Below, one piece after another: positions 1 to 64,000 of a stretch of DNA of 64,000 nucleotides. Position 1 is the stretch's first letter; each line of letters begins with the position of its first letter. A program made the translations under genes and the position numbers. This DNA comes from an uncultured Alphaproteobacteria bacterium (GTDB taxonomy: Bacteria; Pseudomonadota; Alphaproteobacteria; HIMB59; GCA-002718135). The stretch is taken from contig CACNKX010000007.1 in assembly GCA_902621165.1 (NCBI GenBank), positions 1,581 to 65,580 on the forward strand, given 5' to 3'. A model generated the notes under the pieces. It saw nothing but the letters and a program-made list of their open reading frames with translations, had not been told where the DNA came from and did no database searches.

Positions 1-76
1 GGATTACAAATAAAATCTGATTAATTTTTCTATTTTTAATTGAATTTAATTATAAATACTTTATCTGATGTTTAGT

Positions 77-152
<76 letters not shown>

Positions 153-245
153 TTTTTTCATTATCATTTTTAATTTTTAAGAAATTTAATAATTTAATCT
201 TTAAAAATATAGTTTATCCCAATTATTTAGATTACAAAATATATA

Positions 246-932
246 ATGGAAAATAATTTTAAAAAGAAATCATTAATATTCAGATTTTTAGATAAATTTC
301 AAAGGCGTAATAGAGGTAATTTATTTATGAATTTAAAAAATTACTATTATTACATTAATTCAAAAATATTTAAATTTACAAAAGATAATAGAGCTTACAT
401 CATTAGACAATTAAATAAAAATTCAATAATTGCTGAAGTTGGTGTTTGGAAGGGGGATTTTTCATTTGAAATTTTTAAAAATACATCTCCAAGGAAATTA
501 GTTCTAGTCGACCCATGGATTTATAATAAAAATATTAGAGGTTGTGCGCCACAAGTTAATGGAGAAGAGCCATTAAATCAGAGCTTTTTTGATCAAGCAA
601 AAATGTCAACATTTAAAAAATTTAATGGATATGGCAATGTTATAATATTAGACACAACTTCTAAAAATGCATCTGAAAAATATAAAGATAATTTTTTTGA
701 TTATATTTATATTGATGGAGAACACTCATATAAGGCTGTCTATGAAGATTTAACATTTTGGTATCCAAAGCTTAAAAATAATGGAAAAATTTTTGGAGAT
801 GATTTTTATTGGAGAGAAGAAGATAATTCATTTAGTGTTAAAGAAGCTTACTATGATTTTATTTCTAAACATAAAATTAAAAAATGGTGCGTGTTTAAAT
901 CTCAAATTTGTTTAATAAAAAATAATGTATAA
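246..932 (+). CDS. Class I SAM-dependent methyltransferase (Methyltransf_24-like)
   Basis: AEVGVWKG motif I, VDPW, FDYIYIDGEHSY, GDD motifs; start could instead be the ATG at 327. Confidence 0.8.
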   Translation: MENNFKKKSLIFRFLDKFQRRNRGNLFMNLKNYYYYINSKIFKFTKDNRAYIIRQLNKNSIIAEVGVWKGDFSFEIFKNTSPRKLVLVDPWIYNKNIRGCAPQVNGEEPLNQSFFDQAKMSTFKKFNGYGNVIILDTTSKNASEKYKDNFFDYIYIDGEHSYKAVYEDLTFWYPKLKNNGKIFGDDFYWREEDNSFSVKEAYYDFISKHKIKKWCVFKSQICLIKNNV

Positions 933-1821
933 AAAAAAAATAATTGTTAGCTCTTCTGATAGTAAATATTTTCATTTATTAAAAGAACTATATTTATCAC
1001 TTAAAAAAAATGCTGTTTTTGACGAATTTGATTTTGGAGTTCTTGATACAGGTATGGAGTCAGATAATCTCTCTTATTTGAGAGATAACAAAGTTATAAT
1101 TAAAAAAGCTATTTGGAACGTTGATGTTCCAAAATATAAAATACTTGGTAGAAATCATTTAAAAACTCAAGTAGCAAGAGCTTTTTTACCAGAATATTTT
1201 TCAGATTATGATGTTTATATTTGGCTTGATGCAGATATGTGGCTTAATGATCTTGAAACTTTTAAATTATATGAAGAGGGTGCAATTCAAAATTGTATTG
1301 CCATTACCCCACAATCAGATAGGTCTTACTTTAATAATGCAAAAGTTGATTGGTTTTTAAATTTTCCATTAAGAGTAAAAACAATAAACTTTAAAAATAT
1401 TGGTAAATCAGTATCAAGAAAACTTGGAAAAAAATATGCTTTCTATTCCACTTTAAATGCTGGAGCTTATGCAATAAATTCAAACCGAGATATATGGAAT
1501 TGCTTTCAGAAAAATGTAAAAAAAGCTGCAAAAAAAGGAAGAATATTTGGCACAGATCAAGTAGCACTTGCTCTTAGTATTTATGAAGATAAAATTCCAA
1601 CACAATTCCTTCCTGCATATTGTAATTGGATGTGCGACTTTCATTTGCCAATCTTTGATGAAAAGACTGAGAAATTTTTAGAACCATACCTTCCTAATCA
1701 TCCATTAGCACTTGTTCATTTAGCAGGATTAGATGAAATACGTGAAAACAATAATGTTAAGGTTGATATAAAAACTAAGAATGGCAATATTATAAAAAAG
1801 TCATTGCGATTTAATGTTTAA
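925..1821 (+). CDS. Putative GT-A fold glycosyltransferase (GT8-like)
   Basis: YIWLDAD (DxD), LNAG, GTDQ, YCNW and VHLAG motifs in GT8-like order. Confidence 0.65.
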   Translation: MYKKKIIVSSSDSKYFHLLKELYLSLKKNAVFDEFDFGVLDTGMESDNLSYLRDNKVIIKKAIWNVDVPKYKILGRNHLKTQVARAFLPEYFSDYDVYIWLDADMWLNDLETFKLYEEGAIQNCIAITPQSDRSYFNNAKVDWFLNFPLRVKTINFKNIGKSVSRKLGKKYAFYSTLNAGAYAINSNRDIWNCFQKNVKKAAKKGRIFGTDQVALALSIYEDKIPTQFLPAYCNWMCDFHLPIFDEKTEKFLEPYLPNHPLALVHLAGLDEIRENNNVKVDIKTKNGNIIKKSLRFNV

Positions 1822-2521
1822 ATTTGAGAAGTTAGTTTTTGGTGATGCTGGATGGGGTGATGAGTTTTTAATAGCAACCTTAATGACTCTGCTCGTAAGT
1901 ATTTTATCAATGGGTTTAGGCCTTTTTTTAGCAATCATAACAGTGTGGGCAAAGATAATACAAAACAGAATAACAAGATTTATTGCAAATTTTTATACAA
2001 CAGTAATCAGAGGTGTTCCTGAATTATTGGTTATTTATCTAATTTTCTTTGGCGGCAATGCTGTTGTTATGAGTGTAGCTAAAGTATTTGGATATAATAA
2101 ATATATAGAACTAAACGCACTTACAATTGCTACAATAGCCATTGCAGTAATATCAGCTACATATTCCAGTGAAGTTTTACGAGCTTCTTATTTGGCTATA
2201 TCTAAGGGTCAAATAGAAGCTGCAAGAGCACTGGGCATGAATAAATTTAGTATTTTTTTTAAAGTTATTTCACCTCAAGTTATAAGACATGCCTTACCGG
2301 GAATAGGAAATGTATGGCAAATAACTCTTAAAGATACTTCCCTGATTTCGGTAACTGGTCTTGTTGAAATTATGCGTCAGTCTAGAATATCTTCTAACGT
2401 TGAGCACTCACCTTTAACTTTCTTAATAACAGCCGCAATATTGTATTTATGTTTAACCACAATCTCTGGCAGGGTTTTTAAAACACTAGAGGTAAATTAT
2501 TCAAAAGGATTTTCTACATGA
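1814..2521 (+). CDS. Polar amino-acid ABC transporter permease (HisQ/OccQ-like)
   Basis: IRGVPELL motif, EAA loop GQIEAARALGM, LKDTSL; multiple TM helices. Confidence 0.9.
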   Translation: MFKFEKLVFGDAGWGDEFLIATLMTLLVSILSMGLGLFLAIITVWAKIIQNRITRFIANFYTTVIRGVPELLVIYLIFFGGNAVVMSVAKVFGYNKYIELNALTIATIAIAVISATYSSEVLRASYLAISKGQIEAARALGMNKFSIFFKVISPQVIRHALPGIGNVWQITLKDTSLISVTGLVEIMRQSRISSNVEHSPLTFLITAAILYLCLTTISGRVFKTLEVNYSKGFST

Positions 2522-3228
2522 TTGAATTATTAAATAGTATTCAAAATTCTCTTATCTATAAAAATTTCTTTTTGGTCCTATCTGGCTTAGATAATACAAT
2601 TTTATTATTATTAATTTCACTACCACTTGGTTTTGTTTTAGCATTATTATTTGCTCTAGGAAGAGTTTCTAAAATTACATTATTATCAAGAACAATTGCT
2701 AGTTATATTTTTATTATTCGAGGAACCCCTTTACTTGTTCAAATATATTTAATTTATTTTGGTTTAGGTTCTGTAAAATTTATTCGAGAAAGTTTTTTGT
2801 GGTATGCATTAAAAGAACCCTTTTGGTGCGGGGTAATAGCACTTACAATTAATACTGTTGCATATGGAGCAGAAATTTTTCGTGGCGGCATTCAATCAAT
2901 TGAAAAAAGTCAGGTTGAATCTGGTTTATCACTAGGATTTGGAAAATTTTTACTTTTAAGAAAAATTATACTTCCTATAGCTATACGAAAAGTTTTACCA
3001 TCTTACGGTAATGAATTAATACTAATGGTTAAAGCAACCTCTTTAGTTAGTCTTACAACCTATATGGAAATGACAGGTATTGCTAGAAAGATAATGGCTA
3101 AAACATTTGCACCAGTAGAAGCATTTATTGCTGCAGGTATACTTTATCTATTTTTAAATTTTTTAATGGTACAATTCGTTAAATATTTAGAATGGAAATA
3201 TAATCCACACTTAAGATTAAATAATTAA
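2518..3228 (+). CDS. Polar amino-acid ABC transporter permease (HisM/OccM-like)
   Basis: IRGTPLLVQ, AEIFRGG, NELILMVKATSL; ATGA overlap with the previous gene. Confidence 0.9.
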   Translation: MIELLNSIQNSLIYKNFFLVLSGLDNTILLLLISLPLGFVLALLFALGRVSKITLLSRTIASYIFIIRGTPLLVQIYLIYFGLGSVKFIRESFLWYALKEPFWCGVIALTINTVAYGAEIFRGGIQSIEKSQVESGLSLGFGKFLLLRKIILPIAIRKVLPSYGNELILMVKATSLVSLTTYMEMTGIARKIMAKTFAPVEAFIAAGILYLFLNFLMVQFVKYLEWKYNPHLRLNN

Positions 3229-3674
3229 TTTCTAAACTTTTTGTGACATGCCCCACAATTTGCTGACATTACTTTAAAAGCATCATTTAACATTTCACTA
3301 TCTTCTAATTCAGCACTAAGTGAAATCATTTCAATATCATTAACAAACTTATCGTTTAATTCATTAAAAGTTTCTCTATCATTCCATATTTCTTCACTAG
3401 CTCCTTTGTGCTGACTTCCTTCAGGATAGTGATCTTTAAAATCCGATGCTGCGTGTAACAAAGTTTTGTTTAATTCAAGAATTGCTTCATAATCATTAGT
3501 TTTTAACAATCTAAATATTTGAGATGACGTGCTTTTAACTTTTTGCATTAAAGCCATTCTATTATTAACGATCTCTTCAAGAGATTTATCTTCTAAAGTT
3601 ACTTTATGACCCATCAAAATAGTAGGCGTAATCAATGATAGTACTATGAGTATAATTTTAAGGCGTGTATCCAT
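3225..3674 (-). CDS. Class II cytochrome c (c'/c556 family)
   Basis: N-terminal signal peptide, RxxxM helix, YPEGS...IW motif, C-terminal CGACH heme site. Confidence 0.88.
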   Translation of the reverse strand: MDTRLKIILIVLSLITPTILMGHKVTLEDKSLEEIVNNRMALMQKVKSTSSQIFRLLKTNDYEAILELNKTLLHAASDFKDHYPEGSQHKGASEEIWNDRETFNELNDKFVNDIEMISLSAELEDSEMLNDAFKVMSANCGACHKKFRN

Positions 3675-4551
3675 ATTTTTTCAATGTAGATGAAAGATAA
3701 TTATATCCAATTTTAGCATATTCAAGTGGGTTAGCTTTTTTAGGATCCTGTTCAGCTTCAATTATAAGCCATTTTTGATACTTTTCTTCAAATAATATTT
3801 TAATTAATGGTTCATAATCGATGCATCCATCTCCAGGAACAGTGAAAACACCATCTAAAAAAGACTCTCTAAAACTTAAGTCATCTTTAATAGATTTTAA
3901 AAAAACATCTTTTCTAATATCCTTACAATGAACATGGTTAATTCGAGAAATATAATTTTTTAATACTCTTTCGTAATTTGCTTCGGCAAACATTAAGTGT
4001 CCAGTATCGTAAAGCAAAAATGTATTTTGATTTGTCATATCCATAAATCGATTTACATCTTCCTCAGACTGTATAATAGTTCCCATATGCTCATGATACG
4101 ACATTGGCATTCCTTCATCCATCAGCATATCAGATAATTCACTGATTTTTTTGCAATAGCTATCCCATTCATTTTTTTCAAGTATTGGTCTTTTACTAAG
4201 AGCTTTTGATTGATCACCTTGGATTGATCCAGATACATCAGCAAAAACAAAAACATCTGCATTAATTAACTTTAATAAATTTAAATGATCTTGGAGTGCT
4301 ATCCATTCTTCTTTTACACTTCTTTCTCTAAGCATTGCGCCATACCAACCACCTGGCATTTTTAAATTAAATTTTTCTAAAAGATATTTTGTTATTCCAG
4401 GGTTTCTTGGAAATTTTCCACCTAATTCAATGCCTTTAAATCCAGATGTGCGTGCATCCTCTAAACATTTTTCGATAGGGGTATCACCTCCTAGCTCTGG
4501 CATATCATCATTACTCCATGCAATAGGTGCGATACCAAGTTTAATTTTCAT
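3658..4551 (-). CDS. iolE: myo-inosose-2 dehydratase
   Basis: GIAPIAWSNDDMPELGG N-terminus, YHEHMGT, YDTGH, HVHCKD, FTVPGDG, IEAEQDP. Confidence 0.9.
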   Translation of the reverse strand: MKIKLGIAPIAWSNDDMPELGGDTPIEKCLEDARTSGFKGIELGGKFPRNPGITKYLLEKFNLKMPGGWYGAMLRERSVKEEWIALQDHLNLLKLINADVFVFADVSGSIQGDQSKALSKRPILEKNEWDSYCKKISELSDMLMDEGMPMSYHEHMGTIIQSEEDVNRFMDMTNQNTFLLYDTGHLMFAEANYERVLKNYISRINHVHCKDIRKDVFLKSIKDDLSFRESFLDGVFTVPGDGCIDYEPLIKILFEEKYQKWLIIEAEQDPKKANPLEYAKIGYNYLSSTLKKYGYTP

Positions 4552-4594
4552 GAAGTTTTACATATTTCATGATAGATGAAAAATAAAGATAAAT

Positions 4595-5416
4595 ATGAAT
4601 ATATTATTAGTTGATGGAAATGAAAAAGAAGCTTCTGATCGATATACAAAATTGGGTATGGATACTCAATTTCAAGTATATGAAAAAATTTTAAAAAAAT
4701 ATTCTATTTCAACTATCAATATTACAACAATTCATCCTGCTGTTCATAATAATTATCTTCCTTTAGGCATAAGTCTTGACGATTTCGAAGCGGTTGCTTG
4801 GACAGGAAGCTTACTTAATATATATAACATGACAAAATCCATAACTAATCAAATAGATTTAGCTAAAGAATTATTTAAAAAAAAGAATAAAATATTTGGT
4901 AGTTGTTGGGGGCTTCAGGTTTTAGTAACTGCCGCAGGAGGTAAAGTAAGAAAAAATCCAAATGGCCTTGAAGCAGTTTTAGCTAAAAATATTACATTAA
5001 ATAAAGATGGTGAAATTCATCCCATGTATAAAAACAAAAAAAAATCATTTAATGCACTATGTTGGCATTATGATGAAGCAGAAAAGCTTCCAAAAGAAAC
5101 TAAGGTGCTAGCCTCAAATAAGATCAGTCAATTCCAATCTATAAGCTTTGAAGTAAATCAATCAAGTGTTTGGGCAGTGCAATACCATCCAGAATTTAAT
5201 TCAAAATGGATGGCTAGACTTATGGAAATGAGAAAAGATATTTTATTAGATCAAAAAGTATACGAAAATTTATCAGAATTTGAAAACGAAAAAATGATTT
5301 TACAAAACCCTGATAATCTTGAGAAAAAAGAATTACATATATATGATGATGTAGTTGATGAAGAAATCCATTCTTTAGAACTTTCAAATTGGTTAAATCT
5401 TAATAAAAATTATTGA
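4595..5416 (+). CDS. Stand-alone type 1 glutamine amidotransferase
   Basis: WTGS, GSCWGLQ nucleophile elbow, QYHPE catalytic His-Glu. Confidence 0.85.
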   Translation: MNILLVDGNEKEASDRYTKLGMDTQFQVYEKILKKYSISTINITTIHPAVHNNYLPLGISLDDFEAVAWTGSLLNIYNMTKSITNQIDLAKELFKKKNKIFGSCWGLQVLVTAAGGKVRKNPNGLEAVLAKNITLNKDGEIHPMYKNKKKSFNALCWHYDEAEKLPKETKVLASNKISQFQSISFEVNQSSVWAVQYHPEFNSKWMARLMEMRKDILLDQKVYENLSEFENEKMILQNPDNLEKKELHIYDDVVDEEIHSLELSNWLNLNKNY

Positions 5417-6881
5417 CTACATTTATAATTGATTTCCACTTACTAATACTAGAAACTGAAATTGATTTGTTAATATTTGCTTTAACTGTTTTATCTTTTT
5501 TCCAAAGTTTACTTATTTGGCTTGTATTTTTTAAATATCCAGATTGAATTGCTGCAAGATATGCTGCGCCAAGAGAAGTAGTCTCAACATTACTTGGTCT
5601 AATAATTTTAATTTGAGAAATATTTGCTAAACTTTGTAGAAAGCTATTATTTTTAACCATACCTCCATCAACTCTTATTTCACTAATCTTTGTCTTAGAA
5701 TCTTTTTCCATACACTCAATTAATTCATAAGTTTGAAAAGATAGACTGTCCAAAGTTACTTTGATGATATCTTCTTTAGACGTATTTCTAGTGATGCCAA
5801 AAAATGTTCCTCTTGCATTAGGGTTCCAATATGGGGCGCCAAGTCCAGTTAATGCTGGGACAAAAAATAAACTTTCATCTTTATTGGCTTTTTTATACAA
5901 TTTATCAGTTTCACTAGAATCTTTTATAAATTTTAAATTATCGCGAAGCCATTGTATGGCAGAGCCCGCTACAAAAATACTTCCTTCATAGCAAAACATT
6001 TTTTTACCATTTATTTTAAAAGCAACAGTTGTTAGTAATCTATTTTTAGATAATTTAAATTTTTCTCCAATATTCATAAGAAGAAAACAACCTGTACCAT
6101 ATGTACTTTTTGATTGCCCTTTTTTGAAACAAGCTTGACCAATTGTTGCTGACTGTTGGTCTCCAGCCATGCCTCCAATTGGTATTGAATCACCAAATAA
6201 TTTAGTAGAGCCAAAATCATATGCATTTTCAACTACAGTTGGTAAGATATTTTTTGGAATATTAAATATTTTTAAAATTTTGTCAGACCACTGCTCTTTT
6301 TGAGAATCAAAAATCATGGTTCTTGAGGCATTTGATATATCTGTTAGGTGAGATTTTCCCTTGGTTAATTTCCATAATAGCCAGGTGTCTATTGTTCCAA
6401 AAAGTAAATTATTATTTTTTAAATTCTTATTTACTTCCTTAACATTATCAATAATCCATTTAATTTTAGTAGCTGAAAAATATGGATCAAGCTCTAGACC
6501 AGTTATTTTTTGAATTTTTTTATCAATCCCTTTTCTTTTTAAATTTTCACAAAGATTTGCTGTTCTTCTATCTTGCCAGACTATTGCTCTGTAAACTGGT
6601 TTCCCAGTTTTCTTATTCCACAAAACTGTTGTTTCTCTTTGATTGGTGATTCCAATTGAAATTATATTTTTTGAATTTAACTTATTTTTTCTTAATATTT
6701 TTGAAATTAAATTTCTAACATCATCCCAAATTTCTGTTGCATTATGTTCGACCCATCCTTCATTGGGAAAATATTGTTTAAATTCTTTTTGGACAATATC
6801 GAATATTTCAAATTTTTTATTATACAGTACAATTCTTGAACTTGTTGTTCCTTGATCTATTACCAAAAAATATTTTTTCAT
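5400..6881 (-). CDS. glpK: Glycerol kinase
   Basis: IDQGTTSSR, GITNQRETT, AIVWQDRRT, DPYFSATK, GDQQ, TYGTGCF, GLGAPYW, RVDGG. Confidence 0.95.
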   Translation of the reverse strand: MKKYFLVIDQGTTSSRIVLYNKKFEIFDIVQKEFKQYFPNEGWVEHNATEIWDDVRNLISKILRKNKLNSKNIISIGITNQRETTVLWNKKTGKPVYRAIVWQDRRTANLCENLKRKGIDKKIQKITGLELDPYFSATKIKWIIDNVKEVNKNLKNNNLLFGTIDTWLLWKLTKGKSHLTDISNASRTMIFDSQKEQWSDKILKIFNIPKNILPTVVENAYDFGSTKLFGDSIPIGGMAGDQQSATIGQACFKKGQSKSTYGTGCFLLMNIGEKFKLSKNRLLTTVAFKINGKKMFCYEGSIFVAGSAIQWLRDNLKFIKDSSETDKLYKKANKDESLFFVPALTGLGAPYWNPNARGTFFGITRNTSKEDIIKVTLDSLSFQTYELIECMEKDSKTKISEIRVDGGMVKNNSFLQSLANISQIKIIRPSNVETTSLGAAYLAAIQSGYLKNTSQISKLWKKDKTVKANINKSISVSSISKWKSIINVVNNFY

Positions 6882-6884
6882 AAA

Positions 6885-8819
6885 TTAGACGTCTAAATTT
6901 TTAATGAAGTTAGCATTATTTTGAATAAATTTAAAACGTAACTCTGCTTGTTTTCCCATTAAGGTTTCGAATAAACTTTCGGTATTCTTCATATCTTTCT
7001 TAGCTTTTTCAGAGTTAATCAATATTAGATTTCTTTTGTTTTGATCCATTGTAGTCTCTTTCAATTGATCAGCTGGCATTTCACCCAAACCTTTAAATCT
7101 TGTAATGTTATAATTGTCAGACCTAAATTCTTTTTCAATTAATTTATCTTTCTCTTTTTCATCATATGCGTAAAAAGATTTATTTTTGTTATAAATTTTA
7201 AATAAAGGAGGCATTGCTAGATATAGTTTATTTTCATCAATTAAACTTTTCATATATTTATAAAAAAAAGTAATAAGTAGAGTTGCAATATGTGAACCAT
7301 CTACGTCCGCATCAGTCATTAAAATTATTTTCTCATATCGAAGTTTTGAAATTTCAAAGTTTTTTCCAATACCACAACCTAAAGATTGAATAAGATTTTG
7401 TATTTCATTGTTATCAGCAATTTTAGATAGCCCAACATTATAAACATTTAATATTTTCCCTCTTAAAGGAAGTATTGCTTGAAATTCTCTATTTCTTGCT
7501 TGCTTAGCAGAACCTCCAGCACTGTCGCCTTCAACAATAAATATTTCAGAATCTTTTATTGATTTACTCGAACAATCTACTAATTTACCTGGAAGACGAT
7601 TTCTTTCTTTAATACTTTTTCTATCTAACTCTTTAATTTTTGATAAATCAGTTCTTTGAAGAGCTCTTTCAATTAAATTATCTAAAAGTATTTTTGAATT
7701 TTTTTTATTAGCATTTAACCATAATAAAAATTCTTGTTGTGTTTTTGTTTCAATTTCTTTTTGTAAATTTGGCATTATTATTCTTTTTTTAGTTTGACCT
7801 TCAAAACTTGGATCATTTATAAAGATCGAAATAATAACGTTAGAGTAATCAAAAATATCACTGTGATTTATATTACTGATTTTTGAGAATTGATTTTTTT
7901 GGCCATAAAGTTTTATAGCTTTTAGAATTCCATTACGAATACCATTTTCATGAGAGCCGCCATCTGGTGTTTCAATAGTGTTACAATATGACATTAAACT
8001 TGAATTTTCATTTGTATTAAATGAAATTAAAGTTTCAAAATTTTCATTATCTTTAATTTTTGATTTTAATAAAAAATTTTTTTCAAATAATTTAGAGTTG
8101 TTTGCGTATTCTAATTGAAAATAATCTTCAATTCCTTTTTTATAAAAAAAACTTTTTTTGTTAGGGGTTTTATCTTTTATTAATTCTTTATCAATTTCAA
8201 AGTTGATAGTTGTGCCTCCAACTAATACTGATTTCATATTTATAAAATTATATAATTTTTTTGTAACAAATTGTGTTTCTTCAAATATGCTTTCATCTGG
8301 GATAAAAGAAATTTCTGTACCTTTTAATTTTTTGCTACATTTTTCAATTTTTATTTTTGTCTTAACCTTTCCTTTTGAGTAATCTTGCCTATACACTTTT
8401 CCATCTTTGAATACCTGAACTTGTAATAAAGAACTTAATGCATTTACAACAGAAATCCCAACCCCGTGTAATCCACCAGAAGTTTTGTAAGCATTACTGT
8501 TAAATTTACCACCTGCGTGAAGTGTAGTTAAAACTACTTCAAGTGCTCTTTTATTTTTATATTTTGGATGAAAATCAATAGGTATACCTCTTCCATTATC
8601 TTTTATTTTTATCGAACCATCTTTTTTATATTGAAAACTTATATCGGTCGCGTGACCAGCTAAAACTTCATCTATACTATTATCTAGTACTTCGTTAACT
8701 AAATGATGAAGACCATCTTGATTTGTGCTTCCAATATACATACCCGGTCTTTTACGAACTGGCTCAAGACCCTCAAGTACTTCAATATCTTTGGCATTAT
8801 AAGTAGATTTTTTAGCCAC
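6885..8819 (-). CDS. parE: DNA topoisomerase IV subunit B
   Basis: LEGLEPVRKRPGMYIG, GHKL motifs, VEGDSAGG, PLRGKILN, DADVDG; 644 aa with an alpha ParE-type C-terminus LMGKQAELRFKFIQ; GTG start. Confidence 0.88.
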   Translation of the reverse strand: MAKKSTYNAKDIEVLEGLEPVRKRPGMYIGSTNQDGLHHLVNEVLDNSIDEVLAGHATDISFQYKKDGSIKIKDNGRGIPIDFHPKYKNKRALEVVLTTLHAGGKFNSNAYKTSGGLHGVGISVVNALSSLLQVQVFKDGKVYRQDYSKGKVKTKIKIEKCSKKLKGTEISFIPDESIFEETQFVTKKLYNFINMKSVLVGGTTINFEIDKELIKDKTPNKKSFFYKKGIEDYFQLEYANNSKLFEKNFLLKSKIKDNENFETLISFNTNENSSLMSYCNTIETPDGGSHENGIRNGILKAIKLYGQKNQFSKISNINHSDIFDYSNVIISIFINDPSFEGQTKKRIIMPNLQKEIETKTQQEFLLWLNANKKNSKILLDNLIERALQRTDLSKIKELDRKSIKERNRLPGKLVDCSSKSIKDSEIFIVEGDSAGGSAKQARNREFQAILPLRGKILNVYNVGLSKIADNNEIQNLIQSLGCGIGKNFEISKLRYEKIILMTDADVDGSHIATLLITFFYKYMKSLIDENKLYLAMPPLFKIYNKNKSFYAYDEKEKDKLIEKEFRSDNYNITRFKGLGEMPADQLKETTMDQNKRNLILINSEKAKKDMKNTESLFETLMGKQAELRFKFIQNNANFIKNLDV

Positions 8820-8855
8820 AAATATTACTTATCAAAAGTGTTGTTCTAAAAATAT

Positions 8856-8881
8856 AAAAAAAACCGCCCTAAGGCGGTTTT
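8856..8881 (-). terminator. Intrinsic terminator downstream of glnA
   Basis: Minus strand AAAACCGCC-TTAG-GGCGG followed by T8, 22 nt after the glnA stop. Confidence 0.85.
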
Positions 8882-8903
8882 CTTTATAGAGACAAGTATA
8901 ATT

Positions 8904-10334
8904 CTACACGTCGTAGTATAATTTAAACTCGTGTGGATGAGGTCTAATATTAATAGGGTCAACCTCACTCTCTTTTTTATAGCTAATATAAGTTTCAATT
9001 ACATCTTTGGTGAATACGTCACCCTCTAATAAAAATTCATGATCTTTCTCAAGAGCTTCAAGAGATTCAGCTAAAGATCCAGGCGTAGATTGAATTTTAG
9101 ACAAAACTTCATCGCTAGCAGCATAGAGATTTATATCTGTTGGATCACCAGGATTAATTTTATTTTTAATTCCATCTAATCCTGCCATTAACATTGCTGA
9201 GAATGCTAAGTATGGATTTGCACTTGGATCTGGACATCTAAATTCCATTCTTTTTGCTTTAGGGCTTTGAGAATAAGCAGGAATTCTAACAGATGCAGTT
9301 CTATTTCTTTGAGAGTAAACGATGTTTACCGGAGCCTCAAAGCCTGGTACCAATCTTTTATAAGAGTTAGTAGTTGGAGCACAAAAAGCTAATAGAGCAG
9401 GTGCATGTTTAAGAATACCTCCAATATAGTTTAGAGCTAAATCACTTAGGTTAGCATAGTTACCTTCTTTATACATTAATGTGTCACCGTCTTTCCAAAC
9501 ACTTTGATGCACGTGCATTCCTGAACCATTATCTTCAAATAAAGGTTTAGGCATAAATGTAGCAGTCATTCCATGTTGTCTGGCAACATTTTTTACAACA
9601 TACTTATATTTCATCATATCATCGGCCATCTTTAACAGTGGTGAAAATTCTAAATCAATTTCACACTGTCCACCTGTTGCAACTTCATGGTGATGTGCTT
9701 CAACAGTAAGACCAATGTCTTGCATTGTCATTACCATTTCAGTTCTTACATCTTGAAGTGTATCAACTGGTGGTAAAGGAAAATAACCTTCTTTATGCCT
9801 AGGTTTATGTCCTAAGTTTGGATTTTCATCAGCGCCACTATTCCAAGTACCCTCGACAGAATCAACTTCATGAAATGCAAAGTTTGATCCAGAATCAAAC
9901 TGAACATTATTAAATACAAAAAATTCTGCTTCTGGTCCGAAAAATGCTGTATCGCCAATACCAGATGATTTCAAATATGCCTCAGCTTTTTTGGCAATAT
10001 TTCTTGGGTCACGACTATAATCAACCAAAGTTACAGGATCCTTAATGTTACAATGTAATGCTAGAGTTTTTTCTGAAAAAAATGGATCAATGTATGCAGT
10101 CGTTGCATCTGGCAAAACAATCATATCACTGTCTTGAATTTCTTGGAAACCTCTTACTGAAGATCCATCAAAACCAAGTCCATCAGAAAATATATCTTCG
10201 TCTAAAAATTTAATTGGTATTGTAAAATGTTGAGTTGTTCCTGGTATATCAGTAAAGCGCATATCAACCATTTTAATGTCCATATCTTTAATTTCAGACA
10301 TTAAATCTTTTGGAGTCGAGCTTTTTAATTTCAT
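8904..10334 (-). CDS. glnA: Glutamine synthetase type I (GSI-beta)
   Basis: [56 protein letters not shown]; AAGGAG Shine-Dalgarno upstream. Confidence 0.97.
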
Positions 10335-10351
10335 ATCTATCTCCTTACTTC

Positions 10352-10381
10352 AACAAAAGGGTATGCTATCCAGCGTTACCC
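10352..10381 (-). terminator. Candidate attenuator hairpin in the glnA leader (riboswitch expression platform)
   Basis: Minus strand GGGTA-AC-GCT-GGAT-AGC-A-TACCC followed by TTTTGTT, between aptamer 2 and the glnA SD. Confidence 0.55.
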
Positions 10382-10421
10382 GGTTAAATCATGCTCTAGT
10401 TATGAAATCTGCTTTTGATGC

Positions 10422-10475
10422 GCGTTCCTTCAGCTTTTGGCTTACTTCCGACCTATAATAATAGGTTGAACGATT
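10422..10475 (-). ncRNA. Glutamine-I riboswitch aptamer (glnA RNA motif), copy 2 (proximal)
   Basis: AATCGTTCA-ACCTAT-TATT-ATAGGT-CGGAAGTA-AGC-CAAAA-GCT-GAAGGAACGC: P1 CGTTC/GAACG, P2, GGAAGTA/GAA E-loop, P3. Confidence 0.9.
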
Positions 10476-10489
10476 TATAACTTTTGCAT

Positions 10490-10540
10490 GCGTTCCTTCG
10501 GCACAATGCCTACTTCCGACTCTAAAAGAGTTGAACGATT
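10490..10540 (-). ncRNA. Glutamine-I riboswitch aptamer (glnA RNA motif), copy 1 (distal)
   Basis: AATCGTTCA-ACTCT-TTT-AGAGT-CGGAAGTA-GGCA-TTG-TGCC-GAAGGAACGC; same core as copy 2 with compensatory stem changes. Confidence 0.9.
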
Positions 10541-10580
10541 GTAGTTTAATTACTAGGTTTTATATAAAAGTAAAGAAAAA

Positions 10581-10922
10581 TTAGACAGCATCACTGTCTT
10601 TTTCACCAGTCCTTATTCTAATTACCTGCTCAATATTCGATACAAAAATCTTACCATCTCCGATTTTTCCTGAATAAGCGCTAGTTTTTATTGATTCAAT
10701 AACATCATTTACTTGACTGTCATCGACGATAACTTCAAGTTTCATTTTTGCTAAAAATTCATCATCATACCCATCATTAGGATCAATTCCACCAGTTGAT
10801 CCTCTTTGTCTACCGAAACCTTTTACATCTACTAATGTCATTCCGGATATTCCAAGTTCATGTAAAGCTTCTTTAACTTGAGAAAGTTTAAATGGTTTAA
10901 TGATTGCTTCTATTTTTTTCAT
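10581..10922 (-). CDS. glnB: Nitrogen regulatory protein P-II with atypical T-loop
   Basis: MKKIEAIIKPFKL, GFGRQ, SGKIGDGKIF, RIRTGE; lies upstream of glnA. Confidence 0.9.
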   Translation of the reverse strand: MKKIEAIIKPFKLSQVKEALHELGISGMTLVDVKGFGRQRGSTGGIDPNDGYDDEFLAKMKLEVIVDDSQVNDVIESIKTSAYSGKIGDGKIFVSNIEQVIRIRTGEKDSDAV

Positions 10923-12076
10923 ATCGTAGATAACCTATTAATTGCTTCTTTAATGTTTTCTAGAGAATTAGCAAAACTTATTCTTACAAATTCTCCAGCA
11001 TTATCTCCAAAGCTAGAGCCAGGAACTAATGCAACACCTTTCTCTTCAAGTGCGATTTCTGAAAATTTATTTCCGCTCAATCCAGTTTTTGAAATATTGG
11101 GAAATGCATAAAAAGCACCACCTGGTTCAAAACAAGAAATTTTTTCTAATTTATTCAATTCATTAAAAACGTACTCTTTTCTTTTTTGAAATTCACTAAC
11201 AATTTTTGTTATTTCTTTCTGAGAACCTTTTATTGCTTCTAACCCTGCATATTGCGAAATTGAGGTAGCACAGGAATTGTAATTGACACATATTTTATTA
11301 GCATGTTCAATTAAATTTTCTGGCCATATACTCCAGCCTAATCTCCATCCAGTCATACAATATGTTTTGCTCCATCCTTCAAGAACTATTAATCTATCTT
11401 TTATACTTTCGTATTCTAATAATGATGGCATTTGCTCATTATTAAAAATAATATTACTATAAATTTCATCACTTAAAATGGATACGTTTGGGTACTGTTC
11501 TAGTAAATTAACAAGATCAGTAATTTTTTTCTTATTCATAAATGATCCTGTTGGATTGTTTGGATTATTTATTATTATCAAACTTGTTTTATCAGAAATT
11601 AATTCTTTTAATTGTTCAGTATTAATTTCGAAATTATCTTTTTCTGAAAGTTTTAATGGTACAGCTTTTGCACCGCTATATTTAATCATAGATCTATAAA
11701 TAGGAAAACCAGGATCGGGAAAAATAATTTCTCTGTCTTCACTTCCTAATAATAATGCTGAAATAAAAATTACTGGCTTACCTCCCGGAGTTATTAAAAT
11801 ATTATCTGATTTAATATTTGTTTTGTATTTTTTAAGTACCAATTCTGAAATTGCTTCTCGTAATTCAGGGATCCCATTTGATGGAGTATAGCCATGGTGA
11901 CCATCTTTAATTGCTTTAATGGCAGCTTCCTGAATATTGATTGGTGTAGGAAAATCGGGTTGTCCTATTCCTAAATTAATAATATCTTTACCTTTAGCAG
12001 CAAGATTATTAGCTTTAGCAAGAATAGAGAATGCTGTTTCTGTTTCTAAATTAAATATTCTTTTTGAAACTTCCAT
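10919..12076 (-). CDS. PLP-dependent aminotransferase class I/II (AspC/AatA-like)
   Basis: LGIGQPDF, NNPNNPTG, SDEIY, SKTYCMTGWRLG (PLP lysine), GAFYAF, VRISFA. Confidence 0.92.
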   Translation of the reverse strand: MEVSKRIFNLETETAFSILAKANNLAAKGKDIINLGIGQPDFPTPINIQEAAIKAIKDGHHGYTPSNGIPELREAISELVLKKYKTNIKSDNILITPGGKPVIFISALLLGSEDREIIFPDPGFPIYRSMIKYSGAKAVPLKLSEKDNFEINTEQLKELISDKTSLIIINNPNNPTGSFMNKKKITDLVNLLEQYPNVSILSDEIYSNIIFNNEQMPSLLEYESIKDRLIVLEGWSKTYCMTGWRLGWSIWPENLIEHANKICVNYNSCATSISQYAGLEAIKGSQKEITKIVSEFQKRKEYVFNELNKLEKISCFEPGGAFYAFPNISKTGLSGNKFSEIALEEKGVALVPGSSFGDNAGEFVRISFANSLENIKEAINRLSTI

Positions 12077-12128
12077 ATTTTTGATATAGCGATTTAATAA
12101 AAAAATTAAACTTTTAATTAAGTTATAT

Positions 12129-12206
12129 GGCGAACGTAGCTCAGTTGGTTAGAGCGCAGGCTTGTGGTGCCTGATGCCGTGGGTTCGAATCCCATCGTTC
12201 GCCCCA
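12129..12206 (+). tRNA. tRNA-His(GTG) with encoded G-1 and C73
   Basis: G-GCGAACG...CGTTCGC-C-CCA; anticodon arm CAGGC-TT-GTG-GT-GCCTG. Confidence 0.95.
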
Positions 12207-12272
12207 ATTTGTATTTAGTTAATTTTCTCTATTGTTTTTTAATTTATTGTCCATAAAAGGCAAATAATAATA

Positions 12273-12357
12273 GGGCCGGTGGTGGAATTGGTAGACACGC
12301 TAGATTTAGGTTCTAGTGCCGCGAGGTGTGAAGGTTCAAGTCCTTTCCGGCCTACCA
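12273..12357 (+). tRNA. tRNA-Leu(TAG)
   Basis: GGGCCGG/CCGGCCT-A-CCA; CTAGA-TT-TAG-GT-TCTAG; long variable arm; usual position upstream of tig. Confidence 0.95.
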
Positions 12358-12373
12358 TTAGGTTTGATAAAAT

Positions 12374-13726
12374 ATGAATACAAAAGAATTAAAGTCAAAA
12401 AAACTTTATAAGGAATACTCATTAGAAATCCCTTATGAGGAAATTGATATTGAAGTAGACAATAAAATAAATCAAATATTACCTACTGTTAATATTCCTG
12501 GTTTTAGAAAAGGTAAGGCTCCACTAAATATTGTTAAAAAAAAATATGAAGATAATGTTTTAAATGAAGTTATTCAAAAAGTAATAGATACAAATACAAA
12601 AAAATTAATTGATGAAAAAAAGTTTTCTCTTTTTAGAGCTCCTAAAGTTGAGCTTAGTAAATATGAAAAAAATAAGCCAATAACTATAAATTTAAAATTT
12701 GATTTAAAACCTGAAATCAAACTCAAAGATTTTAAAGATCTAAAAACCAATAAGTATGAAATTGAATTAGGCAAAAAAGCAGAAGAAAATCAATTTAAGA
12801 GTTTTATAGATTCACAGAAAAATTTTAAAAAAATTGAAAGTTCGAGACAAGTTAAAAATTCCGACAAGGTTATAGTTAATTTTGAATCATCCCATGAAGA
12901 CCTTCCAGAATATTTAAAATCTCAAAAAAATTTTCCTATTGATTTGGGTTTTGAAGATGGAATACTTCCAGGTTTAAACAAAGAATTGATAGAAAGAAAA
13001 GTAAAAGCTGGAGATAAAATTGAATTAAAAATAAACTTATCTAAAATTCTTAAAGATGATAAATTTAAAAAAACAACATTTCATTTTGAAATAATTTCAA
13101 TTGAAGAAAAAATTAAATTTGAACTTACACAAGAGTTTTTAGATAAGAATGGTTTCAAAACTGAAAAGGATCTTAAAGATTTTCTAGTGAGCAATATGAA
13201 ATCTCAATATGAGCAAGGAATAAAGCAAATTGAAAAAAAAGAGTTGATGGACCTTTTAGATAATAATTATAAATTTGATTTACCTGATGGAGTGCTAGAA
13301 GATGATTTTAATCAAATATGGTATCGTCTAGAGCAAGCTAAAAAAGAAGGTAGTTTAGATGAAGATGATAAACTACTAAAAGATGACGATCTTAAAAAAC
13401 GATATAAAAAAATTTCAGAAAGAAGAGTCAAACTTGGTTTATTAATGCAACATATCGCCTCAGAGGAAAAAGTTATTGTATCTGAAGAAGAAATTAACAA
13501 AGGGATATTAGAATATACCAGGCAATATCCTGGTCAAGAAAAGCAGATTATGGAATATTTTGAAAAAAATCCATCATCACTTGACACAATTCGAGCACCA
13601 CTTATCGAGGAAAAAGTAATCGATTCAATTATTTCCAAATCCAAGACAAATGTTATAAAATTAAATGAAGATGAATATAAAAAACTTGAAGTTAATACAT
13701 TTGATATTAAAGATAAGAAAAAATGA
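12374..13726 (+). CDS. tig: Trigger factor
   Basis: [10 protein letters not shown] ribosome-binding signature, ERRVKLGLL; synteny with clpPX. Confidence 0.93.
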
Positions 13727-14334
13727 AAGATCCAATAGACAATATCACAAATAATCTTATCCCAATGGTTGTGGAACAATCATCTAGAGGTGAAAGATCT
13801 TATGATATCTATTCTAGATTATTAAAAGAAAGAATTATTTTTCTAACTGGTCCTATAGATGACAACGTTGCAAGTCTAATATGTGCACAAATATTGTTTT
13901 TAGAATCTGAAAACCCTAAAAAGGAAATTTCTTTTTATATTAATTCGCCTGGAGGTATCGTTTGGTCTGGACTAGCCATATACGATACTATGCAATATGT
14001 TTCTTCAAAAATTATGACAATTTGTATTGGTCAAGCAGCATCTGCTGGTTCACTTCTTTTGACAGCTGGAGAGAAAGGCATGAGGTTCTCCTTACCTAAT
14101 TCTCGCATAATGGTTCATCAACCTAGTGGAGGATACCAAGGTCAAGTAACGGATATTGAAATTCAAACTAATGAAATAAAGAGAGCAAAGATAAAATTAA
14201 ATGAAATTTATTCAAAACACACAGGAAAAAAAATTTCAGAAATATCAAGCATAATGGAAAGAGATAAATACTTCTCAGCAGATGAAGCCATTAAATTTGG
14301 TCTTATTGATAAAGTTGTAAAGGGCAGGAAATAA
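13723..14334 (+). CDS. clpP: ATP-dependent Clp protease proteolytic subunit
   Basis: [32 protein letters not shown]. Confidence 0.97.
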
Positions 14335-15599
14335 TGAATAAAAAAAATGATAAAGATTCATTATTTTGCTCTTTTTGTGGCAAAAATCAAAAAGAAGTTA
14401 AAAAATTAATAGCAGGACCAACTGTTTTTGTTTGTGATGAATGTGTAGAACTATGTATGGATATTATCAAAGAAGATAATAAAAATAATAAATTCAAAAT
14501 TAAAAAAGATATACCAAAACCTTCAGAGATAAATAAATTTTTAAACGATTACGTTATAGGTCAAAAAGACTCAAAAAAAATACTTTCAGTAGCTGTTTAC
14601 AATCATTATAAAAGATTATCATCTAACTTAGAAAATGATAATATTGAAATCTCAAAATCTAATATACTTTTAGTTGGTCCAACTGGTACGGGCAAAACAT
14701 TATTAGCACAAACTTTAGCAAAAATATTAGACGTTCCTTTTACAGTTGCTGATGCAACGAGTTTAACTGAAGCTGGATATGTAGGAGAAGATGTAGAAAA
14801 TATAATTCTTAAACTATTGCAAGCATCTGATTACAATGTTGAGCGTGCACAAAAGGGGATTGTTTATATTGATGAAATTGATAAAATTGGAAGAAAAAGT
14901 GATAATCCTTCAATAACAAGAGATGTTTCTGGAGAAGGAGTGCAACAAGCTCTCCTTAAAATTATGGAAGGCACTGTAGCTAGTGTACCACCACAAGGAG
15001 GAAGAAAACATCCTCAACAAGAGTTTTTACAAGTTGACACTTCTAATATTCTCTTCATATGTGGAGGAGCATTTTCTGGTTTAGAAGAAATCATAAACTA
15101 TCGCTTAAAAGGAACTGCAATAGGTTTTAATTCTAAATTAGATTTAGAACCTAAAAAAACTGTTGGAGCATCACTCAAAAAACTAGAGAACCAAGATCTA
15201 TTAAAATTTGGAATGATACCAGAATTTATTGGAAGACTTCCAGTAATCACCACCTTGAGTGAATTAGATGAAGATATGCTTATCCGAATAATGACTCAGC
15301 CAAAAAATGCTATTGTCAAACAATTCGAATCTCTCATGAAAATGGATGGGGTTAAATTGGAAATTAAAGAAGATGCTTTAAAAGAAATTGCTAAATTAGC
15401 AGTATCTCAAAATACTGGAGCTAGAGGATTAAGATCTATAATAGAAGACTCACTAATGGATCTTATGTATAAAGTTCCAGATCAAAAAGATCTATATAAA
15501 GTAGTAATAAATCAAGATGTTATCGCAAAAAAAACTGATCCTATTCTAATTTATTCTAATAAAGAAAATAGTCAAAAATTAATGACTAACAACTCTTGA
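14334..15599 (+). CDS. clpX: ATP-dependent Clp protease ATPase subunit
   Basis: CSFC..CDEC zinc finger, [29 protein letters not shown] loop. Confidence 0.97.
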
Positions 15600-15629
15600 A
15601 TTTAATCAATACATAGACATTTATATATT

Positions 15630-17996
15630 ATGGTAAAAAATCAAATCCCTGTTCTTCCACTTAGAGATATAGTAGTTTTTCCAAATATGGTCGCTCCTTT
15701 ATTCGTCGGAAGAGAGCAATCAGTAAATGCTCTTAACGATGTAATGACAGGTGATAAGAAAATTTTTTTACTTTCTCAAAAGAATTCAAAAATTGATAAT
15801 CCTAACAAAGAAAACCTCTACTCTTTCGGAACTGTAGCAAAAATTATCCAGTTATTAAAACTTCCAGATGGAACTCTTAAAGTTTTAGTGGAAGGTATCC
15901 AAAGGGCTAAAGTAAATAAAATATATTTCAATAAAGAATTTATTACTGCATCAATAACTGAAATAAATCTAAAAACTAAAAAAAATTCAAATGTAAGAGC
16001 TTTACAAAAACTTATTATTGAGCAGTTTATCGAGTTTCAAAAAATTAATAAAAAAGTTTCTCTTGATGTAATTAATAATGTCAAAACGTTCAATGATCCA
16101 GATAAAATTGTTGATGTAATTGTATCTAATATTTCAATTTCATTATCTCAAAAACAAGAGATTTTAGAAATCATAAATACAGAAGATAGGCTTAATAAAG
16201 TTTATGGTTATTTAGTATCTGAAATTGACTCCTTTCAAGTTGAAAAAAAAATAAAAGGCCGCGTAAAAAGACAAATGGAGAAAACACAAAAAGAATATTA
16301 TTTAAACGAACAAATGAAAGCTATCCAAAAGGAATTAGGTGAAAACGATGATTTAGATGAAATTGCTGAGCTAGAAAAGAAATTAAACCAATATAATTTA
16401 TCAAAAGAAGCAAAAGATAAATGCTCAGCTGAGATTAAAAAATTAAAAAATATGAGCCCTATGTCAGCTGAAGCTACCGTAATTAGAAATTATCTAGACT
16501 GGGTAATGTCAATACCATGGAATAATCCTGATCAAATTTCACAAAATATCAATAAAGCATCATCAATATTAGAGAGTGATCACTATGGATTAGAAAAAGT
16601 TAAAGATAGAATTCTTGAATATTTAGCAGTTCAAAAAAGAACTAATAAACTTAAGGGTCCAATATTGTGTTTGGTCGGACCACCTGGTGTTGGAAAGACG
16701 TCTCTTGGTAAATCCATAGCAAACTCAACAGGAAGAAGTTTTGTTAGAATGTCCCTTGGTGGTGTAAGAGATGAAGCTGAAATAAGAGGTCATAGGAAAA
16801 CATATATTGGTTCAATGCCAGGTAGATTTATTCAAGCAATGAAAAAATCTAAGTCTTCTAACCCACTCATATTGCTTGACGAAATTGATAAGCTTGGCTC
16901 TGATTGGAGAGGTGATCCATCTTCTGCACTATTAGAGGTTCTTGATCCTGAACAAAATAGTAAGTTCAATGACCATTATCTTGAACTAGATTATGATCTT
17001 TCTGACGTTATGTTCGTATGTACTGCAAATACTCTTAATATACCTCCAGCTCTTCTTGATAGAATGGAAATTATTAGAATACCTGGATACACAGATAAAG
17101 AAAAAAACCAAATTGCAAAAAGATACTTAGTTCCCAAACAAATTAAAAATCATGGAATAAAAAGATCTGAGATTTCATTCAATTCTAAAGTTTTAAGTTC
17201 TATTATTAGGAATTATACTAGAGAGGCTGGAGTAAGAAACCTTGAAAAAGAAATTTCTAAAGTTTGTAGAAAGACTGTAAAAAAACTAGAAACTACTAAA
17301 ATCAAAAAGATTAAATTAGATGATAAATCTTTACAAAATCTTCTCGGTATTCCAAAATTTAGATCAAATGAAATAGAAAAAAAGAATTTGGTGGGTGTTA
17401 CTAATGGTTTGGCTTGGACAGAAGTAGGTGGAGAAATTTTATCCGTTGAGGTTATTTTATCTATAGGCAAGGGAAAACTTACAATTACAGGTAAATTAGG
17501 TGAAGTTATGAGAGAGTCAATTCAAGCAGCTACTTCTTACGTAAAATCAAAATCTGTAAGTCTAGGAATAAATCCTAAAGATTTTGAAAATTATGATATT
17601 CATATTCATGTTCCTGAAGGAGCTACACCAAAAGATGGGCCAAGCGCTGGTATAGCGATTTTTAACTCATTAGTATCATCATTAACAAACAATAAAATAA
17701 GAAGAGATGTTGCGATGACTGGTGAAATAACACTTCGGGGCCGAGTTCTTCCAATTGGAGGTTTAAAAGAAAAAATATATGCTGCAAGTAGAGCAGGTAT
17801 CAAAAAAGTCCTTATACCTCTTGATAATTTTAGAGAAGTATCTGAATTTGACAAAGAAGTTATTAAGGGTATTAAGATAATTCCAGTTTCGGATGCATTC
17901 TCAATTCTTGAACATACTTTAACAAAATCAGTAATTCCATTAAATTTAACCGAATCTCAATTGAAAAATAACCAAAACACCACTAGTACCCACTAA
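15630..17996 (+). CDS. lon: Lon protease
   Basis: LPLRDIVVFP, GPPGVGKT, PKDGPSAG, IGGLKEK. Confidence 0.97.
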   Translation: MVKNQIPVLPLRDIVVFPNMVAPLFVGREQSVNALNDVMTGDKKIFLLSQKNSKIDNPNKENLYSFGTVAKIIQLLKLPDGTLKVLVEGIQRAKVNKIYFNKEFITASITEINLKTKKNSNVRALQKLIIEQFIEFQKINKKVSLDVINNVKTFNDPDKIVDVIVSNISISLSQKQEILEIINTEDRLNKVYGYLVSEIDSFQVEKKIKGRVKRQMEKTQKEYYLNEQMKAIQKELGENDDLDEIAELEKKLNQYNLSKEAKDKCSAEIKKLKNMSPMSAEATVIRNYLDWVMSIPWNNPDQISQNINKASSILESDHYGLEKVKDRILEYLAVQKRTNKLKGPILCLVGPPGVGKTSLGKSIANSTGRSFVRMSLGGVRDEAEIRGHRKTYIGSMPGRFIQAMKKSKSSNPLILLDEIDKLGSDWRGDPSSALLEVLDPEQNSKFNDHYLELDYDLSDVMFVCTANTLNIPPALLDRMEIIRIPGYTDKEKNQIAKRYLVPKQIKNHGIKRSEISFNSKVLSSIIRNYTREAGVRNLEKEISKVCRKTVKKLETTKIKKIKLDDKSLQNLLGIPKFRSNEIEKKNLVGVTNGLAWTEVGGEILSVEVILSIGKGKLTITGKLGEVMRESIQAATSYVKSKSVSLGINPKDFENYDIHIHVPEGATPKDGPSAGIAIFNSLVSSLTNNKIRRDVAMTGEITLRGRVLPIGGLKEKIYAASRAGIKKVLIPLDNFREVSEFDKEVIKGIKIIPVSDAFSILEHTLTKSVIPLNLTESQLKNNQNTTSTH

Positions 17997-18132
17997 TATT
18001 TTATAATAAATAATCAAGCTATTAAGCCATTTAGAAGATAAATTCCCTTATTTCTGGGAAAATTTTAATAATAATATTGACTTGTTAGGAAAACAGACAA
18101 TTATTGTCAAAATTTAATAAAGGAGATTTAAA

Positions 18133-18408
18133 GTGAATAAAAATGATCTTATTGCATCTGTAGCATCTTCCGCAGGATTATCTAAATCTGACGCAACTAG
18201 AGCAATTGAAAGCTTTCTAGATGCAATAACTAATGCTTTAAAAAGAGATGAAAAGGTTAGTATTGTCGGATTTGGTAACTTTAGTGTAAGCCACAGAAAA
18301 GCAACCACTGGTAGAAACCCAAGAACAGGTGAATCTATACAAATACCCGCATCTAAGAGACCTAAGTTTACTGTAGGAAAAGCTCTAAAAGATTCAGTAA
18401 ACAATTAA
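18133..18408 (+). CDS. hup: DNA-binding protein HU
   Basis: MNKNDLI, GFGNF, GRNPRTGE, IPA..P.F; GTG start after AAGGAG. Confidence 0.95.
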   Translation: MNKNDLIASVASSAGLSKSDATRAIESFLDAITNALKRDEKVSIVGFGNFSVSHRKATTGRNPRTGESIQIPASKRPKFTVGKALKDSVNN

Positions 18409-18427
18409 TTATCTTTTTTTCTTGCAC

Positions 18428-18462
18428 CGGCTGTTAAATAAATTTAACAGCCGCTTTTATTT
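18428..18462 (+). terminator. Hairpin/terminator after hup
   Basis: CGGCTGTTAAA-TAAA-TTTAACAGCCG perfect 11-bp stem followed by CTTTTATTT. Confidence 0.6.
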
Positions 18463-18538
18463 GGGTGTTTAGCTCAGTTGGTAGAGCATCTCGTTTACAC
18501 CGAGAGGGTCGGGAGTTCAAGTCTCTCAACACCCACCA
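18463..18538 (+). tRNA. tRNA-Val(TAC)
   Basis: GGGTGTT/AACACCC-A-CCA; anticodon loop TT-TAC-AC. Confidence 0.96.
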
Positions 18539-18541
18539 TGC

Positions 18542-18618
18542 GCGGGAGTAGTTCAGCTGGTTAGAACGCTGCCCTGTCACGGCAGAGGCCGCGGGTTCGA
18601 ATCCCGTCTCTCGCGCCA
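18542..18618 (+). tRNA. tRNA-Asp(GTC)
   Basis: GCGGGAG/CTCTCGC-G-CCA; CTGCC-CT-GTC-AC-GGCAG. Confidence 0.96.
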
Positions 18619-18718
18619 CTTAACTTAGTATTTTTTTGTGAACTAAAGTCGCAACGAGACACATTGTTATTGTTGAATAAATCGTTAAATACATTACTAA
18701 TTTAATTGTGAGATTATA

Positions 18719-19084
18719 GTGTCAGAGTTTTTATTTGAATATTTACCTATATTAATTTTTATTTTCATAGCTTTGATATTAGCTGTTGGTATGACTTTAT
18801 TATCTTTTGTAATTGGAGACTCTCAGCCAGATCAAGAAAAATTATCTGCTTATGAGTGCGGATTTGAGGCTTTTGACGATGCTCGTGGAAGATTTGATGT
18901 CAGATTTTATTTAGTAGCAATCTTATTTATTATCTTTGATTTGGAAGTTGCTTTCTTGTTTCCATGGGCAATAACACTTGGTAAAATTGGGTTGTTTGGT
19001 TTTTGGTCAATGATGATTTTCCTAACTGTTTTAACTATTGGTTTTATTTATGAATGGAAAAAAGGAGCTTTAGAATGGGAGTAG
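18719..19084 (+). CDS. nuoA: NADH-quinone oxidoreductase subunit A
   Basis: [33 protein letters not shown]; GTG start. Confidence 0.97.
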
Positions 19085-19587
19085 ATGAAGCAAAAAAAAT
19101 TGTTGATGATACTCTAAACTCAGAATTATCCTCTAAAGGTTTCTTAGTTGCTAGTTATGATAAAATTCTTACTTGGGCCAGAACTGGCTCCTTATGGCCA
19201 ATGACATTCGGATTGGCATGTTGTGGAGTAGAAATGATACATTCTTATATGGCAAGATATGATCTAGATCGTTATGGGGTAATACCAAGAGGTAGTCCTA
19301 GACAATCGGATGTAATGATTGTTGCTGGAACACTAACAAATAAAATGGCACCGGCTTTAAGAAAAGTTTATGATCAAATGCCAGAACCTCGGTGGGTAAT
19401 TTCAATGGGGTCTTGTGCAAATGGTGGTGGATATTATCACTACTCGTATTCAGTTGTTAGAGGGTGTGATAGGATAGTTCCCGTTGATGTTTACGTACCA
19501 GGATGTCCTCCAACAGCAGAAGCATTAGTTTACGGTATATTGCAATTGCAAAAAAAAATTAGAAGAGAAAATAAATTTAAAAGATAA
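19075..19587 (+). CDS. nuoB: NADH-quinone oxidoreductase subunit B
   Basis: [26 protein letters not shown]; start moved to ATG 19075 after AAGGAG. Confidence 0.96.
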
Positions 19588-19593
19588 TTTTAT

Positions 19594-20175
19594 ATGATTA
19601 AAATTCTTACTAAAATAGATGGCATAAATAACGTTTTAGAGAATAATAATTTGTTTGAAATAGAATTTGAAAAAAATAATATTATAAAAATTTTTAACGA
19701 ATTTAGAGATAATACTGAGCTAAATTTCAATCAATTATTAGATATTACAGCTGTAGACTATCCTTCAAGAGAATTTAGATTTGATTTGATTTATATTTTG
19801 CAAAGTTTAACAAAAAATAAAAAAATTATTCTTAAAACTTTTATTAAAGAAAATGAAAACATAGAATCAATAACAAACATTCACAAATCTGCGGATTGGT
19901 ATGAAAGAGAATGTTATGATTTATTTGGAATTGAATTTATTAACCATCCTGATTTAAGAAGGATAATGACGGATTACAATTTTGAAGGTTATCCGTTGCG
20001 CAAAGATTTTCCTTTAACAGGACATACAGAAGTTCGCTATGATGACCTTGAAAAAAAAGTAATATACGAGCCTGTTAAGTTAACTCAAGAATTTAGAAAT
20101 TTCGATAGTGAATCTCCTTGGGAAGGAATGGAAAACAAACTTTTTGGTGATGAGAAATCTACTGGTGAAAATTAA
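19594..20175 (+). CDS. nuoC: NADH-quinone oxidoreductase subunit C
   Basis: DITAVDY, WYERECYDLFG, HPDLRRI, PLRKDFPL. Confidence 0.95.
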   Translation: MIKILTKIDGINNVLENNNLFEIEFEKNNIIKIFNEFRDNTELNFNQLLDITAVDYPSREFRFDLIYILQSLTKNKKIILKTFIKENENIESITNIHKSADWYERECYDLFGIEFINHPDLRRIMTDYNFEGYPLRKDFPLTGHTEVRYDDLEKKVIYEPVKLTQEFRNFDSESPWEGMENKLFGDEKSTGEN

Positions 20176-21354
20176 ATGAAAGAAGTAGAGCTTAATACAA
20201 CTACAATTAACTTTGGTCCTCAACATCCAGCTGCGCATGGTGTTTTACGTTTAGTAGTTGAGCTTGAAGGTGAAGTAGTTCAAAGAGCAGAACCACACAT
20301 CGGATTGTTACATAGGGGGACAGAAAAATTAATTGAATATAAAACTTATCTTCAGGCTGTCCCTTATTTTGATAGACTTGATTACGTTTCACCAATGTGT
20401 CAAGAACATGCTTTTGCATTGGCAACTGAAAATCTCCTAGGTATCAATGTTCCTGAAAGAGCTAAATATATTCGGGTTATTTTTGCCGAAATTACTAGAA
20501 TACTAAATCATTTATTGAATATACCTGCCTATGCTGCTGACATTGGTGCAGTGACACCTTTTTTATGGTGTTTCGAAGAAAGAGAAAAGCTTTTGGAGTT
20601 TCATGAAGCAGTATCTGGAGCAAGATTTCATGCAGCCTATTTTAGACCTGGTGGTGTTCATCAGGATATGCCAGAAGGAATGGAAGGAAAATTATTTGAC
20701 CATTTTAAAACTCTCCCAAAATTTATTGATGATCTTGAAAGCTTGCTGACTAATAACAGAATTTTAAGACAAAGATCAGTTGATATAGGAATAATTTCAA
20801 AGTCAGAAGCAATTGAATGGGGGTGTTCGGGTCCTGTATTAAGAAGTGCAGGTGTAGCATGGGATTTAAGAAGATCTCAACCCTATGACGCCTATGATCA
20901 AGTTGATTTTGAAGTTCCTGTTGGAAAAAAGGGTGATTGCTTTGATCGATATTTGGTTCGCATAGAGGAAATGAGACAAAGCATTAGTATTATTAACCAA
21001 TGTTTAAATAAAATCAAACCAGGTCCAATATCAATTGAGGATAATAAAATTACACCTCCTAAAAGAAATCAAATGAAAAAATCAATGGAAGCTTTAATTC
21101 ATCATTTTAAACTTTTTACTGAAGGTTACCGCGTTCCCGCTGGTCAAGTTTATAGTGCGGTAGAAGCTCCAAAGGGTGAATTTGGCGTTTACCTTGTTTC
21201 TGATGGATCTAGTAAACCATATAGATGTAAAATAAGAGCGCCAGGTTTTGCACACCTTCAAACATTGGATCATTTATCTAAAGGCCACTTAATGGCTGAC
21301 ATAGCCGCTATATTAGGTAGCTTAGATATTGTTTTTGGAGAGATAGATAGATAA
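20176..21354 (+). CDS. nuoD: NADH-quinone oxidoreductase subunit D
   Basis: [33 protein letters not shown]. Confidence 0.97.
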
Positions 21355-21953
21355 TGCATCATCCTGGTACAAATAATAAAGTATATAAAAAAATTAATGA
21401 TAATTTTGAATGGTCATCAGAAAATTTTAAAAAAATTTCTGAAATAATAAAAAAATATCCATCAAACCGTATTCAAAGCGCAGTCATCCCTTTACTTGAT
21501 TTAGCACAAAGACAAAATAATGGATGGCTAAGTAAAAATTCAATGGAAAAAGTAGCTGAAACCCTAAGTATGTCTTATATAAGAGTGTTGGAAGTTGCTA
21601 CTTTTTATTCCATGTTTAATTTAGAACCTATTGGTAAAAATTTTGTCCAAATTTGTAGAACTACACCTTGTTGGTTAAGAGGGAGTGATAAACTGTCTAA
21701 AGTTGCACAAGAAGTTTGCGAAACTAATATTGGTGAGACAAGTGATGATGAAATATTTACAGTTGTTGAAGTTGAATGCCTAGGTGCATGTTGCAATGCT
21801 CCTATGGTTCAAATCAATGATGATTATTATGAAGATTTAGATGAAGAGAGTTTTAAAAAAATACTTCAAGATTTAAAAGATAATAAATCAATAAAAGTAG
21901 GTTCACAAATTGGTAGAAAATCATCACAACCTGAAAGAAAATTTGATGCTTAA
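21354..21953 (+). CDS. nuoE: NADH-quinone oxidoreductase subunit E
   Basis: [25 protein letters not shown] [2Fe-2S] ligands. Confidence 0.96.
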
Positions 21954-23220
21954 GGAAAAAGATAAAATTTTTAAAAATTTATACGGTTTTGAAGACTGGA
22001 AATTAGAAGGTGCCAAAAAAAGAGGTATTTGGTCAAATACTAAGGAACTTATTAAAATGGGTAGTGATAAAATTGTTGAGGAAATTAAAAATAGTCAATT
22101 AAGAGGAAGAGGAGGAGCAGGTTTCCCTGCGGGACTTAAATGGTCATTTATGCCAAAAGACTCTGGAAAAGATCATTATCTAGTTGTTAATGCAGATGAG
22201 TCAGAGCCAGGTACATGTAAAGATCGAGAGATTATGAGAAACGACCCACATCTTCTTTTAGAAGGTTGTTTAGTTGCTGCCTTTGCAATGCATGCACATA
22301 CTTGTTATATTTATATAAGGGGAGAATATTATTCTGAATCTTCTAATTTACAAAAGGCAATAGATGAAGCCTACGAAAACAATTTAATTGGTAAAAATGC
22401 GTGCGGTACAGGTTGGGATTTTGATATTTATCTTCACAGAGGAGCAGGAGCATATATTTGTGGTGAAGAAACTGCTTTACTTGAAAGTTTAGAGGGTAAA
22501 AAAGGCCAGCCTCGATTAAAACCTCCGTTTCCCGCTGGCGCAGGTTTATATGGATGTCCAACAACAGTTACAAATGTTGAAACAGTTGCCGTTTCACCAA
22601 CTATTTTAAGACGTGGTTCAAAATGGTTCGCTGATTTAGGAAGTGCCAACAATACAGGTACAAAAATTTTTAGTATTTCAGGACACGTTAATAACCCATG
22701 CAATGTAGAAGAGGAAATGGGGATACCATTAAAAGAACTGATTGAAAAACATGCAGGTGGTGTAATTGGTGGTTGGGAAAATTTATTAGCTGTAATTCCT
22801 GGAGGTGCAAGTGTGCCTTTATTACCTAAGTCTATTTGCGATACAGTTAAAATGGATTTTGATAGCCTAAAAGAAGTTCAAAGTGGATTAGGAACTGCTG
22901 CTGTTATTGTAATGAATAAATCAACAGATATTGTTGAAGCAATAGCTAGATTATCACATTTTTATAAACATGAAAGCTGCGGTCAATGTACACCTTGCAG
23001 AGAAGGTACTGGATGGATGTACAGAATGATGGAAAAAATGGTTCATGGAAATGTTGAACATCAAGATATTGATAAAATTTTAGATGTGACTAAGCAAATT
23101 GAAGGTCATACTATTTGTGCCTTAGGTGATGCTGCTGCTTGGCCTATTCAAGGTTTGTTTAGACACTTTAGACCTGAAATTGAAAAAAGAATTCAAGAAA
23201 GAAATAGAAGAGTAGCCTAG
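21946..23220 (+). CDS. nuoF: NADH-quinone oxidoreductase subunit F
   Basis: [41 protein letters not shown]; start moved to ATG 21946. Confidence 0.96.
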
Positions 23221-25259
23221 TGCCAAAGATAACAATTGATAATAAAGAATACGAATTTGAAAACGGCATGACCGTAATGCAAGCTTGTGAACAAGCAGGA
23301 ACTGAAATTCCAAGATTTTGTTATCATGAAAAACTCTCAATAGCAGGAAACTGTAGAATGTGTTTAGTAGAAATGGAAAAAGCTCCAAAACCTATTGCAT
23401 CATGTGCCATGCCAGCTGCAGATGGAATGGTTATAAAAACAAAAACAGAAACAGTTAAAAAAGCTCGAAAAGGTGTAATGGAGTTTCTTCTCATTAATCA
23501 TCCATTGGATTGCCCTATTTGTGATCAAGGAGGAGAATGTGATCTTCAAGATCAAGCGATGTATTATGGTTTTGATAAAACTAGATATGAAGAAAACAAA
23601 AGAGCAGTTCAAAATAAAAATATGGGACCACTTGTCAAAACAATTATGACAAGATGTATACATTGTACAAGATGCGTAAGGTTTTCTACAGAAGTTGCGG
23701 GTGTTGATGATATAGGATTACTTGGCAGAGGTGAAAATGCTGAGATCACGACATACTTAGAAAAAACTATTGAGTCAGAGTTATCTGGAAATGTAATTGA
23801 TTTATGCCCCGTAGGTGCTTTAACAAGTAAACCATATGCATTTAAATCTAGACCATGGGAGCTAACCAAGACAGAAACATTTGATGTGTTCGATGGTATA
23901 GGCTCAAGTATAAGGATTGATACAAGAGGAAAAAAAGTTTTAAGAGCTCTTCCTAGAATAAATGAAGAAACCAATGAAGAATGGATAAGTGATAAATCTA
24001 GATTTGCAGTTGATGGACTCTCAAGTCAGAGATTGGATAATGTATATACTAAATCAAATAAAAAACTCCAAAAATCTTCATGGGATAATGCATTTGAATT
24101 AATAAAAAAAGAAATTACAAAAAGAGGTAAAGAAAATACTGTATTCCTATCTGGTAAGTTTACCGATATTGAAACTTTATATTCCGCACAAAAATTTAGC
24201 AATTCACTAAAATCAAAAAACTATGATTGCAGATTTGATAATACACAAATTATCGATAATTCATCTTCTAGTTATAAATTTAATTCAACAATTCAAGAAA
24301 TTGAAAAGGCTGATGCTATTCTTTTAATCGGATCAAACCCTAGATGGGAAGCAGCGGTACTAAACGCTAGAATTAGAAAGGCATATATTGAAAATAATTG
24401 CAAAATTGGTCTTATAGGTCCTAAATTAGATCTGACTTACGATTATCATCATTTATCTGATTCTTTAGATTACCTTAATAAATTATCTAATAATAAATCT
24501 GAATTCAATAAAGTTTTAAAATCTGCAAAAAACCCACTTATAATATTAGGTACTTCAGCAATAAATAATGATCATGGAAAAAAAATATTAGAAACTGCAG
24601 GATTAATTGCGAAAAAAATTCAAAAAAATAAAAATACAAATCCATTAAATATTCTTAACCAAGATATTTCTAGAGTAGGAGCATTAGATTTGAAATTTTA
24701 TAATAAAAAATTTGATAATGATTACAATAAACAATTAAAAAAACATATTGATAAAACAAAGCCTGTAGTTTTCTTAATGGGGTTAGATGAGATAAATATT
24801 TCAACATTTGAAAATGCTTTTGTTGTTTATCTTGGTCATCATGGAGATGTTTCAGCATCTATAGCTGATATAATTTTACCAACCCCTGCATATACTGAGA
24901 AAAGTTCTACTTATATGAATATAGAAGGTAGAGTTATTCAAACAACTAAGTGTCATAATCCAATAGGTGAAGCAAAAGAGGAGTGGAAAATTTTTAGAGT
25001 TTTAAGTGACTTATTTGAAAAAAATTTAAATTTTAATAATCTTGGGGAGCTTCGAAATGAGCTTACAAGTACCTATGGTCAATTTGCTCTCTTAAATGAA
25101 GTTAATTCTATTGGCGAAATAACTTTTGCTAAAAATAATAAAATTGAGAATATTAAAATTAAATATAACATTGAAAATTTTTATATGAATGATTCTATTT
25201 CTAGATCTTCTGAAACAATGGCAAAATGTACTAAAGATATTTTAAATAAGGCAGCATAA
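23220..25259 (+). CDS. nuoG: NADH-quinone oxidoreductase subunit G
   Basis: PRFCYH..AGNCRMC, HPLDCPICDQGGEC, RCIHCTRC; GTG start. Confidence 0.96.
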   Translation: MPKITIDNKEYEFENGMTVMQACEQAGTEIPRFCYHEKLSIAGNCRMCLVEMEKAPKPIASCAMPAADGMVIKTKTETVKKARKGVMEFLLINHPLDCPICDQGGECDLQDQAMYYGFDKTRYEENKRAVQNKNMGPLVKTIMTRCIHCTRCVRFSTEVAGVDDIGLLGRGENAEITTYLEKTIESELSGNVIDLCPVGALTSKPYAFKSRPWELTKTETFDVFDGIGSSIRIDTRGKKVLRALPRINEETNEEWISDKSRFAVDGLSSQRLDNVYTKSNKKLQKSSWDNAFELIKKEITKRGKENTVFLSGKFTDIETLYSAQKFSNSLKSKNYDCRFDNTQIIDNSSSSYKFNSTIQEIEKADAILLIGSNPRWEAAVLNARIRKAYIENNCKIGLIGPKLDLTYDYHHLSDSLDYLNKLSNNKSEFNKVLKSAKNPLIILGTSAINNDHGKKILETAGLIAKKIQKNKNTNPLNILNQDISRVGALDLKFYNKKFDNDYNKQLKKHIDKTKPVVFLMGLDEINISTFENAFVVYLGHHGDVSASIADIILPTPAYTEKSSTYMNIEGRVIQTTKCHNPIGEAKEEWKIFRVLSDLFEKNLNFNNLGELRNELTSTYGQFALLNEVNSIGEITFAKNNKIENIKIKYNIENFYMNDSISRSSETMAKCTKDILNKAA

Positions 25260-25266
25260 TAATTAG

Positions 25267-26268
25267 ATGACTTATGATATATTAATTACAGGGTTAATAA
25301 TCATTGCCCAAATACTTGCTGTTGTTGTGCCAGTTTTAATATCTGTAGCTTTTTTAGTTTATGCTGAAAGAAAAGTTTTAGCATTAATTCAATTAAGAAG
25401 AGGTCCAAATATAGTAGGGCCTTTTGGTATATTACAAAGCTTTGCTGATGCATTAAAACTTATTACTAAAGAAAATATTATACCTAGTGGATCAAATAAA
25501 ATTGTTTTTATTTTAGCACCCATAATAACAATGGTACTTAGCTTAGCAGGTTGGGCAGTAATACCTTTTGCTCCAGGATGGGTAGTCTCTGATATTAACG
25601 TAGGTATCATGTATCTGTTTGCAGTATCATCTCTTGGAGTATACGGAATAATAATGGCTGGATGGGCTAGTAACTCTCAATATCCTTTTCTAGGAGCATT
25701 AAGATCAGCTGCTCAAATGGTTTCATATGAAGTATCTATTGGATTTGTAATAATTACAGTATTATTATGTGTAGGTTCTTTAAATTTATCAAAGATAGTT
25801 TTAGCTCAGCAGACTGTATGGTTTGCAATTCCATTATTACCTATGTTCATTATTTTTTTTATTTCTGCGTTAGCTGAAACAAATAGATTACCTTTTGATC
25901 TTCCTGAAGATGAATCAACACTTGTTGCAGGATTTTTTACTGAATATTCATCTGCTTCATTTGTATTATTTTTTTTAGGTGAATACGCGAGTATGATTTT
26001 AATGTCTTCTATGACTGTAATTCTTTTTTTAGGTGGATGGCTTCCTCCATTTGATGTATACCCATTAAATGTTGTTCCTGGAGTAATCTGGTTTACTGTG
26101 AAAGTAATATTTATATTATTTTTATTTATTTGGGTTAGAGGAACTTTCCCAAGATATAGATATGATCAGTTAATGAGACTTGGATGGAAAGTTTTTCTTC
26201 CGTTTTCTTTGTTTTGGGTTGTGGCAACTTCTGGTTTTTTAGTATATTTTGACATGCTGCCAAATTAA
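25267..26268 (+). CDS. nuoH: NADH-quinone oxidoreductase subunit H
   Basis: [38 protein letters not shown]. Confidence 0.97.
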
Positions 26269-26269
26269 T

Positions 26270-26749
26270 ATGTATAAATTAATTAAATCTTTTACTTTAT
26301 TTGAATTATTTCAAGGGCTATTTTTAACTTTCAAATACATATTTAAATCTAAAGTTACAATAAATTATCCTCACGAAAAAGGTCCATTAAGCCCACGTTT
26401 TAGAGGCGAGCATGCTTTGAGAAGATATCCAAGTGGAGAAGAGAGATGTATCGCATGTAAACTTTGTGAAGCAGTATGTCCTGCTCAGGCAATTACAATT
26501 GAAGCAGAGCCAAGAGAGGATGGAAGCAGAAGAACAACAAGATATGATATAGATATGACTAAATGTATTTACTGTGGTTTATGTCAAGAATCTTGCCCAG
26601 TTGATGCAATAGTCGAAGGACCAAATTTTGAATTTGCCACTGAAACTAGAGAAGAATTAATTTATAATAAAGATAAACTTTTAGAAAATGGAGATAGATG
26701 GGAGCAAGAAATTGCTCAAAATATTCATCTCGATAGAAAATATAGATAA
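26270..26749 (+). CDS. nuoI: NADH-quinone oxidoreductase subunit I
   Basis: Two CxxCxxCxxxCP motifs, RFRGEH; start moved to ATG 26270. Confidence 0.96.
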
Positions 26750-26751
26750 GA

Positions 26752-27363
26752 ATGGTTCTCTATTCATTAACATTTTATCTTTTTTCATCTGTTGCAGTTC
26801 TTTCTGCTCTAATGGTTATAAGTGCAAAAAATCCAGTTCATTCAGTTTTGTTCTTAATTTTAAGCTTTGTTAATGCTTCAGGACTCTTTGTTTTATTAGG
26901 TGCTGAATTTTTAGCAATGATCCTTGTCGTTGTATATGTTGGAGCTGTTGCCGTCCTTTTTCTATTTGTTGTGATGATGCTTGATATAAATTTTGTAAAG
27001 TTGAGAGAAGGTTTTTTGCAATATTTACCTTTTGGAGCATTGTTAGGGATAGTTCTAGTAATTGAACTTGGAATACTTTTTTTAACAGATAGATCGTCTA
27101 ATATTTACAACAATCAAACACCATTACAACCTATAGTTAATGAAGTGGAGAATACAAAAATGATTGGGCGAATACTCTACACTGAATATTTTTATTTATT
27201 TCAAATATGTGGGATAATTTTATTAGTCGCAATGATTGGTTCTATTACACTTACATTAAGAGATAAAGGTGGTGTTAAAAGGCAAAATATAGATTCTCAA
27301 AATACAGTTGATGCATCAACAGCTATAGAAAAGAAAAAAGTAAATATAGGCGAAGGAATTTAA
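26752..27363 (+). CDS. nuoJ: NADH-quinone oxidoreductase subunit J
   Basis: NPVHSVLFL, VYVGAVAVLFLFVVMML. Confidence 0.96.
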   Translation: MVLYSLTFYLFSSVAVLSALMVISAKNPVHSVLFLILSFVNASGLFVLLGAEFLAMILVVVYVGAVAVLFLFVVMMLDINFVKLREGFLQYLPFGALLGIVLVIELGILFLTDRSSNIYNNQTPLQPIVNEVENTKMIGRILYTEYFYLFQICGIILLVAMIGSITLTLRDKGGVKRQNIDSQNTVDASTAIEKKKVNIGEGI

Positions 27364-27366
27364 TTA

Positions 27367-27672
27367 ATGATTACTCTTGAGCACTATCTTTTTCTCGGCG
27401 CAATTATTTTTACCTTAGGTGTTTTAGGAATATTTTTAAATAAGAAAAATTTAATTATAATTTTAATGTCTATAGAACTTATCTTGTTGTCGGTAAATAT
27501 TAATTTTATTGCTTTCTCAGCGTATATCAATGATATCTCAGGGCAAATTTTTGCAATGCTTACACTTACTGTTGCAGCAGCTGAAGCAGCAATTGGACTT
27601 GCCATACTTGTAGTATTTTTTAGAAATTTAGGATCAATAGAAGTAAATAAAATTAATCAGCTTAAGGGATAG
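27367..27672 (+). CDS. nuoK: NADH-quinone oxidoreductase subunit K
   Basis: [19 protein letters not shown]. Confidence 0.96.
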
Positions 27673-27675
27673 CAG

Positions 27676-29583
27676 ATGGCAACCTCAATTATATTTTTAC
27701 CTCTACTTGGTTTTCTTTTTTGTTTTTTGCTAGGTAAACAGTTTCACTATAAGATTTATCAAATATCAACAACTTCAATTCTTTTTCTTTGCGCATTATT
27801 TTCTTGGATAATATTTATTCAGTTTATTAATAATAAGGAAACTGAAACAATCTTTATTCTTAACTGGATTACTTCTGGAAACTTTATTGTTGATTGGTCA
27901 ATAAGATTAGACACATTAACTGCAGTCATGTTCATTGTGGTTACAACTGTTTCCGCTTGTGTTCACTTATATTCAATAGGTTATATGGAAGAAGATCCAT
28001 CAAAGATAAGATTTATGGGCTATCTAAGCTTATTTACTTTTTTTATGCTTGTGCTTGTATCAAGTAATAACTTGTTGCAAATGTTTTTTGGTTGGGAGGG
28101 TGTTGGACTAGCATCATATTTATTAATTGGTTTTTGGCACCATAAAGATTCAGCCAACAAAGCTGCTATAAAAGCATTTGTCGTAAATAGAGTTGGAGAT
28201 TTTGGATACGCAATTGGAATTGCAGGAATTTTTTACATTTTTGGTACGATAAGTTTCGACAGTATATTTCAGCAAGTGGATCAATTTAGTGAGCATCAAA
28301 TTCAATTCCTTTCATTTAGTTTTCCAACTTTAGATTTTTTATGTTTTCTTTTATTTATAGGAGCAATGGGTAAATCTGCCCAATTAGGTTTACACACTTG
28401 GCTGCCAGATGCTATGGAAGGACCTACTCCTGTTTCTGCGCTAATACATGCTGCTACAATGGTAACTGCTGGCGTATTTTTAGTTGCAAGAATGAGTCCT
28501 CTTTATGAGTTTGCTGCATTTACTAATTTATTCATTACTTTTGTAGGCGCGGCTACAGCTATTTTTGCCGCCTCTATAGCCTTAACACAGAATGATATTA
28601 AACGAGTCATTGCATATTCAACATGTAGTCAATTAGGATATATGTTTTTCGCAGCAGGTGTAGGTGCTTATAATGCATCAATATTTCACTTAACAACCCA
28701 TGCCTTTTTTAAAGCTCTTCTATTTCTTTCTGCAGGTTCTGTAATTCACGCAATGCATCATGAACAGGATATGAGAAAAATGGGTGGACTTTTCAAAAAA
28801 ATACCTTTTACCGCTACAATGATGTGGATTGGATCTCTTGCAATTATTGGTTTCCCGTATCTATCTGGCTACTATTCAAAAGAAAGTATTTTAGAAAATG
28901 CTTTCTATGCATCAAATGGAATAGCATATTTTGCATATTTAGTAGGTATTTTAACTGCTCTACTTACAGCTTTTTATTCATGGAGATTATTATTTCTAAC
29001 ATTTCATGGTGAAAATAGATCAGAAAATAAAACATATGATCACGCCCATGAATCACCTTTAGTAATGACAGTTCCATTATTTATTCTTGCAATTGGTTCT
29101 ATTTTTTCAGGAATATTCTTTGCTGATTATTTTATTGGGTATTACAAAAAAGAATTTTGGGATAATGCAGTATTATTAACAGAGAGCTCTCATAAATATC
29201 TTCCTCTTATACAATCCTTAATATCAAAATCAGCTGTTGCAATTGGAATTCTTGTCTGTGTGTTGATATATTCAAATAATTTAAATAGGGCAAAAAATCT
29301 TTCTCATAACTTAGATCCCCTATATTCTCTTTCTAAAAATAAATGGTATGTGGATGAACTATATCATAAAGTATTTGTTTTAACTTTTTTCAAATTAGCA
29401 AACTTTTTTTGGAAAAGAGGAGATGAAAAAACTATTGATGGTTTAGGACCAAACGGGGTCTCCTGGATTATTTCTAAATCTTCATCTTATGTAAGTTTAT
29501 TTCAATCAGGGTATTTGTTTCATTATGCTTTTGCTATGCTCGGTGGCTTAGTAATAATTTTAACATGGTTTTTATATTACTAA
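27676..29583 (+). CDS. nuoL: NADH-quinone oxidoreductase subunit L
   Basis: GWEGVG, NRVGD, GKSAQ..WLPDAMEGPTPVSALIHAATMV, HAFFKALLF. Confidence 0.97.
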   Translation: MATSIIFLPLLGFLFCFLLGKQFHYKIYQISTTSILFLCALFSWIIFIQFINNKETETIFILNWITSGNFIVDWSIRLDTLTAVMFIVVTTVSACVHLYSIGYMEEDPSKIRFMGYLSLFTFFMLVLVSSNNLLQMFFGWEGVGLASYLLIGFWHHKDSANKAAIKAFVVNRVGDFGYAIGIAGIFYIFGTISFDSIFQQVDQFSEHQIQFLSFSFPTLDFLCFLLFIGAMGKSAQLGLHTWLPDAMEGPTPVSALIHAATMVTAGVFLVARMSPLYEFAAFTNLFITFVGAATAIFAASIALTQNDIKRVIAYSTCSQLGYMFFAAGVGAYNASIFHLTTHAFFKALLFLSAGSVIHAMHHEQDMRKMGGLFKKIPFTATMMWIGSLAIIGFPYLSGYYSKESILENAFYASNGIAYFAYLVGILTALLTAFYSWRLLFLTFHGENRSENKTYDHAHESPLVMTVPLFILAIGSIFSGIFFADYFIGYYKKEFWDNAVLLTESSHKYLPLIQSLISKSAVAIGILVCVLIYSNNLNRAKNLSHNLDPLYSLSKNKWYVDELYHKVFVLTFFKLANFFWKRGDEKTIDGLGPNGVSWIISKSSSYVSLFQSGYLFHYAFAMLGGLVIILTWFLYY

Positions 29584-31068
29584 ATGATTGACTGGCCATT
29601 AGTATCAGTAATAATTTTTTTACCTTTAATTGGTGCTTTAATTATTCTTTTTATTAAAGAAGATGAATTAACATCAATTAATATTAAATGGGCTGCTTTA
29701 CTAGCAACATTAGGAACATTTATTTTAAGTTTAATACTCTGGTTACAATTTGATTATTCCAATCCGTCTTATCAATATGAAGAAAAATTTAGATGGTTTG
29801 ATGATTTTAATTTCTTCTACCATGTTGGAGTTGACGGTATCTCACTTTTTATGATTTTACTCAGTACATTTTTGACCCCACTTTGTATTTTAGCTAGTTG
29901 GAATAATATAAAAAAAAGAGTCAAGGAATACATGCTTTCTTTTTTATTTTTAGAGACTGTAATGATTGGAATGTTTGCTTCTATAGACATACTTTTATTT
30001 TATATTTTTTTTGAAGCTGTATTAATACCAATGTATCTAATCATAGGTATATGGGGAGGTAATAGAAGAATCTATGCTTCTTTTAAATTCTTTCTCTACA
30101 CTCTTTTGGGGTCAGTACTCATGTTGATTGCTATTATTGTGATGTACAGAAATACAAGTTCAATGAGTATTGAATTCTTACAAGGTAACTATTTTTCCTA
30201 TAATACTCAGTTGTTTCTATGGCTCGCCTTCTTTGCTTCCTTTGCAGTTAAAATTCCTATGTGGCCGTTTCATACATGGTTGCCCGATGCCCATGTTGAA
30301 GCTCCAACAGCTGGATCTGTTATTTTAGCAGGAGTACTTTTAAAAATGGGTGGATATGGTTTTATCCGTTTCTCTTTAGGCATGCTTCCAGAAGCAACAG
30401 AGTTTTTTATTCCTTTAATTATGACATTAAGTATAGTTGCCATAGTATACACTTCCTTAGTAGCACTAGCACAAACTGATATTAAAAAACTAATTGCATA
30501 TTCATCTGTTGCTCATATGGGAATTGTAACAATTGGAATTTTTTTAGTGAATCAACAAGGCTTAGAAGGAGCAATGATGCAAATGATTAGTCATGGACTA
30601 GTTTCAGCAGCTTTATTTTTATGTGTTGGTGTTATTTATGATCGAATGCATACTAGAGAAATTGAATTTTACGGAGGATTAGTTCAAAGAATGCCACTTT
30701 ATGCAACAGTATTCATGATTTTTATGCTGGGATCAGTTGGATTGCCTGGAACTAGTGGTTTTATTGGAGAATTTTTAGTCATTGTTGGCGCATTTAAATT
30801 TTCAAGTTACGTTGTTATTGGCGCGGCTTTTGGAATAATATTATCCGCTGTTTACATGCTATACCTTTATAAAAGAATTATTTTTGGCACCATAACTAAT
30901 AATAAACTTGCAGATATTTTAGATATAAACACAAGAGAGAAAATCATATTAATTCCTTTAGCAATTTCAGTAATATTACTAGGTATATTTCCAAATCTAT
31001 TTTTAGATCCTATGAGATTATCACTTGAACTGATTATAACAAACTATGAAATAGCCAATGCTAAATAA
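29584..31068 (+). CDS. nuoM: NADH-quinone oxidoreductase subunit M
   Basis: KFFLYT, WLPDAHVEAPT, KKLIAYSSVAHMG, GLPGTSGFIGE. Confidence 0.97.
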   Translation: MIDWPLVSVIIFLPLIGALIILFIKEDELTSINIKWAALLATLGTFILSLILWLQFDYSNPSYQYEEKFRWFDDFNFFYHVGVDGISLFMILLSTFLTPLCILASWNNIKKRVKEYMLSFLFLETVMIGMFASIDILLFYIFFEAVLIPMYLIIGIWGGNRRIYASFKFFLYTLLGSVLMLIAIIVMYRNTSSMSIEFLQGNYFSYNTQLFLWLAFFASFAVKIPMWPFHTWLPDAHVEAPTAGSVILAGVLLKMGGYGFIRFSLGMLPEATEFFIPLIMTLSIVAIVYTSLVALAQTDIKKLIAYSSVAHMGIVTIGIFLVNQQGLEGAMMQMISHGLVSAALFLCVGVIYDRMHTREIEFYGGLVQRMPLYATVFMIFMLGSVGLPGTSGFIGEFLVIVGAFKFSSYVVIGAAFGIILSAVYMLYLYKRIIFGTITNNKLADILDINTREKIILIPLAISVILLGIFPNLFLDPMRLSLELIITNYEIANAK

Positions 31069-32494
31069 TATTTACAATATTTTTTTTATACCCGAAATTT
31101 TTTTAGCATGCTCTTCTTTTGTTTGCTTACTTTTTGGGCTTTTTTTAAAAAAGAATGCATTTAGACAAACTTCCAATCTAGCAGTTTTCGTTTTATTATT
31201 AACCATTTTGCTTATTTACTATGATAGTGAATCAAATTTCGCAAATTATAAAAGTTTATTTAGTCACTCTTCTTTTATAAATTTTTTTAAAATTTTAGCT
31301 CTATTAGGATCTATAGCTAGTATCATCATTTCTAAAGATTATTTCTTAGGCATTAAGCTTAAAAACTTTGAAATTCCTGTTTTATTTTTATTTTCTACAC
31401 TTGGGATGATGTTAATGATTGCTTCAAATAATCTTATGTCCATGTATCTAGCAATAGAACTTCAAAGTTTATCTCTATACGTTGCTGCAGCAATAAAAAG
31501 AGATTCAATCTCATCAGCTGAGTCAGGAGTAAAATACTTTATTTTAGGAGCATTATCGTCTGGTATACTTTTATACGGCTTCTCCTTAATTTATGGATTT
31601 ACTGGTTCAATGAATTTTAATGAGATAAGTTTCTATTTATCAAAATATGATAATTTAAATTTAGGTCTAATATTTGGACTTGTATTTGTGATGGTAGGCT
31701 TGGCTTTTAAGGTTTCAGCCGTACCTTTCCATATGTGGACTCCTGATGTTTATGAAGGGGCTCCAAACTCAATTACAGGTTTTTTTGCTATTGTCCCTAA
31801 GATTGCTGCAGTAGCTTTAATTTATCGTTTTTGCTTAGTTCCATTTGAAAATTTTTACTTAGAATGGAGTCAAATAATTTTATTTTTATCAATAGCCTCA
31901 ATGTTTCTTGGAGCTATAGCGGCTATAGCACAGTCAAATATCAAAAGATTATTAGCTTATAGTTCTATTGGACATATAGGTTATATCTTAATAGCTTTAG
32001 TTGCCGCAAATGATGATGGAATTAAAGCAGCATCAATTTATATGCTTTCATACATGATAATGAATGTTGCTATTTTTGCTATTTTACTTTCGTTAAAAGT
32101 TAAAAATGAATATTTAATTAATATAAGTGATTTAAAAGGGTTAAGTAAAAGTAATCCAATCGTTAGTCTTTCTATTTCAATAATAATGCTATCTATGGCT
32201 GGCATCCCACCCTTTATAGGATTTTTTGGAAAGTTTTATGTTTTCATTGCTGCAATTGAACAAGAATTATATGTGCTTTCAGTTCTTGGCGTCCTAGCTA
32301 GTGTTATTTCTGCTTTTTATTATTTAAGAATTATTAAGATAATGTATTTTGATGAAAGTATAAGTGAAGGAATAATTAATTTTCAAATTTCTTTTCAATC
32401 AAAAATTATTCTGTCCTTAAGTTTGTTTGTAATTATTTGTTTTATATTTTACCCGTCTTTATTGATTAATATATCAGCAAGTTTGACCATTTGA
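31058..32494 (+). CDS. nuoN: NADH-quinone oxidoreductase subunit N
   Basis: ELQSL, KYFILG, PFHMWTPDVYEG, AGIPP..GFFGK. Confidence 0.96.
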   Translation: MLNNIYNIFFIPEIFLACSSFVCLLFGLFLKKNAFRQTSNLAVFVLLLTILLIYYDSESNFANYKSLFSHSSFINFFKILALLGSIASIIISKDYFLGIKLKNFEIPVLFLFSTLGMMLMIASNNLMSMYLAIELQSLSLYVAAAIKRDSISSAESGVKYFILGALSSGILLYGFSLIYGFTGSMNFNEISFYLSKYDNLNLGLIFGLVFVMVGLAFKVSAVPFHMWTPDVYEGAPNSITGFFAIVPKIAAVALIYRFCLVPFENFYLEWSQIILFLSIASMFLGAIAAIAQSNIKRLLAYSSIGHIGYILIALVAANDDGIKAASIYMLSYMIMNVAIFAILLSLKVKNEYLINISDLKGLSKSNPIVSLSISIIMLSMAGIPPFIGFFGKFYVFIAAIEQELYVLSVLGVLASVISAFYYLRIIKIMYFDESISEGIINFQISFQSKIILSLSLFVIICFIFYPSLLINISASLTI

Positions 32495-32497
32495 TTA

Positions 32498-33232
32498 ATG
32501 TCATTAGATAAAATTAAAAATCTATTAGATAAAAACAATTTTGATTTTCATTTTATTGAATCTGTAGACTCTACAATGTCAGAGGTTAAAAAACTTATTG
32601 ATAATAGAGATATATGTTTGATGGCAAATGAACAAAAAAAAGGATTTGGAAGACGAGGAACAACTTGGGAAAGTCCTAAAAGTAATGTCTATATTTCTAT
32701 TTTATCTAAAAATATATTGCCAATAGAAAATCATTTTTTAAATAATGCTTTTATTACTAATATGATCTGTTCTGTGATTGAAAATATTTGTAATGTTAAA
32801 ACTCAAATTAAATGGCCAAATGATATTTTAATTAATAAAGAAAAAATTTCTGGAATAATTTCTGAAATATTTAGTATCAAAAGTGATAAATATATCAATA
32901 CTGGTTTTGGAGTTAATATAGTATCTTCCCCAAAAATTGAAAATTATCCAACAACTAATATTAATAAATACAATAAAGAAATTAACAATTTTTATTTTGT
33001 ATATGAAATTATGGAAGAGTATTTTAAAAATTTTAAACAACTGCTAAATAACCACGAAAAAATTATGACTGAATATAAAAGTAGATTATTATATTTAGGA
33101 AGCAACATTAATTTAAAAATTGATGAACAAAATGTAAAACAAGGAATATTTCATAATCTTAACCCAGATGGTTCAATCACTTTAAAAAATAATATTAATT
33201 TTGAAAATATATATAATGCTAGAATAATTTAA
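32498..33232 (+). CDS. birA: Biotin--protein ligase (no HTH domain)
   Basis: VDSTM, QKKGFGRRGTTW.SP, IKWPND, KISGI. Confidence 0.92.
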   Translation: MSLDKIKNLLDKNNFDFHFIESVDSTMSEVKKLIDNRDICLMANEQKKGFGRRGTTWESPKSNVYISILSKNILPIENHFLNNAFITNMICSVIENICNVKTQIKWPNDILINKEKISGIISEIFSIKSDKYINTGFGVNIVSSPKIENYPTTNINKYNKEINNFYFVYEIMEEYFKNFKQLLNNHEKIMTEYKSRLLYLGSNINLKIDEQNVKQGIFHNLNPDGSITLKNNINFENIYNARII

Positions 33233-33993
33233 TGATTGTTATAGATGTAGGTAATACGAATATAGTTATAGGTTTTTATACAAAAAATAAATTAATTAAA
33301 ATTATTAGATTAAAAACAGAAAAAAAAATCAATATTACAAAAAAAGAAATAAATAAATTTTTTAAATCTAACAAAAAATTGATTAATAATCTTAAAGATA
33401 GATTTTGTATCTTGTCGTCTGTTGTGCCTTCTTTAAATTTAATTTTAAAAAATATTTTTCAAAAAAATAAATTCAAATTTTATTTAGTTAATCCCAAAAA
33501 AATATCATTTAGAAATAGTATCAATTATAATTTAAATCAAATTGGGAGTGATCGAATAGCAAACTATGCCTATGTATACAGTAAGAAAATCAAAGACTGT
33601 ATAATTCTCGACTTTGGTACAGCTACTACTTTCGATGTCATTAAAAATAATAAATATTTAGGTGGATTAATTTTTCCAGGTATAAATCTTTCAATGGAGA
33701 CACTTTTAAAAAATGCTGAGTTAATAAAAACTTCAAAAATCTCTAAATCAAATAAAATTGTTAATAATAATACATCAGCTTCTATTCAATCAGGGTTCTA
33801 TTTTGGTTATTTGCATGCAGTTAATGGCATATTAAAGCAAATTATTAAGGAGAATAACTTTAAGCCCAAAGTCTATATTACGGGTGGTCTAGGTAAAATA
33901 TTTAGGGATAAAATTATTTATAAACCTATATATATGGAACATTTGACATTAGAAGGAATAAAAGAAATCGGTAACAAACATTTTTATGAGTAA
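33232..33993 (+). CDS. coaX: Type III pantothenate kinase
   Basis: IDVGNTN, SSVVP, GSDR, DFGTATT, GGLIFPG, TGG. Confidence 0.93.
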   Translation: MIVIDVGNTNIVIGFYTKNKLIKIIRLKTEKKINITKKEINKFFKSNKKLINNLKDRFCILSSVVPSLNLILKNIFQKNKFKFYLVNPKKISFRNSINYNLNQIGSDRIANYAYVYSKKIKDCIILDFGTATTFDVIKNNKYLGGLIFPGINLSMETLLKNAELIKTSKISKSNKIVNNNTSASIQSGFYFGYLHAVNGILKQIIKENNFKPKVYITGGLGKIFRDKIIYKPIYMEHLTLEGIKEIGNKHFYE

Positions 33994-35659
33994 TAATTTA
34001 CAACTAAATGATTTTAATGAAGGACTACACTTTTTATCTCTTGGAGGTATTGGAGAAATAGGTGCAAATTGTTATCTTTACGGATGTGATGGAAAATGGA
34101 TAATGATAGATTTAGGTCTTTCATTTGCAGATGAAAAGTTTCCTGGTGTAGATTTATTAGTACCAAAAATTGATCATATTGAAAGCTTAGAAGATAATCT
34201 CGAGGCAATTATAATTAGCCATGGTCATGAAGATCATGCAGGAGCTGTTGCGTTCTTAGCAAATAAAATTAAATGTCCAGTATATGCAAGTAAATTTGCA
34301 AAATTTCTTATTGAGAATAGGCTAAAAGAATTCAATAAAGTAGAAGGATTTACTTTAGAAGAGATAAATCTAGAAAAGAAATTAATACTCAATAATTTTG
34401 ATATAAGTTTTATTCCAACTACACACTCAATTCCTGAGCCAACTTCAATTGTAATTAAAACAACATATGGATCATTACTCCATACTGCTGATTGGAAAAT
34501 AGATCATTCACCTACTTTAGGAGACTCATTTTCAAAAGAAAAATTTGAAAAATTAGGAAATGATGGATTACTTGCCTTAATAGGTGACTCTACTAACGCA
34601 AATGTGCCTGGTAAATCAGAATCTGAAAATGACGTTAGGGATGAACTGACTAGTGTATTTTCAAGATTTTCTAATAGAATTGTTGTTACATGTTTTTCTT
34701 CAAATATTGCAAGAATGAAAAATATTATTCACGCAGCAAAAAAAAATAAAAGAAAGGTCGCTCTTGTAGGCAGAAGTATGAAAAAAAATATCGAGGTAGC
34801 AAGAAAATGTGGTTATGTTGCAGATGATGAAATTTTTATCAGTGAAGATGAAGCTTCTTATATACCAAGAGAAAATTTAGTCATAATTTGTACTGGTAGT
34901 CAGGGTGAAAAAAGATCTGCCCTTTTTAGAATAGCTTATAATTCTCATCAACATTTACATTTAGAGCCTGAAGATGTAGTCATTTTTAGCTCTAGAGATA
35001 TTCCTGGTAATGAAAAATCAATAAATAATTTAAAGAACTTACTTATTAGACAAAGAGTTGAGATAGTAACTGCTGATGATGATTTAGTACATGTTTCAGG
35101 TCATGGTTATGCAGATGAAATAAAACAAATGTATAATTGGACAAAACCTTACTTATCTATTCCTGTGCATGGTGAACCTATGCATCTAGAGGCACATAAA
35201 CAATTATCTTACTCATCTCAAGTACCATTTACTAAAATTTTAGAAAATGGAAAATGTCTCAAAATTGCACCAGGTGAACCTAAAATTGTAGAAAAATTTA
35301 AAACTGGAAAGTTAATTGTTGAGGGTAAAAATCTTTACGACTCTGAATCTGCTTTTATTAAAGAGAGAAGGAAATATTCATTTGAGGGGCTAGTATTAAT
35401 TTCTTTAATTATCAATGATGATGACTATTCAATTAATAAAAATATGTTACTTACTTTAAAAGGATTGCCGGGAATAGATGAAGAAATCATTAAAAATGAT
35501 TTTAAAATACTTTTTATAGAAAACTATACAAAACTTAACAAAGATCAAAAATCATCAGATCTTATAGTATCTGACTTAGTTAAAAGTAGTTTTAGAAAGA
35601 TTATAAAAAATTCAATTCAAAAAAAACCAGAAATTGAAGTTCATTTAATACGATCTTAA
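33986..35659 (+). CDS. rnj: Ribonuclease J
   Basis: LGGIGEIG, HGHEDH, HSIPE, TGSQGE, HVSGH, PVHGE. Confidence 0.94.
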   Translation: MSNNLQLNDFNEGLHFLSLGGIGEIGANCYLYGCDGKWIMIDLGLSFADEKFPGVDLLVPKIDHIESLEDNLEAIIISHGHEDHAGAVAFLANKIKCPVYASKFAKFLIENRLKEFNKVEGFTLEEINLEKKLILNNFDISFIPTTHSIPEPTSIVIKTTYGSLLHTADWKIDHSPTLGDSFSKEKFEKLGNDGLLALIGDSTNANVPGKSESENDVRDELTSVFSRFSNRIVVTCFSSNIARMKNIIHAAKKNKRKVALVGRSMKKNIEVARKCGYVADDEIFISEDEASYIPRENLVIICTGSQGEKRSALFRIAYNSHQHLHLEPEDVVIFSSRDIPGNEKSINNLKNLLIRQRVEIVTADDDLVHVSGHGYADEIKQMYNWTKPYLSIPVHGEPMHLEAHKQLSYSSQVPFTKILENGKCLKIAPGEPKIVEKFKTGKLIVEGKNLYDSESAFIKERRKYSFEGLVLISLIINDDDYSINKNMLLTLKGLPGIDEEIIKNDFKILFIENYTKLNKDQKSSDLIVSDLVKSSFRKIIKNSIQKKPEIEVHLIRS

Positions 35660-35889
35660 TGGCACTATTTACTCATGTTCTAATTTTTATCCTTGTTTGG
35701 TGGATTTTATTTTTCATACTCCTACCGATTAAGATAAAAGTACCCCAAAAAGTAGAATCTGGACATGCAAAAAGCGCTCCGAGTAAGCCATATCTTCTAA
35801 TAAAATTTATAGCAACTTCATTAATATCAGCTTTAATTTTATTTTTTTTGATTTTATTTGGTTTTGATTTATCAAATATATTTAATTAA
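35659..35889 (+). CDS. DUF1467-family small membrane protein
   Basis: WW..F..LP and G...SAP..P motifs, two TM segments; usual position before proS. Confidence 0.75.
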   Translation: MALFTHVLIFILVWWILFFILLPIKIKVPQKVESGHAKSAPSKPYLLIKFIATSLISALILFFLILFGFDLSNIFN

Positions 35890-37184
35890 TGAAATATTCT
35901 AATTTTTTTCTTCCCACCATTAAAGATGCACCATCAGATGCTGAAATAATTTCACATAAATTAATGATCAGAGCAGGTATGATTAAGCAATCTAGTGCAG
36001 GTATTTATTCTTGGTTACCATTAGGTTTACTTGTATTAAAAAAAATTGAACAGATTGTCCGAGAAGAACAAAATAATGCAGGAGCTATAGAACTGCTTAT
36101 GCCTACGATACAATCTTCTGATTTATGGATTAAATCAGGAAGATATGATGATTATGGAAAAGAAATGTTGAGGATTACAGATCGAAGTGGAAGAGATATG
36201 CTTTACGGCCCAACAAATGAAGAATTAATTACTGATATATTTCAATCACATATTAATTCTTACAAAGATCTTCCAAAAAACCTTTATCATATTCAATGGA
36301 AATTCCGAGATGAAGTTAGGCCTAGGTTTGGAGTAATGCGAGGAAGAGAATTCTTAATGAAGGATAATTATTCATTTGATCTTGATGAAAACGAAGCAAA
36401 AAAATCTTATGACAATATGTTTAAAGCATACATAAAAACTTTTATTAGAATGGGTTTAACACCAATTTCCTTAAGAGCGGAAACTGGACCAATTGGCGGT
36501 AACTTAAGTCATGAATTTCAAATACTAGCTAAGACTGGTGAAAGTACACTTTATTATGATAAAAAATTAGAAACACTAAACCCTGAAACTATAGATCCAA
36601 ATAAGTTGCAGTCATTTTATGCTGCAGTTGATGATCAACATGATGAAAAAAATTGCCCAATTTCAAATGAAGATTTAAAAATTTCTAAGGGCATTGAAGT
36701 AGGCCATATATTTTATTTTGGAACAAAATATTCTGAGAAATTAAACGCATTTGTTCAAGATAAAAGTGGGAAAAATGTTCCAGTACATATGGGATCATAT
36801 GGCATTGGTGTTTCAAGACTTGTTGGTGCAATTATAGAAGCTTATCATGATGAAAAAGGAATTAGATGGCCTTTAGAAGTTGCTCCATTTAAGGTTTCCA
36901 TAGTTAATTTAATGCCAGAAGATCAAGATTGTGCCACAAAATCATCAGAATATTATGAATATTTTATGAAAAATAATATTGAAGTCATTTTAGATGACAG
37001 AATCTGCAGTATAGGAAAAAAATTATCTGATAATGAGTTAATTGGGACACCTTATCAAATTATTATTGGCAAAAGAGATTTAAAAGATAATTTAGTAGAA
37101 ATAAAAAATCGTCAAAATAATGAAAGTGAAAAAATTTCGTCCAGTAGTGTAATTGATTTTATTAATAATAAGTTAAAAAAATAG
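35889..37184 (+). CDS. proS: Proline--tRNA ligase (short type, no editing domain)
   Basis: SHKLMIRAG, GPTNEE, FRDEVRPRFG, IEVGHIF, MGSYGIG. Confidence 0.96.
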   Translation: MKYSNFFLPTIKDAPSDAEIISHKLMIRAGMIKQSSAGIYSWLPLGLLVLKKIEQIVREEQNNAGAIELLMPTIQSSDLWIKSGRYDDYGKEMLRITDRSGRDMLYGPTNEELITDIFQSHINSYKDLPKNLYHIQWKFRDEVRPRFGVMRGREFLMKDNYSFDLDENEAKKSYDNMFKAYIKTFIRMGLTPISLRAETGPIGGNLSHEFQILAKTGESTLYYDKKLETLNPETIDPNKLQSFYAAVDDQHDEKNCPISNEDLKISKGIEVGHIFYFGTKYSEKLNAFVQDKSGKNVPVHMGSYGIGVSRLVGAIIEAYHDEKGIRWPLEVAPFKVSIVNLMPEDQDCATKSSEYYEYFMKNNIEVILDDRICSIGKKLSDNELIGTPYQIIIGKRDLKDNLVEIKNRQNNESEKISSSSVIDFINNKLKK

Positions 37185-38435
37185 ATGATTTCTAAATCAG
37201 AACGATTACTGATTTTTAGGTTTTTATTTTCTAAGAAATCCGATGGCTATGTGTCTATTTTTGCTTTGTTTTCAATAACAGGTATTAGTTTAGGAGTAGC
37301 AGCAATTATCATAGTAATGTCTGTTATGAATGGTTTTAGAATTGATCTAACTAACAGAATAATTGGACTTAATTCACACCTTAATATTTATAGTTTTGAT
37401 AATGAGATAACAAATAAGCAAGCTGATGAACTTATATTGAATATTGATAATTCTTTTTTTTACCAACACTACAAGTCTATTGAAACAAATGGATTAATTA
37501 TAAAATCAAATAACTCAAAAGGTGTGATGATCAAAGGCTATGATGCATATGATAAAAATCATTATTTGTTTAATTCAATTAATATGGGTGCTTTAATTCA
37601 AAATCCAAAAAGTGAAATATTAATTGGAGATTCCTTAGCGAACGAAATGAATTTAAGCGTGGGAGATAAGGTTAAAATTGCAATTCCAAAGACTGATAAA
37701 ACAATATTAGGAAATATTCCAAGATTTAAAACATTGGAGGTAGTAGGTGTATTTGATCTAGGTTTATATGAATATGATTCAAATTTAATTTTTTTATCTT
37801 CAGAACTTGTTAGAAAATTACTATTATATGATGAAGATATATATAACAAAATTGAATTCTTTACATCATCTCCTAATGAAATTGAATTATTTAAAAATAA
37901 AGTAGAATTAGAAACATCTAATCTTTTATTAAATTTTTATTCAATATCTTGGAAGGATCAAAACAAAACTTTAATAAATGCACTTAAAGTAGAAAAGAAT
38001 GTTATGTTTATTATTCTTTCTTTAATCATTTTAGTTGCATCATTAAATATTATTTCAGGTTTAATTATTTTTGTTAAAGAAAAAAATAAGGATATTGGCA
38101 TTTTAAAAACTATTGGAATGAGTAATAAAAGTATTATAAAAATATTTTTTACTATTGGAATCTCAATTGGCTTGATTGGCTCATTAATAGGATTAATAAT
38201 TGGAATACTTTTCACAATAAATATTAAATCAATTCAAAGTTTTTTAGAATATTTACTTGGGACAAAGCTCTTTTCTGAAGAAGTCTATTATTTATCATCT
38301 TTACCTTCAAAGATTAGTATAAATGAAGTTGTTTACGTACTTTGTGTGGCTATAATCATATCAATTATCTCAACTATTTTTCCAGCTTTAAGTTCAGCCA
38401 GAATAGATCCTATTAAGAGTTTAAGAAGTGAATAG
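37185..38435 (+). CDS. lolE: Lipoprotein-releasing ABC permease LolC/E
   Basis: GISLGVAA.I.VMSVMNGF, DIGILKTIG, EVYYLSSLP, DPIKSLR. Confidence 0.9.
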   Translation: MISKSERLLIFRFLFSKKSDGYVSIFALFSITGISLGVAAIIIVMSVMNGFRIDLTNRIIGLNSHLNIYSFDNEITNKQADELILNIDNSFFYQHYKSIETNGLIIKSNNSKGVMIKGYDAYDKNHYLFNSINMGALIQNPKSEILIGDSLANEMNLSVGDKVKIAIPKTDKTILGNIPRFKTLEVVGVFDLGLYEYDSNLIFLSSELVRKLLLYDEDIYNKIEFFTSSPNEIELFKNKVELETSNLLLNFYSISWKDQNKTLINALKVEKNVMFIILSLIILVASLNIISGLIIFVKEKNKDIGILKTIGMSNKSIIKIFFTIGISIGLIGSLIGLIIGILFTINIKSIQSFLEYLLGTKLFSEEVYYLSSLPSKISINEVVYVLCVAIIISIISTIFPALSSARIDPIKSLRSE

Positions 38436-39117
38436 CAAATATTTATCAGAGATATCCAATTTAAATAAAAATTATTTTAATGAAAATAATTTAAAAATTG
38501 AGATAATTAAAAATCTGAATTTTAAATTAATGCAAAACACTAAAGTTGCGATTGTTGGGCCTTCAGGTTCAGGCAAAACTACTTTTCTTAATATTATTGG
38601 TTTACTTGACTCTGAATATGATGGAAAAGTTTATTTTAAGAATAAAGATATTTCTTTTTGCTCTAAAGATGAAACAAATAAAATTAGAGGATTATCAATT
38701 GGTTTTATTCATCAATTTTTTCATCTTATTCCTGAACTCACTGTTATCGAGAATGTTATGCTTCCATTATTAATAAATAAAAATGAAAAGAAAAGTTATG
38801 AAATATCTAAAAAACTACTTCTTGAATTTGGTTTAAGTGAAAGGATTAATTATAAACCTTTAAAGTTATCAGGAGGAGAACAACAAAGAGTCGCTATTGC
38901 AAGATCATTAGTTAACAATCCAGATTTAATTTTAGCTGATGAGATGACTGGAAATCTTGATGAAGATACTGCTAACAACATTTTTAAATTTTTTATAAAT
39001 TATATCGAACAAAATAAAAAAACTTTAGTATATGTTACTCATAACAAAACGTATTCTTTACTAGCTGATGAAATTTATTATTTTAAAAACAAGAATATAC
39101 AATTAAAGAATGAATAA
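38428..39117 (+). CDS. lolD: Lipoprotein-releasing ABC ATPase
   Basis: GPSGSGKT, GFIHQFFHL, LSGGEQQR, LADE.TGNLD; GTG start. Confidence 0.9.
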   Translation: MNSKYLSEISNLNKNYFNENNLKIEIIKNLNFKLMQNTKVAIVGPSGSGKTTFLNIIGLLDSEYDGKVYFKNKDISFCSKDETNKIRGLSIGFIHQFFHLIPELTVIENVMLPLLINKNEKKSYEISKKLLLEFGLSERINYKPLKLSGGEQQRVAIARSLVNNPDLILADEMTGNLDEDTANNIFKFFINYIEQNKKTLVYVTHNKTYSLLADEIYYFKNKNIQLKNE

Positions 39118-42100
39118 TCCTTTTATTCATTTACGATCTTTATCTTCATATTCTTTATCTGAAAGTACTCTAAAAATTGCTAATTTAGTAGATCTTGCTA
39201 AAAAAAATGACATGCCTGCAATTGCCATTACAGATAATAATAATATGTTTGGAGTCTTTGAGTTTTCAAAAGAATGCGTAAAAAATAATATTCAACCTAT
39301 AATTGGAACTTCAATAAATTTATTAGATGTTGTTGTAAATAAACAAATTTCTCAAGTTACATTTTTAGTCAAAAATGAAATCGGGTATAGAAATCTATTA
39401 GAATTAAGCTCACTTTCTCATCTTAATGAAGGAAATTATGTTGGTATATACTTTTCTCAATTAGAGAAATTTTCTGAAGGTTTATTCTGTTATGTAGGTG
39501 GTGAATTGAATCCTCTACTTTTATTAAACAAAGAAAACAAAAAAAATGATATCATTCAATTAATAAGTAATTTTAAAAAATTTTTTAAGCAAAATTTTCT
39601 TTTTGAAATTCAAAGAATAAATGATCAAAATATCGACGTTTTTGAAAAAGAATTTATTAATTTATCAAAAAAATTTGACATACCCCTAATAGGTTCAAAT
39701 AATATTAAGTATGCTAATAAAGATGATTATTCAGCTCATGATGCATTACTATGTATTGCTCAAAAATCAACAATTAACAATTCTCAAAGAAATATCTCAA
39801 ATGAAAATATTTATTTTAAGTCAAATGAAGAAATGTCTTCAAATTTTGACGATATTCCTGAGATAATACTAAATAATTTTAATATTGCTTTATCTTGTAA
39901 TTATTTTCCTGAGTCAACAAAACCACAATTACCTGAATTTAAAAATGATTTAAATTTATCAGCAGAAGATTTTTTATTAAAATCCTCAGAACTGGGACTT
40001 GAAAAAAAAATAAAAGAAAAGAATATTAAGAATATACAAGTTTATAGAGATAGATTGAAATATGAAAATGAAATAATAATTAGAATGGGTTTTGCAGGAT
40101 ACTTTTTAATAGTAGCAGATTTTGTTAATTGGGCTAAAGAGCAATCCATCCCTGTTGGTCCCGGAAGAGGATCAGGTGCTGGCAGTTTAGTAGCTTGGTG
40201 TTTAGGAATTACTGATTTAGATCCATTGGAATACGATTTACTATTTGAACGATTTCTTAACCCAGAAAGAGTGTCAATGCCAGATTTTGACATTGATTTT
40301 TGTCAAACTAGAAGAGATGAAGTAATTGAATATGTAAATAATAAATATGGAAGTGAATGTGTTGCACATATAATTACTTTTGGTACTTTAGCATCAAGAG
40401 CTGCGGTAAGAGATATTGGAAGAGTATTGGAAGTTCCGTATGGAGAAGTTGACTCTTTTGCTAAATTAATACCTTTTAATCCTTCAAATCCATTAACTTT
40501 AAGTGAGTCAATTAAATCTGAAAGAAGTTTACAAGAAAGGATCAATAGTGATGAAAGAATTTCAAATATTATTGATTTAAGTCTAAAAATTGAGGGAACT
40601 CATAGACATGCTTCAACTCACGCTGCTGGAGTTGTTATTGGTCATGAAAAGTTATCAAAAGTTGTTCCTTTATACAAAGATCAAAATACTAATACAAATG
40701 CAACACAATTTTCTATGAAATATGTTGAGGAAGTTGGTCTAATAAAATTTGATTTTCTTGGTTTAACAACATTGTCAATTATTGATGATTGCGTAAAATT
40801 AATAATTAAAGATAATAGAAATTTTATAATTGATAATATTCCCTTAAATGACAAAAGAACCTATGAGCAGTTAAGTAAGGGGGATACAGTTGGAATATTT
40901 CAATTGGAAAGTAATGGTATGGGTAGTGTCCTTCGCCAACTTCAACCTGATCGATTTGAAGAAATAATAGCTGTAGTAGCGTTATTTAGACCAGGTCCAA
41001 TGGATAATATTCCTTCTTTTTGTAATCGAAAACATGGACGTGAAGAAATTAAATATCTTCATTCAATGTTAGAAGACGTCTTAAAAGAAACTTATGGAAT
41101 TATTGTTTATCAAGAACAGGTAATGCAGATTGCTCAGGTTTTATCAAATTATTCTTTAGGTGAAGCAGATTTATTAAGAAGAGCAATGGGAAAAAAAATT
41201 CAAAAAGAAATGGATATGCAAAAATCAAGATTTATTGAAGGTGCAATTCAAAATAATATTGAAAAAAAAGAAGCTTCAAAAATTTTTGATTTAGTAGATA
41301 AATTTGCAGGATATGGTTTTAATAAGAGCCATGCAGCTGCATATGCTTTGATATCTTATCAAACAGCTTATTTAAAAGCAAATTTTCCACATGAATTTCT
41401 TACAGCAACACTAAACTATTCTATTGATAGGACAGAAAAAATTATTTTACTAAAACAAGAAATAGAAAGATTAAATATAAAATTTCTAAAGCCAGATATC
41501 AATTATTCAAATCCCTTATTTTCAATCGAAACAGATGGAAGTTTAAAATCAATTAGATTTGGGCTAGGTGCAATTAAAGGAGTAGGGCTCAAATCTATTT
41601 CTAGCATGGTAGAAGAAAGAAATAAAAATGGTAAATTTAAGAATATTATTGATTTTATGAATAGAGTTTCCAGGGAGGTAATAAATAAAAGGCAGCTTGA
41701 AAAACTTATACAAGCTGGAGCATTTGATAGTTTAGAAGCTAATAGGTCAAAATTATTTAATAATGTAACTAAATTTGTTGAATTATATGGTGCAGAAAAA
41801 GACCTTAATCAAGATATGCTTTTTGAAGATAAAGAAATTTCTTTTGAAGATAAAAATCTATTCAATCAAAATTATAAAAACTGGAATAATTCAGAAATCT
41901 TATCCAATGAACTAGATGTTATAGGATTTTATTTTTCTGACCATCCGCTTAATCACTATCCAAGTAAATTTTTTGAATTAGAAAATATTAATTCATTTAA
42001 AGATTATTCTGAAAATAATAATAACAACTCAATGAAAGTTTGTGGCGCAATTTTAGATATTAAAGAGAGATCAAATAAAGATGGAAAAAAATATGCATTT

Positions 42101-42514
42101 ATAACTGTTTCAGAAATTAGTTATCAGTTTGAATTAACAATTTTTAGCGAAAATTTATATAAATACAGACCAATTTTAAAAGAAGGTAATTTACTAGTAT
42201 TTACTATAGATATTGTAAAAAATAATACAGATACTCGTTTTATTATTAGGGATATATCATCTCTTCATACAATTTTTACTAAAAATAAATATAAATTTAA
42301 TATTTATTCAAATATGAGCAATATTATTGAACATAAGGATTATATTTTTGAAAAAAAACAAAATACTAATATTAATAATTCTATTGAGCTTTTTATTACG
42401 GTAGATCAAAAATTAATTAACTTTGATTTCAATAAATATTCAATTAAATCGTTTAAAAAACTTGACGAATTAAATAAATCAAAAAATTTAGATTATTCAT
42501 TAGAAATATCTTGA
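39110..42514 (+). CDS. dnaE: DNA polymerase III alpha subunit
   Basis: PHP domain, GPGRGSGAGS, RVSMPDFDIDF, KFDFLGL, YGFNKSHA; no intein-sized insertion. Confidence 0.97.
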   Translation: MNNPFIHLRSLSSYSLSESTLKIANLVDLAKKNDMPAIAITDNNNMFGVFEFSKECVKNNIQPIIGTSINLLDVVVNKQISQVTFLVKNEIGYRNLLELSSLSHLNEGNYVGIYFSQLEKFSEGLFCYVGGELNPLLLLNKENKKNDIIQLISNFKKFFKQNFLFEIQRINDQNIDVFEKEFINLSKKFDIPLIGSNNIKYANKDDYSAHDALLCIAQKSTINNSQRNISNENIYFKSNEEMSSNFDDIPEIILNNFNIALSCNYFPESTKPQLPEFKNDLNLSAEDFLLKSSELGLEKKIKEKNIKNIQVYRDRLKYENEIIIRMGFAGYFLIVADFVNWAKEQSIPVGPGRGSGAGSLVAWCLGITDLDPLEYDLLFERFLNPERVSMPDFDIDFCQTRRDEVIEYVNNKYGSECVAHIITFGTLASRAAVRDIGRVLEVPYGEVDSFAKLIPFNPSNPLTLSESIKSERSLQERINSDERISNIIDLSLKIEGTHRHASTHAAGVVIGHEKLSKVVPLYKDQNTNTNATQFSMKYVEEVGLIKFDFLGLTTLSIIDDCVKLIIKDNRNFIIDNIPLNDKRTYEQLSKGDTVGIFQLESNGMGSVLRQLQPDRFEEIIAVVALFRPGPMDNIPSFCNRKHGREEIKYLHSMLEDVLKETYGIIVYQEQVMQIAQVLSNYSLGEADLLRRAMGKKIQKEMDMQKSRFIEGAIQNNIEKKEASKIFDLVDKFAGYGFNKSHAAAYALISYQTAYLKANFPHEFLTATLNYSIDRTEKIILLKQEIERLNIKFLKPDINYSNPLFSIETDGSLKSIRFGLGAIKGVGLKSISSMVEERNKNGKFKNIIDFMNRVSREVINKRQLEKLIQAGAFDSLEANRSKLFNNVTKFVELYGAEKDLNQDMLFEDKEISFEDKNLFNQNYKNWNNSEILSNELDVIGFYFSDHPLNHYPSKFFELENINSFKDYSENNNNNSMKVCGAILDIKERSNKDGKKYAFITVSEISYQFELTIFSENLYKYRPILKEGNLLVFTIDIVKNNTDTRFIIRDISSLHTIFTKNKYKFNIYSNMSNIIEHKDYIFEKKQNTNINNSIELFITVDQKLINFDFNKYSIKSFKKLDELNKSKNLDYSLEIS

Positions 42515-42555
42515 AAAATAAACACATTATAATAATAGATCAGACAAATTAAAAA

Positions 42556-42610
42556 CTAGCACACAGAAAAAACCGGTGTTTTTGTTTCTGTGGAGGTTAA
42601 ACCGGGGAGT
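42556..42610 (+). ncRNA. rpsB leader RNA (S2 autoregulatory element, t44-like)
   Basis: CACAGAAA/TTTCTGTG stem followed by GAGG; loop CCGGT complementary to downstream ACCGG (pseudoknot) next to the SD. Confidence 0.75.
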
Positions 42611-42614
42611 AAAC

Positions 42615-43370
42615 ATGAATTTACCTGAAGTTAAATTAGAAGATCTTCTTGAGTCAGGTGTTCACTTTGGACACAATGTAAGAAGATGGAATCCAAAAAT
42701 GAAAGAATACATATATGGTGTTAGAAATAACATTCATATATTTGATTTAAGAATAACATTAGAATTATTAAATACTGCTCTTACAAAAATACACGAAACT
42801 GTTTCTAAATCTGGAAAAATTCTTTTTGTTGGTACAAAGAAACAATGCTCTGATGTTGTTAGGGATTTAGCAACATTAAATAACAATTTTTATGTCAATA
42901 AAAGATGGCTTGGAGGTACTCTTACAAATTGGAAAACAATTTCAAATTCTATCAAAAGATTAGAGGAAATAGAATTATTTTTAAAAGATAATGAATTATC
43001 AAAAAATTTATCAAAAAAAGAACTATTAGATATCTCAAGAGAAAAACAAAAACTAGATTTGAATATTGGTGGAATCAGGAATTTAAATGGAAAACCTGAT
43101 TTATTAATAGTTTTTGATGTAATAAAGGACAAGATAGCTGTTCGTGAAGCAACAAAACTTAATATTCCTGTTGTAGCTATTGTAGACTCTAATGCTGATC
43201 CTGAAAATATTGATTACATTATACCTGGAAATGATGATGCACTTCGATCCATAAACTTATATAAAAATTATTTTGCTGAGACAATTGAAGACGCAATAAA
43301 CTTTCAAAATCAATCTAATGAAAAAGAAGATAATAAAATTGATGATAATCAAAAAAAGGAAGATAAATAA
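42615..43370 (+). CDS. rpsB: 30S ribosomal protein S2
   Basis: LLESGVHFGH..RWNPKM, RWLGGTLTN, IPGNDDA; start moved to ATG 42615 after GGAG. Confidence 0.97.
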   Translation: MNLPEVKLEDLLESGVHFGHNVRRWNPKMKEYIYGVRNNIHIFDLRITLELLNTALTKIHETVSKSGKILFVGTKKQCSDVVRDLATLNNNFYVNKRWLGGTLTNWKTISNSIKRLEEIELFLKDNELSKNLSKKELLDISREKQKLDLNIGGIRNLNGKPDLLIVFDVIKDKIAVREATKLNIPVVAIVDSNADPENIDYIIPGNDDALRSINLYKNYFAETIEDAINFQNQSNEKEDNKIDDNQKKEDK

Positions 43371-44221
43371 TGCCGAGCTTAACTGAACTAATAAAAGAAT
43401 TGAGAGAAAAAACTGGAGCTGGTTTTTTAGATTGTAAAAAATCTTTAGAGCAGAATAATAATGATATAGATAAATCTATTGAAGAACTTAGGAAAAAAGG
43501 CTTGGCTAAAGCTTCAAAAAAAAGTGATCGTGCAGCAAATGAAGGTGCTGTTGGTATTTATTCAAATAAAGATTTTACTGTATTGCTAAAGGTAAACAGT
43601 GAAACAGATTTTGCAGCCAAAAGTGACACCTTTCTAGATTTCCTAGATAATTTAGGTAAGCTAATTTTAGATTCCAATACTTTTATCAACAAAGATCAGT
43701 TTTTAAATTTAAAATATGAAAATGGAACTGTATTAGATTATTTTAACTCTATGATTGCAAAAATTGGAGAAAATTTAATTTTAAATGAGTTAATAATTAA
43801 AGAAAATAAAAATAACAATCATTCTTTTTATATTCATAATAGTTATAGAAGTAATATTGGGAAGATAATATCTTTGATTGAGTATACAACAGATAAAAAA
43901 AATCAAGAAACTGAAAATTTATCTAAAAATTTATGTATGCACATAGCAGCAATGAAACCTGAATCCTTAGATATTGCAGATCTTGACAAAACTTTAGTAA
44001 GTAAAGAAGAGAAAATTCAAAGAGAATTAATATTAAATTCTGGCAAACCATCGAATATAGTAGATAAAATATTAGATGGCAAAATGAAAAAATTTTATAG
44101 TGAAGTTACCTTATTAAATCAATCCTATATATTAGATCAAGATAAAACAATTAGAAGCATACTAGAAGATTTTTCTTCGATAAACTATAAGATTAACTCT
44201 TTTGATTTAATAAGCTTATAG
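43370..44221 (+). CDS. tsf: Elongation factor Ts
   Basis: [27 protein letters not shown]. Confidence 0.96.
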
Positions 44222-44222
44222 A

Positions 44223-44924
44223 ATGTATAAAAGAATTTTACTTAAGATATCTGGTGAGTCTTTAATGGGTTCTTCAAACTATGGTATAGATGTTTCAACA
44301 ATCAATAAGATATCAAATGAAATTAAAAATGTTTATAAAAAAAAATATCAAATTTGTTTAATTATTGGTGGTGGTAATATTTTTAGAGGAATAAAAGGTG
44401 CCTCTGAAGGTATCGACAGATCAACTTCTGATTATATGGGAATGTTAGCTACTGTAATGAATGCATTATCATTGCAAAGTAGTTTAGAAAAGATAAATGT
44501 TCCAACTAGAGTTCAATCTGCGATTACTATGTCTCAAATTGCTGAACCCTATATTAGAAGAAGAGCCATAAGGCATTTAGAAAAAAATAGAATAGTTATT
44601 TTTGCAGCAGGAACAGGCAACCCTTTTTTTTCAACTGATACAGCAGCAACTTTAAGAGCATCTGAACTTGATTGTAAATTAATTATTAAAGCTACTAAGG
44701 TAAATGGAATTTATAACAAAGATCCTATAAAATACAAAAATGCTAAATTAATTAAAAACATTTCATATAATGAAGTTATAAACAATAATCTTCAAGTTAT
44801 GGATTTAACTGCTATTAGTTTAGCAAAAGACACAGGTATTCCCATTTTTATAACAAATATATTTAAAAAAGACTCTCTAATTAATGTTTTGAATCGAAAA
44901 GGATCATATAGTAAAATAAGTTAA
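44223..44924 (+). CDS. pyrH: UMP kinase
   Basis: [31 protein letters not shown]. Confidence 0.97.
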
Positions 44925-44925
44925 T

Positions 44926-45468
44926 ATGACAGATCTTGACAGTAAAATGAGTTCTGCTGTTTTACACTTCGAAAAGGAGTTAAATTCTTTAAGAACATCT
45001 AGAGCCAATCCTTCAATGCTCGATAACATTTTTGCTGAAGCTTATGGTTCAAAGACACCTTTAAATCAATTAGGAAATATTTCAGTTCAAGATGCAAGTA
45101 CTATAACAATTCAAGTATGGGATACATCGCTAATCAAGTCAGTTGAAAGCGCAATAACTGAGTCAAACTTGGGAATAAATCCTCAAACTGATGGTCAACT
45201 TATACGACTTCCAATACCAAAACTAAGTGAAGAAAGAAGAAAAGAAATAATCAAAATTGCATCTGAATTTGCAGAAAATTCAAAAGTTACTATAAGAAAT
45301 ATAAGAAGAGATTTTATTGAAATTTCAAAAAATGAAAAAAAGTCTTCTAACTTGTCTGAAGATGATTTGAAAAGAAAAATTAATGAAATACAAAAAATTA
45401 CAGATACTAACATTGATAAAATTGACAAAATATTAGAAACAAAAAAAGTCGATATTTTGAAAGTATAA
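44926..45468 (+). CDS. frr: Ribosome recycling factor
   Basis: LRTSRANP, LGINP, P.LSEERR, IRNIRR. Confidence 0.96.
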   Translation: MTDLDSKMSSAVLHFEKELNSLRTSRANPSMLDNIFAEAYGSKTPLNQLGNISVQDASTITIQVWDTSLIKSVESAITESNLGINPQTDGQLIRLPIPKLSEERRKEIIKIASEFAENSKVTIRNIRRDFIEISKNEKKSSNLSEDDLKRKINEIQKITDTNIDKIDKILETKKVDILKV

Positions 45469-45470
45469 GT

Positions 45471-46154
45471 TTGTATAATAACTTAGACCATATAGCTCTA
45501 ATACTTGATGGTAACAAAAGATGGGCAAGGAAAAATAAAAAAACAAATTTTGTCGGATATTCAACAGGTTTTGAAAATATAAAAAATATAGTTAGATATT
45601 CACAAAATTTAGAGATTTCTTATGTAACTTTATTTGCTTTATCTTCAGAAAATTTCAATAGATCTTCTATTAATACTATCTATAAAATTATATATGATAA
45701 TTTTTCTAGAATATTTGATGATTTAGTTCAAGAAAAAGGAGTCAAAATTAAAATATTTGGATCAAGGAAAAATTTACCAAAAAAAATAATAGATATTTTT
45801 AATAATATAGAACGTCTATCTATAAATAATAATAAATTAAATTTAAATATTGCATTTAATTATGGTTTTAAAAATGAAATCAAAAATATTTTAAATAAAA
45901 TTAAATCTGATAAATTAATTATAAATTTAGATAGTGATCAAGCAATTAATAAATTATTTAATTTAGGTGAATTCCCTGATCCAGATCTATTAATAAGAAC
46001 TGGAGGCTATCAAAGATTAAGTAATTTTATTATGTATAATCTAACTTACTCAGAGCTTTTTTTTACAGATACTCTTTGGCCTGATTTTTCTGAAAAAGAA
46101 TTTAAATCAATAATCGAAAAATACTTAAATATTAATAGAAAATATGGTTTATAA
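45471..46154 (+). CDS. uppS: Undecaprenyl diphosphate synthase
   Basis: ILDGNKRWA, SSEN, PDLLIRTGG.QRLSNF, LWPDF; TTG start. Confidence 0.93.
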   Translation: MYNNLDHIALILDGNKRWARKNKKTNFVGYSTGFENIKNIVRYSQNLEISYVTLFALSSENFNRSSINTIYKIIYDNFSRIFDDLVQEKGVKIKIFGSRKNLPKKIIDIFNNIERLSINNNKLNLNIAFNYGFKNEIKNILNKIKSDKLIINLDSDQAINKLFNLGEFPDPDLLIRTGGYQRLSNFIMYNLTYSELFFTDTLWPDFSEKEFKSIIEKYLNINRKYGL

Positions 46155-46767
46155 TAATTTTATTTTAAGGTTATTATTTTCATTTTTATTTATTTTTATA
46201 TATTTATTTATATCACTCATTAACTTTGGATTAGTATATTATTTAATACTTGCTGTTTATATTTTAGTTTTGTTTGAGATTTATCTTTATTTTAAAAAAT
46301 TTAAACTTGTACCTATGATTTATATTATTATATCTTTATTATTTTTTATTAATATTGATTTTAGTATAACAAATTATTATTATTTTAATTTATTTATTTG
46401 CATTGTTATTCTATTTGATATCTTTTGTTATATTATTGGAAGAACATTTGGTAAAAAAAAATTAATCAAAATTAGCCCAAATAAAACCTTTGAAGGTTTT
46501 ATAGGTGGGTTTATAATCTCTTTCTTATTAAGTTTTTTAATTGCATTCATATTTAATTTTAATATCGATGTACATTTGTCAGTTTTTATAATTTTATCTA
46601 TTGGATTTGCTTTTATAGGTGATTTGATTGAATCTTTTTTTAAAAGAAAAAATAATCTAAAAGATTCCAGTGATCTTATTCCAGGACACGGAGGAGTCTT
46701 TGATAGATTTGATAGTTTTTTGTTTGCAATTATTTTTTATTCTGTATTTATTACTTTTTTAAAATGA
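46144..46767 (+). CDS. cdsA: Phosphatidate cytidylyltransferase
   Basis: ISPNKTFEG, GDLIES.FKR, KDS..LIPGHGGVFDRFDS. Confidence 0.94.
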   Translation: MVYNNFILRLLFSFLFIFIYLFISLINFGLVYYLILAVYILVLFEIYLYFKKFKLVPMIYIIISLLFFINIDFSITNYYYFNLFICIVILFDIFCYIIGRTFGKKKLIKISPNKTFEGFIGGFIISFLLSFLIAFIFNFNIDVHLSVFIILSIGFAFIGDLIESFFKRKNNLKDSSDLIPGHGGVFDRFDSFLFAIIFYSVFITFLK

Positions 46768-47909
46768 ATATAAATATTTATGGCAGTACTGGAGTAATTG
46801 GCAGAAAAACATTAGAATTAATTGATAAAAATTTTCCAAATATAAAGATTAATCTTCTTTGTGCTAAATCCAACTTTAAATTATTAAAAAAACAAATTCA
46901 TAAATATAATCCTAAATATGCTTTTCTATATGACATTGATAAATTTAAAATCTCAAAATTTAAAATAGGTAAAACAAAAATTCTTAATTTTAGTGAATTA
47001 ATTTCATATTTATCATCAAGTAAGTCCAATTTAAGTATATTGGCAATATCTGGTTATAAATCTTTATATTTTTTAGATAAAATAATTAAAAATACTGATA
47101 ACTTAGGTTTAGCTAATAAGGAATCAATTGTTTCTGCAGGCCATATATTCAAAAGTAAAAAATACTTTAAATTAACTAATATATTTCCATTAGATTCTGA
47201 ACATTTCTCACTTTTTGATTTTTTTAATAAATCAAATAAACATATTCTTTACAGTAAAATAATTTTAACTGCTTCAGGAGGTCCATTTTTAAATAAAAAA
47301 TATACTTCTCTTAAAAATATTACTTTTACAGAGGCAATTAAACACCCAAAATGGAAAATGGGTTATAAAAACAGCATTGACTCAGCTACATTGGTAAATA
47401 AATGTTTAGAATTAATCGAGGCTCATTATTTATTTGATGTTCCCTACAGTAATTTAGATATACTTATCCATCCAGAAGCCCAAGTTCATTCTATAGTAGA
47501 ATATCCAAATTATGTAAGCCATTTCAATTTATTTAAAAATGATATGAAAATTCCAATATTTAATTTCTTAGTAAACTCAAAAACCAATTATAGGGAAAAT
47601 AATAATTTTAATATTCACAGTTATAACAATTTAAATTTCGAGAAGGTAAGCGATAAAATTTTTCCAATTTATAAACTATTTAACAACCTTGATAAAAAAA
47701 ATCCACAAAATATAATCAAATTTAATATAGGCAATGAATATGCTGTGAATTTATTCAAAAATAAAATTATTGCATATACAGATATTTACAAAATAATTAA
47801 AAAAGTAACATCTTTAAATTTGTATTCTTCTGTAAACACTATTAAAGATATACTAAATTACCATGAAGAACTCGAAAATAAACTTAAAGAACTTAAAAAT
47901 ATTAATTAG
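46764..47909 (+). CDS. dxr: 1-deoxy-D-xylulose-5-phosphate reductoisomerase
   Basis: GSTGVIG, LANKES, PLDSEH, TASGGPF, HPKWKMG. Confidence 0.93.
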   Translation: MNINIYGSTGVIGRKTLELIDKNFPNIKINLLCAKSNFKLLKKQIHKYNPKYAFLYDIDKFKISKFKIGKTKILNFSELISYLSSSKSNLSILAISGYKSLYFLDKIIKNTDNLGLANKESIVSAGHIFKSKKYFKLTNIFPLDSEHFSLFDFFNKSNKHILYSKIILTASGGPFLNKKYTSLKNITFTEAIKHPKWKMGYKNSIDSATLVNKCLELIEAHYLFDVPYSNLDILIHPEAQVHSIVEYPNYVSHFNLFKNDMKIPIFNFLVNSKTNYRENNNFNIHSYNNLNFEKVSDKIFPIYKLFNNLDKKNPQNIIKFNIGNEYAVNLFKNKIIAYTDIYKIIKKVTSLNLYSSVNTIKDILNYHEELENKLKELKNIN

Positions 47910-50130
47910 TTTTTTATTTATTTTTTTTGTCTCTTATTCAATAAATGCTAATGATAATTTATTTGAGATTAAAGGAAATAATTTTACTGATACAAATGTA
48001 ATTTTATCTTTACTAAAAGATATCCCAGAAAATTTAGATGAAGAATATAGTAATGAGATAATAAAAATTCTAAATACTTCTAACCTTTTTTCTGAATTAA
48101 GTGTTAAATTTATTGATAATAAATATATTATAATTGTAAAAGAATTTCCAAATATTGATAAATTATATTTTAAAAACAATGAAAGATTAGATGATGAAGA
48201 GTTACAGGCTATCGCTTTTCAAAGTAATCTTATAACTTTTAATTTACAATCAATTAACCAATTTATTAATGATACTAAGCAATTGTACGAGTCATTTGGC
48301 TATAATGACGTTCAAATTCAATATTCAGAAAAAATATATAAGGATACAAATACAGTTGATTTATATTTTGAAATTGAAGAAGGAAAAATAACAAAAATAA
48401 AGAATATTTTTATTAATGGTAATAACTACATATTAGCACAAGATATACGTGAAATAATTAAATCAAAAACAAAAACAATAAAAAATATATTTGCTAATAA
48501 TAATTATAAGCCTGCGACTGTAGAAAAAGACAAAATTATAATTAAAAATTATTACAAAAACAATGGCTACTTAAATGCTAATGTAGACACAAAGATTGAA
48601 TATTTAAAAACTAATGAAGTAAATATTTATTTTAATATTACAGAAGGAGATATTTATTTACTATCATCAATAACTTTTAATGATCAAAATAATTTACTAA
48701 ATACTCAATCTAGAGATTTAGTTCAGAAAAAAATTGATAACTTTTTAATTGAAAAAAATTATTTTTCTCCTCAAAAAATTAGGATATTAAAAGATGAAAT
48801 ATCTTCAATAATTTTAGATAATGATATTGAATTTTTTGAAATTAATATTTCTGATAAAGTTGATAAAAAAAATGTTGAAATATTTTTTGAAATTTTATCA
48901 ATTAAACCAAAATATACGAAACAAATTAATATCATTGGAAATTCAAGAACTTATGACAGAATTATTAGAAGAGAGTTAGATATTATTGAAGGTGATGCAG
49001 TATATAAAACTCAATTACAAAATATTAGGGAAAAGCTTATATCTTTAAATTTATTTGAATCAGTAAAAGTAAAAGAAGAAATTATTGATGAAGAAAATGT
49101 TAATATAATTATTGAAGTTGAAGAAAAGCAAACAGGCACATTTAATGCAGGTATTTCTGTTGGAACGATTGATGGATTTGCAATAGTTACTGGACTAAGA
49201 GAAAGAAATTTCTACGGTACTGGTAGATCAGTAGATGTATTGATTAATACATCAGAGGATAGAAGCCAATTCAAATTTATAACTACTGATAGATTATCTT
49301 ATGAAAATGAAGCGGATATTAGTTATAGCATAAATTACAAAGAGGAAGATTTTTCAAAAGCAAGTTCATATAATTTAGATACATTCTCTTCAGGTATAGG
49401 GGTAGGATATAAACTTAACAAAAATATTTTTCATAATATTGATTTAGAATATGTTTTAAAAGATTACCAGATAACTAATTCATCCACTGTTTCTAATTCT
49501 ATTTTAAACTCATCAGGAGTTAGTATGAGTTATCTTATAAAAAATAACTTAAGGTACTCAACTCTAAATCCAGGATTTATTTCAAAAAGTGGAAATTTTA
49601 TTAATTTTAATAATACAATTGAAACTCCAACAAGTTCTAGTAATGGTTTTGTAAGGAATATTATTACGCTTAAAAAATTTACTGGTATTAATAATAATAT
49701 TCTTTCAATCCAAACTAAAATTGGAAATATATTTTCCCTGAACAATAAAGATATCTTAACTGATAATAAATTTGCACTCGGTGGAAGATGGTTAAGAGGG
49801 TTTGATAGTTATGGTGCTGGTCCAAGAAATTCAAGAACTTCATATGTGGGTGGCAATAATCTTGTAGTAACAAAATTTGATTATTCATACGAACTTTCAA
49901 AAAATTCTAACTTTCCAATTTATTTCAATTTGTTTAATGATTATGGATTATTATGGGAAAATAAAACTTCACCAACAAATAGTGATAACAGCCTTAGATC
50001 ATCAGCAGGCTTTGGAGTCAAATATTATTCACCTATAGGACCAATAGGTTTAACTTGGGGATTTCCAATTATGCATGAAGAGTATGATATTAAACGAATG
50101 TTTTTATTTTCTATAGGTAATATAGATTGA
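47863..50130 (+). CDS. bamA: Outer membrane protein assembly factor BamA
   Basis: Signal peptide, POTRA repeats (GNSRT..IIRRE), ERNFYGTG, LRGF loop 6, YSPIGPI. Confidence 0.92.
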   Translation: MKNSKINLKNLKILISFLFIFFVSYSINANDNLFEIKGNNFTDTNVILSLLKDIPENLDEEYSNEIIKILNTSNLFSELSVKFIDNKYIIIVKEFPNIDKLYFKNNERLDDEELQAIAFQSNLITFNLQSINQFINDTKQLYESFGYNDVQIQYSEKIYKDTNTVDLYFEIEEGKITKIKNIFINGNNYILAQDIREIIKSKTKTIKNIFANNNYKPATVEKDKIIIKNYYKNNGYLNANVDTKIEYLKTNEVNIYFNITEGDIYLLSSITFNDQNNLLNTQSRDLVQKKIDNFLIEKNYFSPQKIRILKDEISSIILDNDIEFFEINISDKVDKKNVEIFFEILSIKPKYTKQINIIGNSRTYDRIIRRELDIIEGDAVYKTQLQNIREKLISLNLFESVKVKEEIIDEENVNIIIEVEEKQTGTFNAGISVGTIDGFAIVTGLRERNFYGTGRSVDVLINTSEDRSQFKFITTDRLSYENEADISYSINYKEEDFSKASSYNLDTFSSGIGVGYKLNKNIFHNIDLEYVLKDYQITNSSTVSNSILNSSGVSMSYLIKNNLRYSTLNPGFISKSGNFINFNNTIETPTSSSNGFVRNIITLKKFTGINNNILSIQTKIGNIFSLNNKDILTDNKFALGGRWLRGFDSYGAGPRNSRTSYVGGNNLVVTKFDYSYELSKNSNFPIYFNLFNDYGLLWENKTSPTNSDNSLRSSAGFGVKYYSPIGPIGLTWGFPIMHEEYDIKRMFLFSIGNID

Positions 50131-50660
50131 GATTTATTTATTTAATAATTTTTTTAACTGTAAATGTTTTTTCATCAGGTGTTGTTTCACAAACCATAGC
50201 AATAGTAGATGTTCAGTCATTAATAGATAATAATGAAATTTATATAAAAACAGTAAAAGAAATTGAAAATAACCAAGAAAAATACTTTGAAAAATTCAGC
50301 AAACAAGAAAAAAATTTAGAAGAAATGTTTCTTGAAATAGAAAATTCAAAATTAATATTGAATGAGACTGAATTAAATCAAAAAATTGAAATATATAACA
50401 ATCAATTGATGGATTTCACAAATCTCCTTGATGATTTCAACACTCATTATCAAAACCAAATAATTATTATTAGGGAGATTATTTTAAAAGAAATCATTAT
50501 TTTACTTGAGGAATATGCAATAAATAATAATATTGATTTAATTTTAGATACAACTAGTTATTTAATTGCGTCTAATTCTTTAGATATTACAAAAAAAATA
50601 AATAAAGATTTAATGCAATTACAAATAGAAATGGATTTTAAAGATTTTGAAAAAAATTAA
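50127..50660 (+). CDS. skp: OmpH/Skp periplasmic chaperone
   Basis: Signal peptide, IAIVD, coiled coil, DLILD...DIT; TTG start overlapping the bamA stop. Confidence 0.85.
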   Translation: MRFIYLIIFLTVNVFSSGVVSQTIAIVDVQSLIDNNEIYIKTVKEIENNQEKYFEKFSKQEKNLEEMFLEIENSKLILNETELNQKIEIYNNQLMDFTNLLDDFNTHYQNQIIIIREIILKEIIILLEEYAINNNIDLILDTTSYLIASNSLDITKKINKDLMQLQIEMDFKDFEKN

Positions 50661-51633
50661 ATATAAAGAAATAAAAGATTTATTAAATAAAAATTCTTTA
50701 GAAGCAATTTCAAATATTTCAGATGATGAAATTTTTTTGAGTATAAAAACTATCTTAAACGCATCAGATAAAGATTTATCGTTTTTTTCAAATGTGAGAT
50801 ATTTAAATGATTTAAAAAACATAAAAGCAAAAGCTTGTTTAATCGAAAATAAATTTAAAGATCATCTTCCTAGAAATTGTGAACCAATAATTGTAAGTGA
50901 TCCTTATTTGGCTTTAGCTTTAATTAGTAGCTTACAGAAAAATGATACTTTAAAGTCAAATGGTAAAATATCTAGTAATGCAATCGTAAATTCACAAAGT
51001 CATATTCATAAAAATGTACAAATAAATCCATTTTCAGTAATTAATGAGGAAACTGAAATTTTTGAAAATGTAGTTATAGGCTCTGGTTCAAGTATTGGCC
51101 CAAATGTAATAATAAATAAAAATGTAGTTATTTATGATAATGTAACAATCTCAAATTCAATAATCATGGAAAACTGTGTTATTAAATCAGGTGCCAGAAT
51201 TGGCGGGACTGGTTTTGGTTTTGAAATGAAAACAAAACAAAAGATACATCATAGTGGTAACGTAATTATAGGAAAACATTCTTCTATCGGCTCTAATACG
51301 ACAATAGATAGAGCTGTTTTTGACTCAACAATTATTGGAGAATATTCTAACATTGATAATTTAGTACAAATAGCTCATAATGTTTGTATAGGAGATTTTG
51401 CTGTTATTGCATCCCAGGTTGGCGTAGCAGGAAGTACACATATAGGAAAGAATATTAAAATTGGAGGTCAAGCAGGCATATCTGGCCATTTAGTTATAGG
51501 AGATAATGTTACAATAGCTGCGAAAAGTGGTGTGACAAAAAATATATCCGACAATAATGTAGTGGCTGGTTTTCCAGCAAAAGATATTAATTTATGGAAA
51601 AAAGAGGTAATAAGAAATAGTTTAAGAAAATGA
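50647..51633 (+). CDS. lpxD: UDP-3-O-acyl-glucosamine N-acyltransferase
   Basis: DPY, hexapeptide repeats, GFGF, NTTIDR, DNLVQIAHNV; TTG start. Confidence 0.94.
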   Translation: MKKIKYKEIKDLLNKNSLEAISNISDDEIFLSIKTILNASDKDLSFFSNVRYLNDLKNIKAKACLIENKFKDHLPRNCEPIIVSDPYLALALISSLQKNDTLKSNGKISSNAIVNSQSHIHKNVQINPFSVINEETEIFENVVIGSGSSIGPNVIINKNVVIYDNVTISNSIIMENCVIKSGARIGGTGFGFEMKTKQKIHHSGNVIIGKHSSIGSNTTIDRAVFDSTIIGEYSNIDNLVQIAHNVCIGDFAVIASQVGVAGSTHIGKNIKIGGQAGISGHLVIGDNVTIAAKSGVTKNISDNNVVAGFPAKDINLWKKEVIRNSLRK

Positions 51634-52064
51634 AATTAGACATTGAAGAAATAAAAAAGTTAATACCTCATAGAGATCCTTTTTTATTTGTAGATACTTG
51701 TGAGATAATAACACCAGGTGAACATGGAAAGTCTGGTAAAATTTTTTCAAATGATGAATATTTTTTTAAAGGACATTTCCCAAATAATCCAATTGTACCT
51801 GGTGTAATTATAGTCGAAGCAATGGCACAGACAGCTGGTATTGTTGTTTCATACAAACTTAGAGATTTTGATGAAAAATCAGTGTTATTTATGAGTGTAA
51901 ATAGAGCAAAATTTAGAAAACCAATTCTTCCAAATGAAAATGTATCATTTGAAGTAAAATTTATTAATAGTGTTAGAGATGTTTATAAATTTGAAGGTAC
52001 TTGTTATAAAGGAGATGTAAAAGTAAGTGAAGCTGAGTTTTCAGCTATGATTACTTATAAGTAA
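51630..52064 (+). CDS. fabZ: 3-hydroxyacyl-ACP dehydratase
   Basis: IPHRDPFLFVD, GHFP..PIVPGV..EAMAQ. Confidence 0.96.
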   Translation: MKLDIEEIKKLIPHRDPFLFVDTCEIITPGEHGKSGKIFSNDEYFFKGHFPNNPIVPGVIIVEAMAQTAGIVVSYKLRDFDEKSVLFMSVNRAKFRKPILPNENVSFEVKFINSVRDVYKFEGTCYKGDVKVSEAEFSAMITYK

Positions 52065-52124
52065 TAATCAGAAATATATTATTTATTTTAAGATACATTT
52101 TCATAATTTAATAGAGTTATAGAT

Positions 52125-52910
52125 ATGATCCATCCATCAGCTGTTATTGCAAAAAATGCAGAAATTCATGAAACAACACATATTGGCCCTTTCTGTATCA
52201 TTGGGGATGGGGTTAAACTTGGTGAAAATAATAATTTAATTTCCCATGTTTCTATCGTTGGAGATACAATTATAGAAAATAGTAACACTTTTTATCCATT
52301 TTGTTCAATTGGTTCGGAACCTCAAGATTTAAAATATAATAAAGAAAAATCGTATCTAAAAATTGGCAGTAACAATAAATTTAGAGAAAATGTTACAGTA
52401 AATCCAGGGACATCTGGAGGGGGATTAAATACAATAATATCTAATAATTGTCTATTTATGGTAGGTTCGCACGTAGCTCATGATTGTATTATTAAATCAA
52501 ATGTTATTTTAGCCAATAATGCTACTCTTGCAGGACATGTAGAAATTGATCATAATGCAATTTTAGGAGGTAATTCAGCTATTCATCAATTTGTTAGAAT
52601 AGGAAAATATGCAATGATTGGAGGTATGAGTGGTGTTGAAAAAGATATCATTCCATATGGTTTGTATACAGGAATAAGAGAAAATTTGAAAAGCTTAAAC
52701 CTTATTGGTTTAAAAAGAAAAGGCTTAACATCTAATGCAATCAATGAAATTAAAAATCTTATAAATATAATTTTTGATAAAAATGATACAATTGAAAATA
52801 ATATTAAAAATAATTTTGTTGAAAGTTCTAAAATTTTAGAAATTAAGGAAATAATTGAATTTCTGAATTCAGATTCAAAAAGAGGTATTACCACTTTTGA
52901 AAATGACTAA
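52125..52910 (+). CDS. lpxA: UDP-N-acetylglucosamine acyltransferase
   Basis: IHPSA, PQDLKY, HVAHDC, LAGHV, HQFVRIG, NLIGLKR. Confidence 0.96.
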   Translation: MIHPSAVIAKNAEIHETTHIGPFCIIGDGVKLGENNNLISHVSIVGDTIIENSNTFYPFCSIGSEPQDLKYNKEKSYLKIGSNNKFRENVTVNPGTSGGGLNTIISNNCLFMVGSHVAHDCIIKSNVILANNATLAGHVEIDHNAILGGNSAIHQFVRIGKYAMIGGMSGVEKDIIPYGLYTGIRENLKSLNLIGLKRKGLTSNAINEIKNLINIIFDKNDTIENNIKNNFVESSKILEIKEIIEFLNSDSKRGITTFEND

Positions 52911-53715
52911 AATAGGAATAATTGCTGGGGATGGTAATTTGCCCCTATATATTGGTAAATCACTATCAAGTAAAAATTACGATGTTACATTTTTATCTTT
53001 AAATAATAAAAATAATAAATTTTATAACAACCATCATGTTGTAGATTTAGATATTTTATCAGTAAAAAAAATCTTTAAAGTATTAGATTCAAATAAAATA
53101 AAACATATTATATTTGCAGGAAGTATAAAAAGACCTGGGATTAAAGATTTAGGTTTTGATTTACCAACATTGTTGCTTGCTAAAAATCTTTTATTAGAAA
53201 AAAAAGGTGACAATAATCTTTTAATGAGCTTGAAAAAATATTTTGAAACTAAAGGATATATTTTTTTTAATTGGACCAAATATTGCAAGGAATTATTTTC
53301 AACTGAAATAAATTTGACAAAAATCAAGCCTTCTAAAAATGCAATTCTAAATTTAAAAAAAGCAAAATCAATATATCATATTTACAAGAAATTAGATGTT
53401 GGTCAGGCTATGATAATTCAAAATCAATTAGTTTTAGGATTAGAAGCTATAGAAGGTACAGATGAATTGTTAAAAAGATGTAAAGAATATAAAAGAAAAG
53501 ATGATAATGGTGTACTATTTAAATTTTCAAAACAAAACCAAAGTAATCTAATTGATATTCCTTTAATTGGCTTAGATACAATGAAAAATTTAAAAAAATA
53601 TAATTATGAAGGTGTATTTTTGCAAAAAAATAAGTGTTTAATTTTGGATAAGAAAAAAATTACTGATTATGCTAGTCAAAATAATTTATTTATCTCATCA
53701 ATCGATCTAAATTGA
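52897..53715 (+). CDS. lpxI: UDP-2,3-diacylglucosamine pyrophosphatase
   Basis: IIAGDGNLP, DVGQA, EAIEGTD, K..Q...D.P.IG; between lpxA and lpxB. Confidence 0.9.
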   Translation: MKMTKIGIIAGDGNLPLYIGKSLSSKNYDVTFLSLNNKNNKFYNNHHVVDLDILSVKKIFKVLDSNKIKHIIFAGSIKRPGIKDLGFDLPTLLLAKNLLLEKKGDNNLLMSLKKYFETKGYIFFNWTKYCKELFSTEINLTKIKPSKNAILNLKKAKSIYHIYKKLDVGQAMIIQNQLVLGLEAIEGTDELLKRCKEYKRKDDNGVLFKFSKQNQSNLIDIPLIGLDTMKNLKKYNYEGVFLQKNKCLILDKKKITDYASQNNLFISSIDLN

Positions 53716-54839
53716 AAAAAATAAAAATTTTTGTTTGTTGTACTGAACAATCTGGTGAAAATATTTGCTCAAATATTTTATCAAGAATGAATATAGATAA
53801 ATATCAATTTGATGGAGTTTGTGGCAAACAATCCGAAAAATATATTTCTAATAAAATTTATGATTTATCAGAATTTAAATCTATAGGGCTTTTTGAAATA
53901 ATACTTTCAATTTCAAAATATTTAAAAATGATAAGAAAATTAAAAAACTATATTATTAAAAATGATTATGATTTAGTTTTAACTATAGACTCACCAGATT
54001 TTAATTACAACCTTATAAACCAATTAAGAAAATCAAATTATAATAATAAAATAATACATGTAGTTGCACCAACTGTTTGGGCTTGGAGATCATATAGGGC
54101 AAGGAAATTTGCAAATATTTTTGATGAAATTTTTCTATTGTTTAATTTTGAAAAAAAATATTTCAATTTTGATAATCTAAATAAAACTTTTATTGGGCAT
54201 CCAATTTTTCATATAAAAAAAAGAGAGAATAAAGGAAAATATAAGTATATTTCTTTTTTACCAGGTAGTAGACAAAATGAAGTATTAAAACTTATGAAAT
54301 ATTTCAGTTATATCGAAAAATATATATCTAAGAATAATCTAAATTATAAAATATTTATTCCAACTTTGCCTCATCTTGTCTCTTTAATTAAAGAAAATTC
54401 TAAGCAATGGAAAACTGAGACTATAATTTCAACTGATATGAGTAAATTTGATGAATATTATGAAGATGTTTACATCAGTATAACTTGCTCTGGTACTGCC
54501 TCTTTAGAAATTGCCAAAAGGAATATTCCTCAAATAGTAATCTACAAACTTAATTACTTCACAGAAATTTTTATCAAGCCTTTTGTAAGAGTGAAATATG
54601 CAAATCTCATAAATATTATAAGTAACCAAATGATTATTCCAGAAGTTGTTAACTCAAATTTAAATGAAAAAAAGTTATTAAATATTTTTCTAAATTTATT
54701 TAATGATAGAAAAAAACAAGAAACTCAAATTAACTCAATTAATTTGTACCTTAAAGAAATTGTTAATGATTTTAGTCCTTATGATGTGAGTGTTAATCGT
54801 ATAAATAAATTACTTAATCCTTCTTCCAAAGCCAATTAA
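53712..54839 (+). CDS. lpxB: Lipid-A-disaccharide synthase
   Basis: [36 protein letters not shown]; TTG start. Confidence 0.93.
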
Positions 54840-56172
54840 AAATTGATTTTTTTTCTCTAGAAGACTCAACTTGATATGGTCTAGCTTTATAACCAGTGTA
54901 TAATTGACGAGGTCTACCAATTTTATTAATAGGATCTTCTATCATTTCTTTCCATTGAGATATCCATCCTACAGTTCTTCCTATTGCAAATAGCACTGTA
55001 AACATGCTTGTAGGGAAACCTAATGCTTTTAGAATTATACCTGAATAGAAATCTACATTTGGGAATAATTTTTTATTAATAAAATATTCATCTTTCAGGG
55101 CTATTTTTTCTAATTCTATTGCAATTTTAAGCAATGGATCATCTCGCATATTTAACTCTTCTAAAACCTCATGCGCACTTTCTTTCATCACAGTGGCTCT
55201 TGGATCATAGTTTTTATAAACTCTATGCCCAAAACCCATTAATCTAAAAGAGTCATTTTTATCTTTAGCTTTATCAATGAATTTTTGTATATTCGATACA
55301 TCACCGATCTCTTCTAACATTTTAATTACTGCTTCATTTGCTCCACCATGAGCTGGTCCCCACAAAGATGCAATACCAGCAGCAATACAAGCAAAAGGAT
55401 TTGCACCAGAAGAACCTGCCAATCTTACTGTTGAAGTGGATGCATTTTGTTCATGATCAGCATGTAATGTAAAAAATCTATCCATTGCTCTTATAATTTT
55501 TGGACTCACCTTGTAATCTTCTGATGGCACAGAAAATGTCATGTATAAAAAATTTTCTGCATAAGAAAGGTCATTTCTTGGATAAACAAATGGTTGACCA
55601 ATGGAATATTTATAGGCCATTGCACCTATTGTTGGAATTTTTGCTATTAATCTATGACAGGCAATCATTCTTTGATTAATGTCTGAAAAATCAGTACTGT
55701 CATGATAAAAGGCGGAAAGGGCGCCAACAACACCTACCATAATTGCCATAGGGTGCGCATCTCTACGAAAACCTCTGTATAAATTTACTAGTTGCTCATG
55801 CAACATTGTATGATTGGTTATTACATCTTTAAATTTCTGCTTGTCTTCAGGTGAGGGTAATTCACCGTGCAGTAAAAGATAACAAACTTCAAGAAATTCA
55901 CTTTTAGATGCCAAATCGTGTATATCATAGCCTCTATGACGAAGAATTCCTTTTTCACCATCTATATATGTTATTCCAGATTCACATGATGCAGTTGAAG
56001 TAAAACCTGGATCAAAAGTAAATAAACCTGTTTCTTGATAAAGTTTACGAATATCCAAAACATTTGGACCATCTTTACTTTCAATAAGTGGAATTTGATA
56101 CGATTTACCACTCTCATTGTTGAATAGAGTAAACTGTTTATCGTTAACTTTTTTATCTTCGTAATCAGCCAT
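54814..56172 (-). CDS. gltA: Citrate synthase (type II)
   Basis: [47 protein letters not shown]. Confidence 0.97.
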
Positions 56173-56174
56173 AT

Positions 56175-57575
56175 TTAATTATCTCTATATTGATTTAATC
56201 TATCAATAGTATCTTTTTTACCTAATATTACAAAAATATCAGAAATTGAAGGCCCTTGATAGGAATTTATTAGTAAAAATCTTATTGGTTTACCTAAAAC
56301 AGGGAATTTAATTTTATTATTTTTTAAAAAATCATTTATGACATTTTGAATATTATCCCTATTCCAATCATTTATTTCCATAATTAAATTTAAAAATTCT
56401 TTAAAAATACTATCAAATTCTGAGGTCAGTTTTTCTGTCTTATTTATTTTATAATTTTCATCAAAATAAATTTTAATTGTATCATGCAAATCACTTAGTT
56501 TTTTAATATCTTTTTTATAAACATTAAAAATATTTTTCATTTTTGTCTCATCTTTTTGTAGAAATTTATTTAATTCAACATCACTTTCACAAAAGTTTAT
56601 GAATTCTTCTATTCCGTTTTCTTTTCTTAAATAAAAATTATTAAAAAAATCTAATTTATCAAAACTAAATATACTAGATGATTTAGATAAATTTGATATT
56701 TCAAAATTTTCAATTATTTCCTCTAATTCAATAGTTTCTGATTTCTCTTGGTTATTTGACCAACCTAAAAGTATAAGATTGTTAATAATTGCTTCTTTTA
56801 AATAACCGTCTTTTTTTAAATCTAAAATATTTACGGCACCATGTCTTTTTGATAATTTTGTTCCATCTTCACCGTGAATAAGAGGAATATGAGCATATTG
56901 AGGTATATTCCAATTCATAAATTTATATATGTAGTATTGTCTAAAAGTATTAATAAAATGATCGTCACCTCTAATAATATAATTGACTCCTAAATCATGA
57001 TCATCCACTACTACAGATAACATATACGTTGGTGATTGATCTTTTCTTAGTAGAATGAAATCATCTAACTCTAAATTTGCTACTGTAACGTCTCCTTGAA
57101 TTGTATCTTTAATTTTTAAATTGCCTTCATCCGGTACATCTAATCTAACTACAAAACCTTCATCTCTACTTTGAATATCATTATCATTTTTACATTCAGT
57201 ACATATTTTTTTAGAATAATTTTTATTTTCTTTAATTAACTTTCTTTGGTTAGCTATTTTTTCTTCAGAACATACGCATTTAAAAGCTTGTTTTTTTTGA
57301 AGTAATTCTCTAGCAATTTTTTGATGCCTTAATAATCTTTTAGATTGAACTTGAATTTCCTCATCCCAATTAAGCCCAAGCCATTTTAAAGAATTAGTTA
57401 TGTTATCTGTGTACTCTTGTTTTGATCTTTCATGATCTGTATCCTCAATTCTCAAGTAAAATTTAGATGATGCTGATTTTTTACTTACAATATAATTAAT
57501 TAAAGCAGTTCTAGCACCTCCAAGATGTAGATTGCCAGTAGGAGAGGGCGCAAATCGTGTTTGTAAGATAGTCAT
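56175..57575 (-). CDS. gltX: Glutamate--tRNA ligase
   Basis: [32 protein letters not shown]. Confidence 0.96.
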
Positions 57576-57595
57576 CTAAAAATTAAGATAAACTA

Positions 57596-58222
57596 TTAAT
57601 TATATTTTCTTATAATACCAGATAAAGTACCTTGGACTTGTATTTCACCTGCTTCATATTCCTTTGTTTGAAAACTTTGATTAGCAGGAATTAACAAAAC
57701 CTTGTTTCGATCAAATTTAATAGTTTTTAGAGTAACCTCGTTATCTTGTGTAATCACAGCTGCAATTTTTCCATTTTCAACATTATTTGTCTTTTTTATC
57801 ACAGCAATATCACCGTCAAATATTCCTTTATCTATCATAGATAGACCTTTTACTTTTAATCCAAAATATTTAGCATTTGGCGATGTCATCGAAGAGGGTA
57901 CTGAAACAAATTCATCAGCATTTTCAATAGCTTCTATTGCTTCACCTGCAGCTATTGCACCAATTAATGGGATATTAATGCTATTTGACAAAGAATTTTC
58001 ATTATCAATATTATCTTTATTAATAATTTCCATTGCTCTTGCCTTGTGCTTTAATCTTTTAATAAAACCTCTTTCTTCTAGACTTGTTATTAATCTATGA
58101 ATACCTGACTTTGATTTCAGATTAACTGCACTTTTCATTTCCTCAAAAGAAGGGGAAATTTCATTACTTGAAATGTAATTTTTTAAATAATCGTATAGCT
58201 CTTTTTGTTTTTTAGTAAGCAT
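57596..58222 (-). CDS. lexA: SOS repressor LexA
   Basis: MLTKKQ, PSFEEM..KSKSGIHRL, IAAG cleavage site, catalytic Ser (GLSM) and Lys (TLK); start moved to ATG 58222. Confidence 0.95.
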   Translation of the reverse strand: MLTKKQKELYDYLKNYISSNEISPSFEEMKSAVNLKSKSGIHRLITSLEERGFIKRLKHKARAMEIINKDNIDNENSLSNSINIPLIGAIAAGEAIEAIENADEFVSVPSSMTSPNAKYFGLKVKGLSMIDKGIFDGDIAVIKKTNNVENGKIAAVITQDNEVTLKTIKFDRNKVLLIPANQSFQTKEYEAGEIQVQGTLSGIIRKYN

Positions 58223-58226
58223 TATC

Positions 58227-58241
58227 GTTCTATATATGTTC
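58227..58241. promoter_or_regulatory. Alphaproteobacterial LexA box
   Basis: GTTC-TATATAT-GTTC, exact GTTC-N7-GTTC, 4 nt upstream of the lexA ATG. Confidence 0.88.
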
Positions 58242-58246
58242 TTTAA

Positions 58247-58261
58247 GATCAAAACAAGAAC
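58247..58261. promoter_or_regulatory. Second, inverted LexA box (1 mismatch)
   Basis: GATC-AAAACAA-GAAC, one mismatch from GAAC-N7-GAAC. Confidence 0.65.
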
Positions 58262-58290
58262 AAATGTAAATATCTATATTTTTCAGTTAT

Positions 58291-58746
58291 TTAAATATTA
58301 GATTTACCACCTGTTTTCGAAACAAGGTGTATATTTTGAATTATAATTTTTTTATTTAAGTACTTACACATGTCATAAATTGTCAGACAGCTAATTGTAA
58401 CTGCAGTTAATGCCTCCATTTCCACACCAGTATTTGCATTTGTTTTTACTGTACTTTTGATAATAAAACTAAATTTTTTGTCATTTTTTATAACCTCAAT
58501 ATTTATGTGATTGATTGGAATATTATGACAAAGCGGTATCAATCTAGAAGTTTCTTTTGCTCCCATAATACCACCAATTATTGCAGTTTTTTCAAGATTC
58601 CCTTTTTTTGTCTCAAATGATTTTATTTTTTTAAATGTTTCTTTATCAAATTTAATTTCACCAGAGGCTACTGCTACTCTTTCTGTGACATCTTTATTTG
58701 ATACGTCAATTATATAAGGATTTCCTTTTTTATTAATATGACTCAT
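58291..58746 (-). CDS. moaC: Cyclic pyranopterin monophosphate synthase
   Basis: DVS.K..T.R.A.A, AKETSRLIPLCH, TGVEMEAL, TIYDMCK, KTGGKS. Confidence 0.94.
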   Translation of the reverse strand: MSHINKKGNPYIIDVSNKDVTERVAVASGEIKFDKETFKKIKSFETKKGNLEKTAIIGGIMGAKETSRLIPLCHNIPINHINIEVIKNDKKFSFIIKSTVKTNANTGVEMEALTAVTISCLTIYDMCKYLNKKIIIQNIHLVSKTGGKSNI

Positions 58747-59533
58747 TTAAAAGCAATTCTCCAATTTTCTTTTCTTTATCTTTAGATTTTAACAAACTTT
58801 CTCCAATTAAAAAATTATATATCCCTGTCGAATTAAATTTTTTTATATCATCAGAAGTTTTAATTCCACTCTCTGCAATTAAAATATAATCATTAATTAA
58901 ATTTTTATTCAAATTTATTGAGTTATTTAAATTGATTTCAAGACTTTTAAGGTTTCTATTATTAATTCCAATCACAGGGTAGTCTAATTTGATTGCTCTT
59001 TTTAGTTCGTCTTCATCATGGACCTCTATAATACAATCTAATTTTAATTCATTTGCATAATTTATAAATTCTATTGCTTGAGCGTCTGATAGTATTGATA
59101 AAATTAATAATATACAATCAGCTTGATAAATCTTACTTTCTAAAATTTGATATTTATCAATAATAAAATCTTTTCTTAAAATAGGTAAATTTGTTTTCTT
59201 TTTTACCAGCGATAAATGATCAATATTTCCTAAAAAATATTTACTTTCTGTTAAAATCGATAACGCTCCAACGCCAGATCTTTCATATAAAATAGCAATG
59301 TCTTCTGGTTTGTAATCTGAAATTATTTCACCTGCACTTGGACTTTGTTTTTTTACTTCGCCAATTATAAAATTTTTTTTATTTTTTTGAGCTGAAATTA
59401 ATTTATCTTTAAATTCACGTTTCTCTAATTTTGAGGAAATTAATTTTTCTAATGTTTTAAAAGAACATCTTTTTTTTGTTTCTTCTAATTCTTTTAATTT
59501 ATCTTCACAAATTTTTTGAAGTATATTACTCAT
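58733..59533 (-). CDS. trpC: Indole-3-glycerol phosphate synthase
   Basis: EVKKQSPSAG, SILTE, LRKDF, GINNRNL, AESG, LIGE. Confidence 0.95.
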   Translation of the reverse strand: MSNILQKICEDKLKELEETKKRCSFKTLEKLISSKLEKREFKDKLISAQKNKKNFIIGEVKKQSPSAGEIISDYKPEDIAILYERSGVGALSILTESKYFLGNIDHLSLVKKKTNLPILRKDFIIDKYQILESKIYQADCILLILSILSDAQAIEFINYANELKLDCIIEVHDEDELKRAIKLDYPVIGINNRNLKSLEINLNNSINLNKNLINDYILIAESGIKTSDDIKKFNSTGIYNFLIGESLLKSKDKEKKIGELLLNESY

Positions 59534-60527
59534 TAATTAGTGAGTTTACAAAATTTTTTGTAATTCCTTCTTCAATTGTTTTTTTTGCTAATTCAAAACT
59601 ATCTTTTAGATTATTTCTTAAATTGGATAAATATATTGCCGCTCCTGCATTTATCTCTACAATCATTTGAAATTCTCTGTAGTCGCCGTTAATCATTTTA
59701 TTAAAGCAATTTGCATTATATTCTGGATCTCCACCTTTTATATCTTCTAATTTAATTAAATCATAACCATAGTCTCTTGGATCAAAACTATATTCCAGAA
59801 CTTTATTATCTTTCAATTCATTAATTAGAGTATTATCTGATAAACTTATTTCATCTAAACCATCCAATCCGTGAACAACCATCGCTTTTTCAGAACCCAG
59901 TTCTTTTAAGCAGTTACAATGCATAGAAACTAAATCTCTTGAATAGACACCTAGAAGCTGTTTACTTGCTTTAGCAGGATTTGTAAGAGGGCCTAATAAA
60001 TTAAAAATTGTACGTGTAGCTAAATTCTTACGAACATTAATTACATTCTTCATGGCAGAATGATGATTTTGAGCAAATAAAAAGCAAAAATTTTTATTTG
60101 ATAATAAGTTTTCTAAATCTTCTACATTATTTGTAATCTTATAACCTATTTTTTCTAGCATATCTGCAGAACCTGATTTTGAACTAACCGAACGGTTACC
60201 ATGCTTTGCTATAGTAACGCCAGCACTTGCAGCAACTATTGCTGCACTTGTTGATATATTTAATGTGTCTTTCATATCTCCACCAGTGCCACAAGTATCA
60301 ATTGTATTTTCAGGAGAGTTTATTTTTAGAGATTTCTCTCTCATTACTTTGGCTGCACCGATAATTTCTTCTTTTGTTTCACCTTTTAACTTTAAACCAA
60401 TTAGTATTGATGTAATTTTAATATCATCTAACTCTCCACTCATAATTTTATTGAATATATACATACTCTCTTCAATATTCAGATTTTGTTGTTCGAGAAT
60501 TTTATTTAATATTAAAGTTTGATCCAT
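59526..60527 (-). CDS. trpD: Anthranilate phosphoribosyltransferase
   Basis: DTCGTGGD, NIST, KHGNRSVSSKSGSAD, RTIFNLLGPL.NP. Confidence 0.96.
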   Translation of the reverse strand: MDQTLILNKILEQQNLNIEESMYIFNKIMSGELDDIKITSILIGLKLKGETKEEIIGAAKVMREKSLKINSPENTIDTCGTGGDMKDTLNISTSAAIVAASAGVTIAKHGNRSVSSKSGSADMLEKIGYKITNNVEDLENLLSNKNFCFLFAQNHHSAMKNVINVRKNLATRTIFNLLGPLTNPAKASKQLLGVYSRDLVSMHCNCLKELGSEKAMVVHGLDGLDEISLSDNTLINELKDNKVLEYSFDPRDYGYDLIKLEDIKGGDPEYNANCFNKMINGDYREFQMIVEINAGAAIYLSNLRNNLKDSFELAKKTIEEGITKNFVNSLINE

Positions 60528-61096
60528 TATTTTGCTAAGTTTAAAAAGTTTTTTAAAATAATTTTACCCATATCAGTACCTATACTTTCTGGATGAAATT
60601 GTAGTCCAAATATTGGTAATTTTTTATGTGCAATACCCATTATAATCTTATTATTTGTTTCAGCAGTAATTAAAAAATCTTTAGGCATAGTTCTTTTATC
60701 AATTATAAGTGAGTGATATCTAGTTGCTTTAAATTTTCTTTCTACATTTTTAAATATAGAGTGTCCAAAGTGATTAATTGTATCAACTTTTCCATGCATG
60801 ATTTCTTTGCATTTAATGATTTTACCTCCAAAAGCTTGACCAATAGTTTGATGTCCTAAACAAATGCCAAGTATAGGAAATTGTTTTGATAATTCTGCAA
60901 CGATATTAAGACTTATTCCAGCTTCATTTGGTGTGCACGGACCTGGTGAAATAACTATTGATTTAGGTTTTAATTTACGAATTTTATTTATAGAAATCTT
61001 GTCATTTCTAAAAACAACAACCTTCTGATTTAAATCCAATAAGTAGTGTTTTACATTGTAAGTAAAACTATCATAATTATCTATCAGCAATATCAT
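60527..61096 (-). CDS. trpG: Anthranilate synthase component II
   Basis: IDNYDSFTYN, SPGP, GICLGHQ, RYHSL, QFHPES. Confidence 0.94.
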   Translation of the reverse strand: MILLIDNYDSFTYNVKHYLLDLNQKVVVFRNDKISINKIRKLKPKSIVISPGPCTPNEAGISLNIVAELSKQFPILGICLGHQTIGQAFGGKIIKCKEIMHGKVDTINHFGHSIFKNVERKFKATRYHSLIIDKRTMPKDFLITAETNNKIIMGIAHKKLPIFGLQFHPESIGTDMGKIILKNFLNLAK

Positions 61097-62571
61097 ATAT
61101 CGAATTTGTATGAATCCTCTGCAGCTGCCATTAAAGCACTAGCTTTATTCAAAATTTCTTGATGTTCATTTTTTGGGACTGAGTCATAAACTATTCCAGC
61201 ACCAGCCTGAATGTATAATTTACTATCTTTTACAAGTCCAGTCCTCAAACTAATACAAGTATCCATGTCTCCATTAGAATCAAAATAACCCATACAACCA
61301 GCATAAAAACTTCTATTTAAATTTTCAAGTTCCTCTATGATTTCCATCGCTCTTATTTTTGGTGCACCAGAAACTGTACCTGCTGGAAATCCAGCCATTA
61401 AAGCATCTAGAGCATCTAAATTATTATCTATTTTTCCCTCAACGTTTGAAACAATATGCATTACATGAGAGTAGTATTCTATAATCATCTTTTCAGTAAC
61501 ATTCACTGTTCCTTTTTTTGCAACGCGACCAACATCGTTCCTTCCTAAATCTAAAAGCATTAAGTGTTCTGCGAGTTCTTTGTTATCATTCAGTAAGTCA
61601 TTAGATAAATAAAGGTCTTCAGAGGCATTCTTTCCTCTTTTTCTTGTTCCAGCAATTGGTCTTATCGTAACTTTTTTGTTTCTTAATTGAACCATTAATT
61701 CTGGACTAGATGCAACAAGGCCAATTTTATCGAAGTTAAGATTTACAAGATAAGGAGATGGATTTAGTCGTCTTAACGATCTATAAAGATTGACTGCTTT
61801 TAAATTATATTTTGTTTCAAATCTCTGTGAAGGCACAACTTGGAAGATATCTCCATTTTTAATATATTCTTTTGCTTTATTTACAATTTTATAAAATTGT
61901 TCTTTCTTGAAATTTGATTTAAATTTTAATTTAGATTTTTTATTTTTCTTTTGCGCAGGTTTTAAAATACTTTTTTCTAACTTTTTAATTGTTTTATCAA
62001 TAAGTAATTTATTTTTTCTATAGGCTTTTTCTGCTGAGATTTTTTTACTTGGATACGTAACTGTCATAAGGGAAATAATATCTTTAATATTATCAAAAAC
62101 TGCGACAATTTTTGGTCTGATTAAAATTGCATCAGGTATTCTTATATTGTCTTTATTACTTAGTTTAATTTTTTCAATATATTGAATCATTGGATATCCT
62201 AGATATCCAACTAGTGTTGGGAAAGGAACGTCAATTTCATTATTTTTAAATTTTGAAATTTTTACAAGTTCTTTAAGACTATGAATTGGCTTTTGATCTA
62301 GTTTATAATCAAAATTATGATCCAAATATTTTATTTTTGCCTTACCTTTTTCAACTGTCCAAATTAAATCTGGATCACAACCAAGTAATGAGTAACGCCC
62401 TCTTTTACTTCCACCCTCTACTGACTCTAATAGAAAGGAATATTTTTCTGATTTACTAATTTTTAATAATGATGAAAATGGTGTTTCAATATCAGCAATA
62501 AGATTTTTTTTTAATATCTGAGGTAAGCCTTTATTATATTGACTTATAAAATTTTTTTTTTCTAGACTCAT
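61093..62571 (-). CDS. trpE: Anthranilate synthase component I
   Basis: FLLESVEGG, GDIFQVV, NPSPY, RPIAGT, EHLMLLDLGRND, AGTVSGAPK, QAGAGIV. Confidence 0.95.
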   Translation of the reverse strand: MSLEKKNFISQYNKGLPQILKKNLIADIETPFSSLLKISKSEKYSFLLESVEGGSKRGRYSLLGCDPDLIWTVEKGKAKIKYLDHNFDYKLDQKPIHSLKELVKISKFKNNEIDVPFPTLVGYLGYPMIQYIEKIKLSNKDNIRIPDAILIRPKIVAVFDNIKDIISLMTVTYPSKKISAEKAYRKNKLLIDKTIKKLEKSILKPAQKKNKKSKLKFKSNFKKEQFYKIVNKAKEYIKNGDIFQVVPSQRFETKYNLKAVNLYRSLRRLNPSPYLVNLNFDKIGLVASSPELMVQLRNKKVTIRPIAGTRKRGKNASEDLYLSNDLLNDNKELAEHLMLLDLGRNDVGRVAKKGTVNVTEKMIIEYYSHVMHIVSNVEGKIDNNLDALDALMAGFPAGTVSGAPKIRAMEIIEELENLNRSFYAGCMGYFDSNGDMDTCISLRTGLVKDSKLYIQAGAGIVYDSVPKNEHQEILNKASALMAAAEDSYKFDI

Positions 62572-64000
62572 TTATACTGAGATAAAAGACCATTTATCAG
62601 TTCATCATTGAACGAAATCTCTTTTGTCTTAATAATCTCACTACCAAATGCTGTTTTCAAATCACCTATTAAATTAATTTTTGATGTATTTTCACCTTCT
62701 TCAGGCATCTTTATACTTTTAATATTAGCAAAATAAATAGCATTTTCATCTGATCCAAAAGCTACTTTATCAATATCAGTTTCAAAAATCTTTTGTTTAA
62801 AAGATATTGGTAATTCATCATTAGTCTTTAAAGATAAAATTAAATTTTCCGGATTAGTTGCATAAAATTTACTTATATCTGTGAAGGTCTCTTTATTATT
62901 TTCAAAAATATTTTCTGCTTGTTCAGTTTTTTTTGTAAAAATAAAATCATTTAAAACACTGTCAAAGATATTATCAATACTCTCTATTTTTGACGGATAA
63001 ATGTCATCTATGTTTACAATAAAAGAAGTATCATTATCAATGTCTACTAAATCACTAACAAAATCTTTATTTTGTGTAAAAGAAAATGAAATGACGTTAC
63101 TTAAAGTAGGGTCATCTTCGTTAGTATTATTAATAATTTTTTTCTTAATGATTAATTTCAGATTATTTTGATCTGCTATTTCATTAATTGAAAACCCATC
63201 AAGTATTTGTTGGTCGAGGCTTGATTTTAATTCATTAAAGTAATTATCTACTTCAAAATTGATTAATGTATTATTTATTTCATTCTTCACTTCATCAAAT
63301 GTTAATTCTTTTTCTGGGAAAATTTCATCCAAAATAATTATATGATATGCCAAGGTTGTTTGTACTACATCTGACATACTTCCTTTGTCTAATTCAAATA
63401 TTGCATTTGCAAGTTGTTCTAAAACTTTATTTTTATCAACATTTTTGAAATCATTAAAAACTATATTATTTTCTTCTGCATATTTAATAATTTCTTCATT
63501 AGTTTTTCCAGAAACTTTTATTTTAAAATCATCTGCTTCTTCTTTTGATTTAAAATTAAATTGTTTAAAACTTCTCTCTTCTAGATTAATAAATAAGTTT
63601 TTATTATTATTATAATAATCATTAATACTATTTTCTGAAGGTGAAAAATTGTTGCGATAATCACTTTTGCTTATTAATATGTATGAAATATCTCTTTCTT
63701 CTTTTGTCATATATGCAGCAGAGTTATTATTAAAGTAATCTAATAGTTCATTATTATCTTTGGAAATTTGATCTTTACTATAGTTTTCAAGTTTAATTTC
63801 GTCGTAAGGTATTTTAAGCAACTCTATGTCTCTACTCTGATTATCATACTTATTAAAATTTATTTGTAATTGTAATGGATAATTTTTTTGAAAGAAAAGC
63901 TGATCAAATACAATCGATCTAGTTTCAAAATCTATTAAGTCGACAAGATCCTCAATTTTTAAGCCTTGCCTTCTTAAAAATGTATTCAACATTTCATCAT
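62568..64000 (-). CDS. ppiD: PpiD/SurA-family periplasmic chaperone, 5' end outside the window
   Basis: Frame stays open to the window edge; degenerate parvulin segment (LANAIF.L..G.MSDVVQT..AYHII); usual position upstream of trpE. Confidence 0.75.
   Translation of the reverse strand, partial: DEMLNTFLRRQGLKIEDLVDLIDFETRSIVFDQLFFQKNYPLQLQINFNKYDNQSRDIELLKIPYDEIKLENYSKDQISKDNNELLDYFNNNSAAYMTKEERDISYILISKSDYRNNFSPSENSINDYYNNNKNLFINLEERSFKQFNFKSKEEADDFKIKVSGKTNEEIIKYAEENNIVFNDFKNVDKNKVLEQLANAIFELDKGSMSDVVQTTLAYHIIILDEIFPEKELTFDEVKNEINNTLINFEVDNYFNELKSSLDQQILDGFSINEIADQNNLKLIIKKKIINNTNEDDPTLSNVISFSFTQNKDFVSDLVDIDNDTSFIVNIDDIYPSKIESIDNIFDSVLNDFIFTKKTEQAENIFENNKETFTDISKFYATNPENLILSLKTNDELPISFKQKIFETDIDKVAFGSDENAIYFANIKSIKMPEEGENTSKINLIGDLKTAFGSEIIKTKEISFNDELINGLLSQYK

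What the first reader, a model, noticed from the sequence alone, without database searches (positions are those of the whole stretch)
10352..10472. Plausible OFF-switch platform: terminator vs antiterminator formed with the aptamer-2 5' strand
Seen (RNA sense): hairpin GGGUA-AC-GCU-GGAU-AGC-A-UACCC then UUUUGUU, just before the AAGGAG SD. Its 5' arm GGGUAACG (10374-10381) mimics the aptamer 3' strand GGAACG. It can pair with aptamer-2 CGUU(CA)ACCU (10463-10472), giving 8 bp with a 2-nt bulge. CAAAAG, complementary to CUUUUG at the hairpin base, occurs three times upstream. Inference: without glutamine the antiterminator forms; glutamine locks P1/P2 and the terminator forms. The characterised cyanobacterial example (gifB) is an ON switch, so a transcriptional OFF version would be mechanistically distinct. 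The hairpin is imperfect.
Basis: inference. Interest (0 to 1): 0.7.

Follow-up and report, generated by a model that had tools for sequence, protein, structure and literature searches.

The report
Glutamine riboswitch start-codon sequestor stem
The hairpin is real and conserved, but it looks like the tip of a long RNA stem that can hide the start codon of the glutamine synthetase gene behind two glutamine sensors, rather than a glutamine-controlled transcription terminator.

Summary
They lie in a 206-nt leader: promoter, two Rfam glutamine aptamers, hairpin, SD, glnA.

The hairpin is conserved across the genus as a structure with changing sequence, so it is functional.

The terminator/antiterminator reading does not hold up:
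- A U-run follows the hairpin in 17 of 22 variants of the window's type, but in only 5 of 21 variants of other types.
- The proposed antiterminator costs about 15 kcal/mol.
- It is absent outside the window's clade.
- No alternative pairing removes the hairpin in folding models.
- RNA contigs from seawater run through it into glnA.

The better-supported reading is a three-strand switch. A nearly invariant strand after aptamer 2 (10409-10390) can pair with the inter-aptamer linker (helix P0). Alternatively it pairs with the start-codon region (10339-10327).
- Single stem-loop in 43 of 43 variants.
- AUG paired in 42 of 43.
- The two states differ by a median 1.5 kcal/mol.

Glutamine is reported to melt the helix attached to P1. 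I infer that it releases this strand and blocks translation, giving an OFF switch. The sign and ligand dependence are not shown. This is a new variant of a known kind.

The parts
10570..10575 (-). Promoter -35-like hexamer CTTTAC
   Evidence: Read. The motif CTTTAC followed by 17 nt and a TA-rich hexamer is present upstream of aptamer 1 in the 69 unique glnA leaders printed (one hexamer variant, CTTTAT, appears in the further relative L160). Its role as a promoter is inferred.
10547..10552 (-). Promoter -10-like hexamer TAATTA, 17 nt after the -35
   Evidence: Read. Its last base lies 7 nt before the apparent RNA 5' end at 10540.
10540..10540 (-). Likely transcription start (A), 1 nt before aptamer 1
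   Evidence: High-depth RNA contigs from 3 runs of 3 studies all end here: X1 10102-10540, X14 9799-10540, X4 10303-10540. Depth falls from 90-228 in the leader bin to 5-27 in the bin upstream. By the tool's own standard this is a weak hint.
10487..10539 (-). Glutamine aptamer 1 (glnA RNA, RF01739)
   Evidence: 64.3 bits against gathering 35. P2 and P3 show compensatory changes in 25 aligned leaders.
10473..10490 (-). Inter-aptamer linker CAUGCAAAAGUUAUAAAU, the 5' strand of helix P0. Its first C follows P1 of aptamer 1, which is the place of the reported linchpin C60.
   Evidence: Identical in 60 of 69 unique glnA leaders; one variant linker occurs in the other 9. Duplex with 10409-10390 is -13.6 kcal/mol. 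RNAalifold places 9 P0 pairs in the consensus.
10419..10474 (-). Glutamine aptamer 2 (RF01739)
   Evidence: 65.2 bits. Compensatory changes in P2 and P3.
10410..10422 (-). A-rich 3' tail of aptamer 2 (CGCAUCAAAAGCA), bulged in P0
   Evidence: Variable in sequence and length among leaders.
10390..10409 (-). Switching strand GAUUUCAUAACUAGAGCAUG. It pairs either with the linker (P0) or with the start-codon region.
   Evidence: Nearly invariant in all glnA leaders. Alternative pairings shown.
10383..10388 (-). UUUAAC, 5' side of the lower stem under the hairpin
   Evidence: Pairs with GUUGAA 10354-10349 in RNAfold. 97% of cells are paired, but there is no covariation.
10359..10381 (-).
   Evidence: -7.3 kcal/mol. 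4 of 9 pairs show changes on both sides within the window's type. Unrelated hairpin sequences occupy the same place in other clades.
10351..10358 (-). UUUUGUUG. UUUU is an internal loop and GUUG belongs to the lower stem in the long stem-loop. This is the candidate terminator tail.
   Evidence: Tail score 3.81; chance of 3.8 or more at such positions is 1.4%. Not conserved outside the window's type.
10341..10346 (-). Shine-Dalgarno AAGGAG. It lies in an internal loop of the sequestor stem.
10327..10339 (-). UAGAUAUGAAAUU, the start-codon region complementary to GAUUUCAUAACUA (12 of 13 positions pair)
   Evidence: Paired in the linker-blocked MFE and in the fold of 10413-10318 alone. UAUGAAAU is invariant in 25 aligned leaders.
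8904..10334 (-). glnA, glutamine synthetase type I (476 aa)
   Evidence: Pfam Gln-synt_C 2.2e-139 and Gln-synt_N 3.6e-30.
10581..10922 (-). glnB-like P-II gene upstream
   Evidence: Pfam P-II 7.1e-33. A terminator-like hairpin at 10599-10583 overlaps its stop codon.
8853..8888 (-). Strong intrinsic-terminator-like site after glnA
   Evidence: 16-pair stem followed by a U run. It shows what a clear terminator looks like in this genome.

Best explanation
The hairpin is the constitutively folded tip of a stem-loop of about 83 nt (window 10409-10327). This stem-loop is the sequestor of a translational expression platform shared by two glutamine aptamers.

The strand just after aptamer 2, GAUUUCAUAACUAGAGCAUG, has two mutually exclusive partners. 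One is the 18-nt linker between the aptamers; that pairing is helix P0, which encloses aptamer 2 and abuts P1 of both aptamers. The other is the start-codon region UAGAUAUGAAAUU of glnA.

P0 can form first during transcription. It leaves the SD and AUG free, so the gene is ON.

Inferred step: glutamine binding builds the linchpin pair at the base of P1, using the C that is also the first base of P0. As reported for the cyanobacterial aptamer, this melts the helix attached to P1. The released strand then zips onto the start codon, nucleated by the pre-formed hairpin and its lower stem, and translation of glnA is blocked (OFF).

Shown here by computation: the anatomy, the conservation, and the near-equal energies of the two states. 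Inferred: ligand dependence, the sign of the switch, and that the level of control is translation.
For: Sequestor stem-loop:
- The stretch from the switching strand to +17 folds alone as one long stem-loop in 43 of 43 unique glnA leaders. The AUG is paired in 42 of 43. Mean z is -2.67, and 36 of 43 are below -2.
- For the window the fold is -20.8 kcal/mol, z -2.0, and 10 of 200 shuffles fold as well.

Two states of similar energy:
- With both P1 helices enforced, the window leader forms P0 and a free start site at -43.6 kcal/mol. With the linker blocked, the switching strand pairs with the start codon at -41.9. The hairpin is kept in both.
- Over 44 unique leaders the AUG is fully paired to that strand in 42 when the linker is blocked. 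The two states differ by a median 1.5 kcal/mol (range 0-3.6).

Conservation:
- P0 is predicted in all 39 linker/strand combinations found, at -10.4 to -13.8 kcal/mol. It is in the RNAalifold consensus of 25 diverse leaders.
- Both P0 strands are nearly invariant, while the aptamer stems, the A-rich tail and the hairpin vary freely.
- The sequestor register is specific: 90.4% of cells are paired, against 27-48% when slid by 1-3 columns.
- In non-window clades the duplex of the strand with its own start region is -12.5 to -15 kcal/mol, in about the top 1% of this genome's start regions.

Parallel in the amt leaders:
- These share the aptamers, linker and strand, but their strand reads UUUCCAU and pairs with the SD AUGGAGG, again enclosing a hairpin.

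A-rich/U-rich flanks:
- A-rich 5' flanks pair with U-rich 3' flanks of the hairpin in the long stem. This accounts for U-runs without invoking termination.

Literature:
- Glutamine forms the G23-C60 pair at the base of P1 and melts a short helix attached to P1 (PMC6212724 section 20, read whole; PMC11477058 section 7, read whole).
Against: - No compensatory change supports P0 or the sequestor helix. All 9 P0 pairs are invariant. Of the 10 sequestor pairs, 7 are invariant and none changes on both sides. Invariant pairs say nothing either way.
- AUGAAA is a common start here (197 of 1060 crude start regions). The window's duplex of strand and start region (-10.2 kcal/mol) ranks only 111 of 1060.
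- Random start regions grafted onto the leaders get their AUG paired in 60-75 of 150 cases. They pair as many bases as the real one in 35 of 150 cases for the window.
- One clade (L077-L081) has only a -5.9 kcal/mol duplex, about the background median.
- L014 and L070 are exceptions. A synonymous U-to-C change at +7 breaks one pair in L070 and L101.
- Hairpins followed by U-rich tails are more frequent than chance. A tail score of 2.9 or more is seen in roughly 4-5 of about 15 hairpin sequence types, against 4.7% per position expected (the types were grouped by eye).
- Nearest-neighbour folding ignores the aptamers' tertiary structure and kinetics.
- Whether glutamine melts or stabilises P0 is not shown for this RNA.
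- Ren et al. 2015 and Ames and Breaker 2011 could not be read. Their content is cited second-hand.
Confidence: 0.5

Rival explanations
1. The hairpin plus UUUUGUU is an intrinsic terminator that forms when glutamine locks aptamer 2. Without glutamine the 5' arm pairs with the aptamer-2 5' strand CGUU(CA)ACCU as an antiterminator.
For: - The 8 pairs can be written.
- They are kept in the window's type: 8 of 8 in 31 of 47 leaders, 7 in 12, 6 in 4.
- The three G-C pairs at the stem base abut the U-run. The tail score of 3.81 has a 1.4% chance at such positions.
Against: - The antiterminator is 15-17 kcal/mol worse than the MFE.
- It is absent in the 22 leaders of other hairpin types: 1-6 of 8 pairs, with energy no better than shuffled.
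- Before the 3' arm is made, the 5' arm has no upstream partner in the ensemble.
- The free aptamer is reported to keep P1, P2 and P3 (PMC11477058 section 7).
- The U-run is missing in 16 of 21 non-window variants.
Confidence: 0.06
2. Dual or clade-specific control. In the window's clade and a few others, the hairpin with its U-run also terminates part of the transcripts. This could be constitutive, or made glutamine-dependent by kinetics, tertiary structure or Rho acting on untranslated leader RNA. It would act on top of start-codon sequestration.
For: - U-rich tails follow the hairpin more often than chance.
- A hairpin of -7.3 or better with a tail of 3.8 or more occurs in 4% of 80-nt stretches after stop codons, 1.2% before starts and 0% inside genes, n=250 each.
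- Some relatives (L156, L162, L163, L087) carry an A-run, stem and U-run like classic terminators.
- Rho is encoded in the genome.
Against: - No alternative structure removes the hairpin in models.
- Leader and coding contigs have like depth: X1 is one contig at 90; X4 gives 106 against 99; X6 gives 194 against 157 and 125.
- Most clades lack the U-run.
- The U-runs pair with A-rich flanks in the long stem.
Confidence: 0.17
3. Same three-strand platform but opposite sign. Glutamine stabilises P1 and, by stacking, P0, which keeps the start codon free, so glnA is switched ON by glutamine.
For: - Ligand binding is described as stabilising P1 (PMC11477058 section 7).
- The only tested glutamine riboswitch is an ON switch (PMC6212724 abstract and passages).
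Against: - P0 is already stable (-13.6 kcal/mol) and is made before its competitor, so a ligand that favours it would have little to switch (inference).
- glnA, two amt genes and an ATP-grasp gene under the same device are the kind of genes expected to be shut off when glutamine is high.
- Klähn et al. call negative regulation 'reasonable'.
- The first base of P0 is the C needed for the linchpin pair.
Confidence: 0.1
4. The hairpin serves another purpose, such as RNA stability, an RNase or protein site, or a spacer that insulates the aptamers from the ribosome. On this view the complementarity of the conserved strand to AUGAAA is a by-product of the commonest start sequence in an AT-rich genome.
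For: - Background pairing of random start regions is high.
- There is no covariation in the sequestor base.
- UGG-containing loops recur in many hairpin types (seen by eye, not tested).
Against: - A single long stem-loop with a paired AUG appears in 42-43 of 43 variants, with z about -2.7.
- The flanks of the hairpin are complementary to each other in every type.
- The amt leaders shift the strand to UUUCCAU and the target to the SD AUGGAGG.
Confidence: 0.1

Closest known systems
Type 1 glutamine riboswitch of the Synechocystis gifB leader (Klähn et al. 2018, PMC6212724)
   Same: Same aptamer family (RF01739). The proposed primary event is the same: glutamine forms the linchpin pair and melts a short helix attached to P1. 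Output is at translation initiation.
   Different: - gifB has one aptamer, and the melted helix itself masks the ribosome binding site, so glutamine switches it ON.
- Here there are two aptamers 18 nt apart.
- The helix to be melted (P0) is an anti-sequestor.
- The released strand is proposed to mask the start codon, which inverts the output to OFF.
- The controlled genes are glnA and amt, not a GS-inactivating factor.
Tandem glycine riboswitch (two aptamers, one expression platform)
   Same: Two homologous aptamers for one amino acid are joined by a short linker. The linker takes part in a helix with flanking sequence. A single platform follows.
   Different: The aptamer fold is unrelated. 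Cooperativity or inter-aptamer contacts are not shown here. The review passages I saw list tandem glutamine riboswitches as pseudo-cooperative units with several expression platforms (PMC9481103), which does not fit this anatomy.
Intrinsic-terminator OFF riboswitches (for example many SAM-I, FMN and lysine leaders of Firmicutes)
   Same: A stem-loop followed by U residues lies between the aptamer and the SD.
   Different: Those have a conserved U-run and an antiterminator that shares a strand with P1. Here the U-run is clade-specific, and no competing structure for the hairpin is predicted or conserved.
Translational OFF riboswitches with sequestor and anti-sequestor helices (for example E. 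coli thiM TPP)
   Same: Three-strand logic: a strand next to the aptamer alternates between an anti-sequestor helix and a helix that masks the start site.
   Different: The ligand is proposed to break, not make, the aptamer-adjacent helix. The masked element is mainly the AUG (the SD in the amt leaders). Two aptamers clamp one helix.

Membership tests
Glutamine riboswitch aptamer (glnA RNA, Rfam RF01739) | Score at or above the curated gathering threshold of the covariance model | tested here: met
   64.3 bits (10539-10487) and 65.2 bits (10474-10419) against a threshold of 35. Both match the full model, positions 1-53.
Glutamine riboswitch aptamer (glnA RNA, Rfam RF01739) | P1, P2 and P3 helices kept by compensatory changes | tested here: met
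   In 25 diverse leaders, 14 of 36 consensus pairs show changes on both sides, all of them in P2 and P3 of the two aptamers. P1 is invariant.
Glutamine riboswitch aptamer (glnA RNA, Rfam RF01739) | Conserved junction CGGAAGUA and the C after the P1 3' strand (linchpin G23-C60 of the solved aptamer) | tested here: met
   Both aptamers carry CGGAAGUA and GAAGGAACG followed by C. The residue roles come from PMC11477058 section 7 and PMC6212724 section 20.
Glutamine riboswitch aptamer (glnA RNA, Rfam RF01739) | Selective binding of L-glutamine | not testable with these tools
   Needs in-line probing or calorimetry.
Intrinsic (Rho-independent) terminator | Stable G+C-rich stem directly followed by a U-run | tested here: inconclusive
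   The stem is 5+3 pairs with an internal loop, at -7.3 kcal/mol. The tail UUUUGUUG scores 3.81. The consensus scan does not call it, though it calls the sites after glnA and glnB.
Intrinsic (Rho-independent) terminator | U-run conserved with the hairpin in homologous leaders | tested here: not met
   A run of four or more U within 8 nt is present in 17 of 22 variants of the window's type and 5 of 21 of other types. Of 5 further hairpin variants of other types, 3 have it and 2 do not.
Intrinsic (Rho-independent) terminator | RNA 3' ends at the U-run | not testable with these tools
   Only assembled contigs were available. They cross the site but cannot show 3' ends.
Transcriptional riboswitch expression platform | An antiterminator mutually exclusive with the terminator and coupled to the aptamer | tested here: not met
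Hairpin probability stays at 0.80-0.91 in all modelled states.
Translational riboswitch expression platform (sequestor / anti-sequestor) | A helix that masks the SD or start codon, mutually exclusive with an aptamer-adjacent helix | tested here: met
   Strand 10409-10390 pairs either with linker 10490-10473 or with 10339-10327. This holds in 42 of 44 leaders, with a median 1.5 kcal/mol between states. It is prediction only.
Translational riboswitch expression platform (sequestor / anti-sequestor) | Ligand-dependent change of ribosome access | not testable with these tools
   Needs toeprinting or reporter assays.
Dual-aptamer, single-platform (glycine-like) tandem riboswitch | No expression platform between the aptamers; one platform after the second | tested here: met
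   The linker is 18 nt, has no hairpin or SD, and pairs downstream of aptamer 2.
Dual-aptamer, single-platform (glycine-like) tandem riboswitch | Cooperative ligand response | not testable with these tools
   Needs binding curves.

The most novel reading that the evidence does not exclude
Two low-affinity glutamine aptamers clamp one shared helix (P0) from both ends. Glutamine at both sites melts it and frees a built-in anti-start-codon strand. The ON-type primary event of the cyanobacterial switch is thereby inverted into an OFF switch. A single cooperative-style RNA device would then govern the nitrogen-uptake set (glnA, two amt genes, and in relatives a circularly permuted ATP-grasp gene through a coupled leader peptide) in the abundant marine HIMB59/AEGEAN-169-like alphaproteobacteria. 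This would answer which organisms carry the 'marine metagenome' glnA-linked glutamine riboswitches and what they do.
Probability: 0.4. Interest if true: 0.7.

Novelty: new variant of a known kind. Interest (0 to 1): 0.55.

Why it matters
Klähn et al. 2018 state that type 1 glutamine riboswitches lie before glnA genes in marine metagenomes. They add that neither the effect of glutamine on glnA expression nor the organisms' taxonomic affiliation was known (PMC6212724, passage in section 22).

This locus gives both a host and a mechanism that can be tested:
- The host is a genus of streamlined marine alphaproteobacteria. Record titles of its relatives read uncultured Alphaproteobacteria, MarineAlpha5 and HIMB59.
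- The same device appears in 35 of 36 genomes of the genus first sampled.
- The device is a two-aptamer, single-platform switch that would turn glnA and amt off.
- The leader RNA is abundant in seawater metatranscriptomes of several studies, so the device is in use in the ocean.

It would also show how one aptamer family yields opposite outputs by adding a single inverting strand.

I found no description of this platform in my full-text searches. Ames and Breaker 2011 and Ren et al. 2015 could not be read and may bear on this.

Tried and rejected
- An anti-SD upstream of aptamer 1. UCUUUACUU pairs with AAGUAAGGA in the fold. I rejected it because that stretch is the conserved -35 region and lies upstream of the apparent RNA start at 10540.
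- CAAAAG/CUUUUG pairing as part of a switch. Only the linker copy is conserved, and the pairing would not open the hairpin.
- The switching strand invading the hairpin as an antiterminator. Blocking the linker lowers hairpin probability below 0.5 in only 6 of 43 variants.
- Own-genome significance of the strand/start-region duplex for the window. Not significant: rank 111 of 1060.
- Covariation tests of P0 and of the sequestor base. Uninformative because both are invariant.
- The leaders of the ATP-grasp gene. The strand's best partner is a leader-peptide start or an internal site rather than the main start. I did not resolve them.
- RNA 3' ends. Only contigs were served, no place of many ends was listed, and no listed contig stops at 10351-10358. 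This is no evidence either way.
- Two key papers were not held. One look-up failed on a short search term and was re-sent corrected.
Full report
**What is there**

On the minus strand the window holds, in order:
- a P-II gene (10922-10581, Pfam P-II 7.1e-33);
- a 246-nt gap;
- glnA (10334-8904, Gln-synt_C 2.2e-139).

The gap carries two full-length matches to the Rfam glutamine aptamer RF01739, at 10539-10487 (64.3 bits) and 10474-10419 (65.2 bits), against a gathering score of 35.
- hairpin GGGUAACGCUGGAUAGCAUACCC at 10381-10359;
- UUUUGUUG at 10358-10351;
- AAGGAG at 10346-10341;
- three CAAAAG copies upstream.

Taken alone the hairpin is weak. Its core energy is -7.3 kcal/mol. With flanks it has z -1.55, and 16 of 200 shuffles fold as well. 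The consensus terminator scan passes over it, while calling the sites after glnA and after glnB.

**Where the RNA starts, and whether it reads through**

Upstream of aptamer 1, the 69 unique glnA leaders I collected show CTTTAC, 17 nt, and a TA-rich hexamer (window 10575-10570 and 10552-10547).

I laid four seawater metatranscriptome runs from four studies on the window. High-depth contigs from three of them end exactly at 10540, which is 7 nt after that hexamer and 1 nt before aptamer 1. Summed depth drops from 90-228 in the leader bin to 5-27 in the bin upstream. This is a weak hint by the tool's own standard, but it fits the promoter geometry.

The same contigs run through the hairpin and U-run into glnA at like depth:
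- X1: a single contig, 10102-10540, at depth 90;
- X4: 106 in the leader against 99 in the coding region;
- X6: 194 against 157 and 125.

Contigs cannot show 3' ends. This only argues against an efficient constitutive terminator.

**Relatives**

The window's genome (1.42 Mb, about 28% G+C) has three tandem aptamer pairs. One precedes glnA and two precede ammonium transporter genes on another contig.

RF01739 is found in 35 of 36 other sampled genomes of the genus and in 0 of 24 of a sister family. The glnA leader DNA matches in 81 of 105 genomes of the genus. Record titles of close GlnA relatives read uncultured Alphaproteobacteria, MarineAlpha5 and HIMB59. HIMB59 is reported to have the glnB-glnA arrangement (PMC3870248, passages).

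From fetched loci I extracted 79 tandem glnA leaders. Of these, 69 are unique, with 43 unique downstream parts.

**The hairpin is conserved; the terminator features are not**

Every leader has a hairpin between the conserved post-aptamer element and the SD, but its sequence falls into many unrelated types.
- The hairpin segment has mean z -2.36, and 26 of 43 are below -2.
- Within the window's type (22 sequences, 18 distinct), 4 of 9 stem pairs change on both sides. 90% of cells pair, and the covariation score exceeds all 500 shuffles.

A run of four or more U within 8 nt after the stem is seen in 17 of 22 variants of the window's type, but in only 5 of 21 of the other types. Five further non-window variants add 3 with it and 2 without.

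Such tails are still commoner than chance. A tail score of 2.9 or more has a 4.7% chance per position in this genome's 5' regions, and 3.8 or more has 1.4%. I return to this below.

**The proposed antiterminator fails**

- Enforcing the eight pairs gives -26.8 kcal/mol against -42.1 for the MFE of the nascent RNA. Before the 3' arm is made it gives -21.4 against -38.1. In the ensemble the 5' arm has no upstream partner.
- The pairing survives only in the window's type. In the 22 leaders of other types 1-6 of 8 pairs remain, and the duplex energy (-1.06) is no better than shuffled controls (-1.46).
- Across 43 variants the hairpin's predicted probability in the nascent RNA is 0.91 with the linker free, 0.80 with it blocked and 0.86 unconstrained. 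It falls below 0.5 in 1, 6 and 3 variants respectively.
- Of the three CAAAAG copies, only the linker copy is conserved: 69 of 69, against 9 and 35 of 69 for the others.

**What the evidence points to instead**

All tandem leaders share two nearly invariant strands. This holds for glnA, both amt genes and, in relatives, a circularly permuted ATP-grasp gene (Pfam 6e-149). The strands are:
- the 18-nt linker CAUGCAAAAGUUAUAAAU;
- a strand after aptamer 2, GAUUUCAUAACUAGAGCAUG in glnA leaders and AUUUCCAUAGCUAAGCAUG in the others.

These two strands are complementary. I call the resulting helix P0. It scores -10.4 to -13.8 kcal/mol in all 39 combinations found, and RNAalifold puts it in the consensus of 25 diverse leaders.

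The same 3' strand is also complementary to the start-codon region. In the window GAUUUCAUAACUA faces UAGAUAUGAAAUU (10339-10327), and 12 of 13 positions pair.

Folded from the mapped start to +30 with both P1 helices enforced, the window leader gives P0 plus a free start site at -43.6 kcal/mol. With the linker blocked it gives the strand paired to the start codon at -41.9. The hairpin is intact in both.

Over 44 unique leaders the AUG is fully paired to this strand in 42 when the linker is blocked. The two states differ by a median 1.5 kcal/mol.

The stretch from this strand to +17, folded alone, is a single long stem-loop in 43 of 43 variants. The AUG is paired in 42, and mean z is -2.67. 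For the window it is -20.8 kcal/mol with z -2.0.

Below it, the flanks pair with each other. In the window that is UUUAAC with GUUGAA. Elsewhere A-rich flanks pair with U-rich flanks, which gives a reason for U-runs that needs no termination.

In the amt leaders the strand reads UUUCCAU and pairs with the SD AUGGAGG when the linker is blocked, again enclosing a hairpin.

**How it most likely works**

Shown by computation:
- three strands;
- two mutually exclusive helices of similar energy;
- a constitutive tip hairpin.

Taken from the literature: glutamine binds at the base of P1. It recruits G23 to pair with C60, the C that follows the P1 3' strand, and melts a short helix attached to P1. In gifB this is proposed to unmask the ribosome binding site (PMC11477058 section 7; PMC6212724 section 20).

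Inference: here the C after P1 of aptamer 1 is the first base of P0, and the other end of P0 abuts P1 of aptamer 2. Glutamine at both aptamers should therefore open P0. The freed strand then closes the long stem over the AUG, and translation stops.

P0 is made before its competitor and is stable by itself, so a ligand that favoured it would have little to switch. This supports the OFF sign. So does the kind of genes under control.

Two millimolar-affinity aptamers acting on one helix could supply the few kcal/mol needed to tip a 1.5 kcal/mol balance. The KD range is as cited in PMC6212724. This last point is inference.

**Weaknesses**

- Neither P0 nor the base of the sequestor shows a compensatory change; both are invariant.
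- AUGAAA is a common start. The window's duplex of strand and start region ranks only 111 of 1060 start regions of its own genome.
- Random start regions grafted onto leaders have their AUG paired in 40-50% of cases.
- One clade has a weak duplex (-5.9 kcal/mol), and two leaders are exceptions.
- The enrichment of U-rich tails keeps partial or clade-specific termination alive. Rho is present.
- No tool here can show ligand dependence.

**Comparison with what is known**

The aptamers are members of the glutamine riboswitch family. The platform differs from the one tested example (gifB, one aptamer, ON).

It resembles classic sequestor/anti-sequestor translational switches. In its two-aptamer, one-platform layout it resembles the tandem glycine riboswitch.

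The review passages I saw count 157 glutamine doublets and call them pseudo-cooperative (PMC9481103). Weinberg et al. 2010 note tandem glnA RNAs before nitrogen genes (PMC2864571).

Klähn et al. say the effect on marine glnA genes and the host taxa were unknown. My full-text searches found no description of this platform. Two central papers were not available to read.

**Verdict**

- This is a new variant of a known kind, of moderate to good interest because it turns an open question into a set of simple experiments.

Noticed in passing
Outside the window: G000 contig C3, about 61983-62105 and 64021-64143 (loci L003-L006): Two more tandem glutamine aptamer pairs in the same genome, each before an ammonium transporter gene. 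They have the same linker and post-aptamer strand, but the strand reads UUUCCAU, which matches the SD AUGGAGG.
   Followed up: partly
Relatives: L008, L012, L013, L016, L017, L019, L020, L033 and others: The same tandem device precedes a 436-aa circularly permuted ATP-grasp gene (Pfam 6e-149). The leader is longer and holds a short upstream reading frame of about 17-25 codons. In many leaders the frame's stop overlaps the main start (UGAUG), which suggests translational coupling.
   Followed up: partly
window 10547-10575, minus strand: Conserved CTTTAC, 17 nt, then a TA-rich hexamer in all 69 unique glnA leaders. RNA contigs from three studies end 7 nt downstream, at 10540. The -35 overlaps the U-run of the terminator-like hairpin that ends the P-II gene (10599-10583).
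   Followed up: partly
Relatives of other clades (for example L029, L082, L084, L087, L092): The GCAG just before the switching strand pairs with CUGC in codons 4-5 (Asn-Cys) of glnA in the long stem-loop. This extends the sequestor into the coding region. The window's clade (MKLKSS) lacks this.
   Followed up: no
Relatives L023, L026, L031, L038, L068 and others (window equivalent 10369-10367): An A-to-G change in the hairpin keeps the pair as U-G. It also creates an AUG that opens a 10-codon frame ending just before the glnA start. It is not conserved, and no SD is evident.
   Followed up: no
L007 (genome G035): A single glutamine aptamer, not a tandem, before another ammonium transporter gene, followed by a different downstream sequence.
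   Followed up: no
window 77-149, 12130-12203, 12273-12354, 18463-18535, 18542-18615, plus strand: Five tRNA genes called by Rfam.
   Followed up: no
Many hairpin types in glnA leaders: The hairpin loops often contain UGG (AAUGGUU, UUGGUG, CUGGAU). This could be a shared contact or chance. It was seen by eye only.
   Followed up: no

Follow-up and report, generated by a model that had tools for sequence, protein, structure and literature searches.

Tandem glutamine-I riboswitch aptamers in the glnA leader of an alphaproteobacterial family, with a probable helix between conserved linker and tail and a proposed OFF switch

The glnA locus and its leader

The window, by which we mean the whole stretch of 64,000 nucleotides that was analysed (about 28% GC), comes from a small marine alphaproteobacterium whose assembly has 1.42 Mb in 20 contigs and is 83% complete. 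On its minus strand, a gene for glutamine synthetase (GS) of type I is preceded by a leader with two predicted aptamers and, further upstream, by a gene for a P-II protein. The features are given below in the order in which they would be transcribed.

10581..10922, minus strand: P-II (glnB-like) gene, 113 aa (Pfam PF00543, E 7e-33), the upstream neighbour of the aptamer doublet
10599-10583, minus strand: terminator-like hairpin at the end of the P-II gene (terminator scan)
10547..10574, minus strand: weak promoter-like region (TTTACT, 16 nt, TAATTA), recognized by eye and conserved in close relatives
10540, minus strand: RNA-contig end and possible transcript 5' end (contigs of two studies end here)
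10487..10539, minus strand: predicted glutamine-I aptamer 1 (RF01739, 64.3 bits, E 6.1e-12; P1 CGUUC/GAACG, P2 and P3; covariation)
10477..10490, minus strand: linker, 5' strand of the putative helix H (CAUGC at 10490-10486, an AAA loop, AGUUAU at 10482-10477)
10419..10474, minus strand: predicted glutamine-I aptamer 2 (RF01739, 65.2 bits, E 3.5e-12; covariation)
10389..10413, minus strand: conserved tail AGCAGAUUUCAUAACUAGAGCAUGA, 3' strand of the putative helix H (AUAACU at 10403-10398 and GCAUG at 10394-10390)
10409-10397, minus strand: 5' half of the tail, with complementarity to the start region of glnA
10352..10381, minus strand: lineage-variable hairpin (GGGUA..GCU/AGC..UACCC at 10381-10359), then UUUUGUU
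10327..10346, minus strand: glnA translation start region (SD AAGGAG at 10346-10341, AUG at 10334-10332)
10339-10327, minus strand: UAG.UAUGAAAUU in the glnA start region, which pairs with the tail in folds
8904..10334, minus strand: glnA, type I glutamine synthetase, 476 aa (Pfam Gln-synt_C, E 2e-139, and Gln-synt_N)

The T-loop of the P-II protein (GSTGGIDPNDGY) is unusual: it exceeds the cyanobacterial GQTERYRGSEY by one residue and keeps its tyrosine, and the closest solved structures of this protein are cyanobacterial P-II proteins (E 1e-35). Besides the aptamers, the only Rfam matches in the window are five tRNA genes on the plus strand (77-149, 12130-12203, 12273-12354, 18463-18535, and 18542-18615). 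Two of these tRNAs lie on the strand opposite to the P-II gene, some 1.2 kb upstream of it, with a 385-aa ORF between.

Two glutamine-I aptamers in series

A preliminary description of this DNA had placed two tandem copies of the glutamine-I (glnA) motif at 10422-10540 and expected two minus-strand matches to the covariance model. This is what the search of the whole window with Rfam cmscan returned: two matches on the minus strand, at 64.3 and 65.2 bits, both full-length (model positions 1-53 of 53) and almost twice the gathering score of 35 bits. The coordinates and the motifs shared by the copies were also correct, since the minus strand between 10540 and 10419 consists of two copies of AAUCGUUCA..CGGAAGUA..GAAGGAACGC. 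Their spacing had been put at 14 nt and must be revised to 12 nt between the ends of the Rfam matches, or 18 nt from one P1 helix to the next. The doublet lies in the 5' leader on the same strand as glnA, whose start is 85 nt downstream.

Each copy has the three-stem junction of the class with the joining strands CGGAAGUA and GAAGGAACG, columns that are invariant in 51 relatives. The model alignment bears out the earlier claim that P2 and P3 differ between the copies and still pair: P2 reads ACUCU/AGAGU in one and ACCUA/UAGGU in the other, and P3 reads GGC/GCC and AGC/GCU. Among 51 related doublets, 99.4% of the cells of the aptamer stems are paired, versus 23-36% in slid controls, and 14 of the 31 aptamer pairs show two-sided changes, all of them within P2 or P3. 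The covariation score was equalled by none of 500 shuffles. In both copies a C stands directly 3' of P1 (GAACG-C; C10490 and C10422) and is a candidate for a long-range G-C pair. Judged by its sequence and covariation, the element almost certainly consists of canonical tandem glutamine-I riboswitch aptamers, and we predict that they bind glutamine.

The stretch with this element is present in 14 metatranscriptome runs from at least ten studies. In the four runs examined, RNA contigs span aptamer 1, the leader hairpin, and the glnA start (e.g., 10102-10540). Contigs ending at 10540 were found in two studies (10102-10540 and 10279-10540), and the summed depth of RNA contigs drops more than 10-fold upstream of this position (four runs). 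The promoter-like region at 10547-10574 is absent from the listing of the consensus promoter scan and serves as a hint only. The metatranscriptome evidence consists of contigs that may contain DNA, and hence a transcript start just before aptamer 1, near 10540, is only weakly hinted; each contig carries a single depth figure, so that comparing the depth of leader and coding region is uninformative. One loose contig end at 10540 belongs to the linker of another organism, of the kind described below as type B.

Host range and the missing protein sensors

A search with GlnA returned 80 loci, 60 of them at 74-100% identity and 20 at 63-67%. Two aptamers precede the gene, at about -204 and -139 from the glnA start, in 59 of the 60 close loci; the sixtieth, which shows no doublet, has just 111 nt of upstream sequence. 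None of the 20 distant glnA loci (Hyphomicrobiales, Bradyrhizobium, and others) has the aptamers. The titles among the close loci include "uncultured Alphaproteobacteria bacterium," "Pelagibacteraceae bacterium," "MarineAlpha5," and "HIMB59-LRMED-201." The alphaproteobacterial host proposed in the preliminary description holds, as the single-cell genomes with an identical or near-identical GlnA and leader carry the first of these titles.

The aptamer was found in 77 of the 79 genomes of the window's family (f1) and in none of the 71 genomes of the sister family of the same order (f2, represented by one genus). A scan of 150 other families of the class, each represented by one genome, gave one match, a single aptamer before a CP_ATPgrasp_2 homolog, and a sample of 150 genomes from the phylum gave no RF01739 match. 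The order of the window has exactly two families, one of which includes a genome with glnB, a glnK-like gene, and glnD. This agrees with the GTDB order HIMB59, which comprises f_HIMB59 and f_GCA002718135 according to PMC10734472, and with the gene content that PMC3870248 reports for HIMB59. We infer that the order of the window is most likely HIMB59/AEGEAN-169.

The two families also differ in their protein sensors. The GlnD domain (PF08335) was detected in 0 of 13 f1 genomes that are 56-83% complete and in 0 of 5 f1 genomes from three genera that are at least 91% complete; it was detected in all eight f2 genomes. The GlnE domain (PF03710) was likewise detected in none of these 13 and 5 f1 genomes and in 7 of 8 f2 genomes. 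Hence, the family with the RNA sensor is the one without both classical glutamine-sensing enzymes, and the distributions of the riboswitch and of GlnD/GlnE are mirror images of each other in the sister families. P-II is present in one copy in f1 (9 of 13 genomes, adjoining glnA) and mostly in two in f2. As a natural example, the mirror-image distribution in these families is a clean one, with an RNA sensor occupying the position that a protein sensor cascade has in the relatives. The pattern parallels that of cyanobacteria, which also lack GlnD according to Klähn et al. (2018).

A search of five genomes from both families for the sigma-54 DNA-binding domain gave no match. The f1 genomes have an ORF of 444-462 aa with a sigma-54-activator AAA+ domain (E ~1e-20; C5:9803-10264 in the window's genome), which may be NtrX-like.

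A small glutamine regulon

The window's genome has six RF01739 matches, which form three doublets: that of glnA and two more on contig C3 (of the same assembly), each preceding one of two paralogs of the ammonium transporter gene amtB. A 128-aa ORF without a Pfam match lies between both amtB paralogs on this contig (L007:6173-6559, minus strand). Among the congeners, 23 of 24 genomes have two to eight matches, always paired. The examined loci hold doublets in 97 of 97 occurrences (82 of them unique) and no single aptamer. In the congener genomes with eight matches, the fourth doublet precedes a gene for a CP_ATPgrasp_2 protein (E 6e-149); a search of the window's own assembly, which is 83% complete, did not reveal this gene. 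Since the same doublet stands before glnA, before both amtB genes and, in congeners, before the CP-ATP-grasp gene, the doublets mark a small glutamine regulon of three to four operons, as read from sequence. The CP_ATPgrasp_2 gene (L088-L099 and L105-L106; e.g., L091:1745-3055) is preceded by an upstream ORF of 17-20 codons that overlaps its start.

A probable helix between the conserved linker and tail

The conservation of the leaders extends beyond the aptamers. In an alignment of 58 unique glnA leaders, the linker CAUGCAAAAGUUAUAAAU is invariant, and so is a block after aptamer 2, AGCAGA(AC)UUUCAUAACUAGAGCAUGA. Downstream of this block comes a hairpin that differs between lineages and always pairs, and then the SD and the AUG. 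The linker motif CAUGC-A(2-4)-GUUAU and the tail UUUCCAUAGCUAAGCAUG are kept in all four gene classes with small class-specific differences. In every doublet the linker (18 nt) and the tail (about 25 nt) hardly vary.

The linker and the tail are complementary. They are predicted to form a helix, which we call H, of 5 and 6 bp (CAUGC/GCAUG and AGUUAU/AUARCU) separated by an A-rich internal loop and enclosing aptamer 2. The first base of this helix would be C10490, the base directly 3' of P1 of aptamer 1. Among 77 unique units, 9 of the 11 pairs of H are invariant, one alternates between U-A and U-G (17 units), and 5-6 units have breaks in the two inner pairs. Compensatory double changes do not occur in these 77 units, in which neither strand varies otherwise. 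The outer five pairs are predicted by RNAalifold, and the whole of H appears in the minimum free energy (MFE) and centroid folds of both amtB leaders. Its duplex energies of -10.9 and -11.4 kcal/mol were matched by 1 and 4 of 2000 shuffled tails. The stability of the whole-leader fold of the window resembles that of shuffles (z = 0.05). From complementarity, conservation, and energy, and not from covariation, we consider that H is probably real. Its strands could also be held invariant by something else, e.g., the binding of a protein or an sRNA, or tertiary contacts.

Other readings of these conserved segments were rejected. The linker of the glnA leaders contains a possible leader peptide (ATG CAA AAG TTA TAA), which we discard because its frame is lost in the amtB and CP-ATP-grasp leaders. 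A kink-turn in H does not agree with its internal loop, which is A-rich and 3x3, 2x2, or 1x2, with no 3-nt bulge and G.A pairs recognizable by eye. RNAalifold also proposed a pairing of the core of aptamer 2 with the tail (GGAA/UUUC), which has just 4 bp and would destroy P1.

A candidate OFF switch and its alternatives

The structural model of this class offers a way in which the aptamers could act on H. According to the account that Klähn et al. (2018) give of Ren et al., the C after P1 enters a long-range G-C pair when glutamine binds, and the short helix adjoining P1 melts. We propose that in the window both aptamers act on one shared expression platform. At low glutamine, H would form, the start region would be open, and GS and Amt would be made. 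Once glutamine is bound, C10490 would be drawn into the long-range G-C pair, H would melt, and aptamer 2 would likewise melt a small hairpin beside its own P1. The freed tail could then pair with the start codon or the SD region and block translation. The net result would be an OFF switch, in which one additional layer inverts the ON design of cyanobacteria. We give this explanation as a whole (shared platform, helix H, and OFF read-out) a probability of roughly 0.5. That the logic is OFF by some route seems probable to us, mainly on physiological grounds.

The read-out at the start codon was explored by folding. In the MFE and centroid folds of the window's leader, GAUUUCAUA.CUA of the tail pairs with UAG.UAUGAAAUU across the glnA start codon. 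This pairing and H are mutually exclusive because they use the same tail bases. We modelled two states in which both P1 helices were enforced, and either H was enforced or the linker was blocked. When the linker was blocked, the modelled probability that the AUG is unpaired fell from 0.87 to 0.00 in the window, and from 1.00 to 0.00 and from 0.69 to 0.00 in two other leaders, making three glnA lineages; there was no change in AUG accessibility in the fourth modelled glnA leader (L057). The accessibility of the SD or the AUG also dropped in four amtB leaders, giving a total of 7 of 8 glnA and amtB leaders, and that of the main start was unchanged in both CP-ATP-grasp leaders.

Several controls bear on the specificity of this pairing. 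Among 1331 crude start regions taken from the genome, 17 reach the tail/start energy of the window. The start codon is the best downstream partner of the tail in 14 of 15 glnA representatives, and the best partners are inconsistent in the leaders of amtB and of the CP-ATP-grasp gene. Compared with the mean of shuffled tails (100 shuffles each), the real tail gives lower accessibility in 18 of 19 leaders, which are related and not independent, with shuffle fractions of 0.00-0.34, mostly 0.02-0.3, and one of 0.93. Yet any AUG can pair with the CAU in the tail, and the tail/start pairing is therefore weak evidence. In the amtB-type leaders the energies of -6.4 and -7.1 were reached by 367 and 251 of the 1331 background start regions; they are not distinctive, and we dropped SD sequestration in these leaders as a significant signal, keeping it as a weak possibility. 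Sequestration of the start region by the tail is, on these models, a possible read-out to which we would give somewhat less than even odds.

If the two sensors cooperate, the leader could be a composite riboswitch in which aptamer 1 attacks H through its C and aptamer 2 attacks it from inside. In the fullest version of this idea, a cooperative OFF regulon of such RNAs would have replaced the lost GlnD and GlnE in the AEGEAN-169 family (order HIMB59) for GS, both Amt, and the CP-ATP-grasp operon. We put this forward as a tentative scenario, rather less likely than not. If true, it would mean that an RNA regulon took over direct glutamine sensing after the loss of GlnD and GlnE.

How the two aptamers share the work could be different. 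The doublet may be pseudo-cooperative, i.e., made of two complete riboswitches in series, each with its own platform, the linker for one and the tail for the other. Such a reading follows the survey of Sherlock et al. (2022), which files glutamine-I under multiple expression platforms and classes 157 doublets and 4 triplets as pseudo-cooperative. However, the 18-nt linker holds no terminator, no SD, and no start codon in a conserved frame that could provide aptamer 1 with a platform of its own. Moreover, the complement of the linker lies past aptamer 2, in the tail, which points to one shared platform. The anatomy of the leader would fit the glycine-like arrangement of two aptamers on a single platform, H being supported by conservation and energy and not by covariation. 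We consider two independent switches unlikely.

The sign of the response could also be the reverse of the one we favor. Glutamine would then stabilize P1 and H, keep the start open, and switch glnA and amtB ON, as in gifB. The only member of the class tested in vivo is indeed an ON switch (Klähn et al. 2018), genes behind the motif are reported by Weinberg et al. (2010) to decrease when nitrogen is depleted, and the single aptamer before the CP-ATP-grasp homolog of another family has a hairpin of the ON type. Against this, it would be physiologically perverse to turn on GS and ammonium transporters at high glutamine, and in the published structural model binding removes the very C that starts H. 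The extra layer, which is missing in the ON-type doublets of phages described below, is most simply taken for an inverter. Hence, we regard ON logic as improbable and retain the OFF switch with a shared platform.

The hairpin at 10381-10359 followed by UUUUGUU could be an aptamer-dependent intrinsic terminator, and control would then be by transcription attenuation. A hairpin with a U-run is found in the window and in several lineages (e.g., L061 and L103). Yet lineages L047, L057, and L060 and the amtB leaders lack the U-run, the terminator scan does not list the site, and RNA contigs read through the hairpin. It is present in both modelled states, and therefore nothing competes with it. Attenuation is accordingly a doubtful option in our view, and decidedly so. 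Finally, a chance match or a functionless, decaying relic can be practically dismissed, given E-values around 1e-12, an element kept with compensatory changes in 77 of the 79 genomes of the family, and its presence in metatranscriptomes.

Relation to known glutamine riboswitches

The aptamer class, the doublet arrangement, and the association with these genes are already known. Weinberg et al. (2010) place glnA RNAs upstream of genes for P-II, GS, GOGAT, and ammonium transporters in cyanobacteria and marine metagenomes, some of them in tandem. The idea that a doublet sharpens the response is also an existing one (discussed in Weinberg et al. 2010 and Sherlock et al. 2022). The preliminary description overrated the novelty as regards tandem copies and their marine association with glnA, amt, and P-II genes, which are in print; what stands is the host, since Klähn et al. 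(2018) find the class in no genomes of RefSeq 80 other than those of cyanobacteria and state that, for metagenomic copies linked to glnA, the host and the effect of glutamine are unknown. RF01739 is also mentioned in SAR86 MAGs, and in pelagimyophages and Melnitz (Buchholz 2022).

We add the assignment of a host, a regulon of three to four operons that mirrors the loss of GlnD and GlnE, and a conserved composite architecture that suggests inverted (OFF) logic. The host left open by Klähn et al. (2018) for the glnA-linked copies is supplied by an abundant, streamlined alphaproteobacterial family, and the conserved linker-tail helix with its candidate OFF mechanism gives a testable design. We found no publication that ties the class to HIMB59/AEGEAN-169 or describes the linker-tail helix, which Ames & Breaker (2011), Ren et al. 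(2015), or supplements may contain; the words riboswitch and glutamine are absent from the main AEGEAN-169/HIMB59 genome papers.

A close known parallel is the type 1 riboswitch of gifB in Synechocystis (Klähn et al. 2018). It agrees with the window in the consensus of the aptamer, in its three stems, and in the C 3' of P1, and in both a regulated helix is proposed to begin at this C. Both hosts also lack GlnD. The window has a doublet where gifB has a single aptamer, and its helix at the C would pair with a distant tail around the second aptamer, whereas that of gifB pairs with the SD. The targets differ as well, being GS and Amt themselves in the window and an inactivating factor in gifB. 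The former switch is likely OFF and belongs to an alphaproteobacterium, the latter is ON and cyanobacterial.

The tandems of marine metagenomes resemble the window in that doublets precede genes for glutamine synthetase, ammonium transporters, and P-II (listed in Weinberg et al. 2010 and Sherlock et al. 2022), and the published sets probably contain the same sequences. They differ in how they are presented: no host is named for them in Klähn et al. (2018), and Sherlock et al. (2022) file them as separate riboswitches in series.

Doublets of other designs exist. A search for any doublet in IMG/VR gave 94 stretches; 74 doublets were resolved, and 4 of 80 loci were not. These phage-type doublets share with the window two RF01739 aptamers in series (six of the loci were confirmed with Rfam), and their linkers have 8-11 nt, with one outlier of 25 nt (L157). 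Directly after aptamer 2, the 74 doublets have a hairpin that begins with the C beside P1 and sequesters the SD. This hairpin covaries (CACCU/GGGUG, CAUCU/AGAUG, CAAUCU/AGAUUG, CACUU/GAGUG, and CAUUUUC/GAGAAUG). An SD-covering hairpin at the C after P1 corresponds to the design proposed by Klähn et al. (2018) for the ON switch of gifB, and it supports the view that in the window, too, a regulated helix begins at this base. None of the 74 has the linker CAUGC..GUUAU or its tail, and their targets are small phage ORFs (MTKYQ.., MTMWTRYCR..), unlike those of the window. A freshwater-2 RNA (RF02980) lies about 220 nt downstream of the doublet in L118. In the other alphaproteobacterial family, a hairpin CAUC..GAUG of the single aptamer lies over the start codon of the CP_ATPgrasp_2 homolog (L117:56-1462), and the tail of this aptamer, CAUC..UCUCUU, is complementary to the SD and the start.

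The tandem glycine riboswitch, whose aptamer fold is unrelated to that of the window, provides another point of comparison. Its linker forms a kink-turn with the leader. In the window the linker would pair with the tail instead, around an internal loop (AAA/AGA) that lacks the kink-turn signature.

A scan of metagenomes that excluded the window's linker revealed further arrays, which we call type B: 32 doublets, 11 triplets, and 2 arrays truncated by the end of their contig, counted in 45 parsed arrays after leaving out the 35 of 80 loci (L212-L291) that fall outside a stricter aptamer pattern. Like the window, they have a long conserved linker and a mini-hairpin after the last aptamer, and they lie upstream of a GS-like gene. 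In most variants the linker (CAGGA) is complementary to the tail (UCCUG), again as in the window; one sub-variant lacks this complementarity. Unlike the window, type B has unrelated linker and tail sequences, and its linker forms a covarying hairpin of its own (CGUUA/UAACG versus CGUUU/AAACG). The tail of type B contains the mini-hairpin GUUAAAC/GUUUAAC and AUCCUGCAG, and the downstream GS-like ORF has a Gln-synt_N domain. The locus L157 (4780-5100) is of type B, with a GS-like ORF of only 146 aa followed by phage-like ORFs.
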